Source of the DNA: Myxococcota bacterium | Lineage (GTDB): Bacteria > Myxococcota > UBA727 > JAHDBA01 | Assembly (NCBI GenBank): GCA_020630615.1 | Contig: JAHDBA010000001.1 | Location: 155,881 to 219,880 of the forward strand | Direction of reading: 5' to 3' | DNA: 64,000 bases | In this document: piece by piece, positions 1 through 64,000 of the stretch | Layout of the letters: every line of letters begins with the position of its first letter | How positions within the stretch are numbered: position 1 is the stretch's first letter | Translations under genes and position numbers: made by a program | Notes under the pieces: model-generated | The model's database searches: none | What the model saw: the letters and a program-made list of their open reading frames with translations, nothing else | What the model was told of the DNA's origin: nothing

Positions 1-1
1 G

Positions 2-2017
2 TCAAGTCTCTGGGCCTTAGCTGGGACGCTGAACGCGCAAGGCGCCTCAGTTGGTAGCAGTGGGGTCAGTGCGCAGACGTTGTCGCCGGTGCCAGTAGAC
101 CCGTGGCTACCCGCGTTGGATGCGTCAGGAATTCTTGACGTTGAAAGTGCAGTGAAGCGCGAACACCTCGATACTCATGTTGCGTTGAGTTATGCGTATG
201 CTGCCGGGCCTTTGGACCCAATCGTCAACTCTCGACAGAGTGCGCGGGTTCGAGCGTCGCTTGCGCTATGGCGCCGCATTCGTCTTGGCTTTGATATTCC
301 TTTTGTCGTTGCACACGATGCGACCCTGGGGGAAGCGCGTGGGCTCGGAGCCATGCGCTTCCAACTTGCGACACAACTCACACGTGCTTCGCTTCACAAC
401 ATCGACTTGCAAATGGGCATGAACCTTTCGCTGCCTGGAGTCGCTCCTGCTGACGATCTTATCGCACCCTCCACTTGGGCGATCGCACCCTATTTTGCGC
501 TCGGGCGGACCTTTGATTCAGGCTTTCGTGCGTACATGAACTTTGGCGGCGTGTTTCGGCCGGCAGAACGGGTCAATTCGCAACTCGAAATTGGTCAAGA
601 GGTGGATGCGCGATTGGGTTTGGCCTATGAAATTGGAGCATCGTCCCAATTCCCAGTTGGACTTCAAACTTCAATATCAACACGCCACCAAGTGTACCCT
701 TCTGCGGCGGTTCGAGGACAACAGGCTTGGTTGCAAAGCTCAGGAGGACTTTATCTTAAGATAATGCGACGTCTCAAGGCTGAGGTTTTTGGTTCGTATT
801 CCATTCTGAGACGCGACGGACTACCGACTTGGCGTGTCGGTGGTGGGCTGGCGTGGGTTCCTTCAGGTGCATTGGATGCAGACGGTGATGGGATCCTGGA
901 TGAGCGTGATCAATGCGACCAAGAATCTGAGGATTTTGATGGTTTTGAAGACAGTGATGGTTGCCCAGATTTTGACAACGACAAAGATGATATTTTTGAC
1001 GAAGAGGATCGGTGCCCAAGTGAGGCCGAAGACCATGACGCATTTCAAGATGACGATGGATGTCCGGATACCGACAACGACGGCGATGGAATTATCGATG
1101 GTAATGATCAATGTCCAAACCATGCTGAAGACTTCGATGGGCTGGATGACGATGACGGTTGTCCCGATGCGGACAATGACGGTGATGGAATCGATGATGG
1201 TCAAGACCAATGTCCAAGCGAAGCCGAAGATCGCGATGGATTTCAAGACGACGACGGATGTCCCGATGAAGACAATGATGGTGACAAGGTCGCTGATCGC
1301 GATGACAAATGTCCTTTTGCAAAAGGTCCCGCACGTTTGCAGGGGTGTCCTGCGATTGACCGCGATGATGATGGGGTCCTTGATGAACTCGATCTATGCC
1401 CGGATGTCGCTGGCCTACAGGAGAACCAAGGTTGCCCTGTAAACGATGCGGATGGTGATGGCTTGCTTGACCACTTGGATACATGCCCCGACGACAAAGG
1501 TGCTCCATATCTTTCCGGTTGTCCCGACCACGATCGTGACGGCATTCACGACCTTGCAGATCAGTGTCCTCAAAGTCCGGAGAACATTAATCTTGTGGAA
1601 GACCAAGACGGCTGCCCGGAGAAATCTCCAAGAGCACTCGTCAAGCGCTACCCGAAATCTTTTTCTTTACGCCAGGCCATTGTCTTTGATCCGAGTATCT
1701 CCGAGATCCGAGAGACCAGTCTTGTCGTAGTTGATCATCTCGCAGCGTATCTCAAAGTTCATCCCGAGGTGGAACTCGTAAAAATTGAATCCCATTCGGA
1801 TGACCGCGGAGGCTCAAAAGCCAATATGCGAAAGACACAAAAGAAAGCAGAGCTGATTCGTGATGCGCTCGTTGACCGTGGGGTGGACGGCTCAAGGATC
1901 AAAGCGGTAGGATTGGGCCAGAGCCTACCGATCGCAGATAACTTCACAGCGGAAGGGCGCCGGCAAAACAATCGGCTTGAGTTTCATATTCTAAAAGATG
2001 TTTCCCGAAGAAGGTAG
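2..2017 (+). CDS. OmpA-family outer-membrane protein with thrombospondin type-3-like Ca-binding repeats; 5' end cut by window edge
   Basis: Reading frame is open to position 1 (no upstream stop). Central region has ~16 tandem DxDxDGxxDxxDxCP units. C-terminus is an OmpA/peptidoglycan-binding domain (…SHSDDRGG…NRLEFHI). Confidence 0.8.
   Translation, partial: SSLWALAGTLNAQGASVGSSGVSAQTLSPVPVDPWLPALDASGILDVESAVKREHLDTHVALSYAYAAGPLDPIVNSRQSARVRASLALWRRIRLGFDIPFVVAHDATLGEARGLGAMRFQLATQLTRASLHNIDLQMGMNLSLPGVAPADDLIAPSTWAIAPYFALGRTFDSGFRAYMNFGGVFRPAERVNSQLEIGQEVDARLGLAYEIGASSQFPVGLQTSISTRHQVYPSAAVRGQQAWLQSSGGLYLKIMRRLKAEVFGSYSILRRDGLPTWRVGGGLAWVPSGALDADGDGILDERDQCDQESEDFDGFEDSDGCPDFDNDKDDIFDEEDRCPSEAEDHDAFQDDDGCPDTDNDGDGIIDGNDQCPNHAEDFDGLDDDDGCPDADNDGDGIDDGQDQCPSEAEDRDGFQDDDGCPDEDNDGDKVADRDDKCPFAKGPARLQGCPAIDRDDDGVLDELDLCPDVAGLQENQGCPVNDADGDGLLDHLDTCPDDKGAPYLSGCPDHDRDGIHDLADQCPQSPENINLVEDQDGCPEKSPRALVKRYPKSFSLRQAIVFDPSISEIRETSLVVVDHLAAYLKVHPEVELVKIESHSDDRGGSKANMRKTQKKAELIRDALVDRGVDGSRIKAVGLGQSLPIADNFTAEGRRQNNRLEFHILKDVSRRR
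890..1620 (+). repeat. Coding tandem repeat array (GAT/GAC-rich, ~105-120-bp periodic units) encoding TSP3-like repeats
   Basis: Near-identical nucleotide blocks recur, e.g. gatgacgatggttgtcccgatgcggacaatgacggtgatgg; the many antisense ORFs here are artefacts of the repeat. Confidence 0.6.
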
Positions 2018-2023
2018 AGTCTC

Positions 2024-2905
2024 ATGTTAACGCTACGTTCCATACCCATATGGACAGACAACTACATTCATATGCTGGACAACGGTCGGCATGCTATTGT
2101 GATCGACCCAGGTCTTTCGGAAGCAGTGCGTGAAGTGCTCGATGAAAATGAACTTCTTTTGAGTGCGATTCTAAATACCCACCACCACCCCGATCACGTT
2201 GGTGGCAATGTCGCGTTGCAAAAGCGGTACAATGTGCCCATTTATGCATCAACGTATGATGTTGAGGCAAAACGTATTCCCGGTAAAGTGACGCCCTTAG
2301 GTTGGGGCGATGAACTCAACATCATGGATTTTAACTTTCAGGTTCTGGATGCCGCTGCCCATACCATGGGGCATATTGCCTATCGATTTTCGAAGGGTGT
2401 TGAAAGAGCGTTGCGTGGCACGCACGAAACCCCAATGCCGAAAAGCGCAACCAATACACATGAGCGATACGCCTTTAAACTCGCGCCCGACTTGGCGCAT
2501 CGGCCAATTCTTTTTGTGGGGGACTCACTGTTCTTAGGAGGTTGTGGTCGACTTTTCGAGGGAAAGGCAGAAGATCTTTTAGGTGTGCTGCAGACCTTTG
2601 CTGCGGAGTCACCTGAGTCTGTCATTGCATGTGCGCACGAATACACACGAAAGAATTATGCCTTCGGTGTGAGTGTCTTGCCCGATTATGACCTTTTGCA
2701 GGGGATGCTCGATCGATTGATGTCATCACCAACACAACCAACCGTGCCAGGCCTCTTGAGTACAGAGCTTGCCTACAATCCTTTTCTTTTGGCATTAACG
2801 CCAGGTGCAAGCACTTTGGAGTGGGCGCCCGATGTTGATGCGGAGGCTCCACTCGAGCGAATCCGGAGACTCCGCGCTGCGCGAGACGTATTCGAACAAA
2901 GGTAA
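2024..2905 (+). CDS. gloB: Hydroxyacylglutathione hydrolase (glyoxalase II), metallo-beta-lactamase fold
   Basis: THHHPDHVGGN metal-binding motif and overall GloB-like sequence; ATG at 2024 directly after the upstream stop. Confidence 0.8.
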   Translation: MLTLRSIPIWTDNYIHMLDNGRHAIVIDPGLSEAVREVLDENELLLSAILNTHHHPDHVGGNVALQKRYNVPIYASTYDVEAKRIPGKVTPLGWGDELNIMDFNFQVLDAAAHTMGHIAYRFSKGVERALRGTHETPMPKSATNTHERYAFKLAPDLAHRPILFVGDSLFLGGCGRLFEGKAEDLLGVLQTFAAESPESVIACAHEYTRKNYAFGVSVLPDYDLLQGMLDRLMSSPTQPTVPGLLSTELAYNPFLLALTPGASTLEWAPDVDAEAPLERIRRLRAARDVFEQR

Positions 2906-3003
2906 CGTTTGAGAGGCTTTTGACTTTCATCTTTGCTTGGTGTGTTGCATGTTAAGTTCAGAACATTATGGTGCGATGTTTTCGTAATGCAGGAGCTTTA
3001 TTG

Positions 3004-3387
3004 ATGTCACGTATTCAAAATTACACGGAGTTCTTCCCTTATTATCTCAAGGAACATAGCAATCTCAAGTGTCGTGCATTGCACTTTGTGGGAACGAGCA
3101 TCGGCTTCATGTGTTTTCTACGTCTACTCACAACTGGAAATCTCAGGTGGGTTCTTTTGGGCCTTTTCTCAGGTTATCTCTTTGCTTGGATCGGGCACTT
3201 TATTTTTGAGAAAAATCGACCCGCAACCTTTAAGTACCCATGGTGGTCCTTCATTAGTGACTGGCGGATGTGGGGACTCATGTTGGTTGGAAAACTCTGG
3301 GAAAACAAAGACGTCTTGGTTCAAGCAGGGTATTCCTCTTCTGTCGAGAAAGTTCCTGTACCCGATGCGACGGGAGCCGCATCATGA
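3004..3387 (+). CDS. DUF962 (Mpo1-like) small membrane protein
   Basis: WIGHFIFEKNRPATFKYPWWSF motif typical of DUF962; AGGAG 8 nt upstream of ATG 3004; the ORF-track start at 2968 is probably too early. Confidence 0.55.
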   Translation: MSRIQNYTEFFPYYLKEHSNLKCRALHFVGTSIGFMCFLRLLTTGNLRWVLLGLFSGYLFAWIGHFIFEKNRPATFKYPWWSFISDWRMWGLMLVGKLWENKDVLVQAGYSSSVEKVPVPDATGAAS

Positions 3388-3872
3388 ACTCAAGAACAAA
3401 AGTGTTTGACTGCATTGAATCGGAGACACTGGATCACGTGGCTTCGACGCACGCCGCCAATGCCTTAGAAAGGGTACCAGACTACCGAAAGTTTTCGCGG
3501 TTTTGGGTCATGATTTCCGTCCTTATCTTTGTAGCCCTTGAGGCTCTGCTCAGTATGGGCGTGCAGCATTTCCTCGGTCCCTCACGCATGTCGGCAATGT
3601 TCACATTTCGCCTTGATATGCTAATGCATCTGGCGGCATATTTTAGTGGGGCATTCATTATTGGCTTTGTGTCTCCGGGTATCCGGATTGACGAGCCGTG
3701 CATTGGGGCACTTATCTCTGCGCTCTTAACATTGGCATACGGAATGTTCATGCCCAACCACTTCTGGGGAGTCACACCGGGTAAAGCACTCTTCGTCACT
3801 CTTTTTGTTGTGGGTGTTGCGTATGCCGGTTCACGCTTTGGGGAAAAGTCGAGCGGAGAACTCGTTGAGTAG
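3384..3872 (+). CDS. Hypothetical integral membrane protein
   Basis: ATG 3384 overlaps the upstream stop (ATGA); hydrophobic segments in the C-terminal two-thirds. Confidence 0.45.
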   Translation: MNSRTKVFDCIESETLDHVASTHAANALERVPDYRKFSRFWVMISVLIFVALEALLSMGVQHFLGPSRMSAMFTFRLDMLMHLAAYFSGAFIIGFVSPGIRIDEPCIGALISALLTLAYGMFMPNHFWGVTPGKALFVTLFVVGVAYAGSRFGEKSSGELVE

Positions 3873-4748
3873 GGTGTGTGCTTCAGGGCTCTTCCTATTT
3901 TTGGAATGGCCGTGACTTAAGGTTGTATACAAGGTCAGAAAGTCGCACTTCAGGTTGCTGCGATGAGCGAGTAATAGGGATAACTCCCCGAGAGTGGAAC
4001 CCGTTGTGATGACGTCATCAACAAGAATGAGACGCACTGATTTTTGCGCGAGTCTTTTCGAGAGGCGTTTTGATAGTTTTTTGAGTCGAAAGCGCGGGCC
4101 GTTGGTGTTGCGGGCTTGACGTGTTTGACTTCGTGTTGTTTGGTGAAGGCGCTTGCCACGCCAGCGCTCGAACGCTTCATCGAAATGCAGCCCTTTGTAC
4201 GTACGCACGACATCAAAAAGGGGGGCGGTGTCGAGCTCAAAGCATCTCGCAACTTCTTTCGCGATGATGTGTGCAAGATTGAACCCACGGCTCACAGCTT
4301 GCCTTCGACTCGTAGGTACCCAAGTGACTAAAACTTCATCATGAATATCGAGTATTGTAGCAATCTCTTGTTTGGAATGTTCAAGACATCGACGGGTTAA
4401 ACGACCCACACCACGTGCGTGTACTGGACACTCTCGTGCTTTTGCTTGGGTGAGTGGGAATTTAAAAGGCGCAAGAAAAGGCAGCAACGAGAGAGCTGTA
4501 GTGTGATCATCAAGGGTTTTGACTGCATTTTGTTTTCGCATTGCTCGAGAGCGGTACTCGTGGTGAGATTGGGAGGCGTCTTCGAAGTTTGGGTTCGTAG
4601 AGTCTCGCGAAGCTGCAACGCGGGGAACTAAATGTTTGATTTGCTCCAAGCACGTTTCAGACATCACGAGCTCGGCCCTCAAGCACGATGTGCAAATGGG
4701 TTTCAAATCAAGATGTTGCTTCGAGCAATAAAGACATGAAATTTCCAT
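3831..4748 (-). CDS. comF: ComF/GntX-family phosphoribosyltransferase (competence protein F-like)
   Basis: N-terminal double CxxC zinc-finger (CLYCSKQ…CTSC) and C-terminal PRTase motif LILVDDVITTGSTL; start taken at MEISCLYC. Confidence 0.6.
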   Translation of the reverse strand: MEISCLYCSKQHLDLKPICTSCLRAELVMSETCLEQIKHLVPRVAASRDSTNPNFEDASQSHHEYRSRAMRKQNAVKTLDDHTTALSLLPFLAPFKFPLTQAKARECPVHARGVGRLTRRCLEHSKQEIATILDIHDEVLVTWVPTSRRQAVSRGFNLAHIIAKEVARCFELDTAPLFDVVRTYKGLHFDEAFERWRGKRLHQTTRSQTRQARNTNGPRFRLKKLSKRLSKRLAQKSVRLILVDDVITTGSTLGELSLLLAHRSNLKCDFLTLYTTLSHGHSKNRKSPEAHTLLNEFSARLFPKA

Positions 4749-4883
4749 ACTAACCTTTGGCGTGCTCCCACTATTCTTGCGATCTTCAAGCAAAAAAAAT
4801 GCACAATGAATTGCGCATGAAAGTCGCGTGTCACGACATTCAGGTCGTTGACACCACTAAGCTGACTTGGTCTACTACGCGCA

Positions 4884-5909
4884 ATGGATCACCAAGGGGG
4901 CTCCTTGAAGCATGTTAAACGCCGAAGCTTGAAGTCCTATACCCAGAAGGGGGCAACCTTTTTCGTGTTGCTGACAGTAGTGCTGACCGTGTTGCTAATG
5001 TCAATGTCCCTGCAAGCTGAGACTCAAACCAAAGTGTTTTTGAATGGGGAGCCAGCACCTGTATTCTTCAATGATGGTGATAGTTTCCGAGTTTTAGGCG
5101 GTCGTTTCGCGGGATCGAAAGCCCGTCTCGCGGGTTTTAATACGCTCGAATCTCATGGCCCTGTGCACAGTTGGGGAACATGGACGACCAAAGAAATGTA
5201 CAACTTCGCAAAGATTGCGACGTGGCATGCACAAAAAGGCATTTGGCATTGCGAATCTGAAGACCTGTCGACCGATACCTATGGGCGGATTCTCTGGTAC
5301 TGCAAAGATCTTGCAATCGACCAGGTTCGACGTGGCTACGCACACGCAATGGTGATCGGCGACCTCCCATTTGAAAAAGAGATTCTCGAGGCCCAACATG
5401 ACGCCATCGATAATCGACGAGGAATCTGGGCACGCGGTGTACCGAATGTCATACTGACCTCGACCCATTCCACGTCAGAAGGTGGCGGCAAGGACGGCAA
5501 AACCTACAATCGTTTGGTATCGAGCAGAACTGCTCGGTCTTACAAATGGCAACACAATGATCGATACGGGGAATGCCAGAATGTGTGCGCGCAATATTAC
5601 GAAACCACGGACTCCGTTTTAGAAAAGGTTGCAACACAACTCAAAGCTGTGCCTGAACTCAAAAGTATTGTTTCAGGTGTTGAAGACCTAGAGCTGATTC
5701 AAAACATGGTTTCGCATGTCATGTACGATTCAATGACGATTTCGAAAGACAAAGATGAAAATGCAATGGTTGCGACGGTGCTTGACTCATTGCTCACACC
5801 TGATGTCATGAAGCATATTCGCCCAATTGCGGGCAAGAGTGAGAGTTGCATGGTTTACGTCGACTTCCAGAGACGATATGGGCCCGACAAAGCAAAGTGT
5901 TTAAGGTGA
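4884..5909 (+). CDS. Secreted SNase-like (thermonuclease/micrococcal-nuclease family) protein
   Basis: Signal-peptide-like N-terminus; NDGDSFRV…ARLAGFNTLE and GIWA motifs resemble the staphylococcal nuclease fold; an alternative TTG start at 4905 has a better RBS. Confidence 0.55.
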   Translation: MDHQGGSLKHVKRRSLKSYTQKGATFFVLLTVVLTVLLMSMSLQAETQTKVFLNGEPAPVFFNDGDSFRVLGGRFAGSKARLAGFNTLESHGPVHSWGTWTTKEMYNFAKIATWHAQKGIWHCESEDLSTDTYGRILWYCKDLAIDQVRRGYAHAMVIGDLPFEKEILEAQHDAIDNRRGIWARGVPNVILTSTHSTSEGGGKDGKTYNRLVSSRTARSYKWQHNDRYGECQNVCAQYYETTDSVLEKVATQLKAVPELKSIVSGVEDLELIQNMVSHVMYDSMTISKDKDENAMVATVLDSLLTPDVMKHIRPIAGKSESCMVYVDFQRRYGPDKAKCLR

Positions 5910-6027
5910 AGTGTCGAAGATGAAGGATCGAAATTTTAAATCACGCTAAAGTTGGCATTTGTTTGGCATTCAAAAGAGGTCCGTGCCGAGATTGAGACCG
6001 AATACAATTTTTGAGAGGTTAACGCGA

Positions 6028-7203
6028 ATGAGAGTTCAAAACACAGGTTCATACAAGCAGAGTTCAAAACTTTCGCGGGTGACTTTCTTTAAACTTTTGA
6101 CCTTTCTTTTATGCGTTACACCACTGCTCGCAGGAGGGATCTGTGCCTATGAACTGCCATCGCAAGCCGTGCTTGGTTATGAAAACAATGAAGACGCATG
6201 CCGCGATGGTGAAGACAATGACGGTGATCGACGTATCGATTGTGAAGATCCGGACTGTATGCTTGCTGACGCAACCTGTGGTGGTATCGAGCCTTTGATA
6301 CCCTTTTATGAAGAAGAGTCGAATTACTTAACTTGCACCGACGGAATCGATAACGATAATGATGGTACTTGGGACTGTGGTGAACGAACCTGCCAAGCCA
6401 TCTTGGAGCTGTGTTGCATCGGTGAGTTCACCAACAAAGACTGTTCGGATGGAATTGATAACGACGGAAACAACTTTACGGACTGCGAAGATTTTGGATG
6501 CTCAGGTCTTTTTACGACAGTTTGTGATGATGTCGTGACTTTATCCGCTAGTGAAACAGGTCAAGACTGTTACGATGGCATCGATAATGACGGAAACGGA
6601 TTCGGCGATTGTCGTGATTTTAGCTGTGCGGATGAATGTATTGGTGTTCCTTCGGAAAACTCAGAGGATGCCTGCAGCAATGGTGTAGACGACGATCGCA
6701 ACACCTATGTGGATTGCGATGATCGAAACTGTGAAAACACCGATTATTGTCGGGCGCGAAGCGAAACAACCTTAGAAAAATGTTCGGATGGGGTTGATAA
6801 CGATGAGAACGGCTACACAGATTGTGGCGATTTTTCCTGTTCTCGTTCTTTAGAACCAGAAATTATTCAACATTGTGCGGCGACCAATGAGGGCAATACT
6901 CTTGAGAGCTGTACCGATGGAATCGACAACGATGGCAATGGCTATGTCGACTGTGCAGACAACAGTTGTGCGATTTCTGCTCGTGACATCGAAGGGCGTA
7001 GTTGGTCTGCTGGCAAGCTCGCGTGTTCAGAGCTCGCACACGGTCAAGGCTATCGTGAAGCATGCTCAGATGGAATCGATAATGACGGCAATGGCTTCAC
7101 CGATTGTGAGGATGCGCATTGTATCTTTGCACCGGTTGATACGGGTTGTGCGCTTACAGATGGGGTCTGTGGTGCAACGCGCAATGATACGTTCACATAC
7201 TAA
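6028..7203 (+). CDS. Secreted protein made of 8 tandem Cys-rich CxDGxDNDGNGxxDCxDxxC repeats
   Basis: GAGAGG RBS before ATG 6028; hydrophobic signal sequence; eight ~22-aa repeats, each with 3 Cys and a DNDGNG acidic loop. Confidence 0.6.
   Translation: MRVQNTGSYKQSSKLSRVTFFKLLTFLLCVTPLLAGGICAYELPSQAVLGYENNEDACRDGEDNDGDRRIDCEDPDCMLADATCGGIEPLIPFYEEESNYLTCTDGIDNDNDGTWDCGERTCQAILELCCIGEFTNKDCSDGIDNDGNNFTDCEDFGCSGLFTTVCDDVVTLSASETGQDCYDGIDNDGNGFGDCRDFSCADECIGVPSENSEDACSNGVDDDRNTYVDCDDRNCENTDYCRARSETTLEKCSDGVDNDENGYTDCGDFSCSRSLEPEIIQHCAATNEGNTLESCTDGIDNDGNGYVDCADNSCAISARDIEGRSWSAGKLACSELAHGQGYREACSDGIDNDGNGFTDCEDAHCIFAPVDTGCALTDGVCGATRNDTFTY
6199..7113 (+). repeat. Coding array of 8 Cys-rich Asp/Asn/Gly repeats
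   Basis: Repeats CRDGEDNDGDRRIDCEDPDC … CSDGIDNDGNGFTDCEDAHC read directly from the translation. Confidence 0.7.
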
Positions 7204-7253
7204 TATTCCCATATTCGAGACTTCTTCAACGCTGAAAAAATCGAGGCAAAGTG

Positions 7254-9020
7254 ATGGTTAACAAAACAAAAACTCATGGACTAATCTTTCTGAGTGGTTT
7301 GATCGTATTCGGGTCAACCTTTCTACATGCTGCCGATAGCGTTGAGAGTGACGTCGTCAGTAACGACAGCGCTGCGGGTGGAACTTTAGAAGAAGTTGCA
7401 CCTCGTTTTGAAGAAGTCGCAAGTGAACTGGAAGAAGCTGGTAGCGCGAGCTCCGCGACCGATGAACCCGCATACCCTGTCGAGCAAAACTGTGGTGACA
7501 AAATTGATAACGACAACGACGCACTGATTGATTGTGCTGATGCAGATTGTTATTCGAGCCCAGAATGCAAAAGCAGTGGTGGTGCCGAAGCGACTGACGC
7601 ACTTTGTAGTGATTTTATTGATAACGATAACGATGGGTATAAAGACTGCGATGACAAAGACTGCCAAGTCTCGACTGTAAGCGTATGTCGTGGCTCGTGG
7701 GATCGTCAAGCCGCGTCGCGCAGTTCGTCACGCTCATCGACAATCCCTTTGGTGCCTGCACGCGGCGATACATCATCAGCTTTGAAGCCAGGTATGGACG
7801 TAGAAGAGCTCATCGGCACCAACGGGGATGCTGACGGTGAGCGCAACAATATCATGTGTGCTGATGGTATCGATAACGACGGTGACGGCATGACAGATTG
7901 TGATGATGTGGGTTGTCGCTTTGACCCGATGGTGACTGTGTGCCGCGGCGTACCCGGGTTACGCTTCTCGCTTGTTTCGCATGTGAGCGCTGAGTTAAAG
8001 CATCAGAGAGACTATGCCGGTAGTGTGGTGCCTGCTCCTTCAAACTATTTGGGGACACCGGCTGATTTCTTCAGTGATGGTAGTGCGGATGTGCGTTTTA
8101 GTGCGCTTCAGCTTCGTGTGTTTGGGCCGATGCCTGGTATTCAAGATTCTTTCTTCTTCATCTCAACCCGAATGGAGAAAACACCACGTCTAACTTTCGC
8201 AATGGCGCAGTTTCCGATTAAGAATGGCCACTTTTTTGGTGTGAACAGTGGTGGCGGGGGTCTATCAAACGCGCTGATTCGTTCTGTCGCAAAACGAGCG
8301 TTAATAGACCCGCCCTTTTATCTTTACTCTGCCTTTGAGCAAGGCAATGGTGCAGCGATCGAGTTCAATGGCCCCATCATCCCAGGGACAATGGATTACC
8401 GCCTGTTTTTAGCGGGTGGTGCTGGTGTATTCAACGGTAATGTTGGTGGGCGATTCTTTAGCTTTGATAACAACAACTTTACCTACAGTGCAGGCGGTCA
8501 ACTGACGTTAAGCCCAATCGGTTACTACAACCGTTGGGACACCGAGTATCTTTATGTACCGGTACCCACGACATTGGGTATCAATATTGGTGCGCGTTGG
8601 GATCAACGTTCACAAGAGCGCTTTCCTGCTGTGAATATCTCATCCGTACTTCGTGCAGGTCGCTTTATCGGTGCTTTAGAAGGTTATGGGAAACGCGAGC
8701 TGAACTTTGATTCGTGGCAAGGTGCTTACAACGTAATGGTTGGCGGTTTGTTGATACCCAAGTATTTGTTCGTGGCTGCCGATGTGGGTCAGTTCATTTC
8801 AACCGATATGAAAAACCCACCAGCGGTGTTTCAGACAGACCTGCGTCGCCAGCGTGATACCTTTCAATACCGGCTCGGTCTGCACGTCTATGTTTGGAAG
8901 AACCTTGGTGTTCTGTCAGCAATCTTCACAGATAACTTCGAGGGGCCAGGTCCAAACAACGATGGTGACCCGAACACCAATGAACGTTCAGTCAAGTTGG
9001 TTGGCCAGTTTCGATTTTAG
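7254..9020 (+). CDS. Outer-membrane beta-barrel protein with N-terminal signal peptide and 3 Cys-rich DNDxDG repeats
   Basis: GAGG RBS 7 nt before ATG 7254; repeats CGDKIDNDNDALIDCADADC, CSDFIDNDNDGYKDCDDKDC, CADGIDNDGDGMTDCDDVGC; C-terminal ~400 aa has alternating beta-strand character and ends in …VGQFRF (terminal Phe typical of OMPs). Confidence 0.6.
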   Translation: MVNKTKTHGLIFLSGLIVFGSTFLHAADSVESDVVSNDSAAGGTLEEVAPRFEEVASELEEAGSASSATDEPAYPVEQNCGDKIDNDNDALIDCADADCYSSPECKSSGGAEATDALCSDFIDNDNDGYKDCDDKDCQVSTVSVCRGSWDRQAASRSSSRSSTIPLVPARGDTSSALKPGMDVEELIGTNGDADGERNNIMCADGIDNDGDGMTDCDDVGCRFDPMVTVCRGVPGLRFSLVSHVSAELKHQRDYAGSVVPAPSNYLGTPADFFSDGSADVRFSALQLRVFGPMPGIQDSFFFISTRMEKTPRLTFAMAQFPIKNGHFFGVNSGGGGLSNALIRSVAKRALIDPPFYLYSAFEQGNGAAIEFNGPIIPGTMDYRLFLAGGAGVFNGNVGGRFFSFDNNNFTYSAGGQLTLSPIGYYNRWDTEYLYVPVPTTLGINIGARWDQRSQERFPAVNISSVLRAGRFIGALEGYGKRELNFDSWQGAYNVMVGGLLIPKYLFVAADVGQFISTDMKNPPAVFQTDLRRQRDTFQYRLGLHVYVWKNLGVLSAIFTDNFEGPGPNNDGDPNTNERSVKLVGQFRF

Positions 9021-9040
9021 GTTTTTGACTTTCTCGATTG

Positions 9041-9066
9041 AAGCGCGGTTTTCCGCGCTTTTTTCT
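9041..9066 (+). terminator. Rho-independent terminator
   Basis: aagcgcgg-tttt-ccgcgctt hairpin followed by TTTTT, 20 nt after the stop at 9020. Confidence 0.65.
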
Positions 9067-9082
9067 TGGGGTATTGTGAACT

Positions 9083-9442
9083 TTGAATCTGAGTTTAAAT
9101 GGGTTAAGCATCGTTATGCGGAAAAGTCGTTACACTTTAAAATCGGGTTTTGCACTTTCTTTAATATCTTTCAGCATTTTGGTTATCTTTTCGTATCGTC
9201 TTTTAGCACAAGTTGATCCAAATCAAGGCACAGCGGTCTCGACGCGTGGTGCTGCAATGCGAATCTTGGAGCCCACCCTTTATGACGCGGTGTTCCCTGT
9301 GATCGCTTTTATGCTGGTCATCGTTGTGCCAACCTTTGTTGCCCTGATGGTTATTGTTCGTATCGTTATGCAGACTCGACACGACCGGAAAGCCCTAATT
9401 GCATATTTGAATCGTGATTCGAATAACGGCGCCAAAGGTTAA
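9083..9442 (+). CDS. Small hypothetical membrane protein
   Basis: Two hydrophobic helices; weak RBS; start uncertain (9083 or 9116). Confidence 0.35.
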   Translation: MNLSLNGLSIVMRKSRYTLKSGFALSLISFSILVIFSYRLLAQVDPNQGTAVSTRGAAMRILEPTLYDAVFPVIAFMLVIVVPTFVALMVIVRIVMQTRHDRKALIAYLNRDSNNGAKG

Positions 9443-9478
9443 TTGACGTTCTCGAAATGCCAGAAGCGGGTGGTGGTT

Positions 9479-10543
9479 ATGTTTGATCGTTTAGAAGATG
9501 TCGTTTTTCGCTTTCAGGACTTAACAGATCGGCTCTCTGCACCAGACCTGAACCCGAATGATATCTACAAGCTGAACAAAGAACGTTCCGATCTCGAACC
9601 GATCGTTGAAGCCTACCAGAGCTACAGAGCAAAAGTTCAAGAGCTTGCGGACAACAAAGAACTTCTTTCTGAAGACGATGTTGAACTCAAAGCAATGGCC
9701 AAAGAAGAAATCTCACGGCTTGAACCCGAGATCGACCAACTTGAACATGACCTCAAAATCATGATGCTTCCCAAAGACCCGAACGATGAAAAGAATATTA
9801 TGCTCGAGGTGCGAGCGGGCACGGGCGGTGATGAGGCATCACTTTTTGCCGGTGAGCTCTTCAAGATGTACAACCATTACGCTCAAAGCAAAGGTTGGAA
9901 GGTCTCATTGATATCATCCTCCTCAGGAACAATGGGGGGCTTCAAAGAAGTGATCGCCCAGATTTCTGGGCCAAGGGTTTTTTCGCACCTAAAGTACGAA
10001 GCGGGGACACACCGGGTTCAACGCGTTCCCCAAACAGAAAGTCAGGGGCGTGTCCATACTTCTGCATGTACTGTTGCAATCCTTCCAGAGGTTGATGAAG
10101 TCGATATCAAGATTGATAAAAAAGACCTTCGTATCGACACGATGCGTGCCGGTGGTGCCGGTGGCCAGCACGTCAACAAAACCGAATCTGCGGTCCGTAT
10201 TACCCATCTACCGACGGGTATTATGGTGCGTTGCGAAGAGGAGAAGAGTCAGCAGATGAACCGCGAGAAAGCGATGACCCTTCTACGTTCCCGCGTGTAC
10301 GATAAGAAGCTTGCTGAACAACAATCCGAACTGGCTGCAGAACGAAAAAACATGGTTGGCTCAGGTGACCGTTCAGAGAAAATTCGTACGTACAACTTCC
10401 CACAAGACCGGTGCACCGACCATCGTGCGGGTGTGTCAATTCATGGTTTGCCGAAGCTTTTTTCAGGGAACCTGGACGATATCCTTGACCCCGTTCGAGC
10501 AAAACTACAAGCGGAAGCTCTCAAAGCTCAAGAAGCAATTTAG
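9479..10543 (+). CDS. prfA: Peptide chain release factor 1
   Basis: RVPQTESQGRVHTSACTVAILPE (PxT-type codon-recognition region), GGQ motif (RAGGAGGQHVNKTESAVRITHLPTG) and class-I release-factor C-terminus; start taken at MFDRLEDV rather than the TTG at 9443. Confidence 0.9.
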   Translation: MFDRLEDVVFRFQDLTDRLSAPDLNPNDIYKLNKERSDLEPIVEAYQSYRAKVQELADNKELLSEDDVELKAMAKEEISRLEPEIDQLEHDLKIMMLPKDPNDEKNIMLEVRAGTGGDEASLFAGELFKMYNHYAQSKGWKVSLISSSSGTMGGFKEVIAQISGPRVFSHLKYEAGTHRVQRVPQTESQGRVHTSACTVAILPEVDEVDIKIDKKDLRIDTMRAGGAGGQHVNKTESAVRITHLPTGIMVRCEEEKSQQMNREKAMTLLRSRVYDKKLAEQQSELAAERKNMVGSGDRSEKIRTYNFPQDRCTDHRAGVSIHGLPKLFSGNLDDILDPVRAKLQAEALKAQEAI

Positions 10544-10583
10544 CGTGCGAGCTTCCATGTGAAGAGAAGCTGCGAAGTACAAC

Positions 10584-11582
10584 TTAGTGTTGATTTGAGA
10601 GGGCCATAAAGGAGGGGCCTTCATCGCTATAGCGTGTGGTGAGACCATAGTTCCTCGGATCGTTAACAATTATGATGGAGTTTTTCTCTCCCTTGCTTTC
10701 AATTTTAAACTTCGCCTTCGCCTTTTGCTTGCGATCTAAAAATTTAAACACGAACTCTTCGCTCCCATCCCTTTTGGTGTGGGTTGTGTATTCAAAGGTT
10801 TCAGTGGTCCAGTCGCTGAAGTCGCCTTCATGGTACCATCCTCGGTTGACGTCGCTCGGGTTGTTTCTTGCAAACTGATACATTCGAAAGCGCTGTCGAT
10901 TCTTGTCTTGAAAATCAAACCATACACGAGCGAGCTTCGAGCTGCTCTGTAGCATCGGATGGGCCTCAAGCATGCTTTCACGGAAAGGAATATTTCGAGC
11001 TAGATCCAAAGTACGAACAACGTCGTTCAAATCATTGGATGCTTCCATAGGCCGAAGCTTGAAGGTTGACTTCTCACCAAGATTGAAAGGGTCGTTTTGG
11101 AGCACAAACTTCGCATGACGTATTCGACCGCTCTTGGTAACCTTCACTTCACTTCTATACTTATGCTTTGTATTGTTCATCACGAACTTCACTTCGTTGT
11201 TCTTGAGACTCCATGTGAAAGATCGAGTGGCATTCAAGGTCTTTGTCCCATATCGATAAAGGCCAATGTATTGACCTTTGGAATTGGGCTCGGGATGAAA
11301 GTAGTAGTATCGCTCTGATTTCGAGCTTGGTTTCTCGGAACGCGAGAGGTCCCAAAGACCAAAGAGTTGTCCCTCTTTCGCGTTGGGTACCATATCTGCA
11401 GATACAAAAGCATCGCCTCGAGCGATGTTTGAGCTTCGGGGATCCAATCCATCCTGCATACTCGAGCCGTCTTGAGCTTCATCACACGTTTTCGATGATG
11501 GCGAAGCCCAGTAGTAGCTCCCGGCAAATGCAAAAAGAATAATCGAGTTCGCGAAGGGTAGAAGTAAAGTTTTGAGCTGCAT
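10584..11582 (-). CDS. Hypothetical secreted protein
   Basis: GAGGA RBS before ATG at 11582; signal-peptide-like MQLKTLLLPFANSIILFAFAG; no recognisable domain. Confidence 0.5.
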   Translation of the reverse strand: MQLKTLLLPFANSIILFAFAGSYYWASPSSKTCDEAQDGSSMQDGLDPRSSNIARGDAFVSADMVPNAKEGQLFGLWDLSRSEKPSSKSERYYYFHPEPNSKGQYIGLYRYGTKTLNATRSFTWSLKNNEVKFVMNNTKHKYRSEVKVTKSGRIRHAKFVLQNDPFNLGEKSTFKLRPMEASNDLNDVVRTLDLARNIPFRESMLEAHPMLQSSSKLARVWFDFQDKNRQRFRMYQFARNNPSDVNRGWYHEGDFSDWTTETFEYTTHTKRDGSEEFVFKFLDRKQKAKAKFKIESKGEKNSIIIVNDPRNYGLTTRYSDEGPSFMALSNQH

Positions 11583-11806
11583 GATCGTCCTCGGAATATC
11601 CCCTAAATTCCGATCTTTCAGCCATTCTGTCAATTTTGTCGTTGGTTTAGAGCGTGAACACTTTTCAGGATTAGAAGATCGCTCTTTATCGCTTTTCATG
11701 AACGAAAATGGGACAGCGTCTCCCAAAAGAAAATTATTAGTAACACTCTTCACCACACCCTCGTTGTCTCTGTATCCACATCAAACGTGAACTAAGGAGT
11801 CCAACG

Positions 11807-12115
11807 ATGTTGAAAGAAAACAAGAAAGAAAGCCCAATCTCAAGAACAGGAATAATGACTTTTGGCGCAGTCGCCGCACTGATGATTTCAGCATGTGGCA
11901 GCGATTCCAACGCTGATGTCGATGCCAATGAAAGCGGAAACACAGAGTCGGAGCTTGTGCACTGCTACGGCATTAATGAATGTGCCGGTACAGCCGAATG
12001 CGCCGGTGCAAACAACGATTGTCAAGGCTTGAACGAGTGCGCAGGCCAAGGATTTATCTCCGTCACCCAAGCAGAATGTGATGAAGAAGGCGGCTCAACA
12101 GAAGCACCCGCATAG
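11807..12115 (+). CDS. Bufferin-like RiPP precursor (DUF2282 / multi-Cys bufferin-type) with lipoprotein-type signal peptide
   Basis: AAGGAG RBS 7 nt before the ATG; lipobox-like …LMISAC; core has CYGINECAG, AECAG, NDCQG, NECAGQG, AEC, matching the CYG…NDC…CAGQ pattern remembered for DUF2282/bufferin precursors; sits immediately upstream of a DUF692 gene. Confidence 0.6.
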   Translation: MLKENKKESPISRTGIMTFGAVAALMISACGSDSNADVDANESGNTESELVHCYGINECAGTAECAGANNDCQGLNECAGQGFISVTQAECDEEGGSTEAPA

Positions 12116-12147
12116 TTCTTACCCGCATTGATACGAAAGAGACGACC

Positions 12148-13062
12148 ATGAATTTTGAAATTGGTTTTGGCCTAAGAAGACCGCACTATGCAGAAATACT
12201 ACGAGAAGGCGTACGCGTTCCGGTGGTTGAGTGCATTAGTGAGAACCTTTTTCAGATGCGTGGTCGTCCTTTTCGTGTTGTGGAGAGAGCCCGTCAAAAT
12301 GCAGAACTTTTACTTCATGGGGTTTCGCTTTCGATTGGCGATATGGACGAAATCCCTACAGACACGTTAAAAGAGCTTCGAGAGCTTGATTCGATCCTTG
12401 AGGCAAAAGTGATTAGCGATCACTTGTGTTTTGGCCGCGCGCATGGTCGACGTGGATTTGACCTTTGGCCGCTCCCGATGAACGAAGCGATGATTTCTCA
12501 TTTGGTGGCTCGCATTGGTCGAGTGCAAGATGTCCTCGGTCGTCGCATTGCTCTAGAAAACATTTCTGCATACTGCCGCTTTGAAGCAGATGAAATGTCT
12601 GAAGTTGAATTCATCAATCAGATCTGTCTGCGTGCAGATTGCCTTCTTTTACTCGATCTCAATAATTTGCTCGTGAATGAGCGAAACTTTAACCAACCTG
12701 CAACCGAGTTTTTACAAGAGCTTGACTTAAGTCGCATTGCGCAAGTTCATGTCGGGGGTCATAGTGACCTGGGCACCCATGCATTTGATGATCATGCATC
12801 GCCACCGAGTGATGCGTGTATCCAACTCTTCGTGCACCTCACACAACTTCTGCAAGCCACAGAACTCAATCTCAAAAACACAGATGTATTCACAATCCTA
12901 GAGTGGGACGGAAATATTCCAAAGATTGAACGATTCTATCAAGAGACCCAGCGTCTCAAAAAAAGTATAGCGGGCATGCGTGCTACAAAGAGCATGAACA
13001 CAAAAATCGATGACTCTCTTTTCAATCTTGAGAAAGCCGAGCGAGAGGGTGTTCGCATATGA
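12148..13062 (+). CDS. MNIO enzyme (DUF692/UPF0276, MbnB/BufB-like)
   Basis: N-terminal EIGFGLRRPHY… start characteristic of DUF692; TIM-barrel-like length (~300 aa); 3' end overlaps the next gene (ATGA). Confidence 0.8.
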   Translation: MNFEIGFGLRRPHYAEILREGVRVPVVECISENLFQMRGRPFRVVERARQNAELLLHGVSLSIGDMDEIPTDTLKELRELDSILEAKVISDHLCFGRAHGRRGFDLWPLPMNEAMISHLVARIGRVQDVLGRRIALENISAYCRFEADEMSEVEFINQICLRADCLLLLDLNNLLVNERNFNQPATEFLQELDLSRIAQVHVGGHSDLGTHAFDDHASPPSDACIQLFVHLTQLLQATELNLKNTDVFTILEWDGNIPKIERFYQETQRLKKSIAGMRATKSMNTKIDDSLFNLEKAEREGVRI

Positions 13063-13949
13063 TCAAAAGCTTTGAAAACAAGCGAGCATTCGACAGTTCA
13101 CAATACATACACTCGGAAGTGAATCCGGATGCACTGGCTCACCTTCAGTCTGAGTTGGGTGCCTTTGCAGAATCAGCGCTCGGTATTGGCGTATTGCAAA
13201 CGCGCGGTCTGAGAGCTGCAGGTACATTGAGTGTTCAAGAGGCTGCATCTGTGTATGAAACAAGTTCGCGCCTAATTCGAGACCGTACAATTCAGACACT
13301 TTTTCCCGTGACGATGGCTTATCTTCATGATGTGAATGCCGACCACTCTGGCATCTTGAAAGAATACCGAGAGTGGCAACACGATAGGGGCGGCGCCCTA
13401 GAAACCTATGGTGAGGGTTTTCCTCGAGCATTGCAAACTTACAATGCCATTGCGGCTAAAATAGCGTTCTATGAATGGGAACGCTTTGCATCGCATCGAA
13501 TTGCGATTCCAAGGCCAGAAGGCAATCAAGCACTTGTGCTACCTGTCGAAAGATTCGCAAGCGAGGGTATGAAGCTTGGTTTGGACGCACCGAATGTACG
13601 TGTTTTCGAGACACAAGAAGCGTTAGCAGAAATGATGAAGTCCAGCACTCAAGCTGGGTCTCCTGCGCTTGATGAATCCGAAGAAATCTGCGGCATTTTG
13701 ATGAACCCCAGTGTTGCCGGTGTTCGGGAGCATATCGTATCACGCGTTCTTGTCGCTCTCGTTCGAGAACTGCAACGCTCGCGTGCGAATCATGATGTTA
13801 CGCCAGGAGGCCTTGTCGTAAAACTTCAACGCGATGGCTTTTCAGGTGTAGAAGTTGCCAGTGCACTTCGTGACGCCATTCACCATAAGCTTCTCATCAG
13901 TGAGGGGCGAACGATTGCATTTTCAAACTCAAAGAAAACCAAAGGATGA
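13059..13949 (+). CDS. Putative MNIO partner protein (DUF2063/BufC/MbnC-like)
   Basis: Translationally coupled to the DUF692 gene, as in bufferin/methanobactin operons; size fits; motif assignment (…FENKRAF…NPDA) is weak. Confidence 0.5.
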   Translation: MIKSFENKRAFDSSQYIHSEVNPDALAHLQSELGAFAESALGIGVLQTRGLRAAGTLSVQEAASVYETSSRLIRDRTIQTLFPVTMAYLHDVNADHSGILKEYREWQHDRGGALETYGEGFPRALQTYNAIAAKIAFYEWERFASHRIAIPRPEGNQALVLPVERFASEGMKLGLDAPNVRVFETQEALAEMMKSSTQAGSPALDESEEICGILMNPSVAGVREHIVSRVLVALVRELQRSRANHDVTPGGLVVKLQRDGFSGVEVASALRDAIHHKLLISEGRTIAFSNSKKTKG

Positions 13950-13955
13950 ATCCCG

Positions 13956-14477
13956 ATGATTGTAAATGACCGACAAGCACAGCCCGAAAATTTCAAGTTT
14001 TTAGTATTCTCGCTTCTCCTGCTTGTGAGTACGGGTGTTGCAACGGGCTGTGGTGCGGACTCGAGCGGTGATGATAGCAGCAATACCGAAGAACGTGATG
14101 TGACAATTCCAGGGCCGTTGATGAGGCCTGGGCAAAACTGTTTAGCATGTCATGCGGAAGGGTTTGGGGAAGATGCTCCACCTTTTTCTTTTGCCGGTAC
14201 GATCTTTCCCACAGGGGATTCCGGTCCACTTGAAGGCGTGGAAGGTGTCTTGATTCATGTCAAAGACTCGATGGGGGTTGAGGTTGACCTCACCACGAAT
14301 GAAGCGGGTAACTTCTATACGATGGCCTCGCTGACGCCACCCTTTGTTGACGTGACCATCACCTACAATGAAGAGTCAATTTCGATGCCGATTGAAGCGC
14401 CTGCAGGCTCTTGCAACGCGTGTCACAATGCGTCGAATCCAGTTGGAAACGCGGCCGGGGCAATTCGGCTGCCCTAA
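13956..14477 (+). CDS. Lipoprotein with two CxxCH haem-c binding motifs (putative dihaem cytochrome c)
   Basis: Signal peptide + lipobox VATGC; CLACH and CNACH motifs; 7 nt after the preceding gene (operon-like). Confidence 0.55.
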   Translation: MIVNDRQAQPENFKFLVFSLLLLVSTGVATGCGADSSGDDSSNTEERDVTIPGPLMRPGQNCLACHAEGFGEDAPPFSFAGTIFPTGDSGPLEGVEGVLIHVKDSMGVEVDLTTNEAGNFYTMASLTPPFVDVTITYNEESISMPIEAPAGSCNACHNASNPVGNAAGAIRLP

Positions 14478-14548
14478 TTCAAACAAAAAAAAAGCTTGGC
14501 AGGGGCCATTTCTCCTTCCAAGCTTCGATAATCTCGCAAGCTGATTTG

Positions 14549-14923
14549 CTACTCTTCCGTCGTATAGAAGAACTCTTCTTTCGTAATTTGATTGTTTTCA
14601 ACGGTGTAAAGGCCGACCTCTGAGAATGCTTGTTTCTCCAGAGTTTCTCTGTTGGTCGTTTCAAAGTCGTAATAGACTGCAAACTGGTTTCCGTTTGGGA
14701 AAGGGCCGCGGGCTTCAGCCTTATTTACCTCAAAGGTTTTGTACCACCATTCTGATTTCCCTCTGACTTGGGCCTTTCCTTGAATCGTTCTTGGCATTTC
14801 AGGGGTATCGGCTCTTGCTTCCGTGCTCGTGATGTTTTCCGCATAGAGTTTATCGATTGCTTCAAGATTTTGACCTTTCTGCACATACTCCACGAGTTCT
14901 TTACCTATTTTCCACGCTGTCAT
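14549..14923 (-). CDS. NTF2-like/SnoaL-like domain protein
   Basis: ~124-aa alpha+beta protein with an NTF2-like pattern; convergent with the cytochrome gene; weak 8-bp-stem hairpin (aagcttgg…ccaagctt) in the 71-bp gap. Confidence 0.45.
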   Translation of the reverse strand: MTAWKIGKELVEYVQKGQNLEAIDKLYAENITSTEARADTPEMPRTIQGKAQVRGKSEWWYKTFEVNKAEARGPFPNGNQFAVYYDFETTNRETLEKQAFSEVGLYTVENNQITKEEFFYTTEE

Positions 14924-15099
14924 GTTGACCTCCGATGCTCAACATAGAGAATTCTTGGATAAAACTACAACTCGAATAATGCTATAAAATATGGACTCAC
15001 AACCATTTGTTTGGGGAACACCATAAATATTTAGAAAACATGGACCATCCTGCTTGGCGAGTCTTTGAAGATCGGCTATATCAAGGTCTGGAGCGACTC

Positions 15100-15603
15100 A
15101 TGTTAACTGCTGTAATCATATTTCATGTTATTGTTTGCGTCTTTTTGGCCTTGGTTGTGCTCTTACAGCCGGGTGCGAAAGGTGGCCTTGGGGGCGCTTT
15201 TGGTGGAGCTGGCGGAGCAACATTTTTTGGCGGCCGTGGAGCAAATGACTTCCTTTCAAAACTCACAGCGGGCGCGGCACTTTGCTTTATGTTGACGAGT
15301 ACGACATTGGTCTATTTTTCGACGCAACGTGATTCCGTTTTTGATCAAGACCCGAGCGCTTTGGTTTCTGATGAGGGTACTGACAAAAGTGATGGTACAG
15401 ACGAGAATGACAGTGCTGCAAGCGAAGATGGAGAAAAGGTTGATTCTCTTCCGGCTACAGAAGTTGATACGGCAGAGACCGATGATAAAGTTGGCGAAAA
15501 CGAGCCTGTTAAAGTTGATAATGTTGCAGCAAAAGATGCAGCCGCGATGGTAGAAAAGATAGAGGATAGTGCAAAAAATGTTGTAGAGAAGGTGAATGAA
15601 TAG
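15100..15603 (+). CDS. secG: Preprotein translocase subunit SecG with long acidic C-terminal extension
   Basis: LLQPGAKGGLGGAFGGAGGATFFGGRGANDFLSKLT SecG signature; GGAG RBS 6 nt before ATG 15100. Confidence 0.8.
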   Translation: MLTAVIIFHVIVCVFLALVVLLQPGAKGGLGGAFGGAGGATFFGGRGANDFLSKLTAGAALCFMLTSTTLVYFSTQRDSVFDQDPSALVSDEGTDKSDGTDENDSAASEDGEKVDSLPATEVDTAETDDKVGENEPVKVDNVAAKDAAAMVEKIEDSAKNVVEKVNE

Positions 15604-15611
15604 TTGATTCC

Positions 15612-15696
15612 GCGGTGGTGGTGGAATTGGTAGACACGCTGTCTTGAGGGGGCAGTGGCGAAAGCCGTGGGGGTTCGAGTCCCCCCCACCGCACCA
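15612..15696 (+). tRNA. tRNA-Leu (anticodon GAG), class II with long variable arm, CCA encoded
   Basis: Acceptor GCGGTGG/CCACCGC, D-arm GGAATTGGTAGAC, anticodon stem CTGTC/GGCAG with loop TTGAGGG, T-arm GGGGGTTCGAGTCCCCC; conserved secG-tRNA-Leu arrangement. Confidence 0.9.
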
Positions 15697-15756
15697 ACTA
15701 TTCATGCTTCGGTTACGAATCAAAGATATGTAAGTTTGACTTGTGATTGAAGTTGG

Positions 15757-15778
15757 GGTTCCGTTGGGAACCTTTTTT
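15757..15778 (+). terminator. Rho-independent terminator after secG-tRNA-Leu
   Basis: GGTTCC-GTTG-GGAACC hairpin followed by TTTTTT. Confidence 0.75.
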
Positions 15779-15892
15779 ATTTCTATCGATCAAATTGTTG
15801 TATCGCGGATAGAGTCAAGAATAAGAGTGAGGTTTGATATTCAAGAACGACGCCGACGAATTGCGCAAGCCTTCCTAGAGATTGCGCAATCC

Positions 15893-17248
15893 ATGGAAAT
15901 CACGGATTGGGCAAGACAGGCAATTGTGCCAGTCGTTAGTTGTATGTGTGCTCAAGATTTTTCCTACTCTCGGCGTTTGCAGATTTTTAGAGATCGCTTC
16001 CGAGTGCCCATTGTGTCGCAATCGGGCTCTCTCGGGTCCTCCTTTGTTGGTATTGCAAGATCGCAAAACGACTTAAAAGCGTTCGAACGTATCAAAAAGG
16101 CCTGTCCAAGTGCTAATGCATCATGGGCCACATTCGAAGTCAAAAGTGCACCATCCTTTTTTACAAAAATACGCTCCGCAATTGAATCTGAAGTAGGATA
16201 TCGCTTATCTTCTGAAACGGATTCTAAGACAAGGCAAATTCGTTCTTTCACACATGAGTTGGCTCGCCACGCTATTTGGCTCTCGGGCTCGGAACAAATC
16301 AAAACGCAAAGGCTGGTTTGTCGGATCATGCGATCGACTTTGAGGCGCGGTGAAATACTCAGCCAAGCTTTGGCAAAGTTGAGTGCGCCTAAAGTTGTAT
16401 TCATTCGTAATCCAGTTGAACCCTATGGTTTTGCTAGTGCGCAATGGGCAGGAGCTAATGGTGTTAAATGTATTTGGTTGCAGCATGGTCTTTTGTACGA
16501 GAAGGATGCCTTATGGCCACTTATGGAGGCCGACGAATACTGGGTTTGGGGCAATCATTGGAAAAACGTAGTGGAAGCGTGGGGGAAAGCATCAGCTCGA
16601 GTCTTCGTAACAGGGGCGCTTTATGGTGATAGTATTGGGGGTACAAAGAATACGCACATCAATGGCAATCTCGAGAACGAAGGGCATGATTTGCTTGTCG
16701 CTCTCTCTGGGCCAGGGCATTCGATTTCCCAAAAAACGTACATTGCAATCTTAACGTTTCTAAAGCGAGCCTTTGAGAGGAATCCATCGAGAAAATTTAG
16801 AGTCCGACTGCACCCCAAAGAGCTTGCCTCGAGTTACTCTGAATTTCTATCGCTTCCCAACGTATCGATTGACTTTAGTGGGAAGCGTACTCTTGAGCAG
16901 GACATTGATGCGTCCAAAGCTGTTTTGATTGTGAGTTCCACCCTTGGTCTGGAAGCTTTGAGTCGTCTAAAGCCCCTCATACGTATCGATATTCCAGAGG
17001 CGCGGGGGTTCTTCCCCCTGGAAAACTCGTCCGAAGAATGGATCCAGCATATCACGATGAATGCAACTGAGTTTGACCACGCTTTAACGCATATGAGTAC
17101 GCTCAATCTTGATGTTTCGACGATGCGAGAGTCGATTGAAAGAGCACTTTGTGATTTAAGGGGTATTCCTCAAGCTGAAGTCATTCGAGAGCGCCTGCAA
17201 TCTCCAAATTGCATGAAGACTACTGACATTGCCTACAAAGGGGCTTAA
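15893..17248 (+). CDS. Hypothetical protein, possibly TagB/TagF-like glycerophosphotransferase or capsule biosynthesis protein
   Basis: The ORF-track start (15743) lies upstream of the terminator, so the start was moved to ATG 15893 (GTG 15827 also possible); C-terminal half has a …RVRLHPKE… HP motif reminiscent of CDP-glycerol glycerophosphotransferases; first gene of a glycan cluster. Confidence 0.4.
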   Translation: MEITDWARQAIVPVVSCMCAQDFSYSRRLQIFRDRFRVPIVSQSGSLGSSFVGIARSQNDLKAFERIKKACPSANASWATFEVKSAPSFFTKIRSAIESEVGYRLSSETDSKTRQIRSFTHELARHAIWLSGSEQIKTQRLVCRIMRSTLRRGEILSQALAKLSAPKVVFIRNPVEPYGFASAQWAGANGVKCIWLQHGLLYEKDALWPLMEADEYWVWGNHWKNVVEAWGKASARVFVTGALYGDSIGGTKNTHINGNLENEGHDLLVALSGPGHSISQKTYIAILTFLKRAFERNPSRKFRVRLHPKELASSYSEFLSLPNVSIDFSGKRTLEQDIDASKAVLIVSSTLGLEALSRLKPLIRIDIPEARGFFPLENSSEEWIQHITMNATEFDHALTHMSTLNLDVSTMRESIERALCDLRGIPQAEVIRERLQSPNCMKTTDIAYKGA

Positions 17249-17283
17249 GCTCTCTTTGCGAGATGTGAGAGCGAGGGGATACG

Positions 17284-18285
17284 ATGCCACAAATTAGTTC
17301 AAAGATTGGTACCTGGAATTTTGAGCATGCACATCGATGGCAAGACCGTGGTAAGGAAGTTGAATTCGTAGCGCAAGATCTTGTGCGCCCAGACACAAAA
17401 ATAGCCACAATAGGTTCATGTTTTGCCGAAGAGCTCGCGCAAGGGCTCAGTCGTTTTGGTCTGTCAGGTGGAATGCACCCAGCAGGTCTCTTCTACAATA
17501 CGAGTACGATGCGTCAGGAGATTGAGCGTATTTTTGGTGGTTGGTCGCAACGCGAGGTTGAAGACAATTGGAAGATTAAGGAGGGTTGGATTAGCCCCTT
17601 CAAAAATCTAAAACAAAGTTTTAAGAGCGAAGCTGAGTTGAATGCTTGGGTACAAGAAACCGATCAAAAAGCAGATCAACTCTTCCACGAAGCGGATGTG
17701 ATTGTGATGACAGTCGGGATCACCGAGGTCTGGCAAAATACTCGGACCCACAATATCTTTCGACAGCTACCTCATCCTGACATTTTCGAATCGATTCCCG
17801 CCGCCATGACTCGACTTACGGTCTCTCAGATGTTGGAGGACTTAAATCGTATTCGGGAACTCTTTGTCGCCAATGGCAACCCACAAATTGTCATTACAGT
17901 GTCACCCGTCGCAATGCATTTTACAGTAACCGAGGAGCACATCCAAGTGGCAAACTGTGACGCGAAGTCGCGGATTCGTGCTGCGGTCTCAGAGTTTGTC
18001 GAGTCGAATAGCGATGTGATTTATTTCCCTTCCTATGAGATGGTCACAACGGCAGAACGTTCCTCTGACTTTATGAAATCCGACGGGCGGCACGTTCATC
18101 GTCATGCGGTTGACTATATTATTCATCGCTTCTTGTCCGCATTTGCGCCTCAACTTGATCTCCAAGCAATCGACAAAAGTTGGATTTCGCAACCGGAGAA
18201 AACAGCTGCTCGCCCGGGTGAAGAGGTGATTGGGATCAAGGAAGCCTTAAAGCGACTGGGGCGAGAAATACGGCGCCGTTTTTAG
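17284..18285 (+). CDS. GSCFA-family protein
   Basis: KIATIGSCFAEELAQ motif defining the GSCFA domain. Confidence 0.7.
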   Translation: MPQISSKIGTWNFEHAHRWQDRGKEVEFVAQDLVRPDTKIATIGSCFAEELAQGLSRFGLSGGMHPAGLFYNTSTMRQEIERIFGGWSQREVEDNWKIKEGWISPFKNLKQSFKSEAELNAWVQETDQKADQLFHEADVIVMTVGITEVWQNTRTHNIFRQLPHPDIFESIPAAMTRLTVSQMLEDLNRIRELFVANGNPQIVITVSPVAMHFTVTEEHIQVANCDAKSRIRAAVSEFVESNSDVIYFPSYEMVTTAERSSDFMKSDGRHVHRHAVDYIIHRFLSAFAPQLDLQAIDKSWISQPEKTAARPGEEVIGIKEALKRLGREIRRRF

Positions 18286-18341
18286 ATGAAGGCGTAAAAC
18301 AAATTCGTATCGTACAATCTCAAAGATAGGCTGGAAGAATT

Positions 18342-19829
18342 ATGGAGAGTACAGAGACTGCCCAGCAAGGGGGCCTCACGCGAAGGATTATGTCCTCCGC
18401 ACTCTTTTATGGTGCTGGGCGTTTTATTCCCAAGCTTGTAAGTCTCGTGATGCTTCCAATTTATACGCGTTATTTAACAACGCATGACTATGGTATTTTA
18501 CATCTTGCAATACTAACCCATACAACTTTAAATGCGCTTTCACGTTTTGGTTTACCTGGCGCAATTGGTCGCTTTGCCTTTGACTTCCAAGATCGAAAAG
18601 AGCGTTATACATTAATCTCAAGTGTATTGTGGTTTTTACTCATTACGAGTGGTGCAATATTCACAATCGGAGTTCTGTGTTTAGAGCCTCTATCGAAGAT
18701 GATATTTGGCGACCAATCTCAAGGAACAAGTCTTCTCTTTCTTGTGCTAATCGCATCCTTTTGGATTGGTCCTCAGGAATGCCAGCGACGATGGATCCAA
18801 GTTGAGGAAAAAGCCTGGGTGGCTACACTTTTGAGTTTGGTGAGTTCGACATTGCATGTGGGTCTCGCTCTTTATTGTCTTGTTTGGCAAAATGAGGGGC
18901 TTCGGTCGATGTTGATCGCACTTGCGTTCACTCAGTGCGTGATTGGCGTACAAGCGCTGGTCTATTTGCGTTACGCTCTGGGGACACGTCCCGATGCAAC
19001 GCTATTTCGTCAATGTGCGCGATACGCATCTGGTGTCTATCCCAGTCATTTGGCAGCAACAGCTGGCGATTTTCTAACCCCCTGGATATTGTCTTGGATC
19101 GCAGGCTACGGGGCAACCGGCGTTTTATCGATCGCCATGAAGCTCAGCTCACCCCTGCTGCTGGTTATCGCCGCATTTGGGTCGGCCTTCGCACCCGTAT
19201 ACTTTGATGAACGGATCCGCGATGAGGGAGGCTCTTCTGTAAAGCGCCTGCACGAGGCAACACAAAATATTTTTGGCTATGCGCTTATTGCCTATGTGGG
19301 GATCGCGCTTGGGGCGCCCTTAATTCTTAAAATCGCTGCCACCGAAGAATACTTTGCAGCATGGAAGCTGACAGGGACCTTAGGGCTCATCTCACTCTTA
19401 CGCCTTCTGAATGTTTTGTTTTCGGCCGAACTCTATTTTCACAAGAAAACTCGGGGCGTTGGTTTAGCCTCTGTGCTTGGTATTGTTGTGCAGCTTTGCA
19501 TTCTCTGGCCCTTGGCCAACTTTCTGGGTGAATTGGGCGCAGCGATTGCGATGGTTTTGGGTGCAGCGATTTATGTTGGCGGTTGTGCTTGGCTTACCCG
19601 ACAAGAACATCCGGAGTCCGACATGACCTTAACGTATATTCGGCCGCTTCTTTTGACCGTCGTTTATGTGCTTTTCGCTTCGCTTGTGATGGGGTTTCAG
19701 GGGAGCCCGCAAGCCGTGATGGGGTGTGGCATCTGTTTCGGTCTTCTCTGGCTTTTTGTCTTTGTACGCACCCGTCCAGAAATACTGCAAAGGCTAATCC
19801 GGCCCCTAAAAAACCTAAGGAAGTCCTAA
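18342..19829 (+). CDS. Oligosaccharide flippase-like (Wzx/polysaccharide biosynthesis, MOP superfamily) membrane protein
   Basis: ~12-14 predicted TM segments, N-terminal region typical of Wzx-type polysaccharide biosynthesis proteins. Confidence 0.6.
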   Translation: MESTETAQQGGLTRRIMSSALFYGAGRFIPKLVSLVMLPIYTRYLTTHDYGILHLAILTHTTLNALSRFGLPGAIGRFAFDFQDRKERYTLISSVLWFLLITSGAIFTIGVLCLEPLSKMIFGDQSQGTSLLFLVLIASFWIGPQECQRRWIQVEEKAWVATLLSLVSSTLHVGLALYCLVWQNEGLRSMLIALAFTQCVIGVQALVYLRYALGTRPDATLFRQCARYASGVYPSHLAATAGDFLTPWILSWIAGYGATGVLSIAMKLSSPLLLVIAAFGSAFAPVYFDERIRDEGGSSVKRLHEATQNIFGYALIAYVGIALGAPLILKIAATEEYFAAWKLTGTLGLISLLRLLNVLFSAELYFHKKTRGVGLASVLGIVVQLCILWPLANFLGELGAAIAMVLGAAIYVGGCAWLTRQEHPESDMTLTYIRPLLLTVVYVLFASLVMGFQGSPQAVMGCGICFGLLWLFVFVRTRPEILQRLIRPLKNLRKS

Positions 19830-19959
19830 GCGATATATGAATGGTCAAATGACTGTAGGCATTTGGTGCATCAGCACTTGTAGTCGGAGTGATATTCGAT
19901 GCCACCCTTGCAAATGGCGATAGAAGAGGCAACTTGAGCTTGATACGCGTTGAAATCCA

Positions 19960-20964
19960 GTGCCCGTATCAAGGAGCTTGGAAACCATGTCCGCTACGAT
20001 CAAAACAGCGCTAATTATTCCATGTTACAACGAAGCGGAGCGTCTTCCGACTACGATCTTTTCAGACTTTATTGAGGCAAACCCGACGGTTTTTGTTCTT
20101 TTTGTGAACGACGGCAGCAAGGACAACACAATCGAAGTCCTGGATGCGTTGGTTGAATCGCATCACAATGCACGTTCACTCGATTTATCAAAGAACGGAG
20201 GGAAGTCAGAAGCTGTTCGTCAAGGTGTGCTTTGGATTCAAAGGAACTTAAAGCCCGATTATTTTGCATATTGGGATGCAGATCTTGCAACACCTTTGGA
20301 TGATGTATTGGCTTTTACAGAGTCGATGCAAGAGCGTCCCACTTTAGATGTCGCCATCGGAGCACGCCTTCAACTTTTAGGCCGTCATATTTCACGGAAA
20401 TTGTACAGGCATATTTATGGTCGTATTTTCGCTACGGCAACCTATTTGGTGACACACATTCCTGTTTATGACACCCAGTGCGGTGCAAAAATGTTTCGTG
20501 CGAATTCAAGAAATTATAAAGCATTCGCAAATCCTTTTGTGAGTCGTTGGATCTTTGACGTAGAAATCCTTGTAATTCTGCGAAAGCTTTACGCGGCCGA
20601 TGGACTTCGTTTCAAGGACCACGTTTACGAGTTCCCTTTACACCGTTGGAAGGATGTCGCCGGATCAAAAGTTGGTGTTTCGGATGCGATACGAGCATTC
20701 TTTCAACTTCTGCAAATCTTTTGGCGTTATGAGCGTCATGGTGACTCGACTCTTCTCGCAGATGTCACAACTTGGAAAAAACGCCTACAACAAGGCATTC
20801 AAGTCGAAGGTACAACAAGAACGTCAAGAGATAGCTCTGAAGCGTCTGCACATTCTTCAGAAGGATCAAATGTTGATGCGGATGGTGCTGCTGTTGGTGC
20901 TGCAGACAAACAAGGCATGAGCGTACCCCAATCCAATACTTCGGTGAGTCACCATGAACTATAA
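19960..20964 (+). CDS. Family-2 glycosyltransferase (dolichyl-phosphate sugar transferase-like)
   Basis: ALIIPCYNEAERLP and FVNDGSKDNT motifs, DAD-type motif (WDADLATP). Confidence 0.75.
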   Translation: MPVSRSLETMSATIKTALIIPCYNEAERLPTTIFSDFIEANPTVFVLFVNDGSKDNTIEVLDALVESHHNARSLDLSKNGGKSEAVRQGVLWIQRNLKPDYFAYWDADLATPLDDVLAFTESMQERPTLDVAIGARLQLLGRHISRKLYRHIYGRIFATATYLVTHIPVYDTQCGAKMFRANSRNYKAFANPFVSRWIFDVEILVILRKLYAADGLRFKDHVYEFPLHRWKDVAGSKVGVSDAIRAFFQLLQIFWRYERHGDSTLLADVTTWKKRLQQGIQVEGTTRTSRDSSEASAHSSEGSNVDADGAAVGAADKQGMSVPQSNTSVSHHEL

Positions 20965-21805
20965 GCAAATTTTACCCACGTATCGAAGACGCTTACGTTT
21001 CGTTGGAGAAGAGCTCGATCGTTTTTATGCGCGTCGAGGCAAGGTGCGCTCTACGCTTCATTTGGGGTGCGGCGAAGCAGAGTTTGATTACTTGTTGTCG
21101 CAATATACAGAAACGATGACTTCTGTTGATATTAACCCTGGCGATATTGGTTTTGCCAAAAAGCTGAACTCGGATTTGGAGAATGTTGAGTACCGAATTG
21201 GTGACGCATGTGCCTTGGATTTCGAAGACGCCACCTTCGACCGCATCATTTCGCTCGAAACAATTGAACATGTGCCCAATTATGAGCGCTTCATTCAGGA
21301 GTGTGCACGAGTGCTTGAACCGGGTGGTCATTTTGTTTTGAGTTTCCCAAGTATTGACTACCCGCTCACCTACGACCCTATCAATAAATTATTGGGTGGT
21401 GGTCGAAAACTTATTTCAGCAGGGGCCTATGGTTTTGGCCACGATTGGTTGCCGGAGAAAAGGGATATTCGTGAGAAAGTAGAGTCTGTAGGTTTGCGTT
21501 GCGTTCGTGAAGAAATGCTTTCTGGGCCCTTGGTCGGACTTTTGGAATGCTATCTACCTGGTATGCTGCAAAGCTTGCTCAAGTCCAATTCTGCAAATAT
21601 TGATGAGGACAGGTTTGGAGAAGTTCAAGCGAATGTCCATTCGAAAGCAGGGGCGATGCAAAGCGAAGATGACGTTAAAGGCATACGACCCAATCGAGGG
21701 GTGCCTAAACTTGTGTGGATGGTGGATCTTCTCAACGCGATTGATCAAAGAGTGAGCTTGGGTTCCTCTGTTGGCGTTGGGCAAGTGTATCGGAAAGAAG
21801 AGTAG
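20954..21805 (+). CDS. Class I SAM-dependent methyltransferase
   Basis: LHLGCGEAEF (motif I) and ISLETIEHVPNYERFIQECARVLEPGGHFVLS (Methyltransf_11-like); overlaps the upstream GT2 gene by 11 nt. Confidence 0.7.
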   Translation: MNYKQILPTYRRRLRFVGEELDRFYARRGKVRSTLHLGCGEAEFDYLLSQYTETMTSVDINPGDIGFAKKLNSDLENVEYRIGDACALDFEDATFDRIISLETIEHVPNYERFIQECARVLEPGGHFVLSFPSIDYPLTYDPINKLLGGGRKLISAGAYGFGHDWLPEKRDIREKVESVGLRCVREEMLSGPLVGLLECYLPGMLQSLLKSNSANIDEDRFGEVQANVHSKAGAMQSEDDVKGIRPNRGVPKLVWMVDLLNAIDQRVSLGSSVGVGQVYRKEE

Positions 21806-21898
21806 GTCTTTTGAATCAAAAGAGTTTGAGGGTGCGTTTGAATGCGTCTCACAAACCTGAGCGCTTCGTAAATTCGAGAGACAAGGATATGTGGTTTG

Positions 21899-23581
21899 AT
21901 GCCTTTGTGTGAAAGTTCAGCTGAGAATACGATCTCTCAACAGCCACTCCGAAATTTGTTTTCAGTACCCAAAGCGCTTCTCTTGCTTATGGTGGTGTTA
22001 CTCGTTTTGATCACACTGGGGCAAATCGGTGCGTTCCCGAACTATGACGACTCACTCATCGCATTGGCTTCTCGTGAGGCAGGCTCGAGAGCGCTTTTTG
22101 ATATGCACTTCGATCAGCCGGTCAACGGTTGGCTTTGGTGGAAGTTGGATGCACTTGGAGTGCTTTGGTCTTTTGGAGTAGGCTCCAATATCATCTGGTG
22201 GGCATTGATGGCGCTTCTTGCACGTGCTTTCGTATTGATTGCAAGTCAAGGTGCCGACACATCGTTTTGGCGAGACGTTGGATATAGTGCCCCACTGGTG
22301 GTGTTAACGCCGATATTCTTAGAAACAAACTCTGTGATTATAACCACAGGCTTTCCCATTATCGGTGTTTCGACTCTGATTCTCAGCACCCTCTTAATCT
22401 TTGAACTCACTCACTCACAATCCACTGCACGCTATGTGCTCGCACTAATTCTATGTGCAGCAATGGTTTTTGGTCTGCAATTGTTCTATTTTTATGGTGT
22501 GCCTTCTGGGGCGGTTGTTTGCGCCTGGGTTCTCGGTCGGACGCTCTTGGCTCATTTCTCGTCAAAGCGCCGGAAACTTTCAATAGGACGTTCTTTTGCG
22601 TTCATCCTGACCATACTCGTGGCAACGGGGGCGGGGTATGCCTGCTTTAAGTTGCTGGGTGACTTTTCTTGGCGAGCGTCGGTATCGGCAGATTCTGTCG
22701 GCGCAAGCCTTTTTGGGCGTCTTGTTCGTTTACCACTACAGGCTCTTAGTGTTTTGCTCTCGGTTGGTATTGGTGCTTTTGCTGAAGAGCTTGGCGCGAT
22801 TTCCGTGCGTACCAAGCTCGATCTTATCGCAACCGTGCTTGGTGCCTTGAGTGGGTTCTATCTTTGGCGTTGTTTCCAAATGCGCGGTGTCGCTGCGCCA
22901 AGAGAATCTGGCGCCGAAAGCAATGGACCTCGATCACAGAATGTATTGAATGTTTTCATATTGCTTGCTTTCTGTATTTTCGCGGTATTTGTTCCTGTTC
23001 GAATGATGGGGCGACCTTTTGTTTATGAGGGGTTCATGTCACGTATGGTGGCGCCAGCGCTTCCCTTCATGGCGATTTTCTTGAGCATATCATTGCGTTT
23101 GATCTTGTGTGGCTTGAACTCAACGCGCTTTCTGGCGATCGTGGGTGGGCTCTTGATCAGCATTTGTGCGCGAGATGTTCTTCAAGACCGGCATGTGCGT
23201 GACGTCCACCGTCGCTGGGGAAATGAACTTCAAAGGCTTATGGAGTCTCACGATGATCAAGTCGTTGCTCTCTTTCCGAAAAGTTCGCAGATTCGACGAA
23301 CACAGTTTGGCGATGACCTTTTGACTGCACGATTAACAATGGACTGGCCGCCAGCGCTTCGAAAGCGTTTTTGGGCAAGTGTCAGTCCTGGTGAAATGGG
23401 GCCGAACGGAACTTCGCAAATACGGATACAGGACTTCCCAAGCATGCAGCGTAGGCAACCCGATACGATCTGGATCGTCCATCTCAATAAAGAAGTTTTA
23501 CACGTTAGCGAGACCCATCAACTTGAGAGCTTGAGCAAGATTGAATCCAGCCAGTTTGATGTTCGTGCTCGAAGCCACTAG
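21899..23581 (+). CDS. Large polytopic membrane protein, possible GT-C-type glycosyltransferase/polymerase
   Basis: ~11 TM N-terminal domain plus ~150-aa soluble C-terminus, located in the glycan cluster; no specific motif recognised. Confidence 0.4.
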   Translation: MPLCESSAENTISQQPLRNLFSVPKALLLLMVVLLVLITLGQIGAFPNYDDSLIALASREAGSRALFDMHFDQPVNGWLWWKLDALGVLWSFGVGSNIIWWALMALLARAFVLIASQGADTSFWRDVGYSAPLVVLTPIFLETNSVIITTGFPIIGVSTLILSTLLIFELTHSQSTARYVLALILCAAMVFGLQLFYFYGVPSGAVVCAWVLGRTLLAHFSSKRRKLSIGRSFAFILTILVATGAGYACFKLLGDFSWRASVSADSVGASLFGRLVRLPLQALSVLLSVGIGAFAEELGAISVRTKLDLIATVLGALSGFYLWRCFQMRGVAAPRESGAESNGPRSQNVLNVFILLAFCIFAVFVPVRMMGRPFVYEGFMSRMVAPALPFMAIFLSISLRLILCGLNSTRFLAIVGGLLISICARDVLQDRHVRDVHRRWGNELQRLMESHDDQVVALFPKSSQIRRTQFGDDLLTARLTMDWPPALRKRFWASVSPGEMGPNGTSQIRIQDFPSMQRRQPDTIWIVHLNKEVLHVSETHQLESLSKIESSQFDVRARSH

Positions 23582-23654
23582 TTTCGATTGGCGGGGGCGA
23601 GGTCCCATCAATTGGGATGGGTAAGTTTCTTTGGCGGATGACGAGGAGCGGAGT

Positions 23655-24500
23655 ATGTCTCAGAATTTGTACGCGATAATACCTGCAGCAGGAATGGGAA
23701 CGCGACTACGACCCGCGACATTGGCCACACCCAAGGAACTCTTACCAATTTTTGATCGTCCATCCATTGATTTGGTCCTGGAAGAAATATTCTTGTCCGG
23801 AATCAATCATGTGGTCATTGTGACATCCAAACGCAAGCCTATGATTCGCGAATACTTGGAAGGACGTGTGGACGAGAGTTTTGAAAATTGGATGCCGAAA
23901 GTCGTTCAAACGAGAGGCGGGAAGCTTGTGCCAAAGATTGAATTTGTGTACCAAGAGGAAGCCTTAGGCTTGGGGCATGCAGTCTATTGCGCAAGTCAAC
24001 ATCGTCCGCAATCCGACTTCGCCGTTGTACTGCCCGACGACTTATATTTTAGTGACCCTGAGACACCTGCACTTGGGCAACTGGTTTCAAGTTATCGAGA
24101 TTCGGGTCAGTCGCAGCTCGGACTCATGCCTGTCTCAGCGGAGGAGCTTGAGCTTTACGGTGCAGCATGTTTGGAAACTCCGGAGATTGACTCCAATCGT
24201 TCTGCGATAAGCGCATTGGTTGAAAAGCCGAAACGCGGCACGAGTGACGCGCGCCATGCTGTCGTCGGTCGCTATGTTTTTTCACACCCAATTAATTCTC
24301 ATTTGCGTGAAGGTGAAAAAGGACTGGGTGGTGAAATCCAACTTACGGATGCCATAGCAAAAATGCTTGCCAGTTCAGGGGGCCACGGTGTGATTGGAGT
24401 CACCTTACAAGGGGAACGAATTGATGCAGGAACCAAAGTCGGATTGCTGCGTGCAAGCATCCGGGAAGCAAGGGCCCGAGGAATCCCTATTGCGCTCTAA
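23655..24500 (+). CDS. galU: UTP--glucose-1-phosphate uridylyltransferase
   Basis: AIIPAAGMGTRLRPATLATPKELLPI and overall GalU similarity; GAGGAG RBS 6 nt before ATG 23655. Confidence 0.85.
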   Translation: MSQNLYAIIPAAGMGTRLRPATLATPKELLPIFDRPSIDLVLEEIFLSGINHVVIVTSKRKPMIREYLEGRVDESFENWMPKVVQTRGGKLVPKIEFVYQEEALGLGHAVYCASQHRPQSDFAVVLPDDLYFSDPETPALGQLVSSYRDSGQSQLGLMPVSAEELELYGAACLETPEIDSNRSAISALVEKPKRGTSDARHAVVGRYVFSHPINSHLREGEKGLGGEIQLTDAIAKMLASSGGHGVIGVTLQGERIDAGTKVGLLRASIREARARGIPIAL

Positions 24501-24517
24501 ATGAGTGCCGCGAGACC

Positions 24518-24541
24518 TAAAAAAGCTCGCCGGAGCGAGCT
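24518..24541 (-). terminator. Rho-independent terminator (T-tract on minus strand)
   Basis: agctcgc-cgga-gcgagct hairpin; AAAAAA on the plus side gives a U-tract for minus-strand transcripts, 30 nt downstream of the small minus-strand ORF. Confidence 0.6.
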
Positions 24542-24570
24542 ATTCTTAAAAAATAATACGCATAAGCCAG

Positions 24571-24735
24571 TTACGAAAGTTTAAACCATTCTTCGTGACG
24601 GAGCGCACGAGGATCTTGCTTTGCGTTAAATTTTTTAACGGTATTCTTCCAGATCGTATTTTGCGCGCTTTCAACTTTGGGGCTTGCTTCGCGTTTCAAC
24701 CCTTTCAAGAGCGACTTCTTTTCATCGTATACCAT
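24571..24735 (-). CDS. Candidate small protein (54 aa), not in ORF track
   Basis: MVYDEKKSLLKGLKREASPKVESAQNTIWKNTVKKFNAKQDPRALRHEEWFKLS; AAGGAG 9 nt upstream of the ATG; followed by the hairpin terminator at 24518-24541. Confidence 0.4.
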   Translation of the reverse strand: MVYDEKKSLLKGLKREASPKVESAQNTIWKNTVKKFNAKQDPRALRHEEWFKLS

Positions 24736-24813
24736 TATTTGCATCTCCTTTTATCATTTGGATACTACTTCCCGATTCCCAAGTGGAGCACGAGCTGCTC
24801 TTGCACCGTGAGT

Positions 24814-25227
24814 CTAATCGATAAAATTCTTTACTTCAGGAACCGCGTCCAACAAAGAAGCAAATATTCCGTCGCCAGCTTTATCTTTGATGAAGTTGGT
24901 TACAATGCCAACGAATGAGCCCATTTGGTCTCCTTCGAGACCTGTGTTGGTCAGCGCGCCAACCAGTCCGGCCGCTCCTCCAAGTTTATCACCAAGCATT
25001 GAGGAGGCAGCTCCCATAAGGCCGCCCATGAGTCCGCCTGAGCTTTCGCCTTCACCCGTGTTTGATGCAAGATCCGATACCCCAGGGATTGCGCCTTCAA
25101 GTTTTGAAAAGACTTCATCACCGGCTTGATCTTTAACAAAGCCCATAAGACTTCCCACAGCATTTTGCGCGCCACCCTCATCCATTCCGAGTTGGCTTGT
25201 GACTTGACCAATGAGTTCTTGAATCAT
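24814..25227 (-). CDS. DUF2780-family protein
   Basis: MIQELIGQVTSQLGMDEGGAQNAVGSLMGFVKDQAGDEVFSKLEGAIPGVSDL matches the DUF2780 pattern; Gly-rich repeats. Confidence 0.6.
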   Translation of the reverse strand: MIQELIGQVTSQLGMDEGGAQNAVGSLMGFVKDQAGDEVFSKLEGAIPGVSDLASNTGEGESSGGLMGGLMGAASSMLGDKLGGAAGLVGALTNTGLEGDQMGSFVGIVTNFIKDKAGDGIFASLLDAVPEVKNFID

Positions 25228-25451
25228 ATTCGTTCCTTTGGCTAAAACCTTCTCTAGGGTACACAATTCACACTCAAACTTAAAGTCTTGAAGGGAGAAA
25301 GCTGTAGGACTGGATCCTCGATAAATTAGTACTTTAGATGTGTAAGCGTTGGTCGAGCCAACAAAAAGGTCCTCGCACCTTCAGGCTGATGTGTTGGGAT
25401 GCAGTGCGGCAACATCGGTAGTTCAAAAAGCGCTATGAAAGGAAGGCAAAG

Positions 25452-27089
25452 ATGGCTAACCTTTCAGCAACTTTTGGGGGCGATCTTATGGTGGTACGAA
25501 GCGAAGAAACACTCAATCTCAGCAAGCATGGTCTCAGTACTCAACGGCTTGTACGACGTAACTGGTCAACCGAGGCATTGTATGAAGAAGCCATATCCAA
25601 GGGTGCAAAGCTAGCACAGGGCGGAGCCTTAACCGTAGTGACGGGCAAACATACAGGGCGTGCTGCAAAAGATAAAAAGATCGTTCGCGATGCAACAACC
25701 GAAGAATCAATTGATTGGGGCGATGTGAATGTTCCAATGGAACCCAAATATTACGATGCACTGAATGCGCACATTCTTAACCATCTTGAAGACAAAACCC
25801 TCTACGTCATGGATGTCTATGCTGGCTCCGATGAACGCTATCGTTTGCCAGTTCGGGTGATTACAGAAAGTGCACATCATGCCCATTTTGTTCGAACGAT
25901 GTTTATTGATTCAACCCCAGAACAACGCGAAGGTTTTGAGCCGGAGTTCACAGTTTTACATGCACCCAGTTGTCTTGCAGACCCGCAAAAGCATGGTACG
26001 CGCTCGGAGACCTTCATTGCTGTGAACTTTGCGGCCAAACATGTTCTTATCGGTGGGACAGTGTACGCCGGAGAGATTAAGAAGTCTGTTTTTGGAGCAA
26101 TGAACTACTATCTTCCACCACAAGGTGTTCTTTCGATGCACGCGTCTGCCAATGTGGGCATCACGGGGCAGAGCGCTGGAAAGAGCGCAATCTTCTTTGG
26201 ATTGTCAGGCACGGGTAAAACAACACTCTCCGCAGACGCGAGTCGACAGCTCATTGGTGACGATGAACACGCTTGGACGAACGACGGGGTCTTCAATATT
26301 GAAGGGGGTTGTTATGCAAAAGTAATTCGCCTTGATCCTGAAGCGGAGCCTGAAATTTATGCAACGACTTCACGTTATGGAACGCTGCTCGAAAATGTAG
26401 TCATGCACGAAGATCGTAGCCTTGACCTGGACGATAACAAATACACTGAAAATACACGTGCGGCATATCCGATCGAGTTTATTCCAAACCACAAAGAAGA
26501 CGGTATGGGTCCGCAACCTTCAGACATCATCATGCTCACAGCAGACGCTTTCGGCGTGTTGCCTCCGATTGCTCGACTTAGCACCGAGCAAGCAATGTAC
26601 TGGTTTATGTTGGGCTACACGGCAAAAGTTGCCGGGACGGAGATGGGCGTAACAGAGCCGCAGGCGACCTTTAGTGCATGTTTCGGAGCGCCTTTCATGC
26701 CGCGACATCCTTCCGCCTATGCAAAGCTCTTGGGGGAAAAAATTGAGAAGCACGGCGTGCGTGTTTGGCTTCTCAATACAGGGTGGACAGGTGGCCCCTA
26801 CGGGCAAGGCGAGCGGATGAAAATCAAGTACACTCGCGCAATGCTAAATGCTGCACTGGATGGAAAACTCGACAGCGTCACAATGACGAAAGATCCAATC
26901 TTTGGTCTCGAGGTTCCCAGTGTGTGCCCAGGTGTACCTGACAACGTTCTCAATCCAAAAACAACCTGGAGTGATGGGGCGGCTTACGATGCGAAGGCCA
27001 AAGAGCTTGCGGGTGCATTCGTCGAGAATTTTAAAGTGTATGCATCCCATGTGACACCAGAAGTATTGGCCGTAAATCCAAACGCGTGA
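25452..27089 (+). CDS. pckA: Phosphoenolpyruvate carboxykinase (ATP)
   Basis: FFGLSGTGKTTLSAD kinase-1a motif and full-length PckA similarity; AAAGGAAGG RBS. Confidence 0.9.
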   Translation: MANLSATFGGDLMVVRSEETLNLSKHGLSTQRLVRRNWSTEALYEEAISKGAKLAQGGALTVVTGKHTGRAAKDKKIVRDATTEESIDWGDVNVPMEPKYYDALNAHILNHLEDKTLYVMDVYAGSDERYRLPVRVITESAHHAHFVRTMFIDSTPEQREGFEPEFTVLHAPSCLADPQKHGTRSETFIAVNFAAKHVLIGGTVYAGEIKKSVFGAMNYYLPPQGVLSMHASANVGITGQSAGKSAIFFGLSGTGKTTLSADASRQLIGDDEHAWTNDGVFNIEGGCYAKVIRLDPEAEPEIYATTSRYGTLLENVVMHEDRSLDLDDNKYTENTRAAYPIEFIPNHKEDGMGPQPSDIIMLTADAFGVLPPIARLSTEQAMYWFMLGYTAKVAGTEMGVTEPQATFSACFGAPFMPRHPSAYAKLLGEKIEKHGVRVWLLNTGWTGGPYGQGERMKIKYTRAMLNAALDGKLDSVTMTKDPIFGLEVPSVCPGVPDNVLNPKTTWSDGAAYDAKAKELAGAFVENFKVYASHVTPEVLAVNPNA

Positions 27090-27119
27090 GTGGGATAGTC
27101 CTGAGGTGATGATTCAAAG

Positions 27120-27458
27120 ATGAGAGTTGAGCAGCTTAAGGGGCCACAGAATAACGAGTCGAGGCTTGCATGGTATGAAGGAGAGGTTCTTCGGTGCGAA
27201 AACCGCGTCAAGCAGGCCCAGAAGGAATTGGCGTGGGCGAAACGTATTCCGATCGTAATTTTGCCACTTGCTTTGCTTTGTTTTTTTGTGTCGTTTAACG
27301 CGGGATGCCTTGCATTGTGCAGTGCATTGGTCTTTGTTTGGCTCGGCTTTTATTTAAACTTCTTTCAACGCCGAGAGTCTTTATCATGTTTGGAAAGTGC
27401 AAAGGCTGAGCTTGAACGCTACGATGATCTTCGTCGAAGCAGTTCTTCAAAAGTTTGA
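27120..27458 (+). CDS. Hypothetical small membrane protein
   Basis: Two hydrophobic segments; overlaps the probable start region of the LRR gene, so boundaries are uncertain. Confidence 0.3.
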   Translation: MRVEQLKGPQNNESRLAWYEGEVLRCENRVKQAQKELAWAKRIPIVILPLALLCFFVSFNAGCLALCSALVFVWLGFYLNFFQRRESLSCLESAKAELERYDDLRRSSSSKV

Positions 27459-27477
27459 AGATGCACAAAGGGTAAGT

Positions 27478-28224
27478 ATGAGTTTGCTTGATGCACATGT
27501 CCCCAAAGCGCGAAAAGCTCTGGGCGGCGTTTTTGAAGATGCAAACCTCGCTCGAGTTGTTCGAGAAAGTGCTCGCTTGGAGCTTCAATATGTACAACGC
27601 CTCGATGCCTACGACCGAAACATCATGGCTTTGGGAGGGCTTGAAGCATGCATTAACCTGCGCTATGTCGATTTACATAAGAACCAAATTATCGATCCAT
27701 CACCTTTGGCCTCGCTTTCGAATTTGACGGAGCTTCATCTCGGAATGAACCGAGTCTCGAATCTCGATTTTATGCAAAGCTTGGAGCACGTCCATACCTT
27801 GGAGATTTTTGACAATGCGATTGAAGAGCTCGAAGCGTTAACCAATTCTGTGAACCTCGAGGTTCTGCATTTGCGGATGAATACCATCGAGGAACTCAGT
27901 TCGTTGTCGACCCTTGTCAATATTGAGGAGTTGTCATTGGCTTCGAACCAAATCGCTGACATTGGTGCTCTCTCGAATATGCATAAGCTCCGGCAACTGA
28001 ACCTCTACAACAATTCGATTGAAGATTTGTCACCTTTGGCCGGGCTCGACTCGCTACAAGAAGTTTATATTGGTGCAAATCCAATTGCTTCAATTGAGGC
28101 GTTGCTCAGCTGTGATAATTTGAAAGAAGTGTTTTATCCCGATCTTGAACTTGACCGAGCGGAGGAAGAGGTCTTAAGAAAGCACCTCGCGAAGAACAGA
28201 GCATCCTCAGCCGAAGTCGAATGA
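27478..28224 (+). CDS. Leucine-rich repeat (internalin-like 22-aa LRR) protein
   Basis: ~9 consecutive LxxLxLxxNxIxDIxxLxxLxN units (e.g. LTELHLGMNRVSNLDFMQSLEHVHTLEI…). Confidence 0.65.
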   Translation: MSLLDAHVPKARKALGGVFEDANLARVVRESARLELQYVQRLDAYDRNIMALGGLEACINLRYVDLHKNQIIDPSPLASLSNLTELHLGMNRVSNLDFMQSLEHVHTLEIFDNAIEELEALTNSVNLEVLHLRMNTIEELSSLSTLVNIEELSLASNQIADIGALSNMHKLRQLNLYNNSIEDLSPLAGLDSLQEVYIGANPIASIEALLSCDNLKEVFYPDLELDRAEEEVLRKHLAKNRASSAEVE

Positions 28225-28386
28225 TTGTATCAGGCACTTAACAACGGGTTGCGTCCCCACAAAAGCGTACCCAGCGCACAACCCATCGGTATTTGTGCGG
28301 CGGAAGAGTCTCGAATTGGTGCGATCCACCATGCATCAACACAATGATTTGGTTTCAACATGGACCTCACGTTAAACTGAATTATC

Positions 28387-30987
28387 ATGAGTACAGAGAA
28401 AGAGCGTGAACTAAATGGACAACTTTTTGCGACGTTGAAAAAGTACTCGACACTCACGCCTGGGCTCTTAGAAGAAAGCTTTAAAAGATACCTCACAAAT
28501 CCAAAGTTAACTCTTGAATCGATTCTGCTGAACTCCGGTGAAGACAAAGAAAGACTGCGTGCTGTATTGCAAGCAGTTTGGCGTTTTGAACCTTTAGGCT
28601 CGTATGCACCCAAATCGATGGAGATTCAGAAGTCAAAAGACTATGCACACGGAACACTTCTGTTGAATACGGGCGGTACTTTTACTGCATTGATTTGCGA
28701 TCTACGTTTTAAAGTTCAACTTGAGCAAGCAAATATTCGTGTTTCGAAATACATTTTTGTCTTTCATGACGAGCTGCAGAGCTTGCGTCAAACGATCGGT
28801 GTTGCTTTGGGCCAGAAAAGTGTTGCGAGCTCTCCGATTGTAAAGCAAGACGACAAAGAGGCACCCTCGTTACCGACCCCAACGCTACACCTTGGTGATG
28901 AGCTTGCACTCACACAAGGTATTCAAGAGAGTAATTTAGGTAAAGGAATCGACTTCACATCAGGGTCGATTCAACGATCACAGAGCGCGAATACGCCGAC
29001 CTTGAATGGTGAAGACGCTCTAATCGGTCGTTCTTTTGGTCCCTATAAGGTTCTTGGAGAGCTTGGCCGAGGAGGCATGGCCATCGTCTATAAGGCGCAA
29101 GACCAAAACTCTGGGCAGGAGGTCGCATTAAAGCTTATGAATCGTGAAGCATGCGAAAACGCAGATTTTCGTAATCGCTTTGAACGTGAAGTGAAAGCAT
29201 CGATGTCCTTACAGCATCCAAATATTGTCGCAGTGTTGGGCTCGGGTGAGGCGCACAATCAGCTTTATATGGCTACCGAATTTGTTCCGCGTGGCGATGT
29301 GCAACAGCTCTTTCGCAAAACGGGGCCGATGCCATCCGCGCTTGTTGCGAAGATTATATCCGAACTCCTTTCAGCACTTGCGTACAGTCATCGACACGGT
29401 CTTGTCCATCGGGATATTAAACCGGCGAATATCCTAATCGGTGGGCTTGGTACCCTTAAACTCGCTGATTTTGGAATCGCAAAGCCGAGTTCGGAAAGCA
29501 ACATGACGCAAGCGGGTGCTCTAATCGGTACCCCAGCTTACATGAGTCCGGAACAGGCTCGCGGCGAGAGTCTCGATGGACGGAGTGATCTTTTTAGTGT
29601 CGGTCTGATGGCTTACGAACTGCTTTCCGGTATCAACCCAATTTTAGATGAGAATCCGTCGACGACGATATTGAATGTTGCACAGGGCAGAATCCCGAGG
29701 TTGGAGCGTGCAGCCCCGTGGGCGGCCGGGCCATTGATTCAAACAATCAATCGATTGATGTCAAACGACCGTGATCTTCGCTATGTTGAAGCGGACGACG
29801 CGTTACGCGAATTGCATCCGATGTTAAAATGGATCGACGGACATTATCCACGCATGGTCTCCACTGTTCTTCATAGCCCAATGGAAAAATCACGACAGAT
29901 GCGCCATGAAGAAGCAAAACTAAGCTTTGACATGGGGCGTCAGATCCTTGAAACACCGTCCTCTCATGATGAAAGTGCCTTTTGGTGGTTAAAGCGTGCG
30001 GCAATGCTAGCCCATGATGAAAAGAGAATTACCTCGTTTACCCAAGATATCGGTCACCAAAATGACTTCGGATGGGATGTCATTGACGATAACAACTATC
30101 TCGAGCTCTTAGAGTCAATTGAAGAAGATGATGATCGAGAGCTTGATCATGCAACCTTATGGTTACGGGCCTCAGATATTGCAGGATCCCTTCGCGCAGT
30201 ACACGCACGCTTTTGCGCTCTCGTGGCGCACGTCGTCGAAAAACCCAACGACGCAATGGGCCGCCACAAGTTGAGTCTCTGGCTCAATGAAAATGAAGGG
30301 GAGAGTGAGGCAAGTGCTCGCCATATTCTCTTGCCCACTTTAGAGCAGCTTGTCGAAGGACAGGTCACCTGGATGACCTCTTTACATTCTAAGGTTCCGA
30401 GCCACGGTCAGGGGGCAACAGGGATCGCAAGTCCGACGCAGCTCGCGCATACAATGCTAAAGACGCGTATGGCGATGAATGCCCCGAACGCGGCACAGCG
30501 ACCCATGAATACCGTTGAGGTTCGCGCAACTCGAAAACGATCGGCCCAAGAAATATGGTACGGGCGTTTAAAAGTTGTTGCGATAGTACTGCTCATTGTG
30601 GGGTTGGGTGGTTTTGCTTTGAGTACTATTGCGGCCTTTTCACGTTCAGCCAAAGAATTTAAAAAGGAAGATGTGAGCAGTGTCGAAGTTCGACTCGAAG
30701 ATAAAAAAATACGCCTTTCAAACCGCAGGCAAAAACGCGAGCTCGCGACGGCAAAAAAACGATTAAAGGCAGATCCTCGTGGTGCTCTGGGTGCGCTGGA
30801 TATGGTGATTCGACTTGACCGTGAATCTTCAGAACACTTTGAAGCGCGTTTGCTCCGTGCAAAGACTCGTGCGCTCTTAGGGCAAAAGAAGAAAGCAAAA
30901 CAAGATTTAGACTATATTATCGAGCACATGGACGATGATGCAGAGTTTGTCTCTCAGGCAAAGGAGCTCCTTGAGACTTTAAAGTAA
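28387..30987 (+). CDS. Hanks-type serine/threonine protein kinase with N-terminal unknown domain, one TM helix and C-terminal extracytoplasmic region
   Basis: GELGRGGMAIVYKAQD (P-loop), VALK, HRDIKPANILI, DFGIAK, GTPAYMSPEQ; TM LKVVAIVLLIVGLGGFALSTIAAF. Confidence 0.85.
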   Translation: MSTEKERELNGQLFATLKKYSTLTPGLLEESFKRYLTNPKLTLESILLNSGEDKERLRAVLQAVWRFEPLGSYAPKSMEIQKSKDYAHGTLLLNTGGTFTALICDLRFKVQLEQANIRVSKYIFVFHDELQSLRQTIGVALGQKSVASSPIVKQDDKEAPSLPTPTLHLGDELALTQGIQESNLGKGIDFTSGSIQRSQSANTPTLNGEDALIGRSFGPYKVLGELGRGGMAIVYKAQDQNSGQEVALKLMNREACENADFRNRFEREVKASMSLQHPNIVAVLGSGEAHNQLYMATEFVPRGDVQQLFRKTGPMPSALVAKIISELLSALAYSHRHGLVHRDIKPANILIGGLGTLKLADFGIAKPSSESNMTQAGALIGTPAYMSPEQARGESLDGRSDLFSVGLMAYELLSGINPILDENPSTTILNVAQGRIPRLERAAPWAAGPLIQTINRLMSNDRDLRYVEADDALRELHPMLKWIDGHYPRMVSTVLHSPMEKSRQMRHEEAKLSFDMGRQILETPSSHDESAFWWLKRAAMLAHDEKRITSFTQDIGHQNDFGWDVIDDNNYLELLESIEEDDDRELDHATLWLRASDIAGSLRAVHARFCALVAHVVEKPNDAMGRHKLSLWLNENEGESEASARHILLPTLEQLVEGQVTWMTSLHSKVPSHGQGATGIASPTQLAHTMLKTRMAMNAPNAAQRPMNTVEVRATRKRSAQEIWYGRLKVVAIVLLIVGLGGFALSTIAAFSRSAKEFKKEDVSSVEVRLEDKKIRLSNRRQKRELATAKKRLKADPRGALGALDMVIRLDRESSEHFEARLLRAKTRALLGQKKKAKQDLDYIIEHMDDDAEFVSQAKELLETLK

Positions 30988-31390
30988 AGCTACGTGTCAA
31001 AATAGGATTCAATAATTAAAGGAGCTTCAGTGACCATAGATGAACCAAAAGATTCAAGAATTGAATATAGGACAGGCGAATCCTTGTTCGTGTCTCAAGT
31101 ATCATAAACAGAAAGAGCCAATATATTGATTCACCCACTTAAGTTCAATTGGGTGTGAGTAGTACTTTTTGGAAGCCTCATGGTGATCGCTCTTCTGCAT
31201 TCAAAGGTGCTGAGTGAAGAGTACGTTTCCTTCCAGCAATGAAAATCTGCTGAAGAAAAATTTATAAAGAATGTATCCTACTGATTTTAATAGGTTAAAA
31301 TCGGTCGAACGACGAGTCTCTGAAGCCTTGTTGCCATAAGCCCATTTTGGAATAAGAGTCGGTCAAATCACCGATAGGAAGGTATGAAGG

Positions 31391-33010
31391 TTGGGTCATA
31401 GTATTCATATGTCACACACAAGAACACCTCCAAGCACTTTGCCACCTCTTGTCGCCTTTGTGGGCGCTCTGCTCACTATGAGTGTGAATGTTTTCGCTAT
31501 GAACACCAGTGATGTGAACGAGCGTGTTGGGGTTGAAATCAATCCAAATGATAGCGTTGAACCTTTGGAGAGTATTGAAGATGTTGCAGCTCGAGAGCTT
31601 TTAATCGAGAAGCCCAACCACGTAGCTCTTCAAGAGTTCACCAATACATTAATTCGAAACGCCCCGGAGTGCATGAGTCATATTGAGAAGACTACATCAG
31701 CAGGACTCGGCTGGTTTACCTATACTTTTTCTTCTTCGGACTGCGTTGAAACATTGATTGAAAGTGCAAGCGCTTCAAAGCTTGAGGTTGAAGGTAAAGC
31801 TCTTCGCATTGCGCGCCAAGGTGTGGTGACAGTCGCACAGATGACGAAAGACGCAATGAGTGCTCAATCTTGGCATCACGAGAGCATGGTTTCAAACGCA
31901 ATATGGTCAGAGCTTCAAGGTCATCCCGGTCAACGTATGGGTGTTGTTGACACCGGCTTGATTCGTGGACACGAAGATCTCGATTCGAAAGATTTTGCGG
32001 GTTATGACTTCATCCATGACGCATCGGTAGCAGCCGACCATGATGGGCGAGATGCTGACTATCAAGACCTGGGTGATGGCGGCGTCTGCAATGGGCAAGA
32101 AGTGAGTGATACGTGGCACGGAACCCATGTGAGTGGGTTAATGGTTGCAGAACCGAACAACGATCGCGGTGTTGCTGGAGTCAACTGGAATGCGGGTCTC
32201 GTTACCGTTCGTGCGGTGGGACGATGTGGCGGCTTTGATAGCGATGTTTATAGCGGCGCATTATGGATGGCAGGAGAACACATCGATGGAGTTCCTGACA
32301 TTGCAGCCGAAGATCGGGTTTCTGTGATTAACCTTTCGTTAAGCTCTCAAGAAGAGTGTAATCCCTACGTACAAACCGTTATGGATCGCCTGGCTGAACT
32401 TGGCGTTATCGTTGTTGTCGCTTCCGGTAACCAGGGAAAAGCAAGTATTGGTGCGCCTGGTTCATGTGATGGCGTGATCACAGTAGGTGCGCACGACCGT
32501 GATGGTGTGATGACAGAGTATACAAACCATGATGCGTCTCTTGATATTTTAGCGCCTGGCGGTGTTCCGGGTGATGGAATGGTGTCGACTTTAGGCCCAG
32601 CAAAAGACGCATACGGATATCGTGTGGGAACATCGATGGCAGCTCCTCTTGTCGCTGGCTCAATTTCCTTGCTTCAAAGCGTATACCCGGAACTAAGCGC
32701 TTCGATGGTGAAGTCGATCTTCCAGAAACTCCCCCGATGTACAGACTGCTCAGACAATACACCAAAGCTTGAGCTTGACGCGCTCATCTCCATCGCGTCA
32801 GAGGTTGTTCCAGGTTTTGAAGAAGAACAATCACGATTGGTCGATGAAGGTTTTCTAGAGTACTATACCGGTGGTGTTGATGGCACGCAGGAGCTTGCAA
32901 GCGGTTGTGCCCAAGCCAGTTCGAACCAACACGGATTCTTCCTTGCCTTTATGGTCGTTCTTTCAGCACTTGCCCGCGCACGCCAAGGTGATGCAGTCAT
33001 CAAGGTGTAA
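31391..33010 (+). CDS. Subtilisin-like S8 serine protease, secreted, with MYXO-CTERM-like C-terminal tail
   Basis: Catalytic-triad motifs VVDTGL (Asp), HGTHVSG (His), GTSMAAPLVAG (Ser); TTG start with GGAAGG RBS; C-terminus …SGCAQASS…FFLAFMVVLSALARARQ (Cys tripeptide + hydrophobic + Arg). Confidence 0.85.
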   Translation: MGHSIHMSHTRTPPSTLPPLVAFVGALLTMSVNVFAMNTSDVNERVGVEINPNDSVEPLESIEDVAARELLIEKPNHVALQEFTNTLIRNAPECMSHIEKTTSAGLGWFTYTFSSSDCVETLIESASASKLEVEGKALRIARQGVVTVAQMTKDAMSAQSWHHESMVSNAIWSELQGHPGQRMGVVDTGLIRGHEDLDSKDFAGYDFIHDASVAADHDGRDADYQDLGDGGVCNGQEVSDTWHGTHVSGLMVAEPNNDRGVAGVNWNAGLVTVRAVGRCGGFDSDVYSGALWMAGEHIDGVPDIAAEDRVSVINLSLSSQEECNPYVQTVMDRLAELGVIVVVASGNQGKASIGAPGSCDGVITVGAHDRDGVMTEYTNHDASLDILAPGGVPGDGMVSTLGPAKDAYGYRVGTSMAAPLVAGSISLLQSVYPELSASMVKSIFQKLPRCTDCSDNTPKLELDALISIASEVVPGFEEEQSRLVDEGFLEYYTGGVDGTQELASGCAQASSNQHGFFLAFMVVLSALARARQGDAVIKV

Positions 33011-33042
33011 ATTCTAAGGTGGAGCAATTCTCCTTCAAATGC

Positions 33043-33324
33043 TCAATCCTTCGCTGCCTTTGAGTCTGCTTTTTTCGATGAACCCTCACTCTTTGTTTTC
33101 TTCGATTTGCTCTCACCTTTTTTAGAATCCTTTTTGGGAGTAGAGCTGTACAAATCTTTGTACCAGCCCCCACCTTTAAGGTGAAACGCACTCGCGGAAA
33201 CCTCTTTCATCAATACATTTTTCGCACCGCACTCCTCACAAATTTTTGGGGCCTTCTCGCCGTGCTTTTGTAAAACTTCAATAAGAGCACCGCAGTTGCG
33301 GCATCGATATTCATATAAAGGCAT
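33043..33324 (-). CDS. FmdB-family zinc-ribbon protein with Lys/Ser-rich tail
   Basis: MPLYEYRCRNCG…CEECG zinc ribbon; GAGAGAGGA RBS. Confidence 0.7.
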   Translation of the reverse strand: MPLYEYRCRNCGALIEVLQKHGEKAPKICEECGAKNVLMKEVSASAFHLKGGGWYKDLYSSTPKKDSKKGESKSKKTKSEGSSKKADSKAAKD

Positions 33325-33493
33325 AAAAATCCTCTCTCTGTGCAAAATAACCAACCCACGCAAAGCGTCAAGCCGAAACACTTTGCAAATAATATTTAGA
33401 AGCTCTGAAACCATGTTTGCAATTCATCATCGATAATCTATGCTCGTATTTACCGAAATAGACCTTGAGGTCCGCACGCGGGAAGGAATACCG

Positions 33494-34147
33494 ATGGCGC
33501 TTATTACTGAAGAATCTGCAAATCACAAAACCATTGTCACTATTGATGGTCCGGCTCCTGGCATTACGCGTTACAGTGAAACCATTCTCCCAACAGAGTT
33601 TGGTGATTTTCAGTGTATCATTTACCGGCGTGAAAACGGAGACGAAGAAGTTGCCATGGTCGTGGGTGACGTTTCTGGAAAGAGCGATGTATTTTGCCGT
33701 ATCCACTCGTCTTGCTTAACCTCAGAAGTCCTCAATTCAATTAAATGTGATTGTAAGAAGCAGCTCGACGCAGCTTTGCAAAAAATCCAAAGTTTGGGTT
33801 GTGGTATTGTTGTCTATTTGCACCAGGAAGGACGCGGAATCGGTCTCGGTGATAAAATTAGAGCGTATGCGGAGCAGGCCAAAGGACGTGACACCGTAGA
33901 TGCAAATCGTGTCCTTGGGCTTCCGGATGACGCTAGAACTTATGCAGGCGCAGCATATATTTTGAAAGATATAGGAGTGACATCCGTCTCACTTTTAACA
34001 AACAATCCTCTTAAAATTAAGGGTTTAGAAAAGAATGGAGTGGTTGTGTCTCGGCGTATTCCACACCTTTTAGAGGCCGGTGAGATCGCGAATAATTACG
34101 TTCGTGTCAAGCAAGATCGTATGGGTCATTTGGGTAGCAAGATCTAG
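33494..34147 (+). CDS. ribA: GTP cyclohydrolase II
   Basis: RIHSSCLTSEVLNSIKCDCKKQL zinc motif, QEGRGIGL, TNNPLKIKGL; start may be 33440. Confidence 0.8.
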   Translation: MALITEESANHKTIVTIDGPAPGITRYSETILPTEFGDFQCIIYRRENGDEEVAMVVGDVSGKSDVFCRIHSSCLTSEVLNSIKCDCKKQLDAALQKIQSLGCGIVVYLHQEGRGIGLGDKIRAYAEQAKGRDTVDANRVLGLPDDARTYAGAAYILKDIGVTSVSLLTNNPLKIKGLEKNGVVVSRRIPHLLEAGEIANNYVRVKQDRMGHLGSKI

Positions 34148-34227
34148 CGAAAGCCCTGTTTTATCGCTCCTCTTGAATATTTCACACATCTCTAACGTCT
34201 CAATGGTAGAGTAAAGAGAGAAGAGAG

Positions 34228-35553
34228 GTGTATGTGAAATTCTTCAGCAGGCAGAAATGGAGCACATTTGAGTTGTCATCACGAGCATTAATGGTCGCTT
34301 CAATGACATCGCTTTACGCCTTGTCTGGGGCATGTATCACCAGGACGATCGTAGTTCGTGAACCAGTTGCACAAAACTTGAATAGAGCCGATCTTCCACC
34401 GGAAGGTGTGGTTGACCAAATGGGGCCGACCAATGCCCTTGATGGGAAAAACCTTGATGATGTCGATTATTTTGTTGAGCGAATGTCACCCTATGGAACT
34501 TGGGTCGTCCACAGTGAACTCGGTCGAGTATTTGTGCCTAACAATCGCTATCGGGGGTCAAGTTGGAGACCCTTCTCAAACGGTTATTGGGCCAACTCTG
34601 CTTTTGGCTTAAGTTGGTATTCGAATCTTCCTTTTGGTTATTACACGAGTCATTATGGGCGCTGGGCATATGACATTGCATATGGTGGGTGGTTCTGGTG
34701 TCCGGGTACCGTTTGGAGTAGCGCATGGGTTTCCTGGCAAATGGGACAGAGCTATTTAGGGTGGGCAGCACTGAGTCCAGCAGGGTTTGGAGTCTACATG
34801 CCGAACCGGTGGGTTTTTTCACAGCGCCAAGCACTAAGGCGTGGTGTTCGACGATACACAACCAGCGGTCGACAATATGACCGCTGGGCTCGTATTTCTG
34901 AAGAGCGAGCTCGGCGAAGAGGGAGAATCGCACAGGGAAGACGAACACGTAGCATTCAGTCTTCAAGGTTTCGCTCTGCGAATCGCCTTGGAAATGTCGA
35001 TCGTCTTGAACATGCGCGAAGACCCGCACATTTGAATCGACTTCGTAACTCAAATTTGGGTATGCGAATGCACCTACGACAGCCGGCGGTGAGTAGGATT
35101 GACAGTCGCGCTGGACGGAGACATGGTAGTGATGAAGTTAATCGGGCCCATAGCAGTCGCTTCAATACATCAAACTTGAGCCCCTCATCTCGAGTACGCC
35201 ATCAGACGCGTCGCAATACCTTCGAGAATAACTTAAGGCGGCGTCCGATCAGCCCTTTGAAGCCAACTCAGCTTCGAAGCCCGAGCAATCGACGTATTCA
35301 GATCCCTTCGGTGCGTTCGTCAGTGCGTCTATCGGTTCCACAGAAGCTTCGTGCACCACGTCAATTGTCGTCGCGAGATCGAGCACGTGCTCGAGCACGG
35401 ATCAAAACGCCTTCGTCAAAACGTATTCGAAGTTCACAAACGAAGTTTCGAACTCGTCAAGGCACATCGTTTCGTTCTCGAAGTCGGTCGAAAATGCGAA
35501 GTCGTTCCTATGGTCGCTCCCGGAGTTCTTTTTCAAGACGTTCACGACGATGA
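34228..35553 (+). CDS. Hypothetical protein with Trp/Tyr/Gly-rich central region and ~150-aa Arg/Ser-rich basic C-terminal tail
   Basis: …GYWANSAFGLSWYSNLPFGYYTSHYGRWAYDIAYGGWFWCPGTVWSSAWVSWQMGQSYLGW… then …RSRSRSKMRSRSYGRSRSSFSRRSRR. Confidence 0.5.
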   Translation: MYVKFFSRQKWSTFELSSRALMVASMTSLYALSGACITRTIVVREPVAQNLNRADLPPEGVVDQMGPTNALDGKNLDDVDYFVERMSPYGTWVVHSELGRVFVPNNRYRGSSWRPFSNGYWANSAFGLSWYSNLPFGYYTSHYGRWAYDIAYGGWFWCPGTVWSSAWVSWQMGQSYLGWAALSPAGFGVYMPNRWVFSQRQALRRGVRRYTTSGRQYDRWARISEERARRRGRIAQGRRTRSIQSSRFRSANRLGNVDRLEHARRPAHLNRLRNSNLGMRMHLRQPAVSRIDSRAGRRHGSDEVNRAHSSRFNTSNLSPSSRVRHQTRRNTFENNLRRRPISPLKPTQLRSPSNRRIQIPSVRSSVRLSVPQKLRAPRQLSSRDRARARARIKTPSSKRIRSSQTKFRTRQGTSFRSRSRSKMRSRSYGRSRSSFSRRSRR

Positions 35554-36233
35554 TCGAGTATTGGAGTGACGGGAAATAGTTTTGAATGCTTCATTGGGCG
35601 CGTCTTTAAGACTCGCCTTTGTATTTTTAACTCAAGTATCGAGTTTGGTTCAACCCGAGTTAATAGCTCCAATTTGAGATAGGCCATTTTGCTACGCGTT
35701 TCATGACATAGTTCTCTTAATGCATACGACGCTTTCTTTGTTTCAATGGATTCATGTAGCAAATACAGGTTGCATTCTTTGCACTCCTTAAAAATTCCTA
35801 AAACCTTCTCCCAGGAGGCGTTCCAAATTGCTGGAGGATCGTTTTTGGTCTTTGAGCGACGCGTTCTATCGGCGAGCAAGATTTCGCAATAGATTGGAAC
35901 AACGCTTGAGAGTGGAAGCGAGAGGTCAAAAGGCTTCGTGTGACCACGTTGCGTAAAGTACTCAAACTCGAAGAGTTTAATCAAGCCCTTAAGTTGTGAC
36001 TCACATTTCTTCAACTTACCTCGGAGGTCATGAAGACCAATAATCTTCTGAATAAGATTGTTTTTGGATTGAGTAATATGAACCTGTTCTTCTCGGATAT
36101 CTTTGAGCTCCTCTTTGGTTAATAAGGTCGTGCAAGCGGAATCAAAGAAGTCCAAATGGTTTAGTACAGATTCAGCGTTATCGATTGTACGTTCATATCT
36201 TTTCATGCCTATAAAAAGCATGATACGTGCCAA
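35508..36233 (-). CDS. Hypothetical protein (no recognised domain) in an AT-richer stretch
   Basis: 241-aa ORF, convergent with and overlapping the 3' end of the previous gene by 46 nt. Confidence 0.4.
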   Translation of the reverse strand: MARIMLFIGMKRYERTIDNAESVLNHLDFFDSACTTLLTKEELKDIREEQVHITQSKNNLIQKIIGLHDLRGKLKKCESQLKGLIKLFEFEYFTQRGHTKPFDLSLPLSSVVPIYCEILLADRTRRSKTKNDPPAIWNASWEKVLGIFKECKECNLYLLHESIETKKASYALRELCHETRSKMAYLKLELLTRVEPNSILELKIQRRVLKTRPMKHSKLFPVTPILDHRRERLEKELRERP

Positions 36234-36369
36234 TCTTAGCCCGAAGCCCTTCTGTTTGATTCCAATGAGTTGTCAGTGCTTGAGAATATTTTCAAACTCA
36301 TCGGTTTCACTATGGTGATTGGGTCTCCCCAGCGTTTCTGGGTGGAACAAAACCTGAGTGCTCTAAACT

Positions 36370-36963
36370 TTAGCCATTAACGGTTTGCAGACCTTCTGAA
36401 ATGAAGATCTCGCTTTTAAAGTATCGCTCTCGGTAAAACTTCAGCTCATGAATCGAGTGCCGAATATCCTCAAGCGCAGTGTGCGCACTTTGCTGGCGAG
36501 GCAAGTGATCTTTTTCCTTAAACCAAGCATGTGAAAGGGTTTTGATCGCAGAAACATCAATCATGCGATAGTGAAGATAATTTTCAAGATTTGGCATGTA
36601 GCGCAAGAGGAAACGCCGGTCTTGCCAAATGCTATTTCCAGCAAGGATACCTTTCTTATGGGGGACATGGTCTGAGATCATTTGTAATGTCTTGCGCTCA
36701 GCATCTTCAAGTGCATGCGGAGAGCTGCGCACTTGGTTCAAAAGTCCATTGTCGGTATGCATCTGACGAACAAAAGGGGACATTCGGCTTAGTGTTTCCT
36801 CAGGGTGCCAGATTTTCATATCCAGACAGTCAATCTCATTAAATTTCTCATCTGTGATGATGGTCGCAATCTGTAAGATTGTGCATGTCTTATCATTCAA
36901 ACCTGTCATCTCGAGGTCCATCCAAACCCAAAAGTGTTTTTGATGTGAAAAAGTGCCCTGCAT
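36370..36963 (-). CDS. orn: Oligoribonuclease
   Basis: WMDLEMTGL (DEDD exo I), GNSIWQDRRFLLRYMP, HTALEDIRHSIHELKFYRE. Confidence 0.85.
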   Translation of the reverse strand: MQGTFSHQKHFWVWMDLEMTGLNDKTCTILQIATIITDEKFNEIDCLDMKIWHPEETLSRMSPFVRQMHTDNGLLNQVRSSPHALEDAERKTLQMISDHVPHKKGILAGNSIWQDRRFLLRYMPNLENYLHYRMIDVSAIKTLSHAWFKEKDHLPRQQSAHTALEDIRHSIHELKFYRERYFKSEIFISEGLQTVNG

Positions 36964-37053
36964 TCAAACCTCACCGTATTGGCTTCATCTGTCTCACATC
37001 ATAGGAGGGAAAACAAGAACGATTCCGGAATATTGCGTCGTTCGGAGTTGAAC

Positions 37054-37908
37054 TTAATCTTCGTACTCGCCTTCATAGGAGATTCGAACTGCTTCATTGT
37101 TCTCTTCATCACCAAGCCAGATGCGCCCTCGCGCATCGTATCCAATACCCTCGAGATCCACATCATCAAAAGCTTTCAATGAGATTCGCCCCCGAACTCT
37201 TGCTGCAAGAGGACCGCTCCAAGAACGCGCAATCTCAACCTCTACAATCTCGCGAGGTTTTTTGATTAAGAGCATGATGTTCCCTGAGAAAGGGTCGTAA
37301 GTCACTTCTTGGAACTTAACATTTTCGTCATCCGAAAGTCCTGGCACTAAGAGTGGCTCGGAGACTTCTCCGGTACGTGGGTCGAATACGATAAGCGCTG
37401 GCGGATTGCTTTTATTGCAAAGCACCAAGCGCGTGTCATCTTCATCTGCGAGATTCATCATCGCAACACCGGTAAGCTGAGGTTCATCGATCCCTGGGAT
37501 ACCCGGCAGTTTGTAGACTCGTGCATCTTCAGTGTCAGCAGAACGCCGTTTCCCAGGATCTTGAAGGTGGGTTAGAGTAGGGCCTTCCCCTTCTGTTGTT
37601 TCATCGAGCACCCACAACGATTTATTGCGCGGATCATAAGCGAGGCCTTCAAGGTCATCAAAACTTTTATTGAGGTCCGGCGTCGCCTTAAAGCTCGTTT
37701 TCCTAAAAAGGCGCGAATGTTTGAGGAGACCTATTTGGTCGTCCGCAACGTACATTTTTCCACCGCGGAACTCAATGTCTGAAGGGGAAGCTTCAAGCTT
37801 GACTCGCTTTTCGATTGTCGCTTTTTTCGGTTTAAAGCTCTCGAACGACTGCATCCAGTCGCTACTAAGATTTCGATTAATACTTCGCGTCATCATCAAA
37901 ACGTTCAC
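37054..37908 (-). CDS. SdiA-regulated/phytase-like beta-propeller family protein (tentative)
   Basis: Repeated DLEG(L/I)(A/G)YD…(L/I)W(V/L) motifs. Confidence 0.4.
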   Translation of the reverse strand: MNVLMMTRSINRNLSSDWMQSFESFKPKKATIEKRVKLEASPSDIEFRGGKMYVADDQIGLLKHSRLFRKTSFKATPDLNKSFDDLEGLAYDPRNKSLWVLDETTEGEGPTLTHLQDPGKRRSADTEDARVYKLPGIPGIDEPQLTGVAMMNLADEDDTRLVLCNKSNPPALIVFDPRTGEVSEPLLVPGLSDDENVKFQEVTYDPFSGNIMLLIKKPREIVEVEIARSWSGPLAARVRGRISLKAFDDVDLEGIGYDARGRIWLGDEENNEAVRISYEGEYED

Positions 37909-37926
37909 ACAAATGAAAGTTAGGAA

Positions 37927-38409
37927 TCAACCTTTAGACTTAAGAGTAGCTTTTTGATACACCTCAAGTGCCTCTCGAGCAGGCCACATGACGAAATGAC
38001 GTTCATGTGCTCTTGGGTGTGGGATTGTCAGCCTTGAGAGTGAAATGTTTTGTGTGGAGTCAATCATGTCGATATCCAGTGTTCTGTGACCATTGCGAAG
38101 CACACGCCGCCTACCACACAAACCTTCGATCGCTTGAAGCGCATAAAAAAGTTGTAAGGTTGAAAGTTGAGTTGAGATTAGAATCGCGGCATTGGTGAAA
38201 CATCGAAAGACTTCTCCACCAAAAGGTGCCGAAGGATAGCTAGCGCTTTGACTCAAAAGCATGATCTGTGGATGTTCCGATATGAGCTCGGTACCACGCT
38301 CAATCCATTTCGAACCATTCGGCTGTGAACTTCCAAGTGCCACCACATGCAGGTTATGGCCCAAATCACGTTTATAGGAATCCAGTTTAAAAAGTGCCAC
38401 CGACTTCAA
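37927..38409 (-). CDS. folK: 2-amino-4-hydroxy-6-hydroxymethyldihydropteridine pyrophosphokinase (HPPK)
   Basis: GHRTLDIDMI…LTIPHPRAHERHFVMWP signature. Confidence 0.8.
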   Translation of the reverse strand: MKSVALFKLDSYKRDLGHNLHVVALGSSQPNGSKWIERGTELISEHPQIMLLSQSASYPSAPFGGEVFRCFTNAAILISTQLSTLQLFYALQAIEGLCGRRRVLRNGHRTLDIDMIDSTQNISLSRLTIPHPRAHERHFVMWPAREALEVYQKATLKSKG

Positions 38410-38411
38410 CC

Positions 38412-38858
38412 CTAGGAGGAACTTTGTGATATGGCCGCGTCCCGTGCGAGTGTATCCACGTGCTCATTCCATGTATTACCCGCGTGTGCCTTAACCCATG
38501 TCCATTGGACATGCCTTTCACAATTGAGCGCATGAAGTTCTTCCCAGAGGTCTCGGTTTTCAACGGGTTTCTTACTCGCATTCTTCCAGCCACGTTTGAG
38601 CCATCCATGGATCCATTCGGTGATGCCTTTAATCACGTAGTTGCTATCACTAACAATCTCAAAAGATGCACCGAGAGGTTGGGCTTTGAGACCCTCGATC
38701 GCTGCTTGAAGTTCCATACGATTATTGGTTGTGTCTGCTGACGACCCATAGCCACTGGAGACGTCTTTCCCCCCCGAGACAACACAAAAGGCCCACCCGC
38801 CAGGCCCAGGGTTATTGAGACAAGAACCATCGGTGTAGATTTGAAGTGTATCACTCAT
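38412..38858 (-). CDS. rnhA: Ribonuclease HI
   Basis: IYTDGSCLNNPGPGGWA…TNNRMELQAAIEGL…HAGNTWNEHVDTLAR. Confidence 0.9.
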   Translation of the reverse strand: MSDTLQIYTDGSCLNNPGPGGWAFCVVSGGKDVSSGYGSSADTTNNRMELQAAIEGLKAQPLGASFEIVSDSNYVIKGITEWIHGWLKRGWKNASKKPVENRDLWEELHALNCERHVQWTWVKAHAGNTWNEHVDTLARDAAISQSSS

Positions 38859-38867
38859 ATCAAGTGC

Positions 38868-40229
38868 TTATGTGAGCCAATCTAAAAAGAGAAGCGCTGT
38901 ACTCATATAAACAAAGATTCCGATAAGATCGTTTGTGGTCGTCACAAAAGGGCCCGCTGCAATCGCAGGATCAATCTCAAATCGCTTTAATAAAAAGGGG
39001 GCTGCTGAGCCCACAACAGCAGCCGCACTCATGGCAGTAATCATGGATAAAGCAACCACCACACCTAAGACCCAAAGACCTTTCGAGAAGAGTGTCGCAA
39101 AGCAACCGACCACTAGACCACAGACGGATCCCATTAAGAGTCCCACCCGCAACTCGCGAAAGCTCGACTCGACAAGATCTTCGAGTTTCAATCGACCCGT
39201 CGCGAGCGCTCTTATCGCAATCGTTGCGGACTGTGTCCCAACGTTACCTCCCATGGCGGTGATCACAGGAATAAAGGCAGCGATCACAATGGCTTCAAGC
39301 AAAACTGAATTGAATGCAAAAAGAAGGCTGGCAGAAAGAAGAGACCCGATCAGATTGACTAGAAGCCAAGGTAGACGAATCCGTGCAATTTGACTGGCAT
39401 CGTCATGAAAAAGCAGTTCTTCTTTGTTGGTCCCGCCCATGAGCAGAACATCTTCTTCAGCCTCTTCGTCAACCACATCGACGATATCATCGACAATCAC
39501 ACGTCCGAGAAGGCGACCGTCATCGTCCAATACCGGTAGCGCAACAATATCGTACTTACGAAAGAGCTCTGCGACTTCTTCTTGATCGGTATCGGGTGGG
39601 CAGAATGCGACCACTGGCTTCATAATCTCGCCAGCACTTTTCGAATCCGCATGCAACAAGAGACGGACAAGATCGATCCCGCCGAGAAGGCGTTGATGCG
39701 TATCAACAACATAGATCTGGTGGATTCTCAAGCTATCATTCACCCAATCATGAACGCGCGATCGAATCTGAGCAATGGTTTGACTTCGACTCACCACCGC
39801 CATTTCAAGCTGCATCAAACCACCAGCGCAGTCTTCATCATAGTCGAGGAGGCGTTTAAAAGCCTCCCGGTCTGCATGAGAAAGTGCTGCAAGAGCCTCA
39901 ACCTGCTCGGCTGGGTCGAGCTCCCCGAGGACATCGACAGCGTCATCCGAAACCATTTCTTGCACAAGTTGTGCGATCGCCCCGGGTTCAAGATTTTCAA
40001 AAACGCGTTCGCGTTCGCCTTCAGAAAAAAGCGTTACAAGTTGTGCCCGCATGTCTTCATCTTCGATGTAGGTGAGAAGCTTTGACCAGTGTTCGACCTC
40101 AACTTGCAGAAACACATCATAGAGATCTGCGGGGTGAGGAACACGTTTTAAAAAGTCCCGCGCACCCTGAGCATCGCCGAGTAAGACTTCACTGTAATCT
40201 TGTAAAGGTGTTCCTACTGTCGATAGCAT
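38868..40229 (-). CDS. mgtE: Magnesium transporter MgtE
   Basis: MgtE N-domain, tandem CBS domains, 5-TM C-terminal domain. Confidence 0.9.
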   Translation of the reverse strand: MLSTVGTPLQDYSEVLLGDAQGARDFLKRVPHPADLYDVFLQVEVEHWSKLLTYIEDEDMRAQLVTLFSEGERERVFENLEPGAIAQLVQEMVSDDAVDVLGELDPAEQVEALAALSHADREAFKRLLDYDEDCAGGLMQLEMAVVSRSQTIAQIRSRVHDWVNDSLRIHQIYVVDTHQRLLGGIDLVRLLLHADSKSAGEIMKPVVAFCPPDTDQEEVAELFRKYDIVALPVLDDDGRLLGRVIVDDIVDVVDEEAEEDVLLMGGTNKEELLFHDDASQIARIRLPWLLVNLIGSLLSASLLFAFNSVLLEAIVIAAFIPVITAMGGNVGTQSATIAIRALATGRLKLEDLVESSFRELRVGLLMGSVCGLVVGCFATLFSKGLWVLGVVVALSMITAMSAAAVVGSAAPFLLKRFEIDPAIAAGPFVTTTNDLIGIFVYMSTALLFLDWLT

Positions 40230-40307
40230 GAGCCGAGATTAACACATATCGCGAGTGAAACTCGACTTTCAATTCGGCATTTTTGAGTTCGATGACAGTC
40301 AAACCGA

Positions 40308-40979
40308 TTACAGGTTCTTTTCTTTGCTCAACTCTATTACACCATAAATAGAGCGCGTTTTGAGTGGCCAGCCACCAACAAAGATAGAAGGTGTACCGCG
40401 CACTTTGGCTTTGGTTTGACCAAGCTTCATGTCAGCTGTGATTTGCTCTTCGTACTTCTTATCGTTATTTTTACAGTTGGCCTCAAACTTGGCTACATTA
40501 AGACCAATCTCGCCGGCCCATTTTTTGAAATTTTCTGCTTTAAGCGCTTTTTGGTTTTCATAAAGTTTTTCAGACATCTTCCAGAAAAACTCATAGCCTT
40601 GCTCACGAGCTGCCTTCACGGCCTTCGCTGCTGGTTTTGCATCTTTGTGGAATGAAAGTGGGAAGTCCTTGAAGACGAAATTAACTTTGTCTTTAAGCTC
40701 AGGGTCTTTAACGATGTCGTGAAGCATCGGGTCAACACGCGAGCAGAAAGGACATTGGTAATCGGTGACGATTGTGCCGTTAACTTTTGCATCTTTCTTA
40801 CCCATAACCGGGCTCGTACCTACAGGGATATCATATGCAGCCTTTTGCTCTGGTGGAGCCATTTTACCGCCGCGAAGCAATACGCGTTTCTCGCGCGCAC
40901 TAACTTTCTTTTCACGAGCTTTAACCTCTTCTTTCTCCGCTTTTGTATGTGCAAAGAAAGTAGGAGAGATGCTCATCAC
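40308..40979 (-). CDS. DsbA-family thiol:disulfide oxidoreductase, truncated paralog without signal peptide
   Basis: CPFC active site; body ~85% identical in nucleotide sequence to the upstream paralog, but the first ~45 codons (lipoprotein signal peptide) are missing. Confidence 0.6.
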   Translation of the reverse strand: MMSISPTFFAHTKAEKEEVKAREKKVSAREKRVLLRGGKMAPPEQKAAYDIPVGTSPVMGKKDAKVNGTIVTDYQCPFCSRVDPMLHDIVKDPELKDKVNFVFKDFPLSFHKDAKPAAKAVKAAREQGYEFFWKMSEKLYENQKALKAENFKKWAGEIGLNVAKFEANCKNNDKKYEEQITADMKLGQTKAKVRGTPSIFVGGWPLKTRSIYGVIELSKEKNL

Positions 40980-41640
40980 AACGATTTAAGTACATACTAA
41001 AGTTCAAGGATACGATTTGGACATAAGGACATCTCGCTGTTGTAGGTATTGAGCGCAAGATGTTTTCTATTCTATCACGAAAAAAGCCCGCATAAGCGGG
41101 CTTAAAACGTTGTGTGACTAATAAGTTTAGCTTGCAAGCTTTTTGTCTTTAATCATTTGTTTCACGCCATCAACAGAGCGTTGTTTGAGTTGCCACCCAC
41201 CAACGAAGATAGAAGGTGTGCCACGAACTTTAGCTTTGGTTTGCCCAAGCTTCATGTCTGCAGCAATTTGCTCTTCATATTTCTTGTCATTGTTTTTAAG
41301 ATCAGCTTCAAACTTGGCTACGTTAAGCCCAATCTCGCCAGCCCATTTTTTGAAGTTTTCTGCTTTAAGCGCTTTTTGGTTTGCATAAAGTTTTTCAGAC
41401 ATTTTCCAGAAGAACTCGTCACCTTGCTCTTTTGCAGCAAGCGCTGCTTTTGACGCTGGTTTTGCATCTTTGTGGAATGAAAGTGGGAAGTGTTTGAAGA
41501 CAACATTAACTTTGTCCTTAAGCTCTGGGTCTTTCACGATGTCGTGAAGCATCGGGTCAACACGTGAACAGAAAGGACATTGGTAATCGGTGAAGATTGT
41601 CACGTTAACTTTTGCATCTTTCTTACCCATAACTGGGCTC
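40330..41640. repeat. Tandem direct duplication (~650-bp units) covering the two DsbA-like genes
   Basis: Long nearly identical nucleotide blocks (e.g. ccaccaacaaagatagaaggtgt…aagcttcatgtc… in both copies). Confidence 0.6.
41079..41103 (-). terminator. Rho-independent terminator for the upstream DsbA gene
   Basis: aagcccgc-ataa-gcgggctt hairpin with AAAAAA on the plus side (U-tract on minus). Confidence 0.7.
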
Positions 41641-41846
41641 GCACCCACTGGGATTTCATATGCAGTCTTTTGCTCAGGTTGAGGTGGACGCGCTGCTTTA
41701 CCCGCAGGGCGTTTCTCAAGTGCAGTCACCTTCTTCTCAAGAGCTGCAATTTTGTCTTCAAGTGCTTTGGTATCAGCCGCAGGTGCAGGAGGCTGACATG
41801 CTGCTGTAATCATCGCGACGACAGTCAATACTACTAATTTTTTCAT
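41127..41846 (-). CDS. DsbA-family thiol:disulfide oxidoreductase lipoprotein
   Basis: AGGAGA RBS, signal MKKLVVLTVVAMITAAC, coiled-coil linker, CPFC thioredoxin active site. Confidence 0.7.
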   Translation of the reverse strand: MKKLVVLTVVAMITAACQPPAPAADTKALEDKIAALEKKVTALEKRPAGKAARPPQPEQKTAYEIPVGASPVMGKKDAKVNVTIFTDYQCPFCSRVDPMLHDIVKDPELKDKVNVVFKHFPLSFHKDAKPASKAALAAKEQGDEFFWKMSEKLYANQKALKAENFKKWAGEIGLNVAKFEADLKNNDKKYEEQIAADMKLGQTKAKVRGTPSIFVGGWQLKQRSVDGVKQMIKDKKLAS

Positions 41847-42081
41847 GGTTGTTCTCCTATCGCATGAGGAAATGCCTACGGCGTCCACGCGTTGCCTTGT
41901 TCTGCCAAAATGCGCAATAAAAGCAACCGGCATCTCGCTCGATACGCTAAAAAACACAAATCGCATCGGAAAATGCCACAGCAATGTAGGCGAAGCCTGG
42001 GTCTGGGTACCCGATTGGTTATTATTCCTCCTGAAGTTGTCATTCGTGTTGAGAGGTTGTTAGGCTCAAGTAGAAGGTAAT

Positions 42082-42498
42082 ATGACTGTTTCAAGTGAAG
42101 AAATCGTTGAATATTTTGGGCGTTATGGTTGGAAATACGAGGCCCGACGCCCGGATTTGCTACGTACCGGTTTTGTCGGTGATAGTGGCACCTTTGAAGT
42201 CTGGGTTCGGCTCACAGAGCACTGGGTGTTTTTTATTGTTAATCCCTATGTTCTTCGTACGGATAAAAGCCCGAACAAAGACCTTTTAAGGATGATCCTA
42301 GAAGTAAACCAAAAGATTAATCTCGCGAAGTTTGGCATGGACGATGAGGGAGATGTTGTTTTAAGCGTTGATATGCCCCAAACAGCATTTTCTTATGAGA
42401 GGTTTGAGGACGCAATGACCGCACTTTCCCATTATGCTGACCTTTATAAAGGTTCTTTTGAAAATGTGTGTGTGGAATCAATGGCGGCAGGCTCATGA
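42082..42498 (+). CDS. YbjN-domain protein (putative sensory transduction regulator/T3SS-chaperone-like fold)
   Basis: YbjN-like pattern (…FEVWVRLTEHWVFFIVNPYV…GDVVLSVDMP…). Confidence 0.55.
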   Translation: MTVSSEEIVEYFGRYGWKYEARRPDLLRTGFVGDSGTFEVWVRLTEHWVFFIVNPYVLRTDKSPNKDLLRMILEVNQKINLAKFGMDDEGDVVLSVDMPQTAFSYERFEDAMTALSHYADLYKGSFENVCVESMAAGS

Positions 42499-42935
42499 GT
42501 GCAATACAGCAAAATGAGGGATTGGCTCGTGAGATTCCAAGTTATTTTGAGCGTATGGGTTGGAGCTTCGAGGAGCTCGCTTCGGATATGTTTCGAACGC
42601 GGGTTCAAGGGAAGACTGCTACCTTTACACTTCTCGTGAAAGTAACGGAACATTGGATCGTGTTTTCATGCAACCCATTTATCGCGAAACCCCATAACGG
42701 TTGGGGGCCGACAGCGATGCGCTTTATGGCCACCTCAAATCATGGGATCAACCTCTTCAAATTAGGGATCGATCGCGACGAAGACTTATTTCTTGTCGCA
42801 GAGCTCCCTGCGCGTGGCTTTATCTTTCGTCAATTTGAAGAATGTGTTTCAGCGTTGGCTCATTACTGCAACGAGCTTTATGTTCCGATCATGCAGGCAA
42901 TTCAAGTGGATCGACTGAATGGTCATGCAACCTAG
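42495..42935 (+). CDS. YbjN-domain protein, paralog of the previous gene
   Basis: ATGA overlap with the upstream stop; same architecture (…FTLLVKVTEHWIVFSCNPFI…LFLVAELPARGF…). Confidence 0.55.
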   Translation: MSAIQQNEGLAREIPSYFERMGWSFEELASDMFRTRVQGKTATFTLLVKVTEHWIVFSCNPFIAKPHNGWGPTAMRFMATSNHGINLFKLGIDRDEDLFLVAELPARGFIFRQFEECVSALAHYCNELYVPIMQAIQVDRLNGHAT

Positions 42936-42976
42936 TAACGAGTATTGATTCTTAAAGTTCATGTTTAAGGAGCCTT

Positions 42977-43732
42977 ATGCAGGTTTCAACCGCGTTTATT
43001 CTTGCTGCTGGCTTTGGCTCACGACTACGCCCGCTTACAGACACTGTACCCAAACCTATGATTGAGGTGGGTGGTCGTCCTTTGATCCATTATGCTTTTG
43101 ATATCGCGCTGAACGCGGGCGCAACTCGTCTTGTCGTGAATACACATCACCTTGTTGAAAAGATTGAGTCGGGACTCGGCGCATCGTACGAGAATGCACA
43201 AATCGTATACTCGCGCGAAAAGGAAATATTGGGTTCAGCCGGTGGTATCGGTCAGATGCTTGGAGTCTTGGGCGAGGTACCTGAGCGTGTGCTCGTACTG
43301 AATTCTGACACTCTAATGGATCTTGATATTGCATCAATGTTGAGTACTCATAAAAACTCAAAAGCAGATGCGACTCTCTTGCTCCGACAATCAAAAGACC
43401 AAGAACGCTATGGTTTATTAGGCTTTGATTCGAGCTATCGTATCCATTCCATATTGGAGCGAGGTCGCACACATTCCGCTATTTCTGATTTTGGAATGTT
43501 TTGTGGTTTGCAAATACTTGAAGCGTCGATATTGAAGCGAATGCCAGTTGGAAGATTCGCATCTACGACACAAGAAATATTTCCAAGCGCCATTGAAGCT
43601 GACCTTCACTTTCAAGCACATCTACATTTAGGGTACTTTAATGATGTTGGCACACATGAGCGACTTAATATCGCGCGAGAGGATGCGTCTCTGTTAAAGG
43701 CATTGAACCTGCGTGAAACAGCGTTAGAATAG
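42977..43732 (+). CDS. Sugar-1-phosphate nucleotidyltransferase family protein (MurU/mannose-1-P guanylyltransferase-like)
   Basis: FILAAGFGSRLRPLTDTVPKPMIEVGGRPLI NTP-transferase signature. Confidence 0.65.
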   Translation: MQVSTAFILAAGFGSRLRPLTDTVPKPMIEVGGRPLIHYAFDIALNAGATRLVVNTHHLVEKIESGLGASYENAQIVYSREKEILGSAGGIGQMLGVLGEVPERVLVLNSDTLMDLDIASMLSTHKNSKADATLLLRQSKDQERYGLLGFDSSYRIHSILERGRTHSAISDFGMFCGLQILEASILKRMPVGRFASTTQEIFPSAIEADLHFQAHLHLGYFNDVGTHERLNIAREDASLLKALNLRETALE

Positions 43733-43831
43733 ATTTTACGTCAGCGTATATTTTTAAACATATCTGGCGAAAAAAATAGGGGCAAAGAAAAAAGGCCTCA
43801 ACGGCCCTTTGGTTCAATTCGTCAGGTTGGC

Positions 43832-44050
43832 TTAGACGCCTCTATCAAGTTCATCTTGCCATTTTTCAAGCTCTTCCCACTTTCCTTCAGCAGCCATCTC
43901 CGCTTGTTTTGGCCATGTTTTAACACCGTTCTTGTTTAAGATTTTTTCAATCTTCGGGCCAATTCCTTCAACTTTTTTGAGATCGTCGGGTGTGGCCGGC
44001 TCTGCGCTTGCGTTAGAAAATATTTGTAAAATATTTGTAAAATATTTACC
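43832..44050 (-). pseudogene. Start-less remnant encoding a C-terminal helix-hairpin-helix domain
   Basis: Open frame …EPATPDDLKKVEGIGPKIEKILNKNGVKTWPKQAEMAAEGKWEELEKWQDELDRGV* with no ATG/GTG/TTG; its 5' part runs into an 11-mer tandem repeat. Confidence 0.35.
44017..44047. repeat. Tandem 11-mer (aaaatatttgt) x ~2.8 in the dodecin upstream region
   Basis: aaaatatttgt aaaatatttgt aaaatattta, read directly. Confidence 0.6.
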
Positions 44051-44196
44051 TCAACTCAAGTTTTCCCTATTCGTTCACCCTTTTTTTTATGAAAACCCAA
44101 ACATTCGAGCACACGGCTCGATTCATAATATCCCGTTCTCGATTTTGTTTCACGAACCAGTCTGATCGATACTTGAAGCGAACAAAGGAGATCAAA

Positions 44197-44400
44197 ATGT
44201 CATTTGCTAAAGTTGTTGAAGTTACGTCGATGTCACCAAAGAGTTTTGAAGACGCTGCCCAAGCAGGTGTTGAACGTGTGTGTAAAACTGTAAAGAACGT
44301 GAAAAGTGCATGGGTGAAAGACCAAGAAGTCGTTGTAGAAGGTGGTAAGGTCACGGGTTACCGCGTGAGTCTTAAAGTTACTTTCGTGGTTGAAGACTAA
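44197..44400 (+). CDS. Dodecin-family flavin-binding protein (68 aa)
   Basis: MSFAKVVEVTSMSPKSFEDAAQAGVERVCKTVKNVKSAWVKDQEVVVEGGKVTGYRVSLKVTFVVED matches the dodecin fold pattern; AAGGAG RBS; the ORF-track start at 44089 is too long. Confidence 0.75.
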   Translation: MSFAKVVEVTSMSPKSFEDAAQAGVERVCKTVKNVKSAWVKDQEVVVEGGKVTGYRVSLKVTFVVED

Positions 44401-44425
44401 CCCTAAGACCTTCAACTCAAGCGTT

Positions 44426-44462
44426 TTGGGCAACGCTTGCAGTGTTTGCCCAATTTTTTTTT
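44426..44462 (+). terminator. Rho-independent terminator after dodecin gene
   Basis: ttgggcaa…ttgcccaa stem followed by nine T. Confidence 0.75.
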
Positions 44463-44754
44463 GCCCGATTTAGACTTGCTCTTCTTTTTATACTTCTTGC
44501 AGCACTTGGACTTTGGTTGCTTCTCTGTCTTTGTCTTGATTTGCGAATGTTCTTGCAGCGCGTGTCGTAGCGCATCGTTGAAAACAACAAGCGACTTTCT
44601 GTTTTCACTTGACAAGTGGAAGAGCATGATAACCGTTATCATTATCCCTTCGGAGGCGCAAGCCGATATTTCTTCAGTGCCTTTATCGCCTCAAGTGATT
44701 TATAGACTATTCTAAACCGTGGATGTCAGGTTTTACGAATAACGATGTTGTATT

Positions 44755-46350
44755 TTAAGTGAGCGGACCCCCGATACCACCCTCATCCCATCCGATTGCC
44801 AGGGTTGCAGGTACATTCTCACTTTCATCGTTCCCTTGTGTTAACGCTTGTTTGAGGACTCCGGTACCCTTACGTTTGAGCATCGCATCCCATTCGATGA
44901 ATGCTTGGCCACCACGCTTTTCATATTCGCTTTGCCATAGCTCAAAGGCCTCTGCGCAAGCATGATCGATGAAGGTTAGGTTACCGATATGGAGATGCAC
45001 TTCGTGCTTTTTCGGTAGCGCTTTCAGTCGTTCTTGCAGCTTCGGTAGACATAGAAAGGTTGCTGCACCCGCAAGGTCGACATCGATCCGCCCATCCTCT
45101 CTCGATTGCTCGTTGATTTCAATATGCGAAAAGATCCAAACCAATCGAAAGACACTTAAAATTAATCCAATGAAAAGACCCTCAAGAAGCTCAGTGTTAA
45201 CGATGGCAACGATCGTCAGAAGATAAATAGTAAATTCCGCTTTGGAGCTTTTGTAGAGCTCTATCACGTCACCAATATGTAAGAGCTTTATCCCTGCAGC
45301 AATAAGAATGGCCGCGAGCGCAGCAACCGGAATAATTGCGAGCAGCCAACCGAATGCAAAGACTGCCACGGTTAAGAAGAGTCCATGAAAAATAGCCGCG
45401 AGTCGTGTTTGCCCACCCATTTCAATGCTTGTCTTTGTACGAACAACAACACCTGTCAGCGGGAGGCCACCGAGAAGTGCGCAGGCTATGTTGCCAATAC
45501 CGTGTGCAAAGATCTCTCGGTTGAGATTTGATTGGTGGCCTTCTTTTAAACGGTCTGTCGCGTTTGCAGAAAGCAATCCCTCCAAACTCGCAATCGCAAA
45601 GAGCGCAACGAGATAGGTCAAAAACTTTGTATTGAATACATCAACGCTTGCAAAAGACTCGTGATACAGTTTGGGGCTAAAGTTTGCCCATACATCCCCA
45701 ACGTGTGGAAGCCTCTCTTCAATCATAAATGAGACGAGTGTACCCGAAACGATCGCAACGACAGAGGATGGCACCATCTTAAATTTGCCGCGAGCAAGGT
45801 GGTACCAGGCAAAGTAAACCCCAAGACTGATCATAATAACGACCAGGCCTTCATATAAAATCACTTTGGGTTCTAGTGCGAAAAGTGAGCGCACAGCGAG
45901 TGAAACATCTTGTATCGGTTCACCATGGCTCTCGAGTCCTAAGCCCACGCTAAGTTGTGACGTGATAATGAGTATACCGATTCCCGATAGAAGACTAAAT
46001 GTGAGCGATGGTGGGACGGCTTGAAACCAAACTGCTTGACGAGTCAAACCCATCAATACTTGTGCGACCCCGCAAATCAGGGTGGCCAAGGCAAGACCTT
46101 CAAGACCAAACTCATGTACGAGGTGCGCCGACACAACAATAAGACCCGCGGCAGGGCCACTAACTTGCAGCGGCGAACCGGAAAGGGCACCTACCAAGAC
46201 GCCACCAATCACCGCGGAGATGATTCCATACATCGGTGGAACATCACATGATACAGCAACACCAATTGCAAGTGGAATCGCGACAAACATAACCGCCAAG
46301 CCTGCCCGCAAGTCCAGGGCAAGTGTTTGTTTAAGCTTTCCAGCACTCAT
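44755..46350 (-). CDS. sulP: SulP-family anion transporter with C-terminal STAS domain
   Basis: SulP TM core and STAS-like C-terminus; GAGGGG RBS before ATG 46350. Confidence 0.85.
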   Translation of the reverse strand: MSAGKLKQTLALDLRAGLAVMFVAIPLAIGVAVSCDVPPMYGIISAVIGGVLVGALSGSPLQVSGPAAGLIVVSAHLVHEFGLEGLALATLICGVAQVLMGLTRQAVWFQAVPPSLTFSLLSGIGILIITSQLSVGLGLESHGEPIQDVSLAVRSLFALEPKVILYEGLVVIMISLGVYFAWYHLARGKFKMVPSSVVAIVSGTLVSFMIEERLPHVGDVWANFSPKLYHESFASVDVFNTKFLTYLVALFAIASLEGLLSANATDRLKEGHQSNLNREIFAHGIGNIACALLGGLPLTGVVVRTKTSIEMGGQTRLAAIFHGLFLTVAVFAFGWLLAIIPVAALAAILIAAGIKLLHIGDVIELYKSSKAEFTIYLLTIVAIVNTELLEGLFIGLILSVFRLVWIFSHIEINEQSREDGRIDVDLAGAATFLCLPKLQERLKALPKKHEVHLHIGNLTFIDHACAEAFELWQSEYEKRGGQAFIEWDAMLKRKGTGVLKQALTQGNDESENVPATLAIGWDEGGIGGPLT

Positions 46351-46606
46351 GTTCAGCCCCTCTGTTTCCATGTGGCTCATGTTCTGAAAGGAAAATCAAA
46401 AGCTCCGCAAGAGTCTTTTCCTTTGATAGCCAGGTTTGTGCACAACGATCTTTATCAACTCTGTACCGATTTCGTCGCCCGTGTCGAGTCACTTGAACCA
46501 TTCCGCTTTCTTTAAGTTCGTGGATGATTTTCGATGCCGTCCGATCTGTAACGTTAAGCGCGATGGCCAAGTCCCGGATTTTGATCGTCGGGCAACGTTG
46601 AATCAT
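46331..46606 (-). CDS. Small winged-helix (HTH_24/DeoR-like) transcriptional regulator
   Basis: IRDLAIALNVTDRTASKIIHELKESGMVQVTRHG HTH; overlaps sulP start by 20 nt (operon). Confidence 0.55.
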   Translation of the reverse strand: MIQRCPTIKIRDLAIALNVTDRTASKIIHELKESGMVQVTRHGRRNRYRVDKDRCAQTWLSKEKTLAELLIFLSEHEPHGNRGAEHECWKA

Positions 46607-46679
46607 AAGTAAGGCTTTGAGCCAGTGCGAAAAGACATCTTCCATCCTTTAAAGCTTAGGTAATTCGGAAAAACAAATC

Positions 46680-46703
46680 AAGATACTTGTTTCATGTATC
46701 TTT
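46680..46703. promoter_or_regulatory. Perfect 7-bp inverted repeat aagatac-N10-gtatctt (candidate operator) in divergent intergenic region
   Basis: Read directly; lies between the HTH regulator start and the ABC promoter. Confidence 0.35.
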
Positions 46704-46718
46704 AAGCATGTTTCAATA

Positions 46719-46744
46719 TTGACGAATAAAAATTCATGTATAAT
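46719..46744 (+). promoter_or_regulatory. Putative sigma-70 promoter with extended -10 (ttgacg … tgtataat)
   Basis: TGnTATAAT ends 8 nt before ATG 46753, implying a leaderless or near-leaderless transcript; -35/-10 spacing is short (14 nt). Confidence 0.4.
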
Positions 46745-46752
46745 AGTACAGC

Positions 46753-48378
46753 ATGGACGAAATACGCAGTGCACCTCGGTCATTACTCGACTTCTTTCAA
46801 CCCGACCGCAGGATTTTCTTTGCGATAGCGACTTATGGGGCTTTTGTGAGTGTGTTGTCGCTCGCAATCCCCATTTCAATCCAGTCAATTGTAAATACCG
46901 TTGCCTTCGGTCGATTCGTTGAGTCGTTGTTTACGCTGACCGTGATACTGGCACTTGCTTTGATCGTATCACAAATCCTGCGAGCATTTCAAACGTGGCT
47001 CATCGAGGTCTTGCAGCGTAGGCTTTTGATTCGGGTCGCTGCGCATATTACCAATCACCCTTTTAACCGCCCGGATGCTCATGAAAATCAGCGTGCTCGA
47101 GAAGAGATCGCAAATCAGTTTATGGAGATTTTTTCAATCAAAAAGTCGCTGACCTCGGCTCTGGTTACCCTTCTCGACTCCCTCTTACTTGCGCTGAGCG
47201 GATGCATTCTACTGGCTTTTTATCACCCGTGGCTTTTTGCGCTTGATATCGTCTTCATATGCGTTTGTTTCTTGGTTCTGATTCCTCTCGGGAGACATGG
47301 AGTGTCGTCGGCAGCCGCTGAAAGTAAAAGCAAATACAAGCTTCAGGCCTGGGTTGAGCGCTTGGCGAAAGTCCAACATCATGATCTTCTGCACGGTGCT
47401 CACGACGCCATTAAGATTATTGGTAATGAAAAGATCCATAGCTATATCAAGAACCGTCAGTCACACTTTCGAGTTGTTTTTCGTCAGATTAAGTGGACGC
47501 TTTTTGGGTCCGTTTTGATGAATCTTTCGATTCTTACGGTAGGGGGAACCCTTGTCATCAACAATCAGTTGTCACTTGGACAGTTGGTGGCAGCTGAAGT
47601 CATCGTAAACATGATGGCTGTTGCACTGGTCAAGATTGGCTCGAAGCTTGAGACGTTTTTTGATGCACTGATCAGTGTTCAAAAGTTGGAAGAGTGTTTG
47701 TTCCACATGAGTGACGAGGAGTCTTTCTCGAAGGGGTACACTCAGGTTACGAATATTGAGAGCGTCAACTTCTTTACAAATGGAACGACGCTCCTCGAGT
47801 TGAGGGAAAAAGAGGTTTGTATTGCCGACGGATTATTACCACACCAAGAGCAAGAGCTGACACGGGCTTTTCACGGTTTTCATTTACGACGTAATCGGAT
47901 TCACTTAAATCGTAGCGACCTCTTGGACCTTTCGCCGGTCGATTTGAGTATGAGGATTTGTATTTTAGAACAACCCTTTGTTTGGACCGGAACGATTATG
48001 GCGGCTTTCGAAACGATCAAACCCGATATTGAAGAGAATCTCATTTGGACTCTTCTAAAAAGTGTCGAACTCGATGATGCGGTACGCAAGTTTGAGAAGG
48101 GTTTGCGAACATCTCTTTATGCAAGTCAACAGCGATTAACGGTCTCACAACGTTGCCAGTTGTCCTTGGCCCTTGCATTGGCCCGAGAGCCTTGTGTGCT
48201 CGTATCAAATCGTTTCTTCGAGCAGATCCCATTTCCGCTTCGGGAACGGATTTTACCCCGACTTCTTGAGTCTCCAACACATATCTGGCTCATTATTACG
48301 GACGAGCCTGATATCGTAAGGCATGGTTCCTTGGTAGGGCCTCACTTGCAAACTTGGTGTCAAGGGGATGCATCATGA
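46753..48378 (+). CDS. ABC exporter-like protein (T1SS-type) with intact 6-TM domain but degenerate nucleotide-binding domain
   Basis: TMD typical of ABC exporters; C-terminal domain keeps Q-loop-like ILEQPFVWTGTI and signature-like LTVSQRCQLSLALALAREP, but there is no GxxGxGK[ST] Walker A, no Walker B acidic pair (VLVSNRFF), and no H-loop. Confidence 0.7.
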   Translation: MDEIRSAPRSLLDFFQPDRRIFFAIATYGAFVSVLSLAIPISIQSIVNTVAFGRFVESLFTLTVILALALIVSQILRAFQTWLIEVLQRRLLIRVAAHITNHPFNRPDAHENQRAREEIANQFMEIFSIKKSLTSALVTLLDSLLLALSGCILLAFYHPWLFALDIVFICVCFLVLIPLGRHGVSSAAAESKSKYKLQAWVERLAKVQHHDLLHGAHDAIKIIGNEKIHSYIKNRQSHFRVVFRQIKWTLFGSVLMNLSILTVGGTLVINNQLSLGQLVAAEVIVNMMAVALVKIGSKLETFFDALISVQKLEECLFHMSDEESFSKGYTQVTNIESVNFFTNGTTLLELREKEVCIADGLLPHQEQELTRAFHGFHLRRNRIHLNRSDLLDLSPVDLSMRICILEQPFVWTGTIMAAFETIKPDIEENLIWTLLKSVELDDAVRKFEKGLRTSLYASQQRLTVSQRCQLSLALALAREPCVLVSNRFFEQIPFPLRERILPRLLESPTHIWLIITDEPDIVRHGSLVGPHLQTWCQGDAS

Positions 48379-49694
48379 AGGTAAGACTTGAAGTGGCCCC
48401 ACAAGAAACGTTGTGGGTACCTTTTAATCAAAAACTACTGAACGCAGCGAAATTTTTGTCGGTATTGACGATCGTGATTGGTGGTCTTGTGCTTGTTTTG
48501 CCATGGCGACAGAACATTTCTGTTACGGGGCAGGTCACTGCGCTAGACCCTAATATGCGGCCACAGGATATCGAAGCGCCGCTTAAAGGTGTCATTAAAA
48601 CCTGGCACGTTCGGGAAGGTGATTATGTTGAAAAGGGTGCATTGCTCGTGACTCTGGTCGACAACGATCCCTTGTACCAAGATCGTATCCAACAGCAGTT
48701 GAATGCCTCAGCGCAAAAACTAAAGCTCTACGAAGAGAAAGAAAATCAGGAGGGTGAGCGCCTCAACGCACTTATCGCGGAGAAAGGGGCAATCTTGGAT
48801 TCCCTGATTCATGAAGTCGAGATGATTCGGGAACAGGTGAGTAAGTCTGAGGCTGAACTCATGGGTGTTCGTTCAAAAGCGAAAACCGCAGAGTTAAATT
48901 ACAAGCGAACTCAAGAGTTATTTCAGAAAGGGCTTCGTTCGCAACGCGATCAAGAACTTGCACAAATGAAAGCAGAAACGACGAGCGCTGCACTTCAGCA
49001 ATATCAAGCGGGGTTGTCAGAGAAACGGTCGAAGTTGAAGTCGACGCAGGCTAAGGTTCAAGAAAAACGGGCTGCCTTGAAAGCCGCACAAGCAAAGCTT
49101 AATGTCGCGATTACAGATATCAAGACTTCTCAACAAGATGCACAGAAAGAAGTTCAAGAAAAAGAGGTGGTGTTTGCTCGACAAAAAAACCAGGAAATTC
49201 GTGCCGCACGCTCGGGTATGGTGACGCAAATTTATAAGGCTGGAGCAAACGTTCAAGTCAAGCAGGGCGATTCACTACTCACAATGGTTCCCCAAAGTCA
49301 GGACCGCATTGTTGAACTCTTTGTTACGGGTAGAGATATTGTTCTGGTTCGACTGGGAACACACGTCCGACTCCAATTTGAAGGATGGCCTGCGATCCAG
49401 TTTGCGGGTTGGCCGTCAATCGCCATTGGCTCTTTCGGGGGTAAAGTTGTTTCAATACAAGCTCAGCATCTGAGCTCAAAACAAGGATATCGAGTTCTTG
49501 TCGAACCGGATGGCGATGTTGAGTGGCCGGATTCAAGATTTCTTTATCAGGGGCTTAAAGCGAAGGGGTGGCTCATTCTTAATCGAGTGAGTCTCGGCTT
49601 TGAAATATGGCGACAGTTGAATGGTTTCCCGCCTACCGGTCAACTTTTTGATAAGCCCGAAAAGGCGCCAAAGTTTAAAGGTAAAAAGTTATGA
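48375..49694 (+). CDS. HlyD-family membrane-fusion (periplasmic adaptor) protein
   Basis: N-terminal TM, long coiled-coil, C-terminal beta domain; ATGA overlap with the upstream gene. Confidence 0.8.
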   Translation: MKVRLEVAPQETLWVPFNQKLLNAAKFLSVLTIVIGGLVLVLPWRQNISVTGQVTALDPNMRPQDIEAPLKGVIKTWHVREGDYVEKGALLVTLVDNDPLYQDRIQQQLNASAQKLKLYEEKENQEGERLNALIAEKGAILDSLIHEVEMIREQVSKSEAELMGVRSKAKTAELNYKRTQELFQKGLRSQRDQELAQMKAETTSAALQQYQAGLSEKRSKLKSTQAKVQEKRAALKAAQAKLNVAITDIKTSQQDAQKEVQEKEVVFARQKNQEIRAARSGMVTQIYKAGANVQVKQGDSLLTMVPQSQDRIVELFVTGRDIVLVRLGTHVRLQFEGWPAIQFAGWPSIAIGSFGGKVVSIQAQHLSSKQGYRVLVEPDGDVEWPDSRFLYQGLKAKGWLILNRVSLGFEIWRQLNGFPPTGQLFDKPEKAPKFKGKKL

Positions 49695-51167
49695 TGCCTC
49701 GAAACATTCAAAAAATGCTGTCACTTCAGCGAACTTACGTCTTGGTTGGCCTTGTCTTGTGTCGATTCGGGCACGCAGCTGAAGTTGAGAATGTCATTTC
49801 CAATGTTTCGGGTGAAAAAGAGTTGTTACAAGATTTTTTGAGCAATGTGCGCGTACAGCATGAGCAGTTTCGCGTTTTTGAGCAGCGTGTGCGTGCCGCC
49901 GAAGCAAATCTGCAAGGGAAGCTCGGCGTGTTTGATCCAAAAATTTACGGCGGTATTCGAGGGCGCACGGGCAAGAACGAGTGGTTGCAGGGGGAAGTAG
50001 GAGTCAAAACTTTACTCCCTTGGTACGGGGTGGAGGCAAGCGTTGGTTATGAAAATTCTGACGGCATCTTCGAGGATTACGAAGGGGCGTACCGGACAAC
50101 CGTTGGTGGAGACTGGGTCGCAAAGCTTCGAGTCCCGGTGTTGAGGGGAGGTTGGTATGACGAAGCGCGCTGGGATCGTGACGAAAGTGTTCTTAAGCTT
50201 GAACTTGTCAATCAAGAGGTGCGAGGACTGGAGCTGGAGTTTCAGTATGAAGCTCTTGAGGCTTTGTGGCGCGCACGAATTGCCGAACGTAAACGTCGTC
50301 TTTACGAAGAAATGGTGACACGAGCTCGAGAAAGAGTTTCGATGATCACGAGTGAAGTCAATGCGGGGAATCGCGCGGAAATAGACCTTGTTGAGGCGCA
50401 CTCGATGCTTGACGACCGAAATGCGCATTTGAAGCGTGCAGAGGCGAAGCTTTCATCTGAAGAAGAGAAATTGTCATTTTTTGCAATGTTTCCGAAGGAA
50501 GGTTCGAACGCACTGGTTGAACAGCATTCAGAGACTCTCGAAGAACATTCCGAACGCTCCCAATGAAATGTGCGAAGACTCCAAATGGATCGAGCGTCAT
50601 CCCAAAATTCTCATGTTGGATGTCAAACTTGAATTGAATGAGCTTCTGAATCGAATGGCAACCAATGAACTTATGCCGAGACTTGACCTCAATGCAAAGT
50701 TGGAGCTTGACACCTTGTCTTTGAATGAAGGGAGTTCGAATAATTATTTCATCGGATTGGATGGTGAATCGTCAATTTTATTGAGGAAGGGACGGGGTAT
50801 ATCAAATATGGCCAAAGCAAATCAAAGGGCGTTGCAAGCTAAACGTGGGGTTCAGGGGCGTGAGTTGCGACAGAAGTGTCGAGCGGCATATCAAGTTCTC
50901 TCTGGCTATGAAGATGCAACCGGCTTTTTAAGTTCGCGAGTGAGTGCGATGACACGGCTGACGGAAGCAGCGCAAAGTGAATTTGCCGTCGGAGCAGGCG
51001 ATCTTATCGACGTCAACGTTCGAGAGTCAAAAGAGATCAAGGCACGAATCGAGTATATTGAAAATCTGGGAGCCGCTCATATCAATGCGGTTCGTTTATT
51101 TGCGATGATGCGTTTGGCTCCCAAGAGTTATCTTGATGCACTCTTTGCTAGCGAATTATCAAACTGA
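49691..51167 (+). pseudogene. TolC-like outer-membrane factor split across two reading frames (apparent frameshift near 50436-50566)
   Basis: First OEP repeat is in frame 2 (49691-50566), second OEP repeat in frame 3 (50436-51167); combined length ~490 aa equals a normal TolC. Confidence 0.55.
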
Positions 51168-51361
51168 ACAACGACATCGACGACGCGACGAATAGAGTTA
51201 ACAGACGTTAAATTCATGAGAATGGCAAACAAAGCTAGGTTGTCGGGAGGGGTTGTTTCTTCAACAGGGACAGAGGACGGTAGCGCAAAAATACAATACA
51301 CCCACAACCCCATTGACCCATATAGCTCTAATGGTTCGAGCGACTGAATCCAATCTCTGGG

Positions 51362-52723
51362 CTACATTGCTACTGTTTCTGTTTCAGGGCTCGCAAGTTC
51401 TTCTGAAGAAGGTTTGAGTAGAGCAAGGGCGAAAGAGAGTACACCTAGCCGCCCCATAAACATTAGAACTGATATCATGAGCAGTCCAAAATCGTCTAAG
51501 GTTGAAGTTGCACCTAATGAAAGCCCAACGGTGCTTAGCGCGGATACGGCTTCAAACAAAATAGAGAATCCAGAGAGCTTCACATCTTGTGATACGAATA
51601 GACAGAAAATGGCGCCTAAAAGAATTGCTCCATACGAAATGAACGATGATAACGCTAAAAATTGGTTCTTTTTGGGTATACGTACACTTAGAAATGTGAC
51701 GTGTGAGCGACTTTTAGTTACCGATTGGAGGATGGCCCACAACGCAGTGACTGATGTCGTCTTAATACCACCGCCCGTCCCAGCAGGGGACGCACCGATT
51801 GCCATCACGACAAGGATGATAAGGAGGGAGGCGCGTGACATTGTATTGAGGTCAATCGAGTTAAGGCCGACTGTCGTATGTGCAGAAAGAATTTGGAAGA
51901 ATGCGTCGAGTGTGCCGGTACCACGGGGATGCAACCAGCTCCAGTCCGCAAAGAAAGATAAAAGGGTCGCTCCCAGGCAAATCAGAGACGATGTACACAC
52001 AATTATCTAGGAGGTTTGTGTCATACGTGGTTGATGACGAATTAATCGGAGCCAACCGTCGAGAAGAACAATGAAACCGAGTGAGCCTAGAAGGGAAATA
52101 ATTGCGCTCGTATATAGAATGAGTGGAGATGAAGAAAAGTCGCCTAGTGAGTTTTCGAAGAGACTAAAACCAGCCGTGCAAAAAGTAGAGATGCTATGAA
52201 AGAGCGCCATCCAAAGAGGATCCTCTACACCGGCGTTCTGAAAACCCAGATAGAGTATCAAGGCACCACAAGCCTCAATAAGGAGTGTGAAAATGACAAC
52301 GCTGTAAATAAAAGTAAAAGTGGGATATTCATCTGGAAGGTTAAAGTCGAGCTTTAATAACCTGAGCGATAACGTGTCCATTCGACGGCGACAACTGAGG
52401 ATGATGAAGCCACTGATTGCCATATATCCGATGCCACCAATCTGAATAAAGAAGAGTGAAAAAAAGTGTCCCAAAGTGGTGAAATCTTCTGCAAAGTTGG
52501 TTGGGGCAAGTCCGGTGGTACTGACGATAGAAATTGCGTAAAATAGTATTTGAATCGAAGTGAGTTCTTCGTAGCGACTAAAGGGTAGGTAGAGAAGTAC
52601 AAAACATATGAAGCAGAGCAGCAAATATCCGATAATCAGCAAACGGATCGCAGTGCGAGCCGCATTACCTTTAATCGTGAGACGATTTAGAATGAGAGAC
52701 CACAACTCTTTCAGGGAAATCAC
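51362..52723 (-). pseudogene. ktrB: TrkH/KtrB-family K+ transporter membrane subunit interrupted by an in-frame TAG
   Basis: N-terminal half (52007-52723) and C-terminal half (51362-52000, GTG-initiated in the ORF track) share one frame, separated by TAG at 52007-52009; GGGIKT, CTAGF, LSTVGLS selectivity-filter-like motifs are spread over both halves. Confidence 0.55.
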
Positions 52724-52988
52724 ATTGACCTTCCTATCTTCTGTGCCAACGACAACACTTACGTAAGGTTTTTGAGATACTATTGCCCTCAGTTTTTACC
52801 GTTGCGTCTAACAGAAATTAAACGTGTTGAGGGTACCTTACCCCTGTATCTGAGAGCCGGGTATGATCGTAAGTGTATTCATCTCCCCATCACTATAAAC
52901 CAGTCTTTGGTAGGGGAAATGCCCGCAAAGAGCGGGCGTAGGCAAATCGTTATTCAAGAATCTACCCTACGTCAAATATATTCTCATT

Positions 52989-53393
52989 TCAGATGCTGCT
53001 TTCAATGCACATCATATCGACAACGAGCTGAGGAAAAATTTCTTGGACAGATTCGATTGCAGCATCTTTAGCGCGCTTACTCTGAACATCGCCGCTGAGT
53101 GCGATGATACGTTCATTGGCATGAACAATCACATTATCTGCCAACACGAGTGGACTATCGTAAATTTCTTTATGGACCTTTCTCTCTAAGTTGCGATTAC
53201 GTTGAACGACCGCTAAAAGCGGGTTCGGAGTTTCACTTTGAGCGCACCAGTCAACTCGAAGAGGTTCGTCGCTATCGGGTCTTGGATGAGTATCTAATGC
53301 CGAGGCAGCGGTTGTAAAACTTAGCGAGAAAAAAGCGCAAGCTAAAATGCGCGTAATTATTGGGGACGTTGTTTTGTTGTGGTTCATCTTCAT
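52989..53393 (-). CDS. Secreted BON-domain (OsmY-like) protein
   Basis: Signal peptide; VIVHANERIIALSGDVQSKRAKDAAIESV BON pattern. Confidence 0.55.
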   Translation of the reverse strand: MKMNHNKTTSPIITRILACAFFSLSFTTAASALDTHPRPDSDEPLRVDWCAQSETPNPLLAVVQRNRNLERKVHKEIYDSPLVLADNVIVHANERIIALSGDVQSKRAKDAAIESVQEIFPQLVVDMMCIESSI

Positions 53394-53448
53394 ATTACTC
53401 TCGTTGTTTAGGTACTATTATCGTGCAAAAATTCTTACGCTCACGTGC

Positions 53449-53977
53449 TTAGGATGTCGAGAGCGCCTGGACATGTGTGGTTGAGTTTTCAGCATATCCA
53501 AGTGGTGGGTGGACGTGCTGAACGTGTTCTCGAGCATGATCCATGTCTTCAATATGGGGGACCAGCATTACGGGACGCTTCGATGTGCGTGCGATTTGGC
53601 CAGGCGTTTCAACCAAAAAGATACGGTCAAGCAATGACTTTTTGCGCGCCGAAATAAAAAGCAAAGGCTCTTCTAGAGCTTCGATAACACTCATAAGAGT
53701 GCCGCTAACAAAACTTCCCACTGAGGGTAACGTGACCTGAACATCGCAAACCATGCCAAACTCAGTTTTTATCCATTCAGTATATACATGTCGAAGTCCA
53801 ATCCCGTTGTGCACGTGTTGATCTCCGGATATCGAACTTGGCAGATACTCAAAGCCGTCCACGATAACATTAAAGGGCAGACTGAACTTGTCTGCAAAAT
53901 GGAGTCCGCTCTCGATTACTGTTTTCGCTTCATCATCTTGTTTGTGGATCATGGGTGTAATAGTTTTAAAGTTCATT
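53449..53977 (-). CDS. Universal-stress-protein-like (tentative)
   Basis: N-terminal …TITPMIHKQDDEAKTVIESGLHFA… and C-terminal …RTSKRPVMLVP resemble the UspA fold pattern; weak. Confidence 0.35.
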
Positions 53978-54484
53978 GCTTCTCCTTTCCTGGTATTTTG
54001 CAAACCTCGTGCCAATGTCTAATATCGCCGCTTGGTTTATTTCTTTGGGCCCAAAAAATAGCTAGTCGTACTATTCTCACCAATATTGATGTGGCTAAAT
54101 TCAGCAATGCTCTAAATAGCAACATAAATAACTGTGTGTTTTTTGCTGCTTTTTCTAGTGCACTGACGACTTCATGAGAAATATTAATAGGTGAACTCAT
54201 TACCATTGCGAACTGATGCTGGACGTAGTTTCGAAGTATATCGATTTGGGAGCGTATGATAACGACTTCACCTTTATCGAAAACCCACTGCAAGTGCATA
54301 TTTAGGGCATGGGGGTGTAATAGTGGTCTGGCCCTTTTATATCAACCGCAGTCTTTAGCGCTTGTTCGACTTAGTACATTAGTTGATATGAAGGGTGTCA
54401 ACACTTACACTAACGACGAGTTGGATGTACTTGTTGTTGCTAAATACAACATTGTAGTAGATGGTAGGAGCCAGGGGTGTTTTC

Positions 54485-55876
54485 ATGGCAGAGCCCGGTT
54501 CCTTTCATTTTCTCTTAGGCAGTGACAACCAAAGTGATATCGAGACTTTCCGGCTCGTTGTCAATACTATTGATCTTCCTGCTTTGGTCTCAACATCAGT
54601 TTTAAGCTTTGAGCGTGCTCTTAGTGAGCACCAACCGATGGTCATCTTGATTGATGAGAATTTTGGTCGAGGTTGCGGCGTCGACATTTGTGCATCGTTA
54701 TGCGACCAAGCCCCTGATCTCTACACGATTGTCCTTTCTGAATCCGAAGACTTTGCGCACGCTATTGAGGTTATCCGTTCGGGTGCATCCGACTATTTGG
54801 TTAAACCACTGACTGAATCGTCGCTAAAACATCGGCTCAAAATTGCGGAACGGGCGATGCGGCCTCACCAGAAGATACGCGAGCTTGAGTCAATAGTAGA
54901 GGCTCAACATGCGAGTGAAGATGATGTCATCGGTCAGTCTGCGTCTTTCCAGCGTGTACAGGAGAGAATCTTACGATATGCGCCGATTGATGCACCCGTA
55001 TTAATGACCGGACCCTCAGGCACAGGTAAGTCGATGAGCGCAAAACTCATTCATGATGCCAGTGTACGCGCGCATAAGCCTTTTCTCGAGGTCAACTGTG
55101 CGACGCTTAATGAGCAACTCATCGACTCAGAGCTTTTCGGCCATGTAAAGGGTGCGTTTACCGGTGCGGAGCGGTCAAAACGCGGTATTTTTGAGGCTGC
55201 ACATGAAGGCACTGTGTTTTTAGATGAAATCGCAGAACTACCCATCGGCCTGCAACCCAAGCTTTTATCTGTTCTCCAGGACGGTCGAGTACGTCGTGTC
55301 GGGGCGACTGAATCCACGCTCGTCGATGTTCGTGTGATTGCTGCTACGAACCGAAATCTTGTTAGTGCGGTCGAGGATGGAAGCTTTCGATCGGACCTAT
55401 ATTTTCGGTTGAACGTTTTGTCGTTGGAGCTACCTGCACTCAAAGATCGCAAAAGCGACATCGCATTACTCGCGCAAAGTATTCTCACATCCAAGTGCGA
55501 AGAGTTTGATTTGAAAAATAAACATCTCAATGCAAGCGCAGTTGAAATGCTGAAGCGCCACACCTGGCCGGGAAATATTCGTGAACTTGAGAATATTTTA
55601 ATTCAGGCAATCGCGATGACTGATGGTGATACAATTCATGTCCAGAACTTACCGAAGAGTGTATTTGATATTGAGCTGACAATCCCTGACTCAGCCCCTT
55701 CAGATACATCATCCTTTCAACATCAGGGTGGTGTGACTCTCGCTGATATTGAAGCTGCCTACATCGATTTTGTACTTCAACAAACAGGGCAGAACAAAAG
55801 CAAAGCAGCAGATATGCTCGGTATCGATCGTGGAACCTTATACAGAAAGCTAAAGCAGAGACGTGACCAAAGCTGA
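54485..55876 (+). CDS. Sigma-54-dependent transcriptional activator (NtrC/Fis family) with atypical N-terminal receiver-like domain
   Basis: AAA+ sigma-54 interaction domain (GPSGTGKSMSAKLIH, ESELFGHVKGAFTGA, GAF/arginine-finger region), C-terminal Fis-type HTH (KAADMLGIDRGTLYRKLK); receiver region lacks the usual acidic pocket. Confidence 0.85.
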   Translation: MAEPGSFHFLLGSDNQSDIETFRLVVNTIDLPALVSTSVLSFERALSEHQPMVILIDENFGRGCGVDICASLCDQAPDLYTIVLSESEDFAHAIEVIRSGASDYLVKPLTESSLKHRLKIAERAMRPHQKIRELESIVEAQHASEDDVIGQSASFQRVQERILRYAPIDAPVLMTGPSGTGKSMSAKLIHDASVRAHKPFLEVNCATLNEQLIDSELFGHVKGAFTGAERSKRGIFEAAHEGTVFLDEIAELPIGLQPKLLSVLQDGRVRRVGATESTLVDVRVIAATNRNLVSAVEDGSFRSDLYFRLNVLSLELPALKDRKSDIALLAQSILTSKCEEFDLKNKHLNASAVEMLKRHTWPGNIRELENILIQAIAMTDGDTIHVQNLPKSVFDIELTIPDSAPSDTSSFQHQGGVTLADIEAAYIDFVLQQTGQNKSKAADMLGIDRGTLYRKLKQRRDQS

Positions 55877-55899
55877 TTCTGACTGGGGACAACGACACT

Positions 55900-55915
55900 T
55901 GGCACGTTGATTGCA
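55900..55915 (+). promoter_or_regulatory. Sigma-54 (-24/-12) promoter TGGCACG-N4-TTGCA
   Basis: ttGGcacgttgatTGCa with exact consensus spacing, 24 nt after the activator stop and ~28 nt before the mscS start. Confidence 0.6.
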
Positions 55916-55942
55916 AAACCTTGGGTAAAGGAGATGCACTCT

Positions 55943-56929
55943 ATGCTTGAAGATTTAACGACACACGACTTATCACTAACTGACATCGACAAGATCTTAT
56001 CAACCAACCTTTTTACGATTGGAGATGAGACATTTACTATCGGGACGCTCATTGTTTTGAGTGCTCTAATGTTAATAGGGCATTTCGTGAGTATTTTTGT
56101 AGCCCGGGGTACGAAGAAACTGCTTGAACAGACGGCTTTTCCTCGAGCAAAATGTATTGTTGTATCCAAGGTGGTTCATTTTACCACTTGGTTTTTTGCT
56201 TTGACGGTATCGTTGAGTGTTGTTGGTGTAGAAATTTCCGCGCTCTTTGCGGCCGGCGCAGCATTTGCTGTAGTGCTTGGTTTCGCGTTGCAACATTTAG
56301 CCCAAAATTTTGTGAGTGGCGTTATCTTATTATTGGAGGGCCGAATCCGGCGAGGTGATATTATCGAATACGATTCGCGCATTGTACAGGTGCAGACCAT
56401 CGGACTTCGGTCCACACTTGCGCGTACCTTTGACGAAGATGAGCTTATCATCCCGAACAAAGAGTTGGCCGACAAAGCCGTTCACAACAGGTCGCTATCA
56501 GATACTTTGGTTCGAGTACAGACCCAGGTGAGTGTGGCTTATGGCGTCGATCCAGATAACGTTTCTAGTGTACTAAAGAGCGCAGTTGAAAAACATGAGT
56601 TTAGTTTGAAGTCTCGCGACCCTCTCGTGAATTTAATCGAGTTTGCAGACTCCGGACTACTCTATGAGGTGTCGATGTGGACGAAGCGTCCTTCGAAACG
56701 CTATCGGGACCGAGGTTTGCTAAATACACTGATTTATAAAGCGTTACGGGATGCTCAGATTGAGATCCCCTATCCACACCTTCAGCTTAATATCGCCAAC
56801 GTAGATAGGCTTGAGAAAAATGCGTTAAATCCAAGTGAAAATCAACATTCAAAGGGCATTTCACAACGAGATTATGACAGTCCCTGTTCGTCGCCCTTTT
56901 CAGTGAACAGGACTGAGGCGTCCGCATAG
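55943..56929 (+). CDS. mscS: Small-conductance mechanosensitive channel (MscS family)
   Basis: MscS TM3/beta-domain signature …FAVVLGFALQHLAQNFVSGVILLLEGRIRRGDIIEYD…; AGGAG RBS 9 nt before ATG 55943. Confidence 0.75.
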   Translation: MLEDLTTHDLSLTDIDKILSTNLFTIGDETFTIGTLIVLSALMLIGHFVSIFVARGTKKLLEQTAFPRAKCIVVSKVVHFTTWFFALTVSLSVVGVEISALFAAGAAFAVVLGFALQHLAQNFVSGVILLLEGRIRRGDIIEYDSRIVQVQTIGLRSTLARTFDEDELIIPNKELADKAVHNRSLSDTLVRVQTQVSVAYGVDPDNVSSVLKSAVEKHEFSLKSRDPLVNLIEFADSGLLYEVSMWTKRPSKRYRDRGLLNTLIYKALRDAQIEIPYPHLQLNIANVDRLEKNALNPSENQHSKGISQRDYDSPCSSPFSVNRTEASA

Positions 56930-56979
56930 GTGGAGGTCGTCAACCCTCTAGAATTTCTCACATTAACAAAGGAAACCCA

Positions 56980-57327
56980 ATGAACATCACGGATTATACA
57001 GATAATCAAACACGCATAAAAAGATTTAATAAGTTAGACAAGCACTGCCGTGCCAAAAGGAAAGATATCCATAAGGCTAAGATACGCTCTTCAGAAGCAA
57101 GTTGGGCCAAAGTCATGACACTATCACTCGTCTTGCCTGTTTTTATCGTATCAACGATGGCAATTACTCTAGAAAATATTGTGTTGGGTGCGTGTGCAGT
57201 CATCCTTTTTCTCTGCATGATTCTCTTTATGTATCGAGCTTTTGTTCAAACCATTGGGAACGGATCAAGTCTGGAACAAAACCGAAGAGACTTACACAGA
57301 ATTCAAAGGATTCAGCAAAACTATTGA
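56980..57327 (+). CDS. Small hypothetical membrane protein
   Basis: Basic N-terminus then two hydrophobic helices. Confidence 0.3.
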   Translation: MNITDYTDNQTRIKRFNKLDKHCRAKRKDIHKAKIRSSEASWAKVMTLSLVLPVFIVSTMAITLENIVLGACAVILFLCMILFMYRAFVQTIGNGSSLEQNRRDLHRIQRIQQNY

Positions 57328-57635
57328 TTGAAACCCTAAGAAAGTCGCAATTCGCTAAGTGAGGTAAACTTTGGCGTGGAGAGATTAGGAGTGTAACAAA
57401 GCCTGGTGATATCCAACATGAAAAGCCCGCGTGTAGCGAGCTTCACACCCTCACGGGGTACCAACCAAATGTGAGTTACCTTGAGAGGCCCTCCTCCTCA
57501 ACAAAGATAGACACAGAATAGGCCATCAATGCGCTTCGTCTATCGGTAGAGTGGGGGATGGCATTTGGCTTAAAGCCCCAGTTCAAGTGAAGACTGGCCG
57601 AAGGCGGAAGATTTCGCTATACTGACAAGACGCAT

Positions 57636-58006
57636 GGGGGCGATTTTGGATTCGACGGGGGTAGGAAGAGATAAGTTGCATGTCCCGCCTGAATGGCGAG
57701 CGGGTTAATAAATGCCTTTCAACGTAATAACTGCAAACGATAATGTAGAACTTGCAATGGCTGCCTAAACCGTAGTTGCATTGCCGTCGCTCCGAGGTTG
57801 TCTGTGCTGAGGAACTAGCGGCGCCAACCCAGCAGGCTGGATGATGTGTTGGTTCTCTTTGGCCCATCATTGAGATTAAGGAGAGAGCCTCTAGATGAAA
57901 GCCTGTTTGTGGGCGCGCATTTAGAAAATTAAATCACAAAATAAACATGTAGATGCTTATGTTGGACGACTTTCGGACGCGGGTTCGACTCCCGCCGCCT
58001 CCACCA
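57636..58006 (+). ncRNA. ssrA: tmRNA (transfer-messenger RNA, SsrA), one-piece, CCA encoded
   Basis: 5' GGGGGCGATTTTGGATTCGACGGGG…; 3' …GGACGCGGGTTCGACTCCCGCCGCCTCCACCA; acceptor stem has G3-U pair; internal tag ORF gca aac gat aat gta gaa ctt gca atg gct gcc taa (ANDNVELAMAA). Confidence 0.9.
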
Positions 58007-58174
58007 CCTACTGCACTGAGGCTAAAATCTGCTTGGTTATCTTTTTCACCTCAGACTAGCGGCATTGTAAAAGTAAATTTTAAGTTTGGTGAGGGTTGGT
58101 GTGTCACCAATCAACCAATCGCCGTCTAGTGGCGGTATTGGTTGTACGACATTCGTCGGCGCCAAATTTCAGAC

Positions 58175-60946
58175 ATGGCTGATATCACGAATATGAACAA
58201 ACTCAACATATCCCGTGGCTTCGAGTTCTATCCATCCAAGTTGGAATGGGACGGTAATGGGCCTCGTCAGACCGATGCCTGGCTCGAAGCGGCTGCGCGC
58301 ACTTGCGAAGCCAATGGAATTAAGATCACGCTTGGACAAGGTCTCGACAGTTTAGTTTTGACACCAGATCGGATTCGATTCGATCTCGCGACCTATGATC
58401 CAAACACAAACAGTCAAAACGAATTGCACAAAATTTTGAGGAATGTCGGCGGAGATTCTTTTGATGGTTTATTCCAGATTCTTGATGACATTTTGAAAGA
58501 TGCAGGTCACCACAACGGGAAGCATTTTGACCTGCGCTATGATATGCCTCTGGCGAAGCTTTTGAGACTTGGTGATGGAAATATTGATACTTACGGACCC
58601 AGCACGACAGCGACTACAAATCAATTGGTCGAATACGGTATCGTACAGGGCTTGAATGTTGACTCTCGGAGAAGAAGGGCGAACGGCGGAAGGGTACCAC
58701 GGAACTTTTCCGAGAGTGAGGCGGTATCACATATTGGTGGTTTAAACTCACGCCAGCGCGCGTCTCTTATGAATTTAGAAAGAGGCGGCAGGCGGGTTGT
58801 CGACAGAATGCGTAATATCACTGAATATGGATTTTTCCATCTCGACCATACGAATCCTGAAGAGATAGATTGGTCTCGTCGCGCCCATGAGACGAGAATG
58901 CAATCTCCTTATTACACACTCGCAGTTGAAGCGGGCCGCGTCGAAATTGACGAGAATGATGGACGTTGGGAGCCTGATTATGGAACAGATCTTAACGAAG
59001 ACGTTTATTACCGTGCCTTTCTACAAGGCCAGCCCAATGTTGATCTGCTAAAGAAGAATAATATTAGTTTTAGACATCGAATACGAAGAGACAATGCAGA
59101 CCAAATACGACGCGTGATGTTTCAGATGAAGCATCAACAAGGTGTCACGAAAGATGGTGACAAACTCGCGCAAAAAATAGATCAGCGAATCGACGGTTGG
59201 AGTGTTGAAAGTGGAGATGAGGAGGGAATTTTTGGTGACCGTGCTCATCATCAACTACAACGTATGGTTCAATCCGGTGAGCTTGCCAATGGTGACATGA
59301 TGGTTACGACCGAGAGTCTGCTGAATACACTCGTTACATCGGGTGCACTTGATATCAGCTCTACTGATGTTTCGATGTTAGAAATGGAGCCTGCCGCACT
59401 CGTTCAATCCAAACGAAGTCGTTTTCATCAACGAGAGCTTAACCTTAATCACACCACTGCGTTACGTGACTATGCGACGAAACGACTTTCAAGTTTTATT
59501 GAGCGACTTGGCAATGATTCTACAATACCAACCGATATTGCTGACAAACTTATTCTAAGCTGTGAATCAGCGTTAGATCTAAGCCATTTGGCAAAGGAAT
59601 TTCTATCAACACTCGACAACCAGCATGAATATGAGGAAGCAAAGCGACTGGGGCAGAAACTTTTTGTGTATGAGGAAGATCCTACGCCGGCGCCTGACTT
59701 ATCACAGAGCCCGCTCGTAGAACAACAGGATCGTTCAACAGCACGTCTTAAGTTAAAGGCAGCCGACTTCTACGCCATGGAAATGAGTGTATTACACGAC
59801 AACATACGTTCGCTTCGCGATGAGTTGAGCGGTGCAAATGAGCATGACCAATACCTTGGTGATGCATATATTGATTACTGTCGAGAAGGTATTGCATCCA
59901 CGAAAAACGCGTTGGCCATACTTGAGAAGCTTGAGTCGACCGGCGATCCCAATGCAAGAGTAGATGCAATCACTTCGATGTTAGAGGATTTTGCACTTTA
60001 TCTCGAGGCTGAAGAGAGCGATGCGAGCCTTGTTGGGCTGAGTAGAGATCGTCTGCTGAGAAGTTTCCAGGCAATTCGACGGGGGGTCCAGCACGCCGAT
60101 CTAGCCACATTGGCGCGACAAGTTGAGACCAGTGGAATGATGATACAAAGTCAAGCATTTGAGTGCCTTCGGGCGAGTTACGGTATTCCAAAAATCCCTC
60201 GACCCTCTTTTGGTGCGACGGCGGGGGATGCCAATATTATAACATTTGACCAAGTGCGCTATTTTGAACCTGAACAATGGGCAGCTATGAGCGAAAGCGA
60301 ACGTTCTTGGGAAGAGGGTGTTTTCTCCGTCGAGCCTTATCACGCAGACGTTGTTATTGAATGTCAGGTTGAATGGGATGTCATCCAAAGTTATCGTAGG
60401 GAAGAGCACCACCAAGATCTTCTTTTCGCATGCTTATATCAGGCTGCTGCTAAAGTTTTGTCTGAGCAGCACGAGAAAGGTTTGCCGTTGAACATTTCAT
60501 CTTCAGCACTAAGTACTTTAATGGAACATAATGTAGATTCACTTCATCATAAACTGAAAAACCAGTGGAATCCCGAGAGTGCAAGTACATGGGATGATGA
60601 GAATGAAAAGGCTCTACAGATCCTTGGAAATCCAGAAATCAAAGAAACCTTTGATCAATGGCTCATTGAAAATCTACCGCATCGTGTCACAGATCTAGAA
60701 AGCACTTCTATCGACCCAAAGATTGCCAACTTTCGTTCAGAGCATGCCAGGAACTTAGAGGCATTTGTAGCCGACGATAAGATGGTAGACTTTATGCTGA
60801 AGGAAGTCATAGAATCGACACGGTTGATGACACGCATGGCAGAGCGAAAGATTGAACGTGAACTTGAGCGTGCTGGTTTCGACCAAGCTGAGTGGTCACC
60901 TAGTGTTTCGAGTAAAGGTGAGACCGCAATCAATGAGCTTGAATAA
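58175..60946 (+). CDS. Large (~920 aa) acidic hypothetical protein, no signal peptide/TM, no recognised domain
   Basis: Long ORF immediately downstream of ssrA and inside the region bounded by the tmRNA 3' duplicate. Confidence 0.6.
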   Translation: MADITNMNKLNISRGFEFYPSKLEWDGNGPRQTDAWLEAAARTCEANGIKITLGQGLDSLVLTPDRIRFDLATYDPNTNSQNELHKILRNVGGDSFDGLFQILDDILKDAGHHNGKHFDLRYDMPLAKLLRLGDGNIDTYGPSTTATTNQLVEYGIVQGLNVDSRRRRANGGRVPRNFSESEAVSHIGGLNSRQRASLMNLERGGRRVVDRMRNITEYGFFHLDHTNPEEIDWSRRAHETRMQSPYYTLAVEAGRVEIDENDGRWEPDYGTDLNEDVYYRAFLQGQPNVDLLKKNNISFRHRIRRDNADQIRRVMFQMKHQQGVTKDGDKLAQKIDQRIDGWSVESGDEEGIFGDRAHHQLQRMVQSGELANGDMMVTTESLLNTLVTSGALDISSTDVSMLEMEPAALVQSKRSRFHQRELNLNHTTALRDYATKRLSSFIERLGNDSTIPTDIADKLILSCESALDLSHLAKEFLSTLDNQHEYEEAKRLGQKLFVYEEDPTPAPDLSQSPLVEQQDRSTARLKLKAADFYAMEMSVLHDNIRSLRDELSGANEHDQYLGDAYIDYCREGIASTKNALAILEKLESTGDPNARVDAITSMLEDFALYLEAEESDASLVGLSRDRLLRSFQAIRRGVQHADLATLARQVETSGMMIQSQAFECLRASYGIPKIPRPSFGATAGDANIITFDQVRYFEPEQWAAMSESERSWEEGVFSVEPYHADVVIECQVEWDVIQSYRREEHHQDLLFACLYQAAAKVLSEQHEKGLPLNISSSALSTLMEHNVDSLHHKLKNQWNPESASTWDDENEKALQILGNPEIKETFDQWLIENLPHRVTDLESTSIDPKIANFRSEHARNLEAFVADDKMVDFMLKEVIESTRLMTRMAERKIERELERAGFDQAEWSPSVSSKGETAINELE

Positions 60947-61433
60947 ACTATCAAGTCTACAAACGAAATGGCTTGGTGGAGTTGAGACAACGCTCACAGA
61001 TTTGACGCGCATCATAACAAATATTTGATGAAACTATTTTTCACGAGAAACCATATGCGGACACTTCGCTTTTAGAGCATCGGTCGCAGTCAAAATATGT
61101 TTTTCGTCGTAAACATAGATTCTATGCCTCGCCTAGGCCTTTGAACTGATGAAGCAGTTTACAGTTGTATAGTCGGTCAATTATTTTTGGTGGCTTATTG
61201 AGCCGACGAAGATACCAAGCGACTGAAAGGCAAGCTGTTTGGCTAATGCACTGTCATCAACCTCAAATAAGATATGCAGAAAAAACTTTTGCTACGGATA
61301 TTCGTATAATGGTCGCATCTGGCCCAGATGTGTTTTTCCATGCTGCTTTTGCTGTCGCCAAGTGAGCAAACACCCCTTTAAAGTGAATGTCTCGAGTATC
61401 GATAGTCTGCATGTTGGCAGGTTCTAAAAAATA

Positions 61434-61697
61434 TCATTGGGGAAGGTGGTATTGCGCTAAAAGGCTTTTAATATCTTCTTGCAGATGCAAGAGATCTGCC
61501 TTCTTGAGACCGTTGTAAATACCGCGAATATGGCCTGCCGGATCAATAAGTACGAAATTTTCGGTGTGGAGAAAATCGTTTGGGTCTTTCTTAAGACCGA
61601 GGTCTTCCTCGATAAAGTATGACTGGCGCCCGAGGGCGTAAATATCTTCACCTGGTCCCCTCTTACGTGTGTTTAAACTATTATATCGGTGCGTTTC
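61434..61697 (-). pseudogene. SCO1/SenC-family (thioredoxin-like copper chaperone) C-terminal remnant without start codon
   Basis: Open frame …EDLGLKKDPNDFLHTENFVLIDPAGHIRGIYNGLKKADLLHLQEDIKSLLAQYHLPQ* matches the conserved SCO1 C-terminus; no ATG/GTG/TTG; the N-terminal part is absent. Confidence 0.5.
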
Positions 61698-61778
61698 TTA
61701 ATGACGATTTCTCAGAGGAAGGTAGAGTCCAAGTAGAAAGTGTGGGGTAGTTCACCCCAAATCAAGCAGGACGTGTTC

Positions 61779-62612
61779 ATGAATGAAATTGTTAACAAAG
61801 CACTTTTTACTATTTCCGGGACTGCCGTTACGATCTCCACAGTGATTGCGGTATTCTGTATCATAATGACGACTCTGCTGGTGCGTCATATCGTTTCAAG
61901 AGCGATAGAGAGAACTTTTAGCCACATTGGCACGATGCGAGATGGTGCATTGCGATCTGTGCAAAAACTGATCGGCTATGGGATTTTTCTGCTTGGTCTA
62001 TTGGTAGCCCTTAGTACACTAGGTGTTGATATAAGTGCTCTTTTTGCAGCCGGTGCATTTTTTGCGGTGGCGATCGGTTTTGCGATGCAAAATATCACGC
62101 AGAATTTTGTGAGTGGAGTTATTCTTTTAGTTGAGCGAGCGATTACACCTGGAGATGTCATCGAGTTGGATGGTCAGGTGTTGAGGGTTCAATCCATGGG
62201 GATTCGCTCGACGATTGCTAGAACATTTGATGAAGATGAAGTCATTATCCCCAACTCAAACATTGTTCAGGTTGCGGTTAAGAATCGAACACTCTCAGAT
62301 ACTATTGCACGGGTGAAAACATCGGTAAGTGTCGGATATGATTCCGATTTAAACCATGTTCGTGACACCTTGATGACATGTGCAAAGAGCTTCCCTTTTC
62401 GACGCCAGGACCGTGACCCGGTGATTGTATTGAATGAGTTAGGAGATAGCGCACTAGTATTCGATATCGCGATATGGACCTCGATGCCCGGTGAACGCTA
62501 CATCCACCGTGGTGAACTCAATGTGCAAATCATCGACTCTCTTCGCTCCGCCGGGATCGAAATACCGTTCCCGCAAAGAGTTATTCACAATGTGAACACG
62601 ATGTCCGAGTAA
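61779..62612 (+). CDS. MscS-family mechanosensitive channel, diverged paralog of 55943-56929
   Basis: …FAVAIGFAMQNITQNFVSGVILLVERAITPGDVIELDG…; roughly half the residues identical to the first MscS. Confidence 0.7.
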   Translation: MNEIVNKALFTISGTAVTISTVIAVFCIIMTTLLVRHIVSRAIERTFSHIGTMRDGALRSVQKLIGYGIFLLGLLVALSTLGVDISALFAAGAFFAVAIGFAMQNITQNFVSGVILLVERAITPGDVIELDGQVLRVQSMGIRSTIARTFDEDEVIIPNSNIVQVAVKNRTLSDTIARVKTSVSVGYDSDLNHVRDTLMTCAKSFPFRRQDRDPVIVLNELGDSALVFDIAIWTSMPGERYIHRGELNVQIIDSLRSAGIEIPFPQRVIHNVNTMSE

Positions 62613-62858
62613 TATGCTCCATCACCCGCTGCTAGGTTGGCTACAGCTACATTTTTGTTGAAGCCGAGTGATGTTTAATTTGGGAGATGTTACGAACGTC
62701 CAATCTTTGAGAAGCAAACCAGATCGAAGGCCGTGTAGAATCGATTGAAGACGTTGGTGCTGATACATAAGTGGTCTGAAGCTCTTTTCACATGTGAGGC
62801 CGTCTCTGAAAGGGTATCGTCAGAAACATAGTGCTCACCAGTAGAATGTTCATCCTCA

Positions 62859-63042
62859 TCCAACGTGAAAAGCCCGCGTGTAGCGAGCTTCACACCCTCA
62901 CGGGGTACCAACCAAATGTGAGTCATCTTAAGAGGCCCCTGTTTGTGGGCGCGCATTTAGAAAATTAAATCACAAAATAAACATGTAGATGCTTATGTTG
63001 GACGACTTTCGGACGCGGGTTCGACTCCCGCCGCCTCCACCA
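62859..63042 (+). repeat. Direct repeat: ~80-bp copy of the segment found 150 bp upstream of ssrA, fused to a copy of the last ~105 nt of tmRNA (ends …CCACCA)
   Basis: 62859-62937 matches 57412-57490; 62938-63042 matches 57902-58006 almost base for base; the tmRNA 5' two-thirds (tag ORF, PK1-3) is absent. Confidence 0.85.
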
Positions 63043-63199
63043 TTTCGCGCAGCGGCGCTGATGTATCAAGTTCACCTGCACCAAGACATCACAATCTAAT
63101 TTCGCTGCCAAAAAAAGTTGGAAAAGGCGCATCGAAAACCTGAACACGACAACCGCTATTCTTATAGTCATCAACGTAAACAAGAGTTGTTACGATAAG

Positions 63200-64000
63200 T
63201 TAAACCAGCCGGCCAATATGGGCAACGCGTGCACCGGCATAACCGACCGGGTTCACAGACTTCCCGATAACAATACCATCTTCAGGTGCCTGGATACGCT
63301 GAACAACATCACCAAAAATATTTCGTACGATGCCGATTTCATCACCTTGTTGGACGATTTCACGAAGCTTCGGAATAACGCTTAATATCCCGCCATGGTT
63401 TGTGAAGACCCAAAATGAGCTTCCGCATACATTTGGCTTCTTCTTTTCTTCAAAAGGGCGACCTTTGATCATCTTCATCTCATACATCACCGCTTTGATC
63501 CCTTGCACAGACTTCTTAATGAACTCCGGCTGAAAAAGCTGCGGATCGCCAATTTCTAAAGTCACTGATGGAATTCCTATGTTTGCGGCTTCGCCACGCA
63601 GTGAACCATCACGTGCTTCTTTGTGAACGATGATTTGAGGTCGAAGTCGTCGAGCCATCATTGCACTGCGACATTCCTCCATATCCGCACGAGCATAGAG
63701 TGAATTGATTCTACCTCGACTTGCAGTGTGTAGATCGATAAGCGCATCAAACTTTGCAAGAAGACGATCGTGTATTCGTGCGGCATAGGTTTGCGACACA
63801 TTTCCATACTCATCGCCTGGCATGATGGTATTAAGATCTGTGCTGTCCGGAAAGCGTCTTTTTTGTAGAATGAAGCCAGGCACATTCGTCACAAGTGCAG
63901 CAATAATGGTCCCGCTTAAACGAGTAGGTTCAAGATCTGAGGATAGGCGATGAATCACAGGAATGCCATTGATCTCATTGCCATGTAAAGCTGCTGTGAT
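63200..64000 (-). CDS. Succinylglutamate desuccinylase/aspartoacylase (AstE/AspA) family protein; 5' end beyond window
   Basis: Frame stays open to the window end (…ITAALHGNEINGIPV…); family-typical zinc-ligand region. Confidence 0.65.
   Translation of the reverse strand: MTAALHGNEINGIPVIHRLSSDLEPTRLSGTIIAALVTNVPGFILQKRRFPDSTDLNTIMPGDEYGNVSQTYAARIHDRLLAKFDALIDLHTASRGRINSLYARADMEECRSAMMARRLRPQIIVHKEARDGSLRGEAANIGIPSVTLEIGDPQLFQPEFIKKSVQGIKAVMYEMKMIKGRPFEEKKKPNVCGSSFWVFTNHGGILSVIPKLREIVQQGDEIGIVRNIFGDVVQRIQAPEDGIVIGKSVNPVGYAGARVAHIGRLV

Follow-up and report, generated by a model that had tools for sequence, protein, structure and literature searches.

The repeats analysed here have a structurally solved relative in the C-rich domain of teneurins, which occurs once in these YD-shell adhesion receptors, after the EGF repeats and before the TTR domain. 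The human Teneurin-4 domain (residues 834-871, PDB 7PLP) was crystallised at 1.5 Å with three Ca2+ ions, whose ligands are E835, D840, D843, N844, D845, D847, D851, D854 and D856; its disulfides include C838-C857 and C852-C863, and Ca2+ stabilises its conformation (PMC9058538). Sites I and II of this domain superpose on the type 3 sites of thrombospondin TSP-1 (PMC9058538). The core has also been aligned with a putative metal-binding motif of the MopE type, and the origin of the domain attributed to a diatom or alga (Tucker et al., PMC3278476). Among prokaryotic proteins, a related repeat is named in NCBIfam as NF033662, the "acidic double-disulfide repeat". This entry defines the repeat only, with no assigned function, and says nothing of a fusion to a porin or of an operon; a literature search on the family name found no papers.

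The window, a 64,000-nucleotide stretch of Myxococcota DNA, holds at 4884-9020 a same-strand unit of three genes separated by gaps of 118 nt and 47 nt. Its parts are as follows.

4884-5909, + strand: gene 1, predicted secreted protein of 341 aa with a staphylococcal-nuclease (SNase) fold; the signal peptide ends in SLQA and is followed by ETQ
5025-5438, + strand: SNase domain of gene 1, about aa 48-185
5448-5906, + strand: C-terminal domain of gene 1, aa 189-341, without a fold match
6028-7203, + strand: ORF1 (gene 2), 391 aa from an ATG start, probable lipoprotein of eight modules
6028-6144, + strand: signal peptide of ORF1, including the conserved Cys39
6199-6279, 6334-6414, 6442-6525, 6568-6639, 6673-6750, 6781-6876, 6910-7026 and 7063-7149, + strand: ORF1 modules, first to fourth Cys (whole array 6199-7149)
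6415-6417, + strand: extra Cys130 of ORF1, the second C of 'E.CC..E' after module 2
7168-7170, + strand: Cys381 of ORF1, near the C-terminus, predicted partner of Cys130
7251-9020, + strand: ORF2 (gene 3), 589 aa from GTG, with signal peptide, variable acidic linker, three modules and barrel
7251-7331, + strand: signal peptide of ORF2, aa 1-27, ending in FLHA and followed by AD
7491-7568, 7605-7688 and 7857-7943, + strand: ORF2 modules (whole region 7491-7943)
7806-7844, + strand: conserved D-L-I-G-x-G-x-D-x-D-G-E-R of ORF2, preceding module 3 and resembling a DxDxDG-type loop
7962-9017, + strand: 16-strand beta-barrel of ORF2, aa 238-589, ending in VGQFRF
8247-8351, + strand: loop between barrel strands 5 and 6, aa 333-367, long and highly conserved, with NSGGGGLS and FEQGNGAA, at the place of porin loop L3
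9040-9071, + strand: terminator-like GC-rich hairpin with T-run, 20 nt past the ORF2 stop, recognised by consensus match only

We read this unit as a porin bearing a periplasmic scaffold of Ca2+-stiffened modules that, together with a lipoprotein, acts with a Ca2+-dependent nuclease, and we give this reading an even chance of being right.

The two module proteins had been singled out by an earlier, sequence-only reading as adjacent genes with eight and three copies of a repeat, and both numbers are reproduced by pattern counts and by NF033662. The repeat, which that reading described as having three Cys and a spacing that it did not recognise, has in fact four Cys: C-x13-C-x4-C occurs eight times in ORF1 and three times in ORF2, and a fourth invariant Cys always follows 3-18 residues past the third, so that all 11 copies conform to C-x13-C-x4-C-x3-18-C. 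Each module spans ~30-45 residues and presumably forms two disulfides. When all 64 kb of the window are translated in six frames, the strict motif C.[DN]..D[ND]D.[DN]...DC is found 11 times in ORF1 and ORF2 and nowhere else; core positions D6, D8 and D14 are invariant in all 11 copies. The spacing already has a name as well as a solved eukaryotic member (7PLP): ORF1 scores 198.1 bits (E 9e-60, eight stretches) and ORF2 78.9 bits (E 1.6e-22, three stretches) against NF033662, where the curated cut-off is a whole-protein score of 41 bits, and both proteins are members of this family. This goes part of the way towards the match to a well-characterised family that the first reading had named as refuting it, although NF033662 is a family with no assigned function. 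Pfam has no model of the module: ORF1 and ORF2 have no Pfam match, EF-hand included, even at E up to 1-10, and TSP_3 (PF02412) and Cu-binding_MopE (PF11617) in particular fail to match at E up to 1.

The 20-residue cores of the modules share on average 58% identity as protein and 60% as DNA (DNA maximum 75%); the copies are old protein-level repeats rather than recent DNA duplications. A chance or low-complexity origin was considered and ruled out by the E-values, by frame specificity and by Cys that stay invariant in hundreds of homologues. Many bacterial and archaeal phyla have members of the repeat family; elsewhere, proteins of 800-2800 aa combine the module with FG-GAP, PKD, lamin-tail or somatomedin-B domains, and in Myxococcaceae proteins it co-occurs with the MopE-type motif. 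It is also found in single-membrane lineages, for instance DPANN archaea and CPR bacteria, and must therefore be extracellular there. None of eight sampled module-bearing proteins outside the unit had a teneurin-like (NHL/YD) architecture.

The link to teneurins comes from profile searches in both directions. A profile of 40 ORF2 homologues matches the Teneurin-4 C-rich domain (7plp) with an E-value of 1.5e-6, a repeat-only profile matches exclusively teneurins (7plp at E 6.8e-8), and the human Ten4 C-rich peptide scores in reverse 45 bits on NF033662, above the cut-off, over model positions 3-32 of 32. As judged from sequence, the module and the teneurin C-rich domain are homologues, the module being the bacterial counterpart. 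They share the spacing ExxCxDxxDNDxDxxxDCxDxDC, all acidic ligands of Ca2+ and four Cys out of the six in teneurin, and bacterial modules reach 80-85% identity to the 20-residue teneurin core. However, the six Cys of teneurin form three disulfides (1-3, 2-5 and 4-6; consensus ...DCxxx(D/E)CCxxxxCxxxxxC), whereas the module has equivalents of Cys 1, 2, 3 and 5 only and thus presumably two disulfides, with no counterparts of C858 and C869. Lacking both the CC doublet and a sixth Cys, the module is to be seen as a homologue with fewer disulfides, and not as a full teneurin-type domain. Its setting differs too: tandem arrays of 3-12 copies, carried by a porin and a lipoprotein, instead of a single copy in an adhesion receptor.

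All nine teneurin Ca2+-ligand positions are kept in four modules, eight in two and seven in five. The ORF2 modules are the more complete (9/9 in modules 1 and 2, 8/9 in module 3) and their ligand-equivalent residues are invariant within the porin family; six of the eight ORF1 modules lack one or two positions. By homology, each module is very probably Ca2+-binding, in line with the TSP3-like Ca-binding loops proposed at the outset, given that the teneurin domain binds three Ca2+ and that two of its sites have TSP3 geometry. Thrombospondin type 3 repeats are themselves Asp-rich, Cys-containing Ca2+ loops, with a different Cys pattern and spacing. If the module follows the teneurin model, it would bind two to three Ca2+ through its invariant Asp and Asn and be stapled by two disulfides, C1-C3 and C2-C4; the stoichiometry is uncertain, since ligand positions are missing in the six ORF1 modules mentioned and the third disulfide is absent.

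So many potential sites raise the question of whether the 11 modules could serve mainly as a periplasmic Ca2+ buffer or store, holding up to ~33 exchangeable Ca2+ per ORF1-ORF2 pair next to a Ca2+-permeable porin, with the nuclease as one of several clients. Thrombospondin type-3 sites are generally regarded as exchangeable, ORF1 consists of 14% Asp and 7% Glu, and several of the named homologues of ORF2 are marine (Enhygromyxa, Tara Oceans MAGs), all of which would suit a store. The resemblance of teneurin sites I and II to type-3 sites points the same way, but the crystal of the teneurin domain shows structural ions with full coordination (PMC9058538). Moreover, each of the three porin modules is conserved in a position-specific way, as described next, which favours specific contacts over bulk buffering, and we regard a storage role as very improbable.

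ORF2, which NCBI calls from the ATG at 7254 (588 aa), had been interpreted as a porin or outer-membrane protein with repeats on its N-terminal side. This proves right: its barrel is a 16-strand porin-fold outer-membrane barrel, antiparallel and narrowed by a constriction loop L3 that joins strands 5 and 6, and the modules lie between the signal peptide and the first strand; only the length of the beta-rich domain, put at ~400 aa, has to be reduced to ~350 aa. The terminal Phe noted in the window belongs to a conserved feature: in 39 of 40 aligned sequences the last residue is F or W, usually within [YF]R[FW], the beta-signal for BAM. The barrel is nevertheless far from the classical 16-strand trimeric porins (OprP, Omp32, PorB, chitoporin), with ~9% identity in structural alignments. 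No porin model of Pfam or NCBIfam matches ORF2, and an exhaustive phmmer search of 1.84 billion representatives returned 63 clusters, all from the barrel's own family, with no outside relatives.

Conservation in relatives, whose lack was to refute the first reading, is strong. At least 636 homologues of ORF2 are ~50% identical over 87% of the query; where named, they are hypothetical proteins, and the named organisms are Myxococcota. Among 40 sequences, all 12 Cys and the module Asp are invariant, and each of the three modules has a conserved signature of its own. Some divergent homologues of the barrel are devoid of any modules, which are thus not essential for it. A 16-strand porin has its N- and C-terminus in the periplasm, and the modules depend on the disulfide machinery of that compartment, so that the ORF2 modules should project into it. 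Loaded with Ca2+, they would form a stiff, acidic scaffold below the porin, in which the three porin modules, each with its fixed signature, may serve as docking sites. To our knowledge, an extension of Ca2+ modules has not been described for a porin.

Periplasmic extensions of other kinds do exist. DcaP, with a coiled coil, and OmpM1, with an SLH domain, are porins extended at the N-terminus into the periplasm, and both are among the closest folds to the ORF2 barrel. They suggest that the unit could play a purely structural role in the envelope: ORF2 would be a general diffusion porin, and modules and lipoprotein would make up a Ca2+-dependent tether or spacer between outer membrane and cell wall, comparable to the SLH domain of OmpM or to Braun's lipoprotein, the nuclease-fold protein being non-catalytic or an unrelated passenger. 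The conserved lumen charges (6 Arg, 1 Lys and 1 His against 4 Asp and 4 Glu, with orientation estimated from strand periodicity, not coordinates) form no clear ladder of the cationic type found in the phosphate porin OprP, where arginines and a lysine cluster line the channel, and this mixed-charge lumen is like that of general porins. The variation of the lipoprotein between 7 and 12 modules is spacer-like, and the homologous teneurin domain is stabilised in its conformation by Ca2+ (PMC9058538). Against such a role, no peptidoglycan-binding domain (OmpA-C, SLH or LysM) was found in the three proteins, ~50% identity across the group, together with invariance of the lumen and of the L3 loop, would be unusual among general porins, and every locus that includes upstream DNA has a nuclease-fold partner with invariant putative catalytic residues. 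We consider a tether possible but rather unlikely, and retain the scaffold that works with a nuclease as our preferred reading.

ORF1, to which a 391-aa protein on record in NCBI is identical, consists essentially of its eight modules, just as the first reading had it. It is a probable outer-membrane lipoprotein, as suggested by the lipoboxes of its orthologues, which have LSAC, VSGC, SAGC, MSGC or LAGC at the aligned Cys, followed by ..P..GYE. In the window itself, the lipobox is degenerate (AGGIC, with Ile at -1, against a consensus of [LVI][ASTVI][GAS]C), and this copy may therefore be a substrate of signal peptidase I instead. Cys130 and Cys381 occur at the same relative places in 12/12 orthologues, and the number of Cys in the family is even when that of the lipobox is excluded; a Cys130-Cys381 disulfide is predicted. 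Under the preferred reading, the lipoprotein would most likely lie close to the porin modules, in the inner leaflet of the outer membrane, as a Ca2+-rich partner of variable length.

A location at the cell surface is conceivable, as certain lipoproteins of M. xanthus reach the extracellular matrix (PMC3222651). ORF1, exported possibly through the barrel or with its help, would then be a Ca2+-dependent adhesin or matrix component, in keeping with the presence of the module in large adhesin-like proteins of other phyla and in a cell-adhesion receptor, the teneurins, and with its extracellular position in DPANN archaea and CPR bacteria. The Ala at +7 associated with such export is seen in 2/12 orthologues but is absent from the other ten, no C-terminal sorting tag such as MYXO-CTERM was seen at the ORF1 C-terminus, and lipoprotein export is not known for 16-strand porins that have an L3-type constriction. 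Surface display appears distinctly improbable to us, and a periplasmic partner of the porin scaffold remains the role we favour for ORF1.

The third component, gene 1, combines an SNase OB-fold with a PF00565 score at or above the cut-off. D66, R81, T87, E89 and R135 are invariant in its family, and the position of D40 is an invariant Asn, N86. The correspondence was drawn by aligning the motifs DGD, RL..(D/N)TxE and YGR, and the catalytic and metal-binding SNase residues compared, in SNase numbering, are D21, R35, D40, T41, E43 and R87. Going by these residues, gene 1 encodes a secreted SNase-fold protein that appears to keep the catalytic and phosphate-binding residues. It differs from staphylococcal (micrococcal) nuclease and thermonucleases, for instance YncB, by the Asn in place of Asp40; as Asp40 is a Ca2+ ligand, the metal dependence or the substrate of the enzyme may differ. 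Two further traits set it apart from the SNase family: an extra conserved C-terminal domain of ~150 aa, and a constant linkage to the two module proteins.

This linkage was assessed at 13 related loci, in one of which (L006) the DNA ends inside the module protein. The order nuclease, lipoprotein, porin is found in 11/11 Myxococcota loci with upstream DNA, and a module protein lies directly upstream of the porin in 12/12 loci where that DNA is present; a Polyangiaceae genome, for instance, has the adjacent locus tags KIT72_12280 and KIT72_12285. The unit recurs as a block in Myxococcota and all its homologues are unannotated. The layout resembles an operon: besides the short gaps, orthologous loci show overlapping stop and start codons, and the hairpin downstream of ORF2 (nine pairs, six of which are G-C, and the tail TTTCTTGGGG) is likely the end of the transcription unit. 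A scan for sigma-70 promoters gave no sites, a result that says little in this phylum. No fourth gene is common to the 13 loci: OmpA-TSP3, GloB, Mpo1-like, PRTase-like, prfA and the small downstream ORF have no conserved association there.

The OmpA-TSP3 gene had received particular attention, as part of a supposed local concentration of Ca-binding-repeat envelope proteins.

80-2017: TSP3-OmpA gene, with Pfam OmpA and TSP_3 matches and six TSP3 motifs

The gene is real (TSP_3 match of 30.7 bits), if shorter than the 2-2017 first given, but no OmpA homologue was found near the related units at the 13 loci. The conserved partner of the module proteins is instead the SNase-like gene at 4884-5909, which the sequence-only reading had missed. 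An identity of the TSP3-OmpA protein as TraB, of outer-membrane exchange, was tried and rejected (173 bits against a cut-off of 700).

It is gene order that suggests a functional link between nuclease and porin. In the reading we prefer, the unit and its Ca2+-dependent nuclease would degrade nucleic acids at the envelope, and the porin would pass the products and/or Ca2+; the absence of a clear OprP-like ladder, which would point to phosphate or nucleotides, counts against this. A more ambitious proposal, which we deem unlikely, is an unrecognised outer-membrane machine specific to Myxococcota, in which a dedicated porin with a Ca2+-loaded, teneurin-type periplasmic face would hold lipoprotein and Ca2+-dependent nuclease and couple nucleic-acid breakdown to uptake. 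If it were true, the teneurin C-rich domain would derive not from a diatom or alga but from the present large prokaryotic module family, which is abundant in the phylum richest in bacterial teneurin-like proteins. Prey or matrix DNA would be examples of substrates for such a machine.

The solved three-Ca2+ domain offers a way into the structure and function of repeats that so far have only a family name. Conversely, the link from a domain of animal neuronal receptors to a large family of prokaryotes matters for the assembly of teneurins. Nuclease, module lipoprotein and module porin together define a compact, strongly conserved and wholly unannotated envelope unit. It is present in Enhygromyxa salina and Haliangium, and since these hosts are cultivable, what it contributes to envelope architecture, to Ca2+ dependence or to the scavenging of nucleic acids by these predatory bacteria is directly testable.

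Three consecutive genes on the forward strand form a unit with conserved gene order, whose products could be identified and assigned domain architectures: a protein of staphylococcal nuclease (SNase) fold, a probable lipoprotein built of acidic cysteine-rich modules (ORF1) and a predicted porin-fold barrel carrying the same modules (ORF2).

Features of the three-gene unit, in window coordinates
4884-5909, forward strand: gene 1, 341 aa, with a signal peptide, directly upstream of ORF1
6028-7203, forward strand: ORF1, 391 aa
6415-6417, forward strand: Cys130 of ORF1, second C of an E.CC..E motif directly after module 2
7168-7170, forward strand: Cys381 of ORF1, near the C-terminus (1-4 residues from the end in orthologues)
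7251-9020, forward strand: ORF2, 589 aa; the NCBI start is one codon downstream, at ATG 7254
9040-9071: GC-rich hairpin and T-run, 3' of ORF2

Synteny was assessed by running tblastn with the window's proteins on 13 barrel-encoding loci. The conserved partner of ORF1 and ORF2 is gene 1: a homologue is encoded 2-3.5 kb upstream, in the same orientation, at all 11 loci with upstream DNA, with a module protein encoded between it and the porin gene; a twelfth locus (L006), which ends inside the module gene, stands outside this count. An all-against-all ORF comparison of these loci revealed no further shared genes. The window neighbours (the OmpA-TSP3 gene, GloB, prfA and the rest) are not conserved beside the unit elsewhere, so that the local cluster with the TSP3-repeat OmpA gene, proposed in the sequence-only reading, does not hold at related loci. 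Intergenic gaps are 118 and 47 nt in the window, and stop and start codons overlap in some orthologous units. The genome-scan matches listed only suggest that the unit is lacking in Myxococcia. The three genes would make up a conserved, unannotated operon.

The modules follow a C-x13-C-x4-C pattern with D/N/G-rich loops, present in 8 copies in ORF1 and 3 in ORF2, exactly where the sequence-only reading had placed two repeat proteins. Their core consensus is C-S-D-G-I-D-N-D-G-[ND]-G-x-x-D-C-x-D-x-x-C, and a stricter motif, looked for in all six frames of the 64-kb window, matched 11 times, each time within one of the two ORFs. As copies share 58% identity in protein and 60% in DNA (DNA maximum 75%), they are ancient repeats kept by selection at the protein level. 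The same reading had counted three cysteines per repeat and recognised no named domain; both points need correction. A fourth invariant cysteine lies 3-18 residues beyond the third of each module, making a four-Cys unit, and the NCBIfam model NF033662 ("acidic double-disulfide repeat-containing protein", curated cut-off 41 bits) matches ORF1 at 198 bits over 8 stretches and ORF2 at 79 bits over 3. No Pfam model covers the repeat, comparison with TSP_3, EF-hand and MopE motifs gave no match even at permissive thresholds, and a literature search for the NF033662 family name found no paper using it.

Run against all PDB sequences, a profile built from ORF2 plus 39 homologues matched a single kind of protein, the teneurins; its best match was the C-rich domain of human Teneurin-4 in isolation (7plp, E 1.5e-6). 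A modules-only profile reached 7plp at E 6.8e-8, along with Teneurin-2, -3 and -4 and fly Ten-m, and no other significant match. In the reverse test, NF033662 matched the Ten4 C-rich peptide at 45 bits, which exceeds its curated cut-off, with 3-32 of the 32 model positions aligned; the scores were 36 bits for Ten2 and 28 bits for the Monosiga core. The 1.5 A structure of 7PLP contains three octahedrally coordinated Ca2+ ions, bound by E835, D840, D843, N844, D845, D847, D851, D854, D856 and backbone carbonyls; two of the sites have the geometry of thrombospondin type-3 repeats, and the third is similar to an LDL-receptor A module; its disulfides join cysteines 1-3, 2-5 and 4-6 (PMC9058538). 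Because the bacterial cysteines align with teneurin cysteines 1, 2, 3 and 5, the predicted module disulfides are C1-C3 and C2-C4. Since the bacterial module has nothing equivalent to the third teneurin disulfide, it is best classed as an NF033662 member and a homologue, rather than a full member, of the teneurin C-rich family.

Each of the 11 modules has Asp, Glu or Asn at 7-9 of the nine positions equivalent to teneurin ligands (at all nine in modules 1 and 5 of ORF1 and modules 1 and 2 of ORF2), and the ligand residues are invariant across 40 sequences of the porin family. Homology to a solved Ca2+-bound domain thereby gives good support to the earlier idea that the loop is a TSP3-like Ca2+ site, and each module would probably bind two to three ions. 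Such modules might simply act as a Ca2+ buffer in the periplasm, which we consider very improbable.

Among the matches listed, the module has a wide prokaryotic distribution that takes in CPR bacteria, DPANN archaea and Bacteroidota. Large proteins with 1-22 copies occur in Woesearchaeota, Nanoarchaeota, Peribacteria, Saccharibacteria, Saprospiraceae, Fibrobacterales, Verrucomicrobiales and other lineages (loci L014, L016, L035, L041, L055, L063, L073 and others). Sampled large proteins combine the module with FG-GAP, PKD, lamin-tail, somatomedin-B or DUF4215 domains; NHL or YD domains were found in none of 8. Tucker et al. met the teneurin C-rich motif in a diatom enzyme and in algal proteases alone, and suggested that it arose in an alga or a diatom (PMC3278476); a 2026 paper on bacterial teneurin-like proteins names the cysteine-rich region only within the metazoan architecture (PMC13018210). 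Over the 20-residue teneurin core, bacterial modules reach 80-85% identity, no further away than the diatom sequence, although on so short a motif this closeness is weak evidence.

ORF1 has many homologues, all hypothetical and from Myxococcota wherever named. Its 36 cysteines comprise one within the signal peptide, Cys39 at its end, 32 in modules, and the extra C130 and C381. In all 12 porin-adjoining orthologues, which carry 7 to 12 modules, a hydrophobic N-terminus ends in Cys and is followed by ..P..GYE; most lipoboxes are canonical (LSAC, VSGC, SAGC, MSGC, LAGC), that of the window being weaker (AGGIC). None of the 12 has Lys at +2, which is reported to retain lipoproteins in the inner membrane of M. 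xanthus (PMC3222651), so that outer-membrane anchoring is the default expectation for ORF1. Both extra cysteines outside the modules are kept in 12/12 orthologues, and the cysteine number is even in every one once the lipobox Cys is excluded. This pattern suggests a long-range C130-C381 disulfide that would tie the C-terminus back to module 2 and loop out modules 3 to n. Display of this lipoprotein on the surface as an adhesin is an alternative that we regard as unlikely.

At least 636 homologues of ORF2 exist, sharing about 50% identity over 87% of its length; those with names are all "hypothetical", and every host named belongs to the Myxococcota (Enhygromyxa salina, Haliangium, Nannocystaceae, Polyangiaceae, Sandaracinus and many MAGs). 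A signal peptide (...FLHA|AD) is followed by a variable acidic linker, modules 1 and 2, a disordered linker, a conserved D-L-I-G-x-G-x-D-x-D-G-E-R segment, module 3, and a beta-rich domain with a QFRF terminus; all 12 cysteines are module cysteines. The AlphaFold2 model, with a homologue alignment as input, places 16 strands within residues 238-588, at pLDDT mostly 80-97.

Known porins compared with the ORF2 barrel, with the value for each
OprP: 24.6
Chitoporin: 23.2
PorB: 23.1
DcaP: 22.9
Omp32: 21.8
OmpM1: 19.5

The barrel is modelled with the fold of a classical 16-strand porin and would work like one, yet falls outside every known porin sequence family: Pfam and NCBIfam porin models did not match ORF2, and an exhaustive phmmer search with the barrel alone against 1.84 billion representatives returned 63 clusters, with no relatives beyond the ORF2 family. 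Divergent module-less relatives with signal peptides and 34-48% identity do occur, namely P0375 (365 aa), P0376 (349 aa), P0373 and P0363, the last with a Pro-rich N-terminus in place of modules; this divergent group includes locus L080, and the contig at hand for its genomic context is only 1.3 kb long. Strands 5 and 6 are joined by the longest and best-conserved loop (aa 333-367, NSGGGGLS...PPFYLYNAFEQGNG), at the position where classical porins have constriction loop L3. By strand periodicity, the predicted lumen holds many invariant polar and charged residues of both signs, unlike the cationic ladder of OprP, for which reason we claim no phosphate specificity. The unusually strong conservation of the lumen and the L3-like loop argues against a mere general porin, but gives no pointer to what passes through.

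Both termini of 16-strand porins are periplasmic. The loop lengths in the model (long after strands 1, 5, 7, 13 and 15, elsewhere mostly short turns) fit this topology, and the modules need the periplasmic disulfide machinery; on these grounds we place the ORF2 modules in the periplasm, comparable to the extensions that DcaP and OmpM1 carry at their N-termini. ORF2 would then join the known porins that extend into the periplasm, its own extension consisting of a named but uncharacterised module. That the modules serve purely as a Ca2+-dependent structural tether or spacer seems doubtful to us.

Gene 1 is a divergent SNase. In a numbering that we take from motif alignment and the known SNase positions, the equivalents of D21, R35, T41, E43, Y85, G86 and R87 are invariant in 36 homologues, and that of D40 is an invariant Asn, N86. 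A fold search with the C-terminal half (aa ~189-341, four invariant Cys) gave no match. SNase is the textbook Ca2+-dependent nuclease, so that the unit would combine a probable Ca2+-dependent enzyme with two Ca2+-module proteins. In our working model, the periplasmic face of the porin would present three Ca2+-stiffened modules, with position-specific signatures, as docking sites, beside a variable-length lipoprotein of the same modules; both would work with the nuclease at the envelope, the porin conducting products and/or Ca2+. The structural statements taken alone are very probably right and the coupling to the nuclease is tentative, with the balance against it; to structure and nuclease-coupled model as one package we give an even chance.

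Other observations concern the surroundings of the unit. The OmpA-family protein at 80-2017 (forward strand) has six thrombospondin type-3 motifs (D.D.DG..D..D.C); its top NCBIfam match, TraB of myxobacterial outer-membrane exchange, was rejected at 173 bits, far below the cut-off of 700. A divergently oriented 320-aa ORF (3831-4793, reverse strand) has a phosphoribosyltransferase-like LILVDDVITTGSTL motif and is ComF/GntX-like by eye; it has no Pfam match at E <=0.001 and is not kept beside the unit elsewhere. Downstream, 11807-13949 (forward strand) is a probable bufferin-type RiPP gene cluster, with a 102-aa precursor matching NF050166 (BufA2 family periplasmic metallophore; 75 bits, cut-off 60), followed by an MbnB/TglH/ChrH-family enzyme (12148-13062; Pfam, 253 bits) and a 296-aa ORF with no Pfam match. 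A 173-aa protein with two CxxCH motifs is encoded at 13956-14477.

Follow-up and report, generated by a model that had tools for sequence, protein, structure and literature searches.

Organization of the operon

Four co-directional genes lie between positions 11807 and 14477 of the 64 kb stretch of DNA that was analysed (hereafter the window). They code for a peptide precursor, an MNIO enzyme, a divergent partner protein and a probable dihaem lipoprotein. Bufferins were first described in 2024 and constitute the largest group of RiPPs made by MNIO enzymes. The features of the locus are the following.

11740..11765, + strand: candidate promoter of ECF (sigma-F-like) type, GTAACA-N16-CGTT, beginning 67 nt before the start codon of the precursor gene
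11794..11799, + strand: Shine-Dalgarno sequence AAGGAG of gene 1, read from the sequence, with a spacer of 7 nt to the ATG at 11807
11807..12115, + strand: gene 1, bufA2-type bufferin precursor, 102 aa (NCBIfam NF050166)
11807-11893, + strand: predicted lipoprotein signal peptide of gene 1, residues 1-29 (pattern-based reading)
11885-11896, + strand: lipobox ISAC of gene 1 with Cys30 (sequence)
11957-12100, + strand: six-Cys core domain of gene 1, residues 51-98 (sequence)
12148..13062, + strand: gene 2, bufB-like MNIO (DUF692) maturase, 304 aa (PF05114)
13059..13949, + strand: gene 3, highly divergent bufC-like partner, 296 aa, with a DUF2063 N-domain and an RRE-like C-domain
13956..14477, + strand: gene 4, probable dihaem c-type cytochrome lipoprotein, 173 aa (CxxCH motifs, family alignment)
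14040-14051, + strand: lipobox ATGC of gene 4 with Cys32 (sequence)
14139-14153, + strand: CLACH of gene 4, residues 62-66 (sequence)
14190-14387, + strand: beta-sandwich of gene 4, residues 79-144 (AF2 model)
14412-14426, + strand: CNACH of gene 4, residues 153-157 (sequence)
14492..14525, no strand assigned: hairpin between the operon end and a convergent SnoaL-like gene

All four ORFs were confirmed on the + strand at these coordinates. The genes had been described as lying 7 nt apart or overlapping by ATGA; the common strand and the ATGA overlap of genes 2 and 3 (13059-13062) were found, but the actual gaps are 32 nt between genes 1 and 2 and 6 nt between genes 3 and 4. The ORFs are not due to chance since genes 1, 2 and 4 match families or homologues significantly and the gene order is kept in other genomes. 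As judged from sequence, a four-gene operon for a predicted lipid-anchored, copper-binding modified peptide, i.e. a Buf2-type bufferin, is real. The core reading of the earlier note is supported, namely an MNIO RiPP operon of bufferin type in which a dihaem c-type lipoprotein, and not DoxX, is encoded by the fourth gene. Two DsbA-like genes are found elsewhere within the window.

The precursor peptide

The product of gene 1 matches the NF050166 model Cu_RiPP_BufA2 with 75.4 bits (cutoff 60) over residues 21-98, corresponding to profile positions 6-78 of 79. It belongs to the BufA2 (Buf_6/12Cys) family and not to DUF2282/BufA1, where it had been placed at first. Its core cysteines are C53, C59, C65, C72, C78 and C91, all of them in addition to the lipobox Cys30. 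Five sequence contexts had been listed for them and the sixth is AECDE; the description as a precursor with a lipoprotein signal and six core cysteines is confirmed. The export signal, predicted by pattern, consists of an N-region with K/R, a hydrophobic segment (FGAVAALM) and the lipobox. The Cys pattern is common to the syntenic precursors, some of which carry a duplicated 12-Cys form. A lipobox is present in all syntenic precursors. Lipidation had been regarded as an unusual trait, but a lipoprotein signal is predicted for about 16% of Buf2 precursors (PMC12452194). In the Caulobacter Buf2 system, cysteines are converted to 5-thiooxazoles and the product binds copper (PMC11626156).

The MNIO maturase and its divergent partner

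The gene 2 product, whose N-terminus reads MNFEIGFGLRRPHY, matches PF05114 with 253 bits (cutoff 25) over profile positions 2-260 of 263. With the DUF692 structure 3BWW as its top PDB match (E=2e-30), it is a DUF692/MNIO protein and not a generic TIM barrel, as had been proposed. The motifs LLHG (55-58), SDHL (90-93), LEN (136-138), LDLNN (169-173), VHVGGH (200-205), DDH (214-216) and EWD (252-254) align with their counterparts in 3BWW, TglH and MbnB. By analogy with MbnB structures, residues of these motifs may be the individual metal ligands of the TIM-barrel iron site. The best NCBIfam model is MNIO_BufB (NF050167), whose score of 242.8 bits is under the equivalog cutoff of 310. The syntenic operon of Sorangium passes both the BufA2 and the BufB equivalog cutoffs, its BufB reaching 328.2 bits.

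Gene 3 directly follows the MNIO gene, as expected of a BufC. Its proposed identity as the DUF2063 partner did not emerge from Pfam, the match to DUF2063 (PF09836) missing the threshold with 12.5 bits for a cutoff of 27.2 (E=0.18), but it did emerge from more sensitive evidence. No match was obtained in NCBIfam, in pairwise BLASTP against the syntenic BufC proteins or in a sequence search of the PDB, and the search of a 5.8-billion-protein database returned only the gene 3 product itself. Homology to the BufC proteins of equivalent operons became visible when a profile was built from the syntenic proteins, and in no other sequence search; the assignment is backed by a shuffle control and conserved residues. 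The structure was modelled with AF2 from an alignment of DUF2063 proteins taken from databases (pLDDT 81.1, pTM 0.75) and is helical in its N-terminal half, with a strand and three helices in the C-terminal half. Its top PDB match is 3DEE/NGO1945 (E=7e-4, TM 0.62 normalised to the target), a result that is partly circular given the DUF2063 input alignment. Taken together, the profile, its control, the conserved residues and this predicted fold designate gene 3 as a very divergent BufC. The BufC partner can diverge past Pfam detection, which matters for genome mining approaches requiring a DUF2063 match.

The probable dihaem lipoprotein and its family

Gene 4 had been read as coding for a lipoprotein with two CxxCH motifs, and the lipobox ATGC, CLACH and CNACH confirm it. 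Lipoboxes are found in all syntenic cytochromes, which are predicted to be exported to the periplasmic side, as is gene 4 through Cys32. The residues M56, C62, C65, H66, M144, C153, C156 and H157 are invariant in 9/9 sequences of the family. The CxxCH motif, with a His right after the second Cys, is the signature of haem c attachment. Gene 4 is probably a dihaem c-type cytochrome with His/Met ligation. In the AF2 model, confidence is high for the beta-sandwich core and low around both CxxCH motifs; the core is transthyretin/CarboxypepD_reg-like, unlike the classical cytochrome fold. No curated family of Pfam or NCBIfam is above cutoff, the best being Cytochrome_C7 (19.9 bits vs 24.8), and no PDB relative was retrieved by sequence profile or fold search.

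The protein belongs to a large, uncurated family of modules with the layout CxxCH-beta-sandwich-CxxCH. At 50% identity this family counts about 3,300 representatives, and it has neither a solved structure nor a Pfam model. In tandem-module relatives the unit is repeated, with up to 23 matched stretches per protein, and multi-module relatives are above cutoff for the multihaem families Cytochrome_C7, Paired_CXXCH and MtrC-type. The sister clade and more distant relatives are found in operons with YceI and a four-His, four-segment membrane protein. The latter has no Pfam or NCBIfam match and we infer that it is a b-type cytochrome. Its presence with YceI beside distant relatives suggests an electron-transfer role of the cytochrome module. 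The invariance of both CxxCH motifs and of two Met, the multihaem relatives and these neighbours all point to an electron-transfer character of gene 4.

Several of these features would also be expected if gene 4 coded for a periplasmic Cu(I)-binding lipoprotein comparable to CusF, CopC or PcoC, acting as a chaperone or sink that exchanges copper with the anchored bufferin. The invariant Cys, His and Met are good Cu(I) ligands, the beta-sandwich is not a classical cytochrome fold, the protein is under the cutoff of every curated cytochrome family and the context is copper-related (BufA2 match; PMC11626156). Nevertheless, the haem c signature is kept in both motifs across a family of thousands, including tandem proteins and members passing the Cytochrome_C7, Paired_CXXCH and MtrC-type thresholds, and the pairing of sister clades with the four-His protein and YceI is typical of electron-transfer modules. 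A copper chaperone is thus unlikely.

Conservation of the probable cytochrome as an operon partner

The closest relatives of gene 4 are encoded at 18 loci, almost all labelled Myxococcota, and form one clade. The placement of gene 4 with these cytochromes suggests that the source organism is a relative of Myxococcota. For close homologues, the order small ORF-MNIO-DUF2063-cytochrome was observed in 5/5 contexts. Among 58 GTDB species loci, every cytochrome of the closest group follows precursor-MNIO-DUF2063 where the upstream DNA suffices, while none of the distant homologues (0) does. The MNIO-linked cytochromes constitute a single clade in a neighbour-joining tree, and most cytochromes of the wider family are not adjacent to MNIO genes. 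In three proteins (P0019, P0040, P0054), a DUF2063 domain, a hydrophobic segment and the cytochrome are fused in frame; one such fusion was confirmed on contig DNA, immediately 3' of the MNIO gene. A further candidate, P0024, is devoid of an in-frame BufC C-terminal motif, likely results from a frameshift and was not counted.

In Pfam, neither the flanking genes nor any of the operon's four products matched DoxX (PF07681), and PF07681 is absent from the syntenic contexts with precomputed Pfam annotation. The idea of a cytochrome replacing DoxX holds in that no DoxX is seen in the operon, but the replacement is not a one-off: the cytochrome is a conserved, clade-specific operon partner. DoxX is not a universal partner either, the Caulobacter buf2 operon consisting of ABC only (PMC11626156). 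In the bufferin and MNIO literature searched, no description of a cytochrome gene partner was found.

Alternatively, the cytochrome gene could be a passenger with no functional tie to the bufferin genes that precede it. A bufferin cluster may not need its fourth gene, as DoxX illustrates (PMC11626156), and the wider cytochrome family is mostly found away from MNIO genes. A passenger is nonetheless very improbable in view of an order kept in 18 loci of divergent genomes with genes overlapping or nearly abutting, of the monophyly of the MNIO-linked cytochromes and of the in-frame BufC fusions. The preferred reading, to which a probability of roughly 0.7 is assigned, is that of a Buf2-type bufA2-bufB-bufC variant found almost only in Myxococcota-labelled genomes, with a dedicated dihaem cytochrome lipoprotein co-transcribed.

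Putative promoter

The presence of an ECF-sigma element upstream of the operon had been proposed for verification. The motif GTAAC-N17-CGTT has a single match in the window on both strands, which is the site at 11740-11765. The related motif GTAAC-N16/17-CGT[AT] is found upstream of the precursor in 11/13 syntenic loci, for a total of 12 occurrences across these 13 loci (272 kb, both strands). The relatives mostly carry GTAACC-N15/16-CGTA, a consensus from which the window motif differs at two positions. The Caulobacter sigma-F binding sequence driving buf1 and buf2 is GTAACC-N16-CGAA (PMC3511200). The window motif displays two mismatches to this Caulobacter consensus, and the published search for sigma-F sites likewise tolerated two (PMC3511200). 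The window site is a candidate sigma-F-like promoter. No ECF sigma gene was found in a scan that covered almost all window ORFs of at least 150 aa. A usable promoter consensus could not be drawn from the literature on CorE and CorE2. These Buf2-type clusters are accompanied by ECF sigma genes and by putative promoters of ECF type; a published survey reports sigma and anti-sigma genes in Buf1 clusters only.

Comparison with described systems

The operon resembles buf2ABC of Caulobacter vibrioides (PMC11626156) in that a precursor of the BufA2 family, with six Cys and an export signal, precedes an MNIO and a partner of DUF2063 type. Its putative ECF sigma-F-type promoter and its predicted product, a thiooxazole-bearing copper-binding small protein, are further points of resemblance. 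It differs by the order A-B-C-cytochrome, a dihaem lipoprotein gene being added, by a precursor that is a lipoprotein, by a BufC beyond Pfam and a BufB under the equivalog cutoff, and by the absence of any detected sigma or anti-sigma gene in the window. The buf1ABCD and generic DoxX (BufD) clusters (PMC11626156, PMC12452194) also comprise four genes, the fourth coding for an envelope protein of presumed oxidoreductase character. However, DoxX is an integral membrane protein (PF07681) whereas the gene 4 product, to which it is not related, is a lipoprotein with a soluble domain and two CxxCH motifs. Gene 4 is a non-homologous occupant of the DoxX slot. The fixation by a lineage of a different accessory gene of redox type in this slot offers a handle on the role of the fourth gene.

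Bufferin domains linked to c-type cytochrome domains are known from the Buf1 fusions Cytochrom_C and Cytochrom_C/FGE-sulfatase (PMC12452194). In these, the precursor (Buf1, DUF2282) is joined to a class I cytochrome c domain (PF00034), whereas the cytochrome described here is encoded by a separate gene, belongs to a different, uncurated family and is Buf2-associated, with some relatives fused to BufC. Lipidated MNIO RiPPs of the DybA/chryseobasin-like type share a signal peptidase II lipobox producing the modified peptide as a lipoprotein, but rely on ChrH-type MNIO chemistry and another precursor family (PMC13056109). The same work mentions bufferins that are lipidated, as well as lipoproteins other than RiPPs encoded in bufferin clusters, among them the 'hypothetical protein' cluster IX (PMC13056109), which might correspond to the lipoprotein described here. 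Finally, distant relatives of gene 4 beside a four-His membrane protein and YceI recall the cytochrome b561-like (YceJ/CybB) and YceI modules; the window operon includes neither the membrane protein nor YceI.

Possible function of the cytochrome

The following sequence of events can be proposed. Transcription, presumably in response to copper or another metal stress, would start from the ECF, sigma-F-like promoter suggested by the conserved motif. By analogy with Caulobacter Buf2, the MNIO BufB and the divergent BufC would then act together in the cytoplasm to convert C59, C65, C72 and C78 to 5-thiooxazoles. From its sequence and the same analogy, the precursor would be exported by Sec and lipidated at Cys30, and a C53-C91 disulfide would yield a membrane-anchored copper-binding metallophore. 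The gene 4 product would be exported, lipidated at Cys32 and loaded with two haems, with probable His/Met ligation. In the least certain step, it would act as redox partner of the bufferin in the same compartment, either by shuttling electrons between the respiratory chain and the bound copper (Cu(I)/Cu(II)) or by acting on the thiol/disulfide state of the thiooxazoles.

The association of a dedicated cytochrome with bufferin operons is a hint that the peptides may need a redox protein at their side, a role that we infer for the cytochrome. Tentatively, the bufferins of this lineage may be, instead of passive copper buffers, half of a membrane-anchored redox couple, in which the dihaem lipoprotein trades electrons with the copper or the thiol/disulfide groups of the peptide. 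Against the preferred reading of the operon, DoxX is dispensable for modification and copper protection in Caulobacter (PMC11626156), so that an accessory gene may have a subtle or different role. The window BufB and gene 3 are below the equivalog cutoff and the Pfam threshold, respectively, and the gene 4 model is of low confidence at the haem motifs and without solved relative.

The cytochrome could alternatively serve maturation, by forming the C53-C91 disulfide, by further oxidizing the exported peptide or by exchanging electrons with the MNIO iron cluster. Its gene is tight in the operon, 6 nt after bufC, the BufC-cytochrome fusions physically join it to the maturation partner, and bufferin congeners 2 Da apart in Caulobacter represent redox states (PMC11626156). 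However, BufB and BufC suffice for the modification in vitro and Caulobacter buf2 works as ABC (PMC11626156). The lipoprotein signal predicts gene 4 to be outside the cytoplasm whereas the MNIO and BufC have no signal peptides; electrons for the MNIO must cross the membrane and the operon encodes no cofactor-bearing membrane protein. In addition, the DsbA-like proteins encoded in the window could make the disulfide. A role in maturation is thus quite unlikely, and the idea that the cytochrome feeds electrons directly to the MNIO was rejected, the two proteins being predicted on opposite sides of the membrane.

A cytochrome predicted to be lipid-anchored like its peptide, and sometimes fused to BufC, makes electron transfer in bufferin function testable. 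If the redox couple is true, copper detoxification through Cu(I) oxidation or Cu(II) reduction would be wired to the respiratory chain, and the BufC-cytochrome fusions would mark a maturation-and-function assembly spanning the inner membrane. The unexplained fourth gene of such clusters would then have a role, and the arrangement CxxCH, beta-sandwich, CxxCH would stand for a haem-binding domain that is both new and widespread.

Probable operon boundary

A scan for sigma-70 promoters and terminators yielded chance-level results only, and the hairpin at 14492-14525 was missed by the simple terminator scan. Strand-wise folding prediction gave it -24.1 kcal/mol (z=-2.05). It is preceded by an A9 run and reads as a stem followed by a U-run on the minus strand, and it likely, though weakly, marks the operon boundary. 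The convergent SnoaL-like gene is located at 14549-14923 on the minus strand. The GC content of the source DNA is moderate, about 47%.

Organization of the operon

The four genes form what is well supported as a genuine operon of the Buf2 type, i.e. of the bufferins with a six-Cys precursor, in a lineage-specific variant. In this variant the metallophore is lipidated and BufC is divergent, the promoter is probably of the ECF type, and the operon has a dihaem lipoprotein of its own. Its components are the following:

11740-11765, upstream of gene 1: putative promoter motif GTAACA-N16-CGTT (sequence match)
11807-12115, + strand: gene 1, precursor, 102 aa
12148-13062, + strand: gene 2, MNIO enzyme, 304 aa
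13059-13949, + strand: gene 3, BufC-like protein, 296 aa
13956-14477, + strand: gene 4, dihaem lipoprotein, 173 aa

The four ORFs are co-directional on the + strand of the window. Genes 2 and 3 share the ATGA overlap described in the earlier note and genes 3 and 4 are separated by 6 nt, but the gap between genes 1 and 2 is 32 nt and not 7 nt as first reported. A ribosome-binding site, AAGGAG, precedes gene 1. The operon is limited upstream by a divergent gene and downstream by a convergent SnoaL-like gene, with a hairpin in between.

Precursor and modifying enzyme

The gene 1 product scored 75.4 bits against the NCBI curated BufA2 model NF050166 (cutoff 60). It is therefore a member of the six-Cys Buf2 family and not of DUF2282/Buf1, to which it had initially been compared. 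The protein carries a lipobox (ISAC, Cys30) and six core cysteines at residues 53, 59, 65, 72, 78 and 91. In Caulobacter Buf2, a disulfide joins the first and last Cys, and the four central ones bear modifications of -4 Da, which were identified as thiooxazoles (PMC11626156). By analogy, the expected modification sites in the gene 1 product would be C59, C65, C72 and C78. The precursor lipobox had been considered unusual, a view that does not hold since about 16% of Buf2 precursors are predicted to be lipoproteins (PMC12452194). A lipobox is present in every syntenic precursor, so that peptide and cytochrome would be co-anchored. Elsewhere in the window, two DsbA-like genes of the thioredoxin fold (40308-40979 and 41127-41984, minus strand) follow one another beside an MgtE transporter and could be a source of periplasmic disulfide formation for the bufferin.

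The assignment of gene 2 to the DUF692/MNIO enzymes was borne out by a PF05114 match of 253 bits. The protein also matched the DUF692 structure 3BWW (E=2e-30) and keeps the characteristic His/Asp/Glu motifs. Its best NCBIfam model is BufB at 242.8 bits, under the equivalog cutoff of 310.

A very divergent BufC

The DUF2063 partner proposed for gene 3 was not recovered by standard searches: the Pfam DUF2063 score was insignificant (E=0.18), there was no NCBIfam match, BLASTP gave no match to the syntenic BufC proteins and a search of 5.8 billion proteins returned only the gene 3 product itself. The claim stands on homology to a custom profile made from 16 DUF2063 proteins of equivalent operons, against which the product scored 17.1 bits (E=1.5e-7 for one target) in a colinear alignment over residues 52-223. 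None of 2000 shuffled controls exceeded 9.5 bits, and the family-conserved residues Y66, P83 and E139 are retained. An AF2 model reached a pLDDT of 81 and had as top PDB match 3DEE (NGO1945), the founding structure of DUF2063, although its input alignment of 29 DUF2063 proteins may bias the fold. The conclusion is that gene 3 encodes a BufC of very divergent sequence. Five of five window proteins looked up at 90% identity were singletons, and the GC content of the window is about 47% when all syntenic relatives appear GC-rich (by reading their sequences, not by computation). The DNA thus seems to come from a lineage that has been poorly sampled, in keeping with the extreme divergence of gene 3.

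The dihaem lipoprotein

The two CxxCH motifs announced for the gene 4 lipoprotein were found as CLACH (residues 62-66) and CNACH (residues 153-157), behind a lipobox with Cys32. Both motifs, together with M56 and M144, are invariant among nine aligned homologues, as two His/Met-ligated c-haems would require. Between the motifs lies a confidently predicted beta-sandwich of the transthyretin/CarboxypepD_reg type. The gene 4 product had no match among curated families or solved structures. When 1.84 billion representatives were scanned in full with HMMER, its module was identified in 3,307 proteins, with up to 23 matched stretches per protein. Some relatives with several modules score above the thresholds of multihaem Pfam families. 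This CxxCH-beta-sandwich-CxxCH family, with about 3,300 representatives at 50% identity, is without a Pfam model or a solved structure. Giant proteins of 3367 aa (P0033), 3750 aa (P0090) and 5282 aa (P0145) contain 15-23 matched stretches of the module.

Association of the cytochrome with bufferin genes

The order small ORF, MNIO, DUF2063, cytochrome was observed in all five contexts of the closest gene 4 homologues (5/5), including that of Sorangium sp. So ce302, whose counterpart genes score above both the BufA2 and BufB cutoffs. When one genome per GTDB species was scanned, 58 loci were recovered, the majority with the label Myxococcota or (delta)proteobacteria. A synteny script placed precursor, MNIO and DUF2063 genes directly upstream in all closest-group loci with sufficient upstream sequence, whereas none of the more distant homologues among the 58 loci had them. 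The 18 MNIO-linked cytochromes, gene 4 included, formed a single clade in a crude neighbour-joining tree without bootstrap.

Three proteins (P0019, P0040 at 593-1825 of locus L065, and P0054) are in-frame fusions of a complete BufC, a hydrophobic segment ending in a lipobox Cys, and the cytochrome. One such fusion was confirmed on contig DNA, directly after the MNIO gene, and an ECF sigma gene lies downstream in both fusion contexts. The predicted topology is coherent, with BufC cytoplasmic and the cytochrome periplasmic on either side of the membrane segment, and points to the two being linked physically and functionally. In four Polyangiaceae loci (L008-L011), the reading frame runs without interruption from MNIO into DUF2063, suggestive of BufB-BufC fusions.

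Other conserved genes in bufferin clusters were reported 'in extremely low proportions', and Buf1|Cytochrom_C fusions are already known (PMC12452194). Caulobacter buf2 has no DoxX, which is dispensable (PMC11626156). No mention of a separate cytochrome c partner was found in the searched bufferin/MNIO literature; among the lipoproteins of bufferin BGCs, PMC13056109 lists one cluster that is unnamed and termed 'hypothetical'.

The most likely, albeit unproven, reading is that the gene 4 cytochrome is the redox partner of the bufferin; its main rival takes the same CxxCH/Met sites for those of a copper chaperone. A sister clade of the module bears on the electron-transfer side. It is found in conserved operons ordered as a membrane protein (roughly 200 aa, four hydrophobic segments, four conserved His, no Pfam or NCBIfam match), a YceI-domain protein and the dihaem cytochrome, in loci L019, L020, L021, L022, L024, L025, L026 and L037 (e.g. 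L025, 4700-6360). In L021 and L025 the operon is preceded by a gene with weak likeness to cupredoxins, and in L025 a DUF2063 gene and a zf-HC2 anti-sigma gene are located about 3.7 kb upstream of the operon. These operons recall cytochrome b561/YceI pairs and by this likeness may support an electron-transfer role of the module.

A probable ECF promoter

The motif GTAACA-N16-CGTT upstream of gene 1 occurs only once in the window. Among 13 syntenic loci, GTAAC-N16/17-CGT[AT], mostly GTAACC-N15/16-CGTA, lies upstream of the precursor in 11, out of only 12 occurrences in 272 kb on both strands. The Caulobacter sigma-F site driving buf1 and buf2 is GTAACC-N16-CGAA (PMC3511200). Sigma/anti-sigma genes were reported in Buf1 clusters, not in Buf2 clusters (PMC12452194). 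No ECF sigma gene was found among the window ORFs of at least 150 aa, nearly all of which were scanned; such genes adjoin the cluster in loci L004 and L065 and on the P0019 contig.

Other features of the window

A full Rfam tmRNA (57636-58006, + strand, 178 bits) is also called by ARAGORN, with the tag ANDNVELAMAA. A weak second match (62756-63042, + strand, 51.4 bits against a gathering threshold of 47) has no ARAGORN call. An MscS-family gene lies just upstream of each (55907-56929 and 61740-62612), and the paired units have the look of a segmental duplication, or of an island that entered at ssrA and left a degenerate copy behind. Two overlapping ORFs (49691-50566 and 50436-51167) together make up an outer-membrane efflux protein (OEP), and two adjacent ones (51362-52000 and 52007-52723, minus strand) a TrkH cation transporter; both splits could reflect frameshifts, pseudogenes or assembly errors. 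Finally, a 589-aa protein without Pfam match (7251-9020), whose N-terminus is signal-like and in which Cys/Asp-rich motifs (C.D.IDNDNDG..DC.D.DC) recur, is encoded downstream of the gene for an OmpA/thrombospondin-type-3-repeat protein (80-2017).

Follow-up and report, generated by a model that had tools for sequence, protein, structure and literature searches.

A probable lineage of ABC-type tripartite envelope exporters whose nucleotide-binding domain has lost its ATPase motifs

EmrAB-TolC, with its MarR-type regulator EmrR, and AaeAB are pumps that combine a HlyD-family adaptor with a TolC-type outer-membrane factor (OMF) and are energised without ATP. Proton-motive-force-driven tripartite pumps with HlyD-family adaptors have been reviewed (PMC8277102). 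A second group of tripartite systems comprises the type I secretion and bacteriocin exporters, in which an ABC protein (HlyB, PrtD, PCAT1, ComA) works with HlyD and TolC. ABC exporters need not have two complete ATPase sites, as heterodimeric members (TM287/288, TmrAB, BmrCD, ABCC) contain a degenerate site with a structural, hinge-like role; this site still binds ATP with an intact Walker A motif, and the second, consensus site is kept (PMC7756269). There is also precedent for a proton-driven ABC-exporter fold in SbmA and the other SbmA/BacA-like peptide transporters (SLiPT), for which an origin from full-length ABC transporters has been proposed (PMC13316013).

The locus described here lies in a window of 64 kb (the whole stretch of DNA that was analysed, itself part of a 267-kb contig), and is a module of four genes (46331-51167) encoding a divergent MarR-like regulator, an ABC-like protein, a HlyD-type adaptor and a TolC-type OMF. 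Its three-gene exporter architecture, its translational coupling and the folds of the membrane domain and nucleotide-binding domain (NBD) are those of the type I secretion and bacteriocin exporters, and the best PDB and NCBIfam sequence matches of the ABC-like protein are with this same group (TIGR01193, TIGR01846, TIGR03375, TIGR03796/7). Unlike these systems, however, the locus lacks ATPase motifs, has no substrate gene (such as one for an RTX protein or a GG-leader peptide) beside it, and includes the divergent regulator. The absence of the catalytic Glu and His and the non-consensus signature are shared with the heterodimeric exporters (PMC7756269), but the module has a single ABC-like gene, implying a homodimer in which neither site would be active, and its P-loop is gone. 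As judged from sequence and structural model, the protein resembles the SLiPT family in having the membrane fold of type IV ABC exporters together with a predicted independence of ATP. The SLiPT proteins have wholly lost the NBD and coupling helices, whereas a folded pseudo-NBD of about 220 residues is retained here; moreover, they possess a glutamate ladder, are importers and stand outside tripartite systems, whereas no ladder specific to ATPase-dead members is found in the present family. Finally, the adaptor, OMF and local MarR-type regulator are as in EmrAB-TolC and AaeAB, with an ABC-fold protein in the place of their MFS or PET inner-membrane component. The features of the locus are as follows.

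46331..46645, minus strand: winged-helix regulator (MarR/HTH_24-like), 104 aa, divergent from the ABC-like gene (Pfam MarR, HTH_24)
46680..46702, no strand assigned: inverted repeat AAGATACTTG-ttt-CATGTATCTT, candidate operator in the 107-bp divergent intergenic region
46753-48378, plus strand: ABC-like gene, 541 aa, ABC-exporter membrane domain and C-terminal pseudo-NBD
46753..47712, plus strand: transmembrane domain, residues 1-320, six long helices with type IV ABC-exporter fold (AF2, Foldseek)
47713..48378, plus strand: pseudo-NBD, residues 321-541, NBD fold with all ATPase motifs gone (family profile, ABCC4 NBD2)
47818..47862, plus strand: former Walker A region CIADGLLPHQEQELT, residues 356-370, P-loop gone (GxxGxGK[ST] alignment columns)
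47962..47997, plus strand: Q-loop region ILEQPFVWTGTI, residues 404-415, Glu at the canonical Gln (alignments to ComA, ABCC4)
48136..48159, plus strand: degenerate signature LTVSQRCQ, residues 462-469, replacing LSGGQ (alignments to ComA, ABCC4)
48193..48228, plus strand: former Walker B and D-loop CVLVSNRFFEQI, residues 481-492, Asp to N486 and catalytic Glu to R487
48289..48312, plus strand: former H-loop LIITDEPD, residues 513-520, His to Asp (alignments)
48375..49694, plus strand: membrane fusion protein of 439 aa (HlyD-type periplasmic adaptor), gene coupled through ATGA with the ABC-like gene (Pfam HlyD_3)
49691..50482, plus strand: TolC/OEP-type OMF, N-terminal part in frame 1, ATGA-coupled to HlyD (Pfam OEP, 48.7 bits)
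50477..50482, plus strand: T6 homopolymer, site of the +1 frame shift in the OMF gene, one extra T (tblastn, sequence)
50484..51167, plus strand: TolC/OEP-type OMF, C-terminal part in frame 2 (Pfam OEP, 36.8 bits; NCBIfam type_I_sec_TolC, 29.9 bits)

The AF2 model of the ABC-like protein has a pLDDT of 87, mostly exceeding 85 in the transmembrane helices (H4-H320). It superposes on HlyB (8dck) with a TM-score of 0.87 and an rmsd of 3.2 over 538 columns (Foldseek superposition), and the Foldseek matches HlyB, PCAT1, PrtD and TmrAB have TM-scores of 0.80-0.87. A first-pass annotation, made from the sequence alone, had described a canonical ABC-exporter transmembrane domain, and the six helices of the model and the Foldseek matches bear this out. 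The Pfam ABC_membrane score (25.4 bits) is under the gathering score of 28, and none of the curated NCBIfam models reaches its cut-off (for TIGR01193, 97.8 versus 523.85 bits), while the NCBIfam bacteriocin_ABC alignment extends over residues 13-506, corresponding to profile positions 149-656. Within residues 1-320 the family has 16 positions that are at least 85% Asp or Glu, including an invariant Glu282 in TM6 which is Asn in PCAT1 and ComA. No charged membrane-domain position was found that separates ATPase-dead from ATPase-intact family members, and thus no acquired 'glutamate ladder' is visible.

The C-terminal domain is homologous to ABC NBDs, although Pfam ABC_tran (PF00005) did not match in a search with the 541-residue protein. 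The C-terminal 223 residues by themselves match ABCC4 NBD2 (E=5e-5), the family's own NBD profile matches residues 384-525 (E=3.5e-20), and the full-length superposition includes this domain; the same annotation had called the domain a recognisable NBD, and the alternative that it is unrelated to NBDs can be set aside. Aligning the domain with ComA, ABCC4 and members of the family gave the state of its motifs. The segment aligned to Walker A reads DGLLPHQEQE, with GK[ST] missing; in the Q-loop (ILEQPF) E405 aligns with the canonical Gln, and a Gln is found one residue further on; the signature LSGGQ has become LTVSQ (462-466), of which just the Leu and the Gln are kept; Walker B reads VLVSNR, with Asn486 for Asp and Arg487 for Glu; and the H-loop His is Asp (IITDEP). 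Arg487 is invariant in the clade of P-loop-less relatives (alignment A3), the consensus of which is LDRTLD at a threshold of at least 80%. Neither GK[ST] nor GxxxxG[KR] was found in any forward frame of 47600-48380, so that a frameshift error cannot conceal a P-loop. The reported absence of Walker A, the Walker B Asp-Glu pair and the H-loop His is thereby corroborated, and a P-loop hidden by a sequencing error can be discounted. With the P-loop Lys, Q-loop Gln, LSGGQ, Walker B Asp-Glu and H-loop His all replaced, the protein is predicted to be incapable of binding or hydrolysing ATP by the canonical ABC mechanism.

The HlyD-type adaptor starts at an ATG (48375) which overlaps the TGA stop codon of the ABC-like gene (48376-48378), the ATGA coupling that had been recorded earlier. 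It scores 44.8 bits with Pfam HlyD_3 (cut-off 22.2) and 65.7 bits with NCBIfam type_I_hlyD (cut-off 208.65), the latter indicating a divergent subfamily. The OMF gene is coupled in the same way, its ATG at 49691 overlapping the HlyD stop codon (49692-49694), and, as also noted previously, it is frameshifted: the two open reading frames (49691-50566 and 50436-51167) are each above the Pfam OEP cut-off. In a tblastn comparison with 60 homologous OEPs, frame-1 matches stop at 50482, and frame-2 matches begin at 50478 in the earliest case (L034) and at 50517-50598 in the remainder, placing the shift at the T6 run. Joined, the halves would give about 491 residues, compared to 474-478 in relatives with an intact gene. 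The shift may be an assembly or sequencing error, or slippage. Among the genes neighbouring the operon, which are those for SulP, the regulator and TrkH, the adjoining TrkH gene is split by an in-frame TAG; taken together, the two lesions suggest that the system is possibly non-functional in the source genome, where it may be recently inactivated, phase-variable or simply mis-assembled.

A genome scan yielded 350 related loci, all from metagenome-assembled or uncharacterised genomes, and the best 80 of these were examined. About 40 Myxococcota species genomes among these 80 have an intact module of regulator, ABC-like protein (about 560 residues), HlyD (about 445 residues) and OEP (about 475 residues), with 4-bp overlaps between genes. 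The adaptor gene is 3' of the ABC-like gene in every locus with a contig reaching past the latter. In all of the approximately 40 modules the P-loop Lys is absent (replaced by Thr in at least 80%), as is the catalytic Glu, Asp-Arg taking the place of Asp-Glu; the signature in this P-loop-less clade is PLSRxQ. The annotation had asked whether homologous operons in relatives retain Walker motifs; in this clade, these two residues are not retained. The window protein is degraded beyond the 560-residue clade, having also lost the Walker B Asp. In the clade, the membrane domain is the most constrained part of the protein, with a dN/dS of 0.078, while the pseudo-NBD has 0.215 in residues 386-530, rising to 0.38 in residues 320-385 (approximate values, dS being high at 1.3-1.6). 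Accordingly, the pseudo-NBD of the Myxococcota clade is under purifying selection (dN/dS about 0.2-0.4, versus 0.08 for the membrane domain). The same motif losses, and the same further degraded state as in the window protein, are seen in the ABC-like protein of MAG-51, an independent relative that shares synteny with the locus (45% identity for SulP, 39% for ABC and 49% for HlyD). Identity between the two ABC-like proteins is 46% in the membrane domain and 40% in the C-terminal half of the NBD, and just 9% in residues 320-385, indicating that this part of the domain is nearly unconstrained.

In the wider family (Planctomycetota and Myxococcota) the catalytic Glu and His are mostly lost, and the P-loop has been lost repeatedly. 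Among the 149 nearest representatives of 50%-identity clusters, 15 have P-loop, Asp-Glu and His, 63 have the P-loop only, and 31 have none of these. A tree based on the membrane domain only requires at least 12 changes of Walker A state. In longer members of the family, an additional N-terminal segment can be aligned with the N-terminus of HlyB.

These observations lead us to favour the reading that the locus probably belongs to a conserved, uncharacterised lineage of ABC-type tripartite envelope exporters, in which the NBD has turned into a pseudo-NBD and export is independent of ATP. The strong conservation of membrane domain, adaptor and operon layout across many species argues for a working system rather than a pseudogene, and the retention of a dead motor together with its partners in dozens of bacteria points to a pump that is powered or used by a route so far undescribed. 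We propose that the role of the pseudo-NBD is now structural, regulatory or in dimerisation, and that the Arg fixed at the position of the former catalytic Glu is a candidate replacement contact. Export by the membrane domain would pass through the conduit of HlyD and TolC with no ATP being hydrolysed by the ABC-like protein; it would be driven by the proton-motive force or run down a gradient, comparable to MFS and RND tripartite pumps and to SbmA, a secondary transporter with the ABC fold. Since the divergently transcribed regulator is of MarR type and no RTX or bacteriocin gene adjoins the operon, the cargo may be a small molecule or peptide destined for efflux, rather than a toxin secreted in the classical manner. 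If this reading is true, the family would represent an ABC-type tripartite pump with a motor that keeps the ATPase fold yet has none of the residues for binding and splitting ATP. A description of a tripartite exporter with such a motif-less ABC component was not found in the literature.

The motif-less NBD could also be the result of neutral erosion in a non-functional relic that is nearing loss from the source genome, much as the first-pass annotation had considered in proposing a decaying secretion system. The frameshifted OMF gene, the split TrkH gene, the low identity of residues 320-385 to the closest relative and the additional loss of the Walker B Asp would agree with this, and local decay of the system in the source genome is possible. 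As an account of the ABC-like gene, however, we consider erosion unlikely: the open reading frame of 541 codons is intact and its model confident, the HlyD gene is intact and ATGA-coupled, and the sole frameshift is in a T6 run, a typical place for assembly error or reversible slippage. MAG-51 shares the derived state and the synteny at 39-49% identity, which implies that this state is old and maintained; the two ABC-like proteins show good conservation in their membrane domains and in the C-terminal halves of their NBDs, and dN/dS in the clade is far under 1. Considering also the roughly 40 intact Myxococcota modules, motif loss in the ABC-like gene appears, on comparative sequence grounds, not to be recent decay, and the annotation's proposal is not supported for this gene. 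Its other suggestion, of a non-canonical, ATPase-independent or trans-energised exporter, fits the evidence, which is compatible with either of the two.

Energisation in trans would require a gene at another place in the genome to supply a canonical ABC half-transporter or an ATPase, with which the pseudo-ABC protein would form a heterodimer or by which it would be driven; exporters whose heterodimers have one degenerate site (TM287/288, TmrAB, BmrCD) and ABCB5-beta-type partners offer models for this. Degenerate NBDs do normally work beside a partner's consensus site (PMC7756269), the search for a partner spanned 64 kb of the genome, and the presence of three paralogous modules in MAG 35D-01 (L010, L029, L065) makes hetero-oligomers among paralogues conceivable. 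We nevertheless regard this arrangement as improbable. No second NBD was detected in the six-frame open reading frames of the whole 64-kb window by profile and Walker A/signature regular-expression searches, in accordance with the earlier statement that no second ABC gene is nearby, and a canonical NBD gene is present within 10 kb on either side in just two of the 80 related loci. Each pair of adaptor and OMF is invariably accompanied by a single ABC-like gene, and the three paralogues of MAG 35D-01 are all P-loop-less. Furthermore, the signature that would be needed to complete a partner's consensus site is itself degenerate (LTVSQ; PLSRxQ in the clade), and known degenerate halves still bind ATP, unlike a protein without P-loop. 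Very unlikely, in our estimation, is that the complex is not a transporter at all but a static trans-envelope scaffold, channel or sensor (for instance a passive pore with a gate, or a device for signalling), in which the ABC fold would do no more than anchor the HlyD-TolC conduit in the membrane. Most of the family has indeed lost the ATP-driven power stroke, and dead and intact membrane domains are alike at charged positions, which would be expected had ATP turnover never been central to the conserved function. Against this, the whole membrane domain is under very strong constraint, cavity-lining helices included, the module has kept all the parts of a pump together with a local regulator of MarR type, as efflux operons typically do, and Pfam and NCBIfam searches for a sensory or output domain found none.

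With regard to the surroundings of the operon, neighbour-gene clustering over 41 loci revealed no conserved gene beyond the four-gene module, lineage-specific synteny aside. No cognate substrate gene (RTX, GG-leader peptide) is among the neighbours, small peptide genes being outside the systematic search. Matches to promoters in the 107-bp divergent intergenic region were no better than chance. The same region contains the inverted repeat at 46680..46702, with arms of 10 nt and 90% complementarity in the repeat search, which may be considered a candidate operator. The regulator itself is barely over the cut-offs of Pfam MarR (25.0 bits) and HTH_24 (22.1 bits), and homologues of this small protein are encoded in the same divergent placement in 34 Myxococcota loci.

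The tripartite module consists of four open reading frames, which were found as the first-pass annotation had described them and are arranged with the neighbouring elements as follows:

46331-46645, minus strand: winged-helix (MarR/HTH_24-like) regulator of 104 aa, divergent from the ABC-like gene
46680-46702: 10-nt inverted repeat within the 107-bp spacer between the regulator and the ABC-like gene
46753-48378, plus strand: ABC-like gene, 541 aa
48375-48378, plus strand: overlap (ATGA) of the ABC-like stop codon with the ATG of the HlyD-like adaptor gene
49691-49694, plus strand: overlap of the HlyD-like stop codon with the ATG of the OEP/TolC-like gene
49691-50566 and 50436-51167, plus strand: OEP/TolC-like outer-membrane factor (OMF) gene, as two overlapping ORFs, both of which score above the Pfam OEP cut-off

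In the 541-aa protein, no Pfam ABC_tran domain was detected, and the ABC_membrane domain was found below threshold (25.4 bits vs 28). The NCBIfam bacteriocin_ABC model aligns residues 13-506 with profile positions 149-656, at 97.8 bits vs a cut-off of 523.85; for none of the family members tested did an NCBIfam model score above its curated cut-off. Nevertheless, ComA, HlyB and PCAT1 were matched over the whole length in a PDB sequence search, and the C-terminal 223 residues alone match the second nucleotide-binding domain (NBD2) of ABCC4 (E=5e-5) and a profile of the family's own NBDs (E=3.5e-20). An AlphaFold2 model, based on an alignment of 120 sequences (mean pLDDT 87), superposes on ATP-bound HlyB (8dck) with a TM score of 0.87 and an rmsd of 3.2 Å over 538 columns, and also superposes on PCAT1, PrtD, TmrAB and TM287/288. 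Together, these matches and the modelled fold show that the C-terminal domain (residues 321-541, here called pseudo-NBD) is a genuine NBD homologue that has kept the fold.

Each of the ATPase motifs is altered, and the canonical residues for ATP binding and hydrolysis are absent from the window protein.

ATPase motifs in the window protein; motif columns were taken from MAFFT alignments of divergent sequences
Walker A: canonical GxxGxGK[ST]; window DGLLPHQEQE, within residues 356-370
Q-loop: canonical Gln; window Glu405, followed by Gln (ILEQPF)
Signature: canonical LSGGQ; window LTVSQ (462-466)
Walker B: canonical hhhhD-E; window VLVSN486-R487
H-loop: canonical His; window Asp (IITDEP)

Neither GK[ST] nor GxxxxG[KR] occurs in the three forward frames of 47600-48380. 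The P-loop that the first-pass annotation had reported missing is indeed missing, and its concealment by a sequencing frameshift was rejected, as no forward frame of this interval encodes GK[ST]. Two other positions are candidates for residues that have gained a new function. Arg487 (nt 48211-48213), at the former catalytic-Glu site, is invariant in the window protein, in its closest relative from MAG-51 and in the P-loop-less Myxococcota clade of about 560 residues, both described below. Glu282 in TM6 (nt 47596-47598) is invariant in the 120-sequence alignment, and among the 149 nearest representatives from a wider profile search, 96% have Asp or Glu at this position, whereas PCAT1 and ComA have Asn.

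A protein search yielded 260 relatives of the ABC-like protein. The closest (39% identity) is encoded on contig JAHDGS010000149 of the Myxococcota genome MAG-51, where the genes for SulP, the ABC-like protein, HlyD and OEP follow one another as in the window and with the same 4-bp overlaps; the HlyD proteins share 49% identity. Its motif loss is as extreme as that of the window protein, including the Walker B Asp. A genome scan with one genome per GTDB species, in which the genome of the window itself is not represented, identified 350 related loci, of which the best 80 were fetched. About 40 of these 80 are from Myxococcota MAGs (Polyangiales, Sandaracinaceae, 'Myxococcales') and carry an ABC-like protein of about 560 residues with 33-36% identity, in an invariant module of divergent MarR-like regulator, ABC-like protein, HlyD (~445 aa) and intact OEP (474-478 aa). 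In the full-length members of this clade (36 proteins), G..er.T stands at the former P-loop, Thr replacing the Lys in at least 80% of them; Walker B together with the D-loop is LDRTLD in at least 80%, and the H-loop lacks its His. All close relatives are from uncultured MAGs. One of these, 'Deltaproteobacteria bacterium 35D-01' (JBGUEF01), has three P-loop-less modules on separate contigs (L010, L029 and L065), representing either a paralogous expansion or a mixed bin.

Within the 560-aa clade, median pairwise dN/dS over 438 pairs was 0.078 for the membrane domain, 0.215 for residues 386-530 and 0.38 for residues 320-385, values that are approximate since dS (1.3-1.6) is near saturation. The proteins of the window and MAG-51 are 46% identical over the membrane domain; in the pseudo-NBD they share 40% over the C-terminal half but only 9% over residues 320-385. 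Both comparisons indicate that the pseudo-NBD is relaxed yet still under selection. The motif loss is ancient and inherited, the ABC gene is no fresh pseudogene, and the first-pass option of a decaying secretion system finds no support for this gene. A lineage-specific pseudogene was rejected on the basis of these dN/dS values and the conservation in MAG-51 and some 40 Myxococcota genomes. Membrane domain, adaptor and operon are all conserved.

The remaining relatives are mostly from Planctomycetota, are 700-750 residues long with an N-terminal extension that aligns with the N-terminus of HlyB, and are likewise encoded in ABC-HlyD-OEP loci. Most of them have kept the P-loop, but have 'IDG' at Walker B, lacking the catalytic Glu, and 'TGR' at the H-loop, lacking the His; their signature follows the pattern LSxxQ. 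Members with only the P-loop include proteins of Thalassoglobus polymorphus and Symmachiella dynata; these genera and Planctomicrobium sp. SH527/SH661 are cultivable carriers. When 1.84 billion cluster representatives were searched with a profile, 1,889 matched at E≤1e-30, and motifs were counted in the nearest 149 of these. P-loop, Asp-Glu and His were all present in 15 of the 149, only the P-loop in 63, and none of the three in 31; in total, 40 lack GK[ST]. Some of the Walker A 'losses' by the strict regular expression, e.g. AASGAGKS, probably still bind nucleotide. On a quick neighbour-joining tree of the membrane domain only, the Walker A state changed at least 12 times by a rough parsimony estimate. 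The window protein thus stands at the far end of a loss of ATPase motifs that has recurred across the family, in a tripartite system that is otherwise conserved. The family forms a graded natural series, from intact, via catalytically dead with P-loop, to P-loop-less and finally without the Walker B Asp.

ABC exporters are defined by ATP-driven dimerisation of their NBDs, and degenerate sites are known only next to a working site. Unlike known exporters with a degenerate site, the present system has a single ABC-like gene, whose product presumably forms a homodimer, with P-loop Lys, catalytic Glu and His missing from both sites. This exporter has been kept, together with adaptor and outer-membrane channel, in dozens of species. 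Neither full-text literature searches nor a comprehensive 2021 review in Chem Rev on tripartite and T1SS systems (PMC8277102) described a tripartite system whose ABC component is ATPase-dead; what comes closest are the degenerate sites of heterodimers and the NBD-less SbmA/BacA-like peptide transporters (SLiPTs). In kind, the window system is an ABC-type tripartite exporter, T1SS-like. It lacks two features that define ABC proteins, namely the motifs and scores above the curated model cut-offs. In architecture the 541-aa protein is like an ABC exporter, but it does not belong among the ATP-binding ABC transporters. This affects annotation more widely, since the current labels of family members ('ABC transporter ATP-binding protein', 'HlyB') predict the wrong biochemistry.

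The question raised is whether an ABC exporter fold with a HlyD-TolC conduit can function ATP-free, and on which energy. One answer would be energisation in trans by a partner encoded elsewhere in the genome. A search with the family NBD profile and regular expressions for Walker A, signature and Walker B covered the window and the 80 related loci. In the window, the six-frame ORFs of 80 aa or more contained no second NBD, in agreement with the first-pass statement that no second ABC gene is nearby, and of the best 80 of 350 loci only two (L040 and L060) have a further canonical NBD gene within ±10 kb. We disfavour a partner in trans, as the layout is one ABC protein per module, the degenerate signature could not complete the site of a partner, and the P-loop is lost, whereas known degenerate halves of ABC heterodimers retain it (PMC7756269). 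Clustering of neighbouring genes, which suffered from shadow ORFs where the genome GC is high, gave only the four-gene module and local synteny (such as PurE and DUF481), and recovered no conserved extra gene for a substrate or an ATPase.

Local decay of the whole system in the window genome is a possible alternative to lasting function, given two interrupted genes. The reading frame of the OMF switches at a T6 run (50477-50482), which has one extra T compared to an in-frame T5 (tblastn, 60 homologues) and could be a real mutation, reversible phase-variable-like slippage, or an error of assembly or sequencing. Next to the operon, the gene for a TrkH-family cation transporter (51362-52723, minus strand) is cut by an in-frame TAG (52007-52009) into ORFs of 238 and 212 aa, which match positions 58-241 and 312-491 of the Pfam TrkH profile. 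Unlike the OMF frameshift, this TAG is a substitution and no homopolymer artefact, suggesting that a true pseudogene, or a gene split in two, lies directly beside the operon. A scaffold or channel role other than transport is a minor alternative.

Our preferred explanation, of moderate confidence, is that the pseudo-NBD serves as a structural, dimerising or regulatory module and that HlyD-TolC export is independent of ATP turnover by the ABC-like protein. Transport would be driven, most plausibly, by the proton-motive force or a substrate gradient. MFS- and RND-based tripartite pumps provide precedents for the energy source (PMC8277102), and SbmA/SLiPT is an ABC-fold secondary transporter with a glutamate ladder and a proposed origin from full-length ABC transporters (PMC13316013). 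Besides Glu282, many acidic positions are conserved across the present family. A comparison for compensatory acidic or basic membrane-domain residues, as a proton-coupling signature of the dead members, gave no charged position in this domain that separates dead from intact members, a result that speaks neither for nor against proton coupling. Tentatively, and with more doubt than confidence, we extend the explanation to a whole Myxococcota/Planctomycetota family of tripartite exporters that would run an ABC-exporter fold without ATP. Their pseudo-NBDs would dimerise or gate permanently and without nucleotide, the invariant Arg in place of the catalytic Glu standing in for nucleotide-mediated contacts. 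If true, this would be the first ATP-independent 'ABC-type' tripartite pump, and an evolutionary intermediate that still carries its NBD and links primary ABC exporters with SLiPT-type secondary transporters. The divergent MarR-type regulator, as in emrRAB-like operons, and the finding of no RTX or bacteriocin gene near the operon point to small-molecule or peptide efflux rather than classical toxin secretion.

Directly upstream of the module lies a gene for a SulP-family anion transporter (44755-46380, minus strand), with a counterpart in MAG-51 (L005:2-1543, minus strand; 45% identity); this synteny is missing from the high-GC Myxococcota loci. The window regulator shares its strand with SulP, lies upstream of it with an overlap of about 50 nt, and may therefore control SulP in addition to, or in place of, the pump. 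No regulator ORF is present in the 74-bp gap of MAG-51. Promoter and terminator scans performed no better than with shuffled sequence, and the match rate is no better than in shuffled sequence around the sole promoter-like match 5' of the ABC-like gene either. This match (46719-46747, TTGACG-17-AATAGT) ends 6 nt short of the ATG. A real promoter at this place would give an mRNA with little or no leader; no Shine-Dalgarno sequence was found upstream of this ATG (46719-46755).

The GC content of the MAG-51 contig (47.5%) is close to that of the window (47.1%), and the Myxococcota loci with computed GC (L002-L012, all of the 560-aa clade) have 62-65%. The best non-self match of the window PEPCK has only 70% identity, and the next-best named match, 'Deltaproteobacteria MAG', 66%. 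From its low GC and this PEPCK identity, the lineage can only be placed as a putatively deep, poorly sampled, low-GC relative of Myxococcota or 'Deltaproteobacteria'. The window also encodes an 866-aa Ser/Thr protein kinase (28387-30987), a subtilase (31391-33010) and a sigma-54-dependent response regulator (54461-55876), a content typical of Myxococcota-like genomes that agrees with the taxonomic placement.
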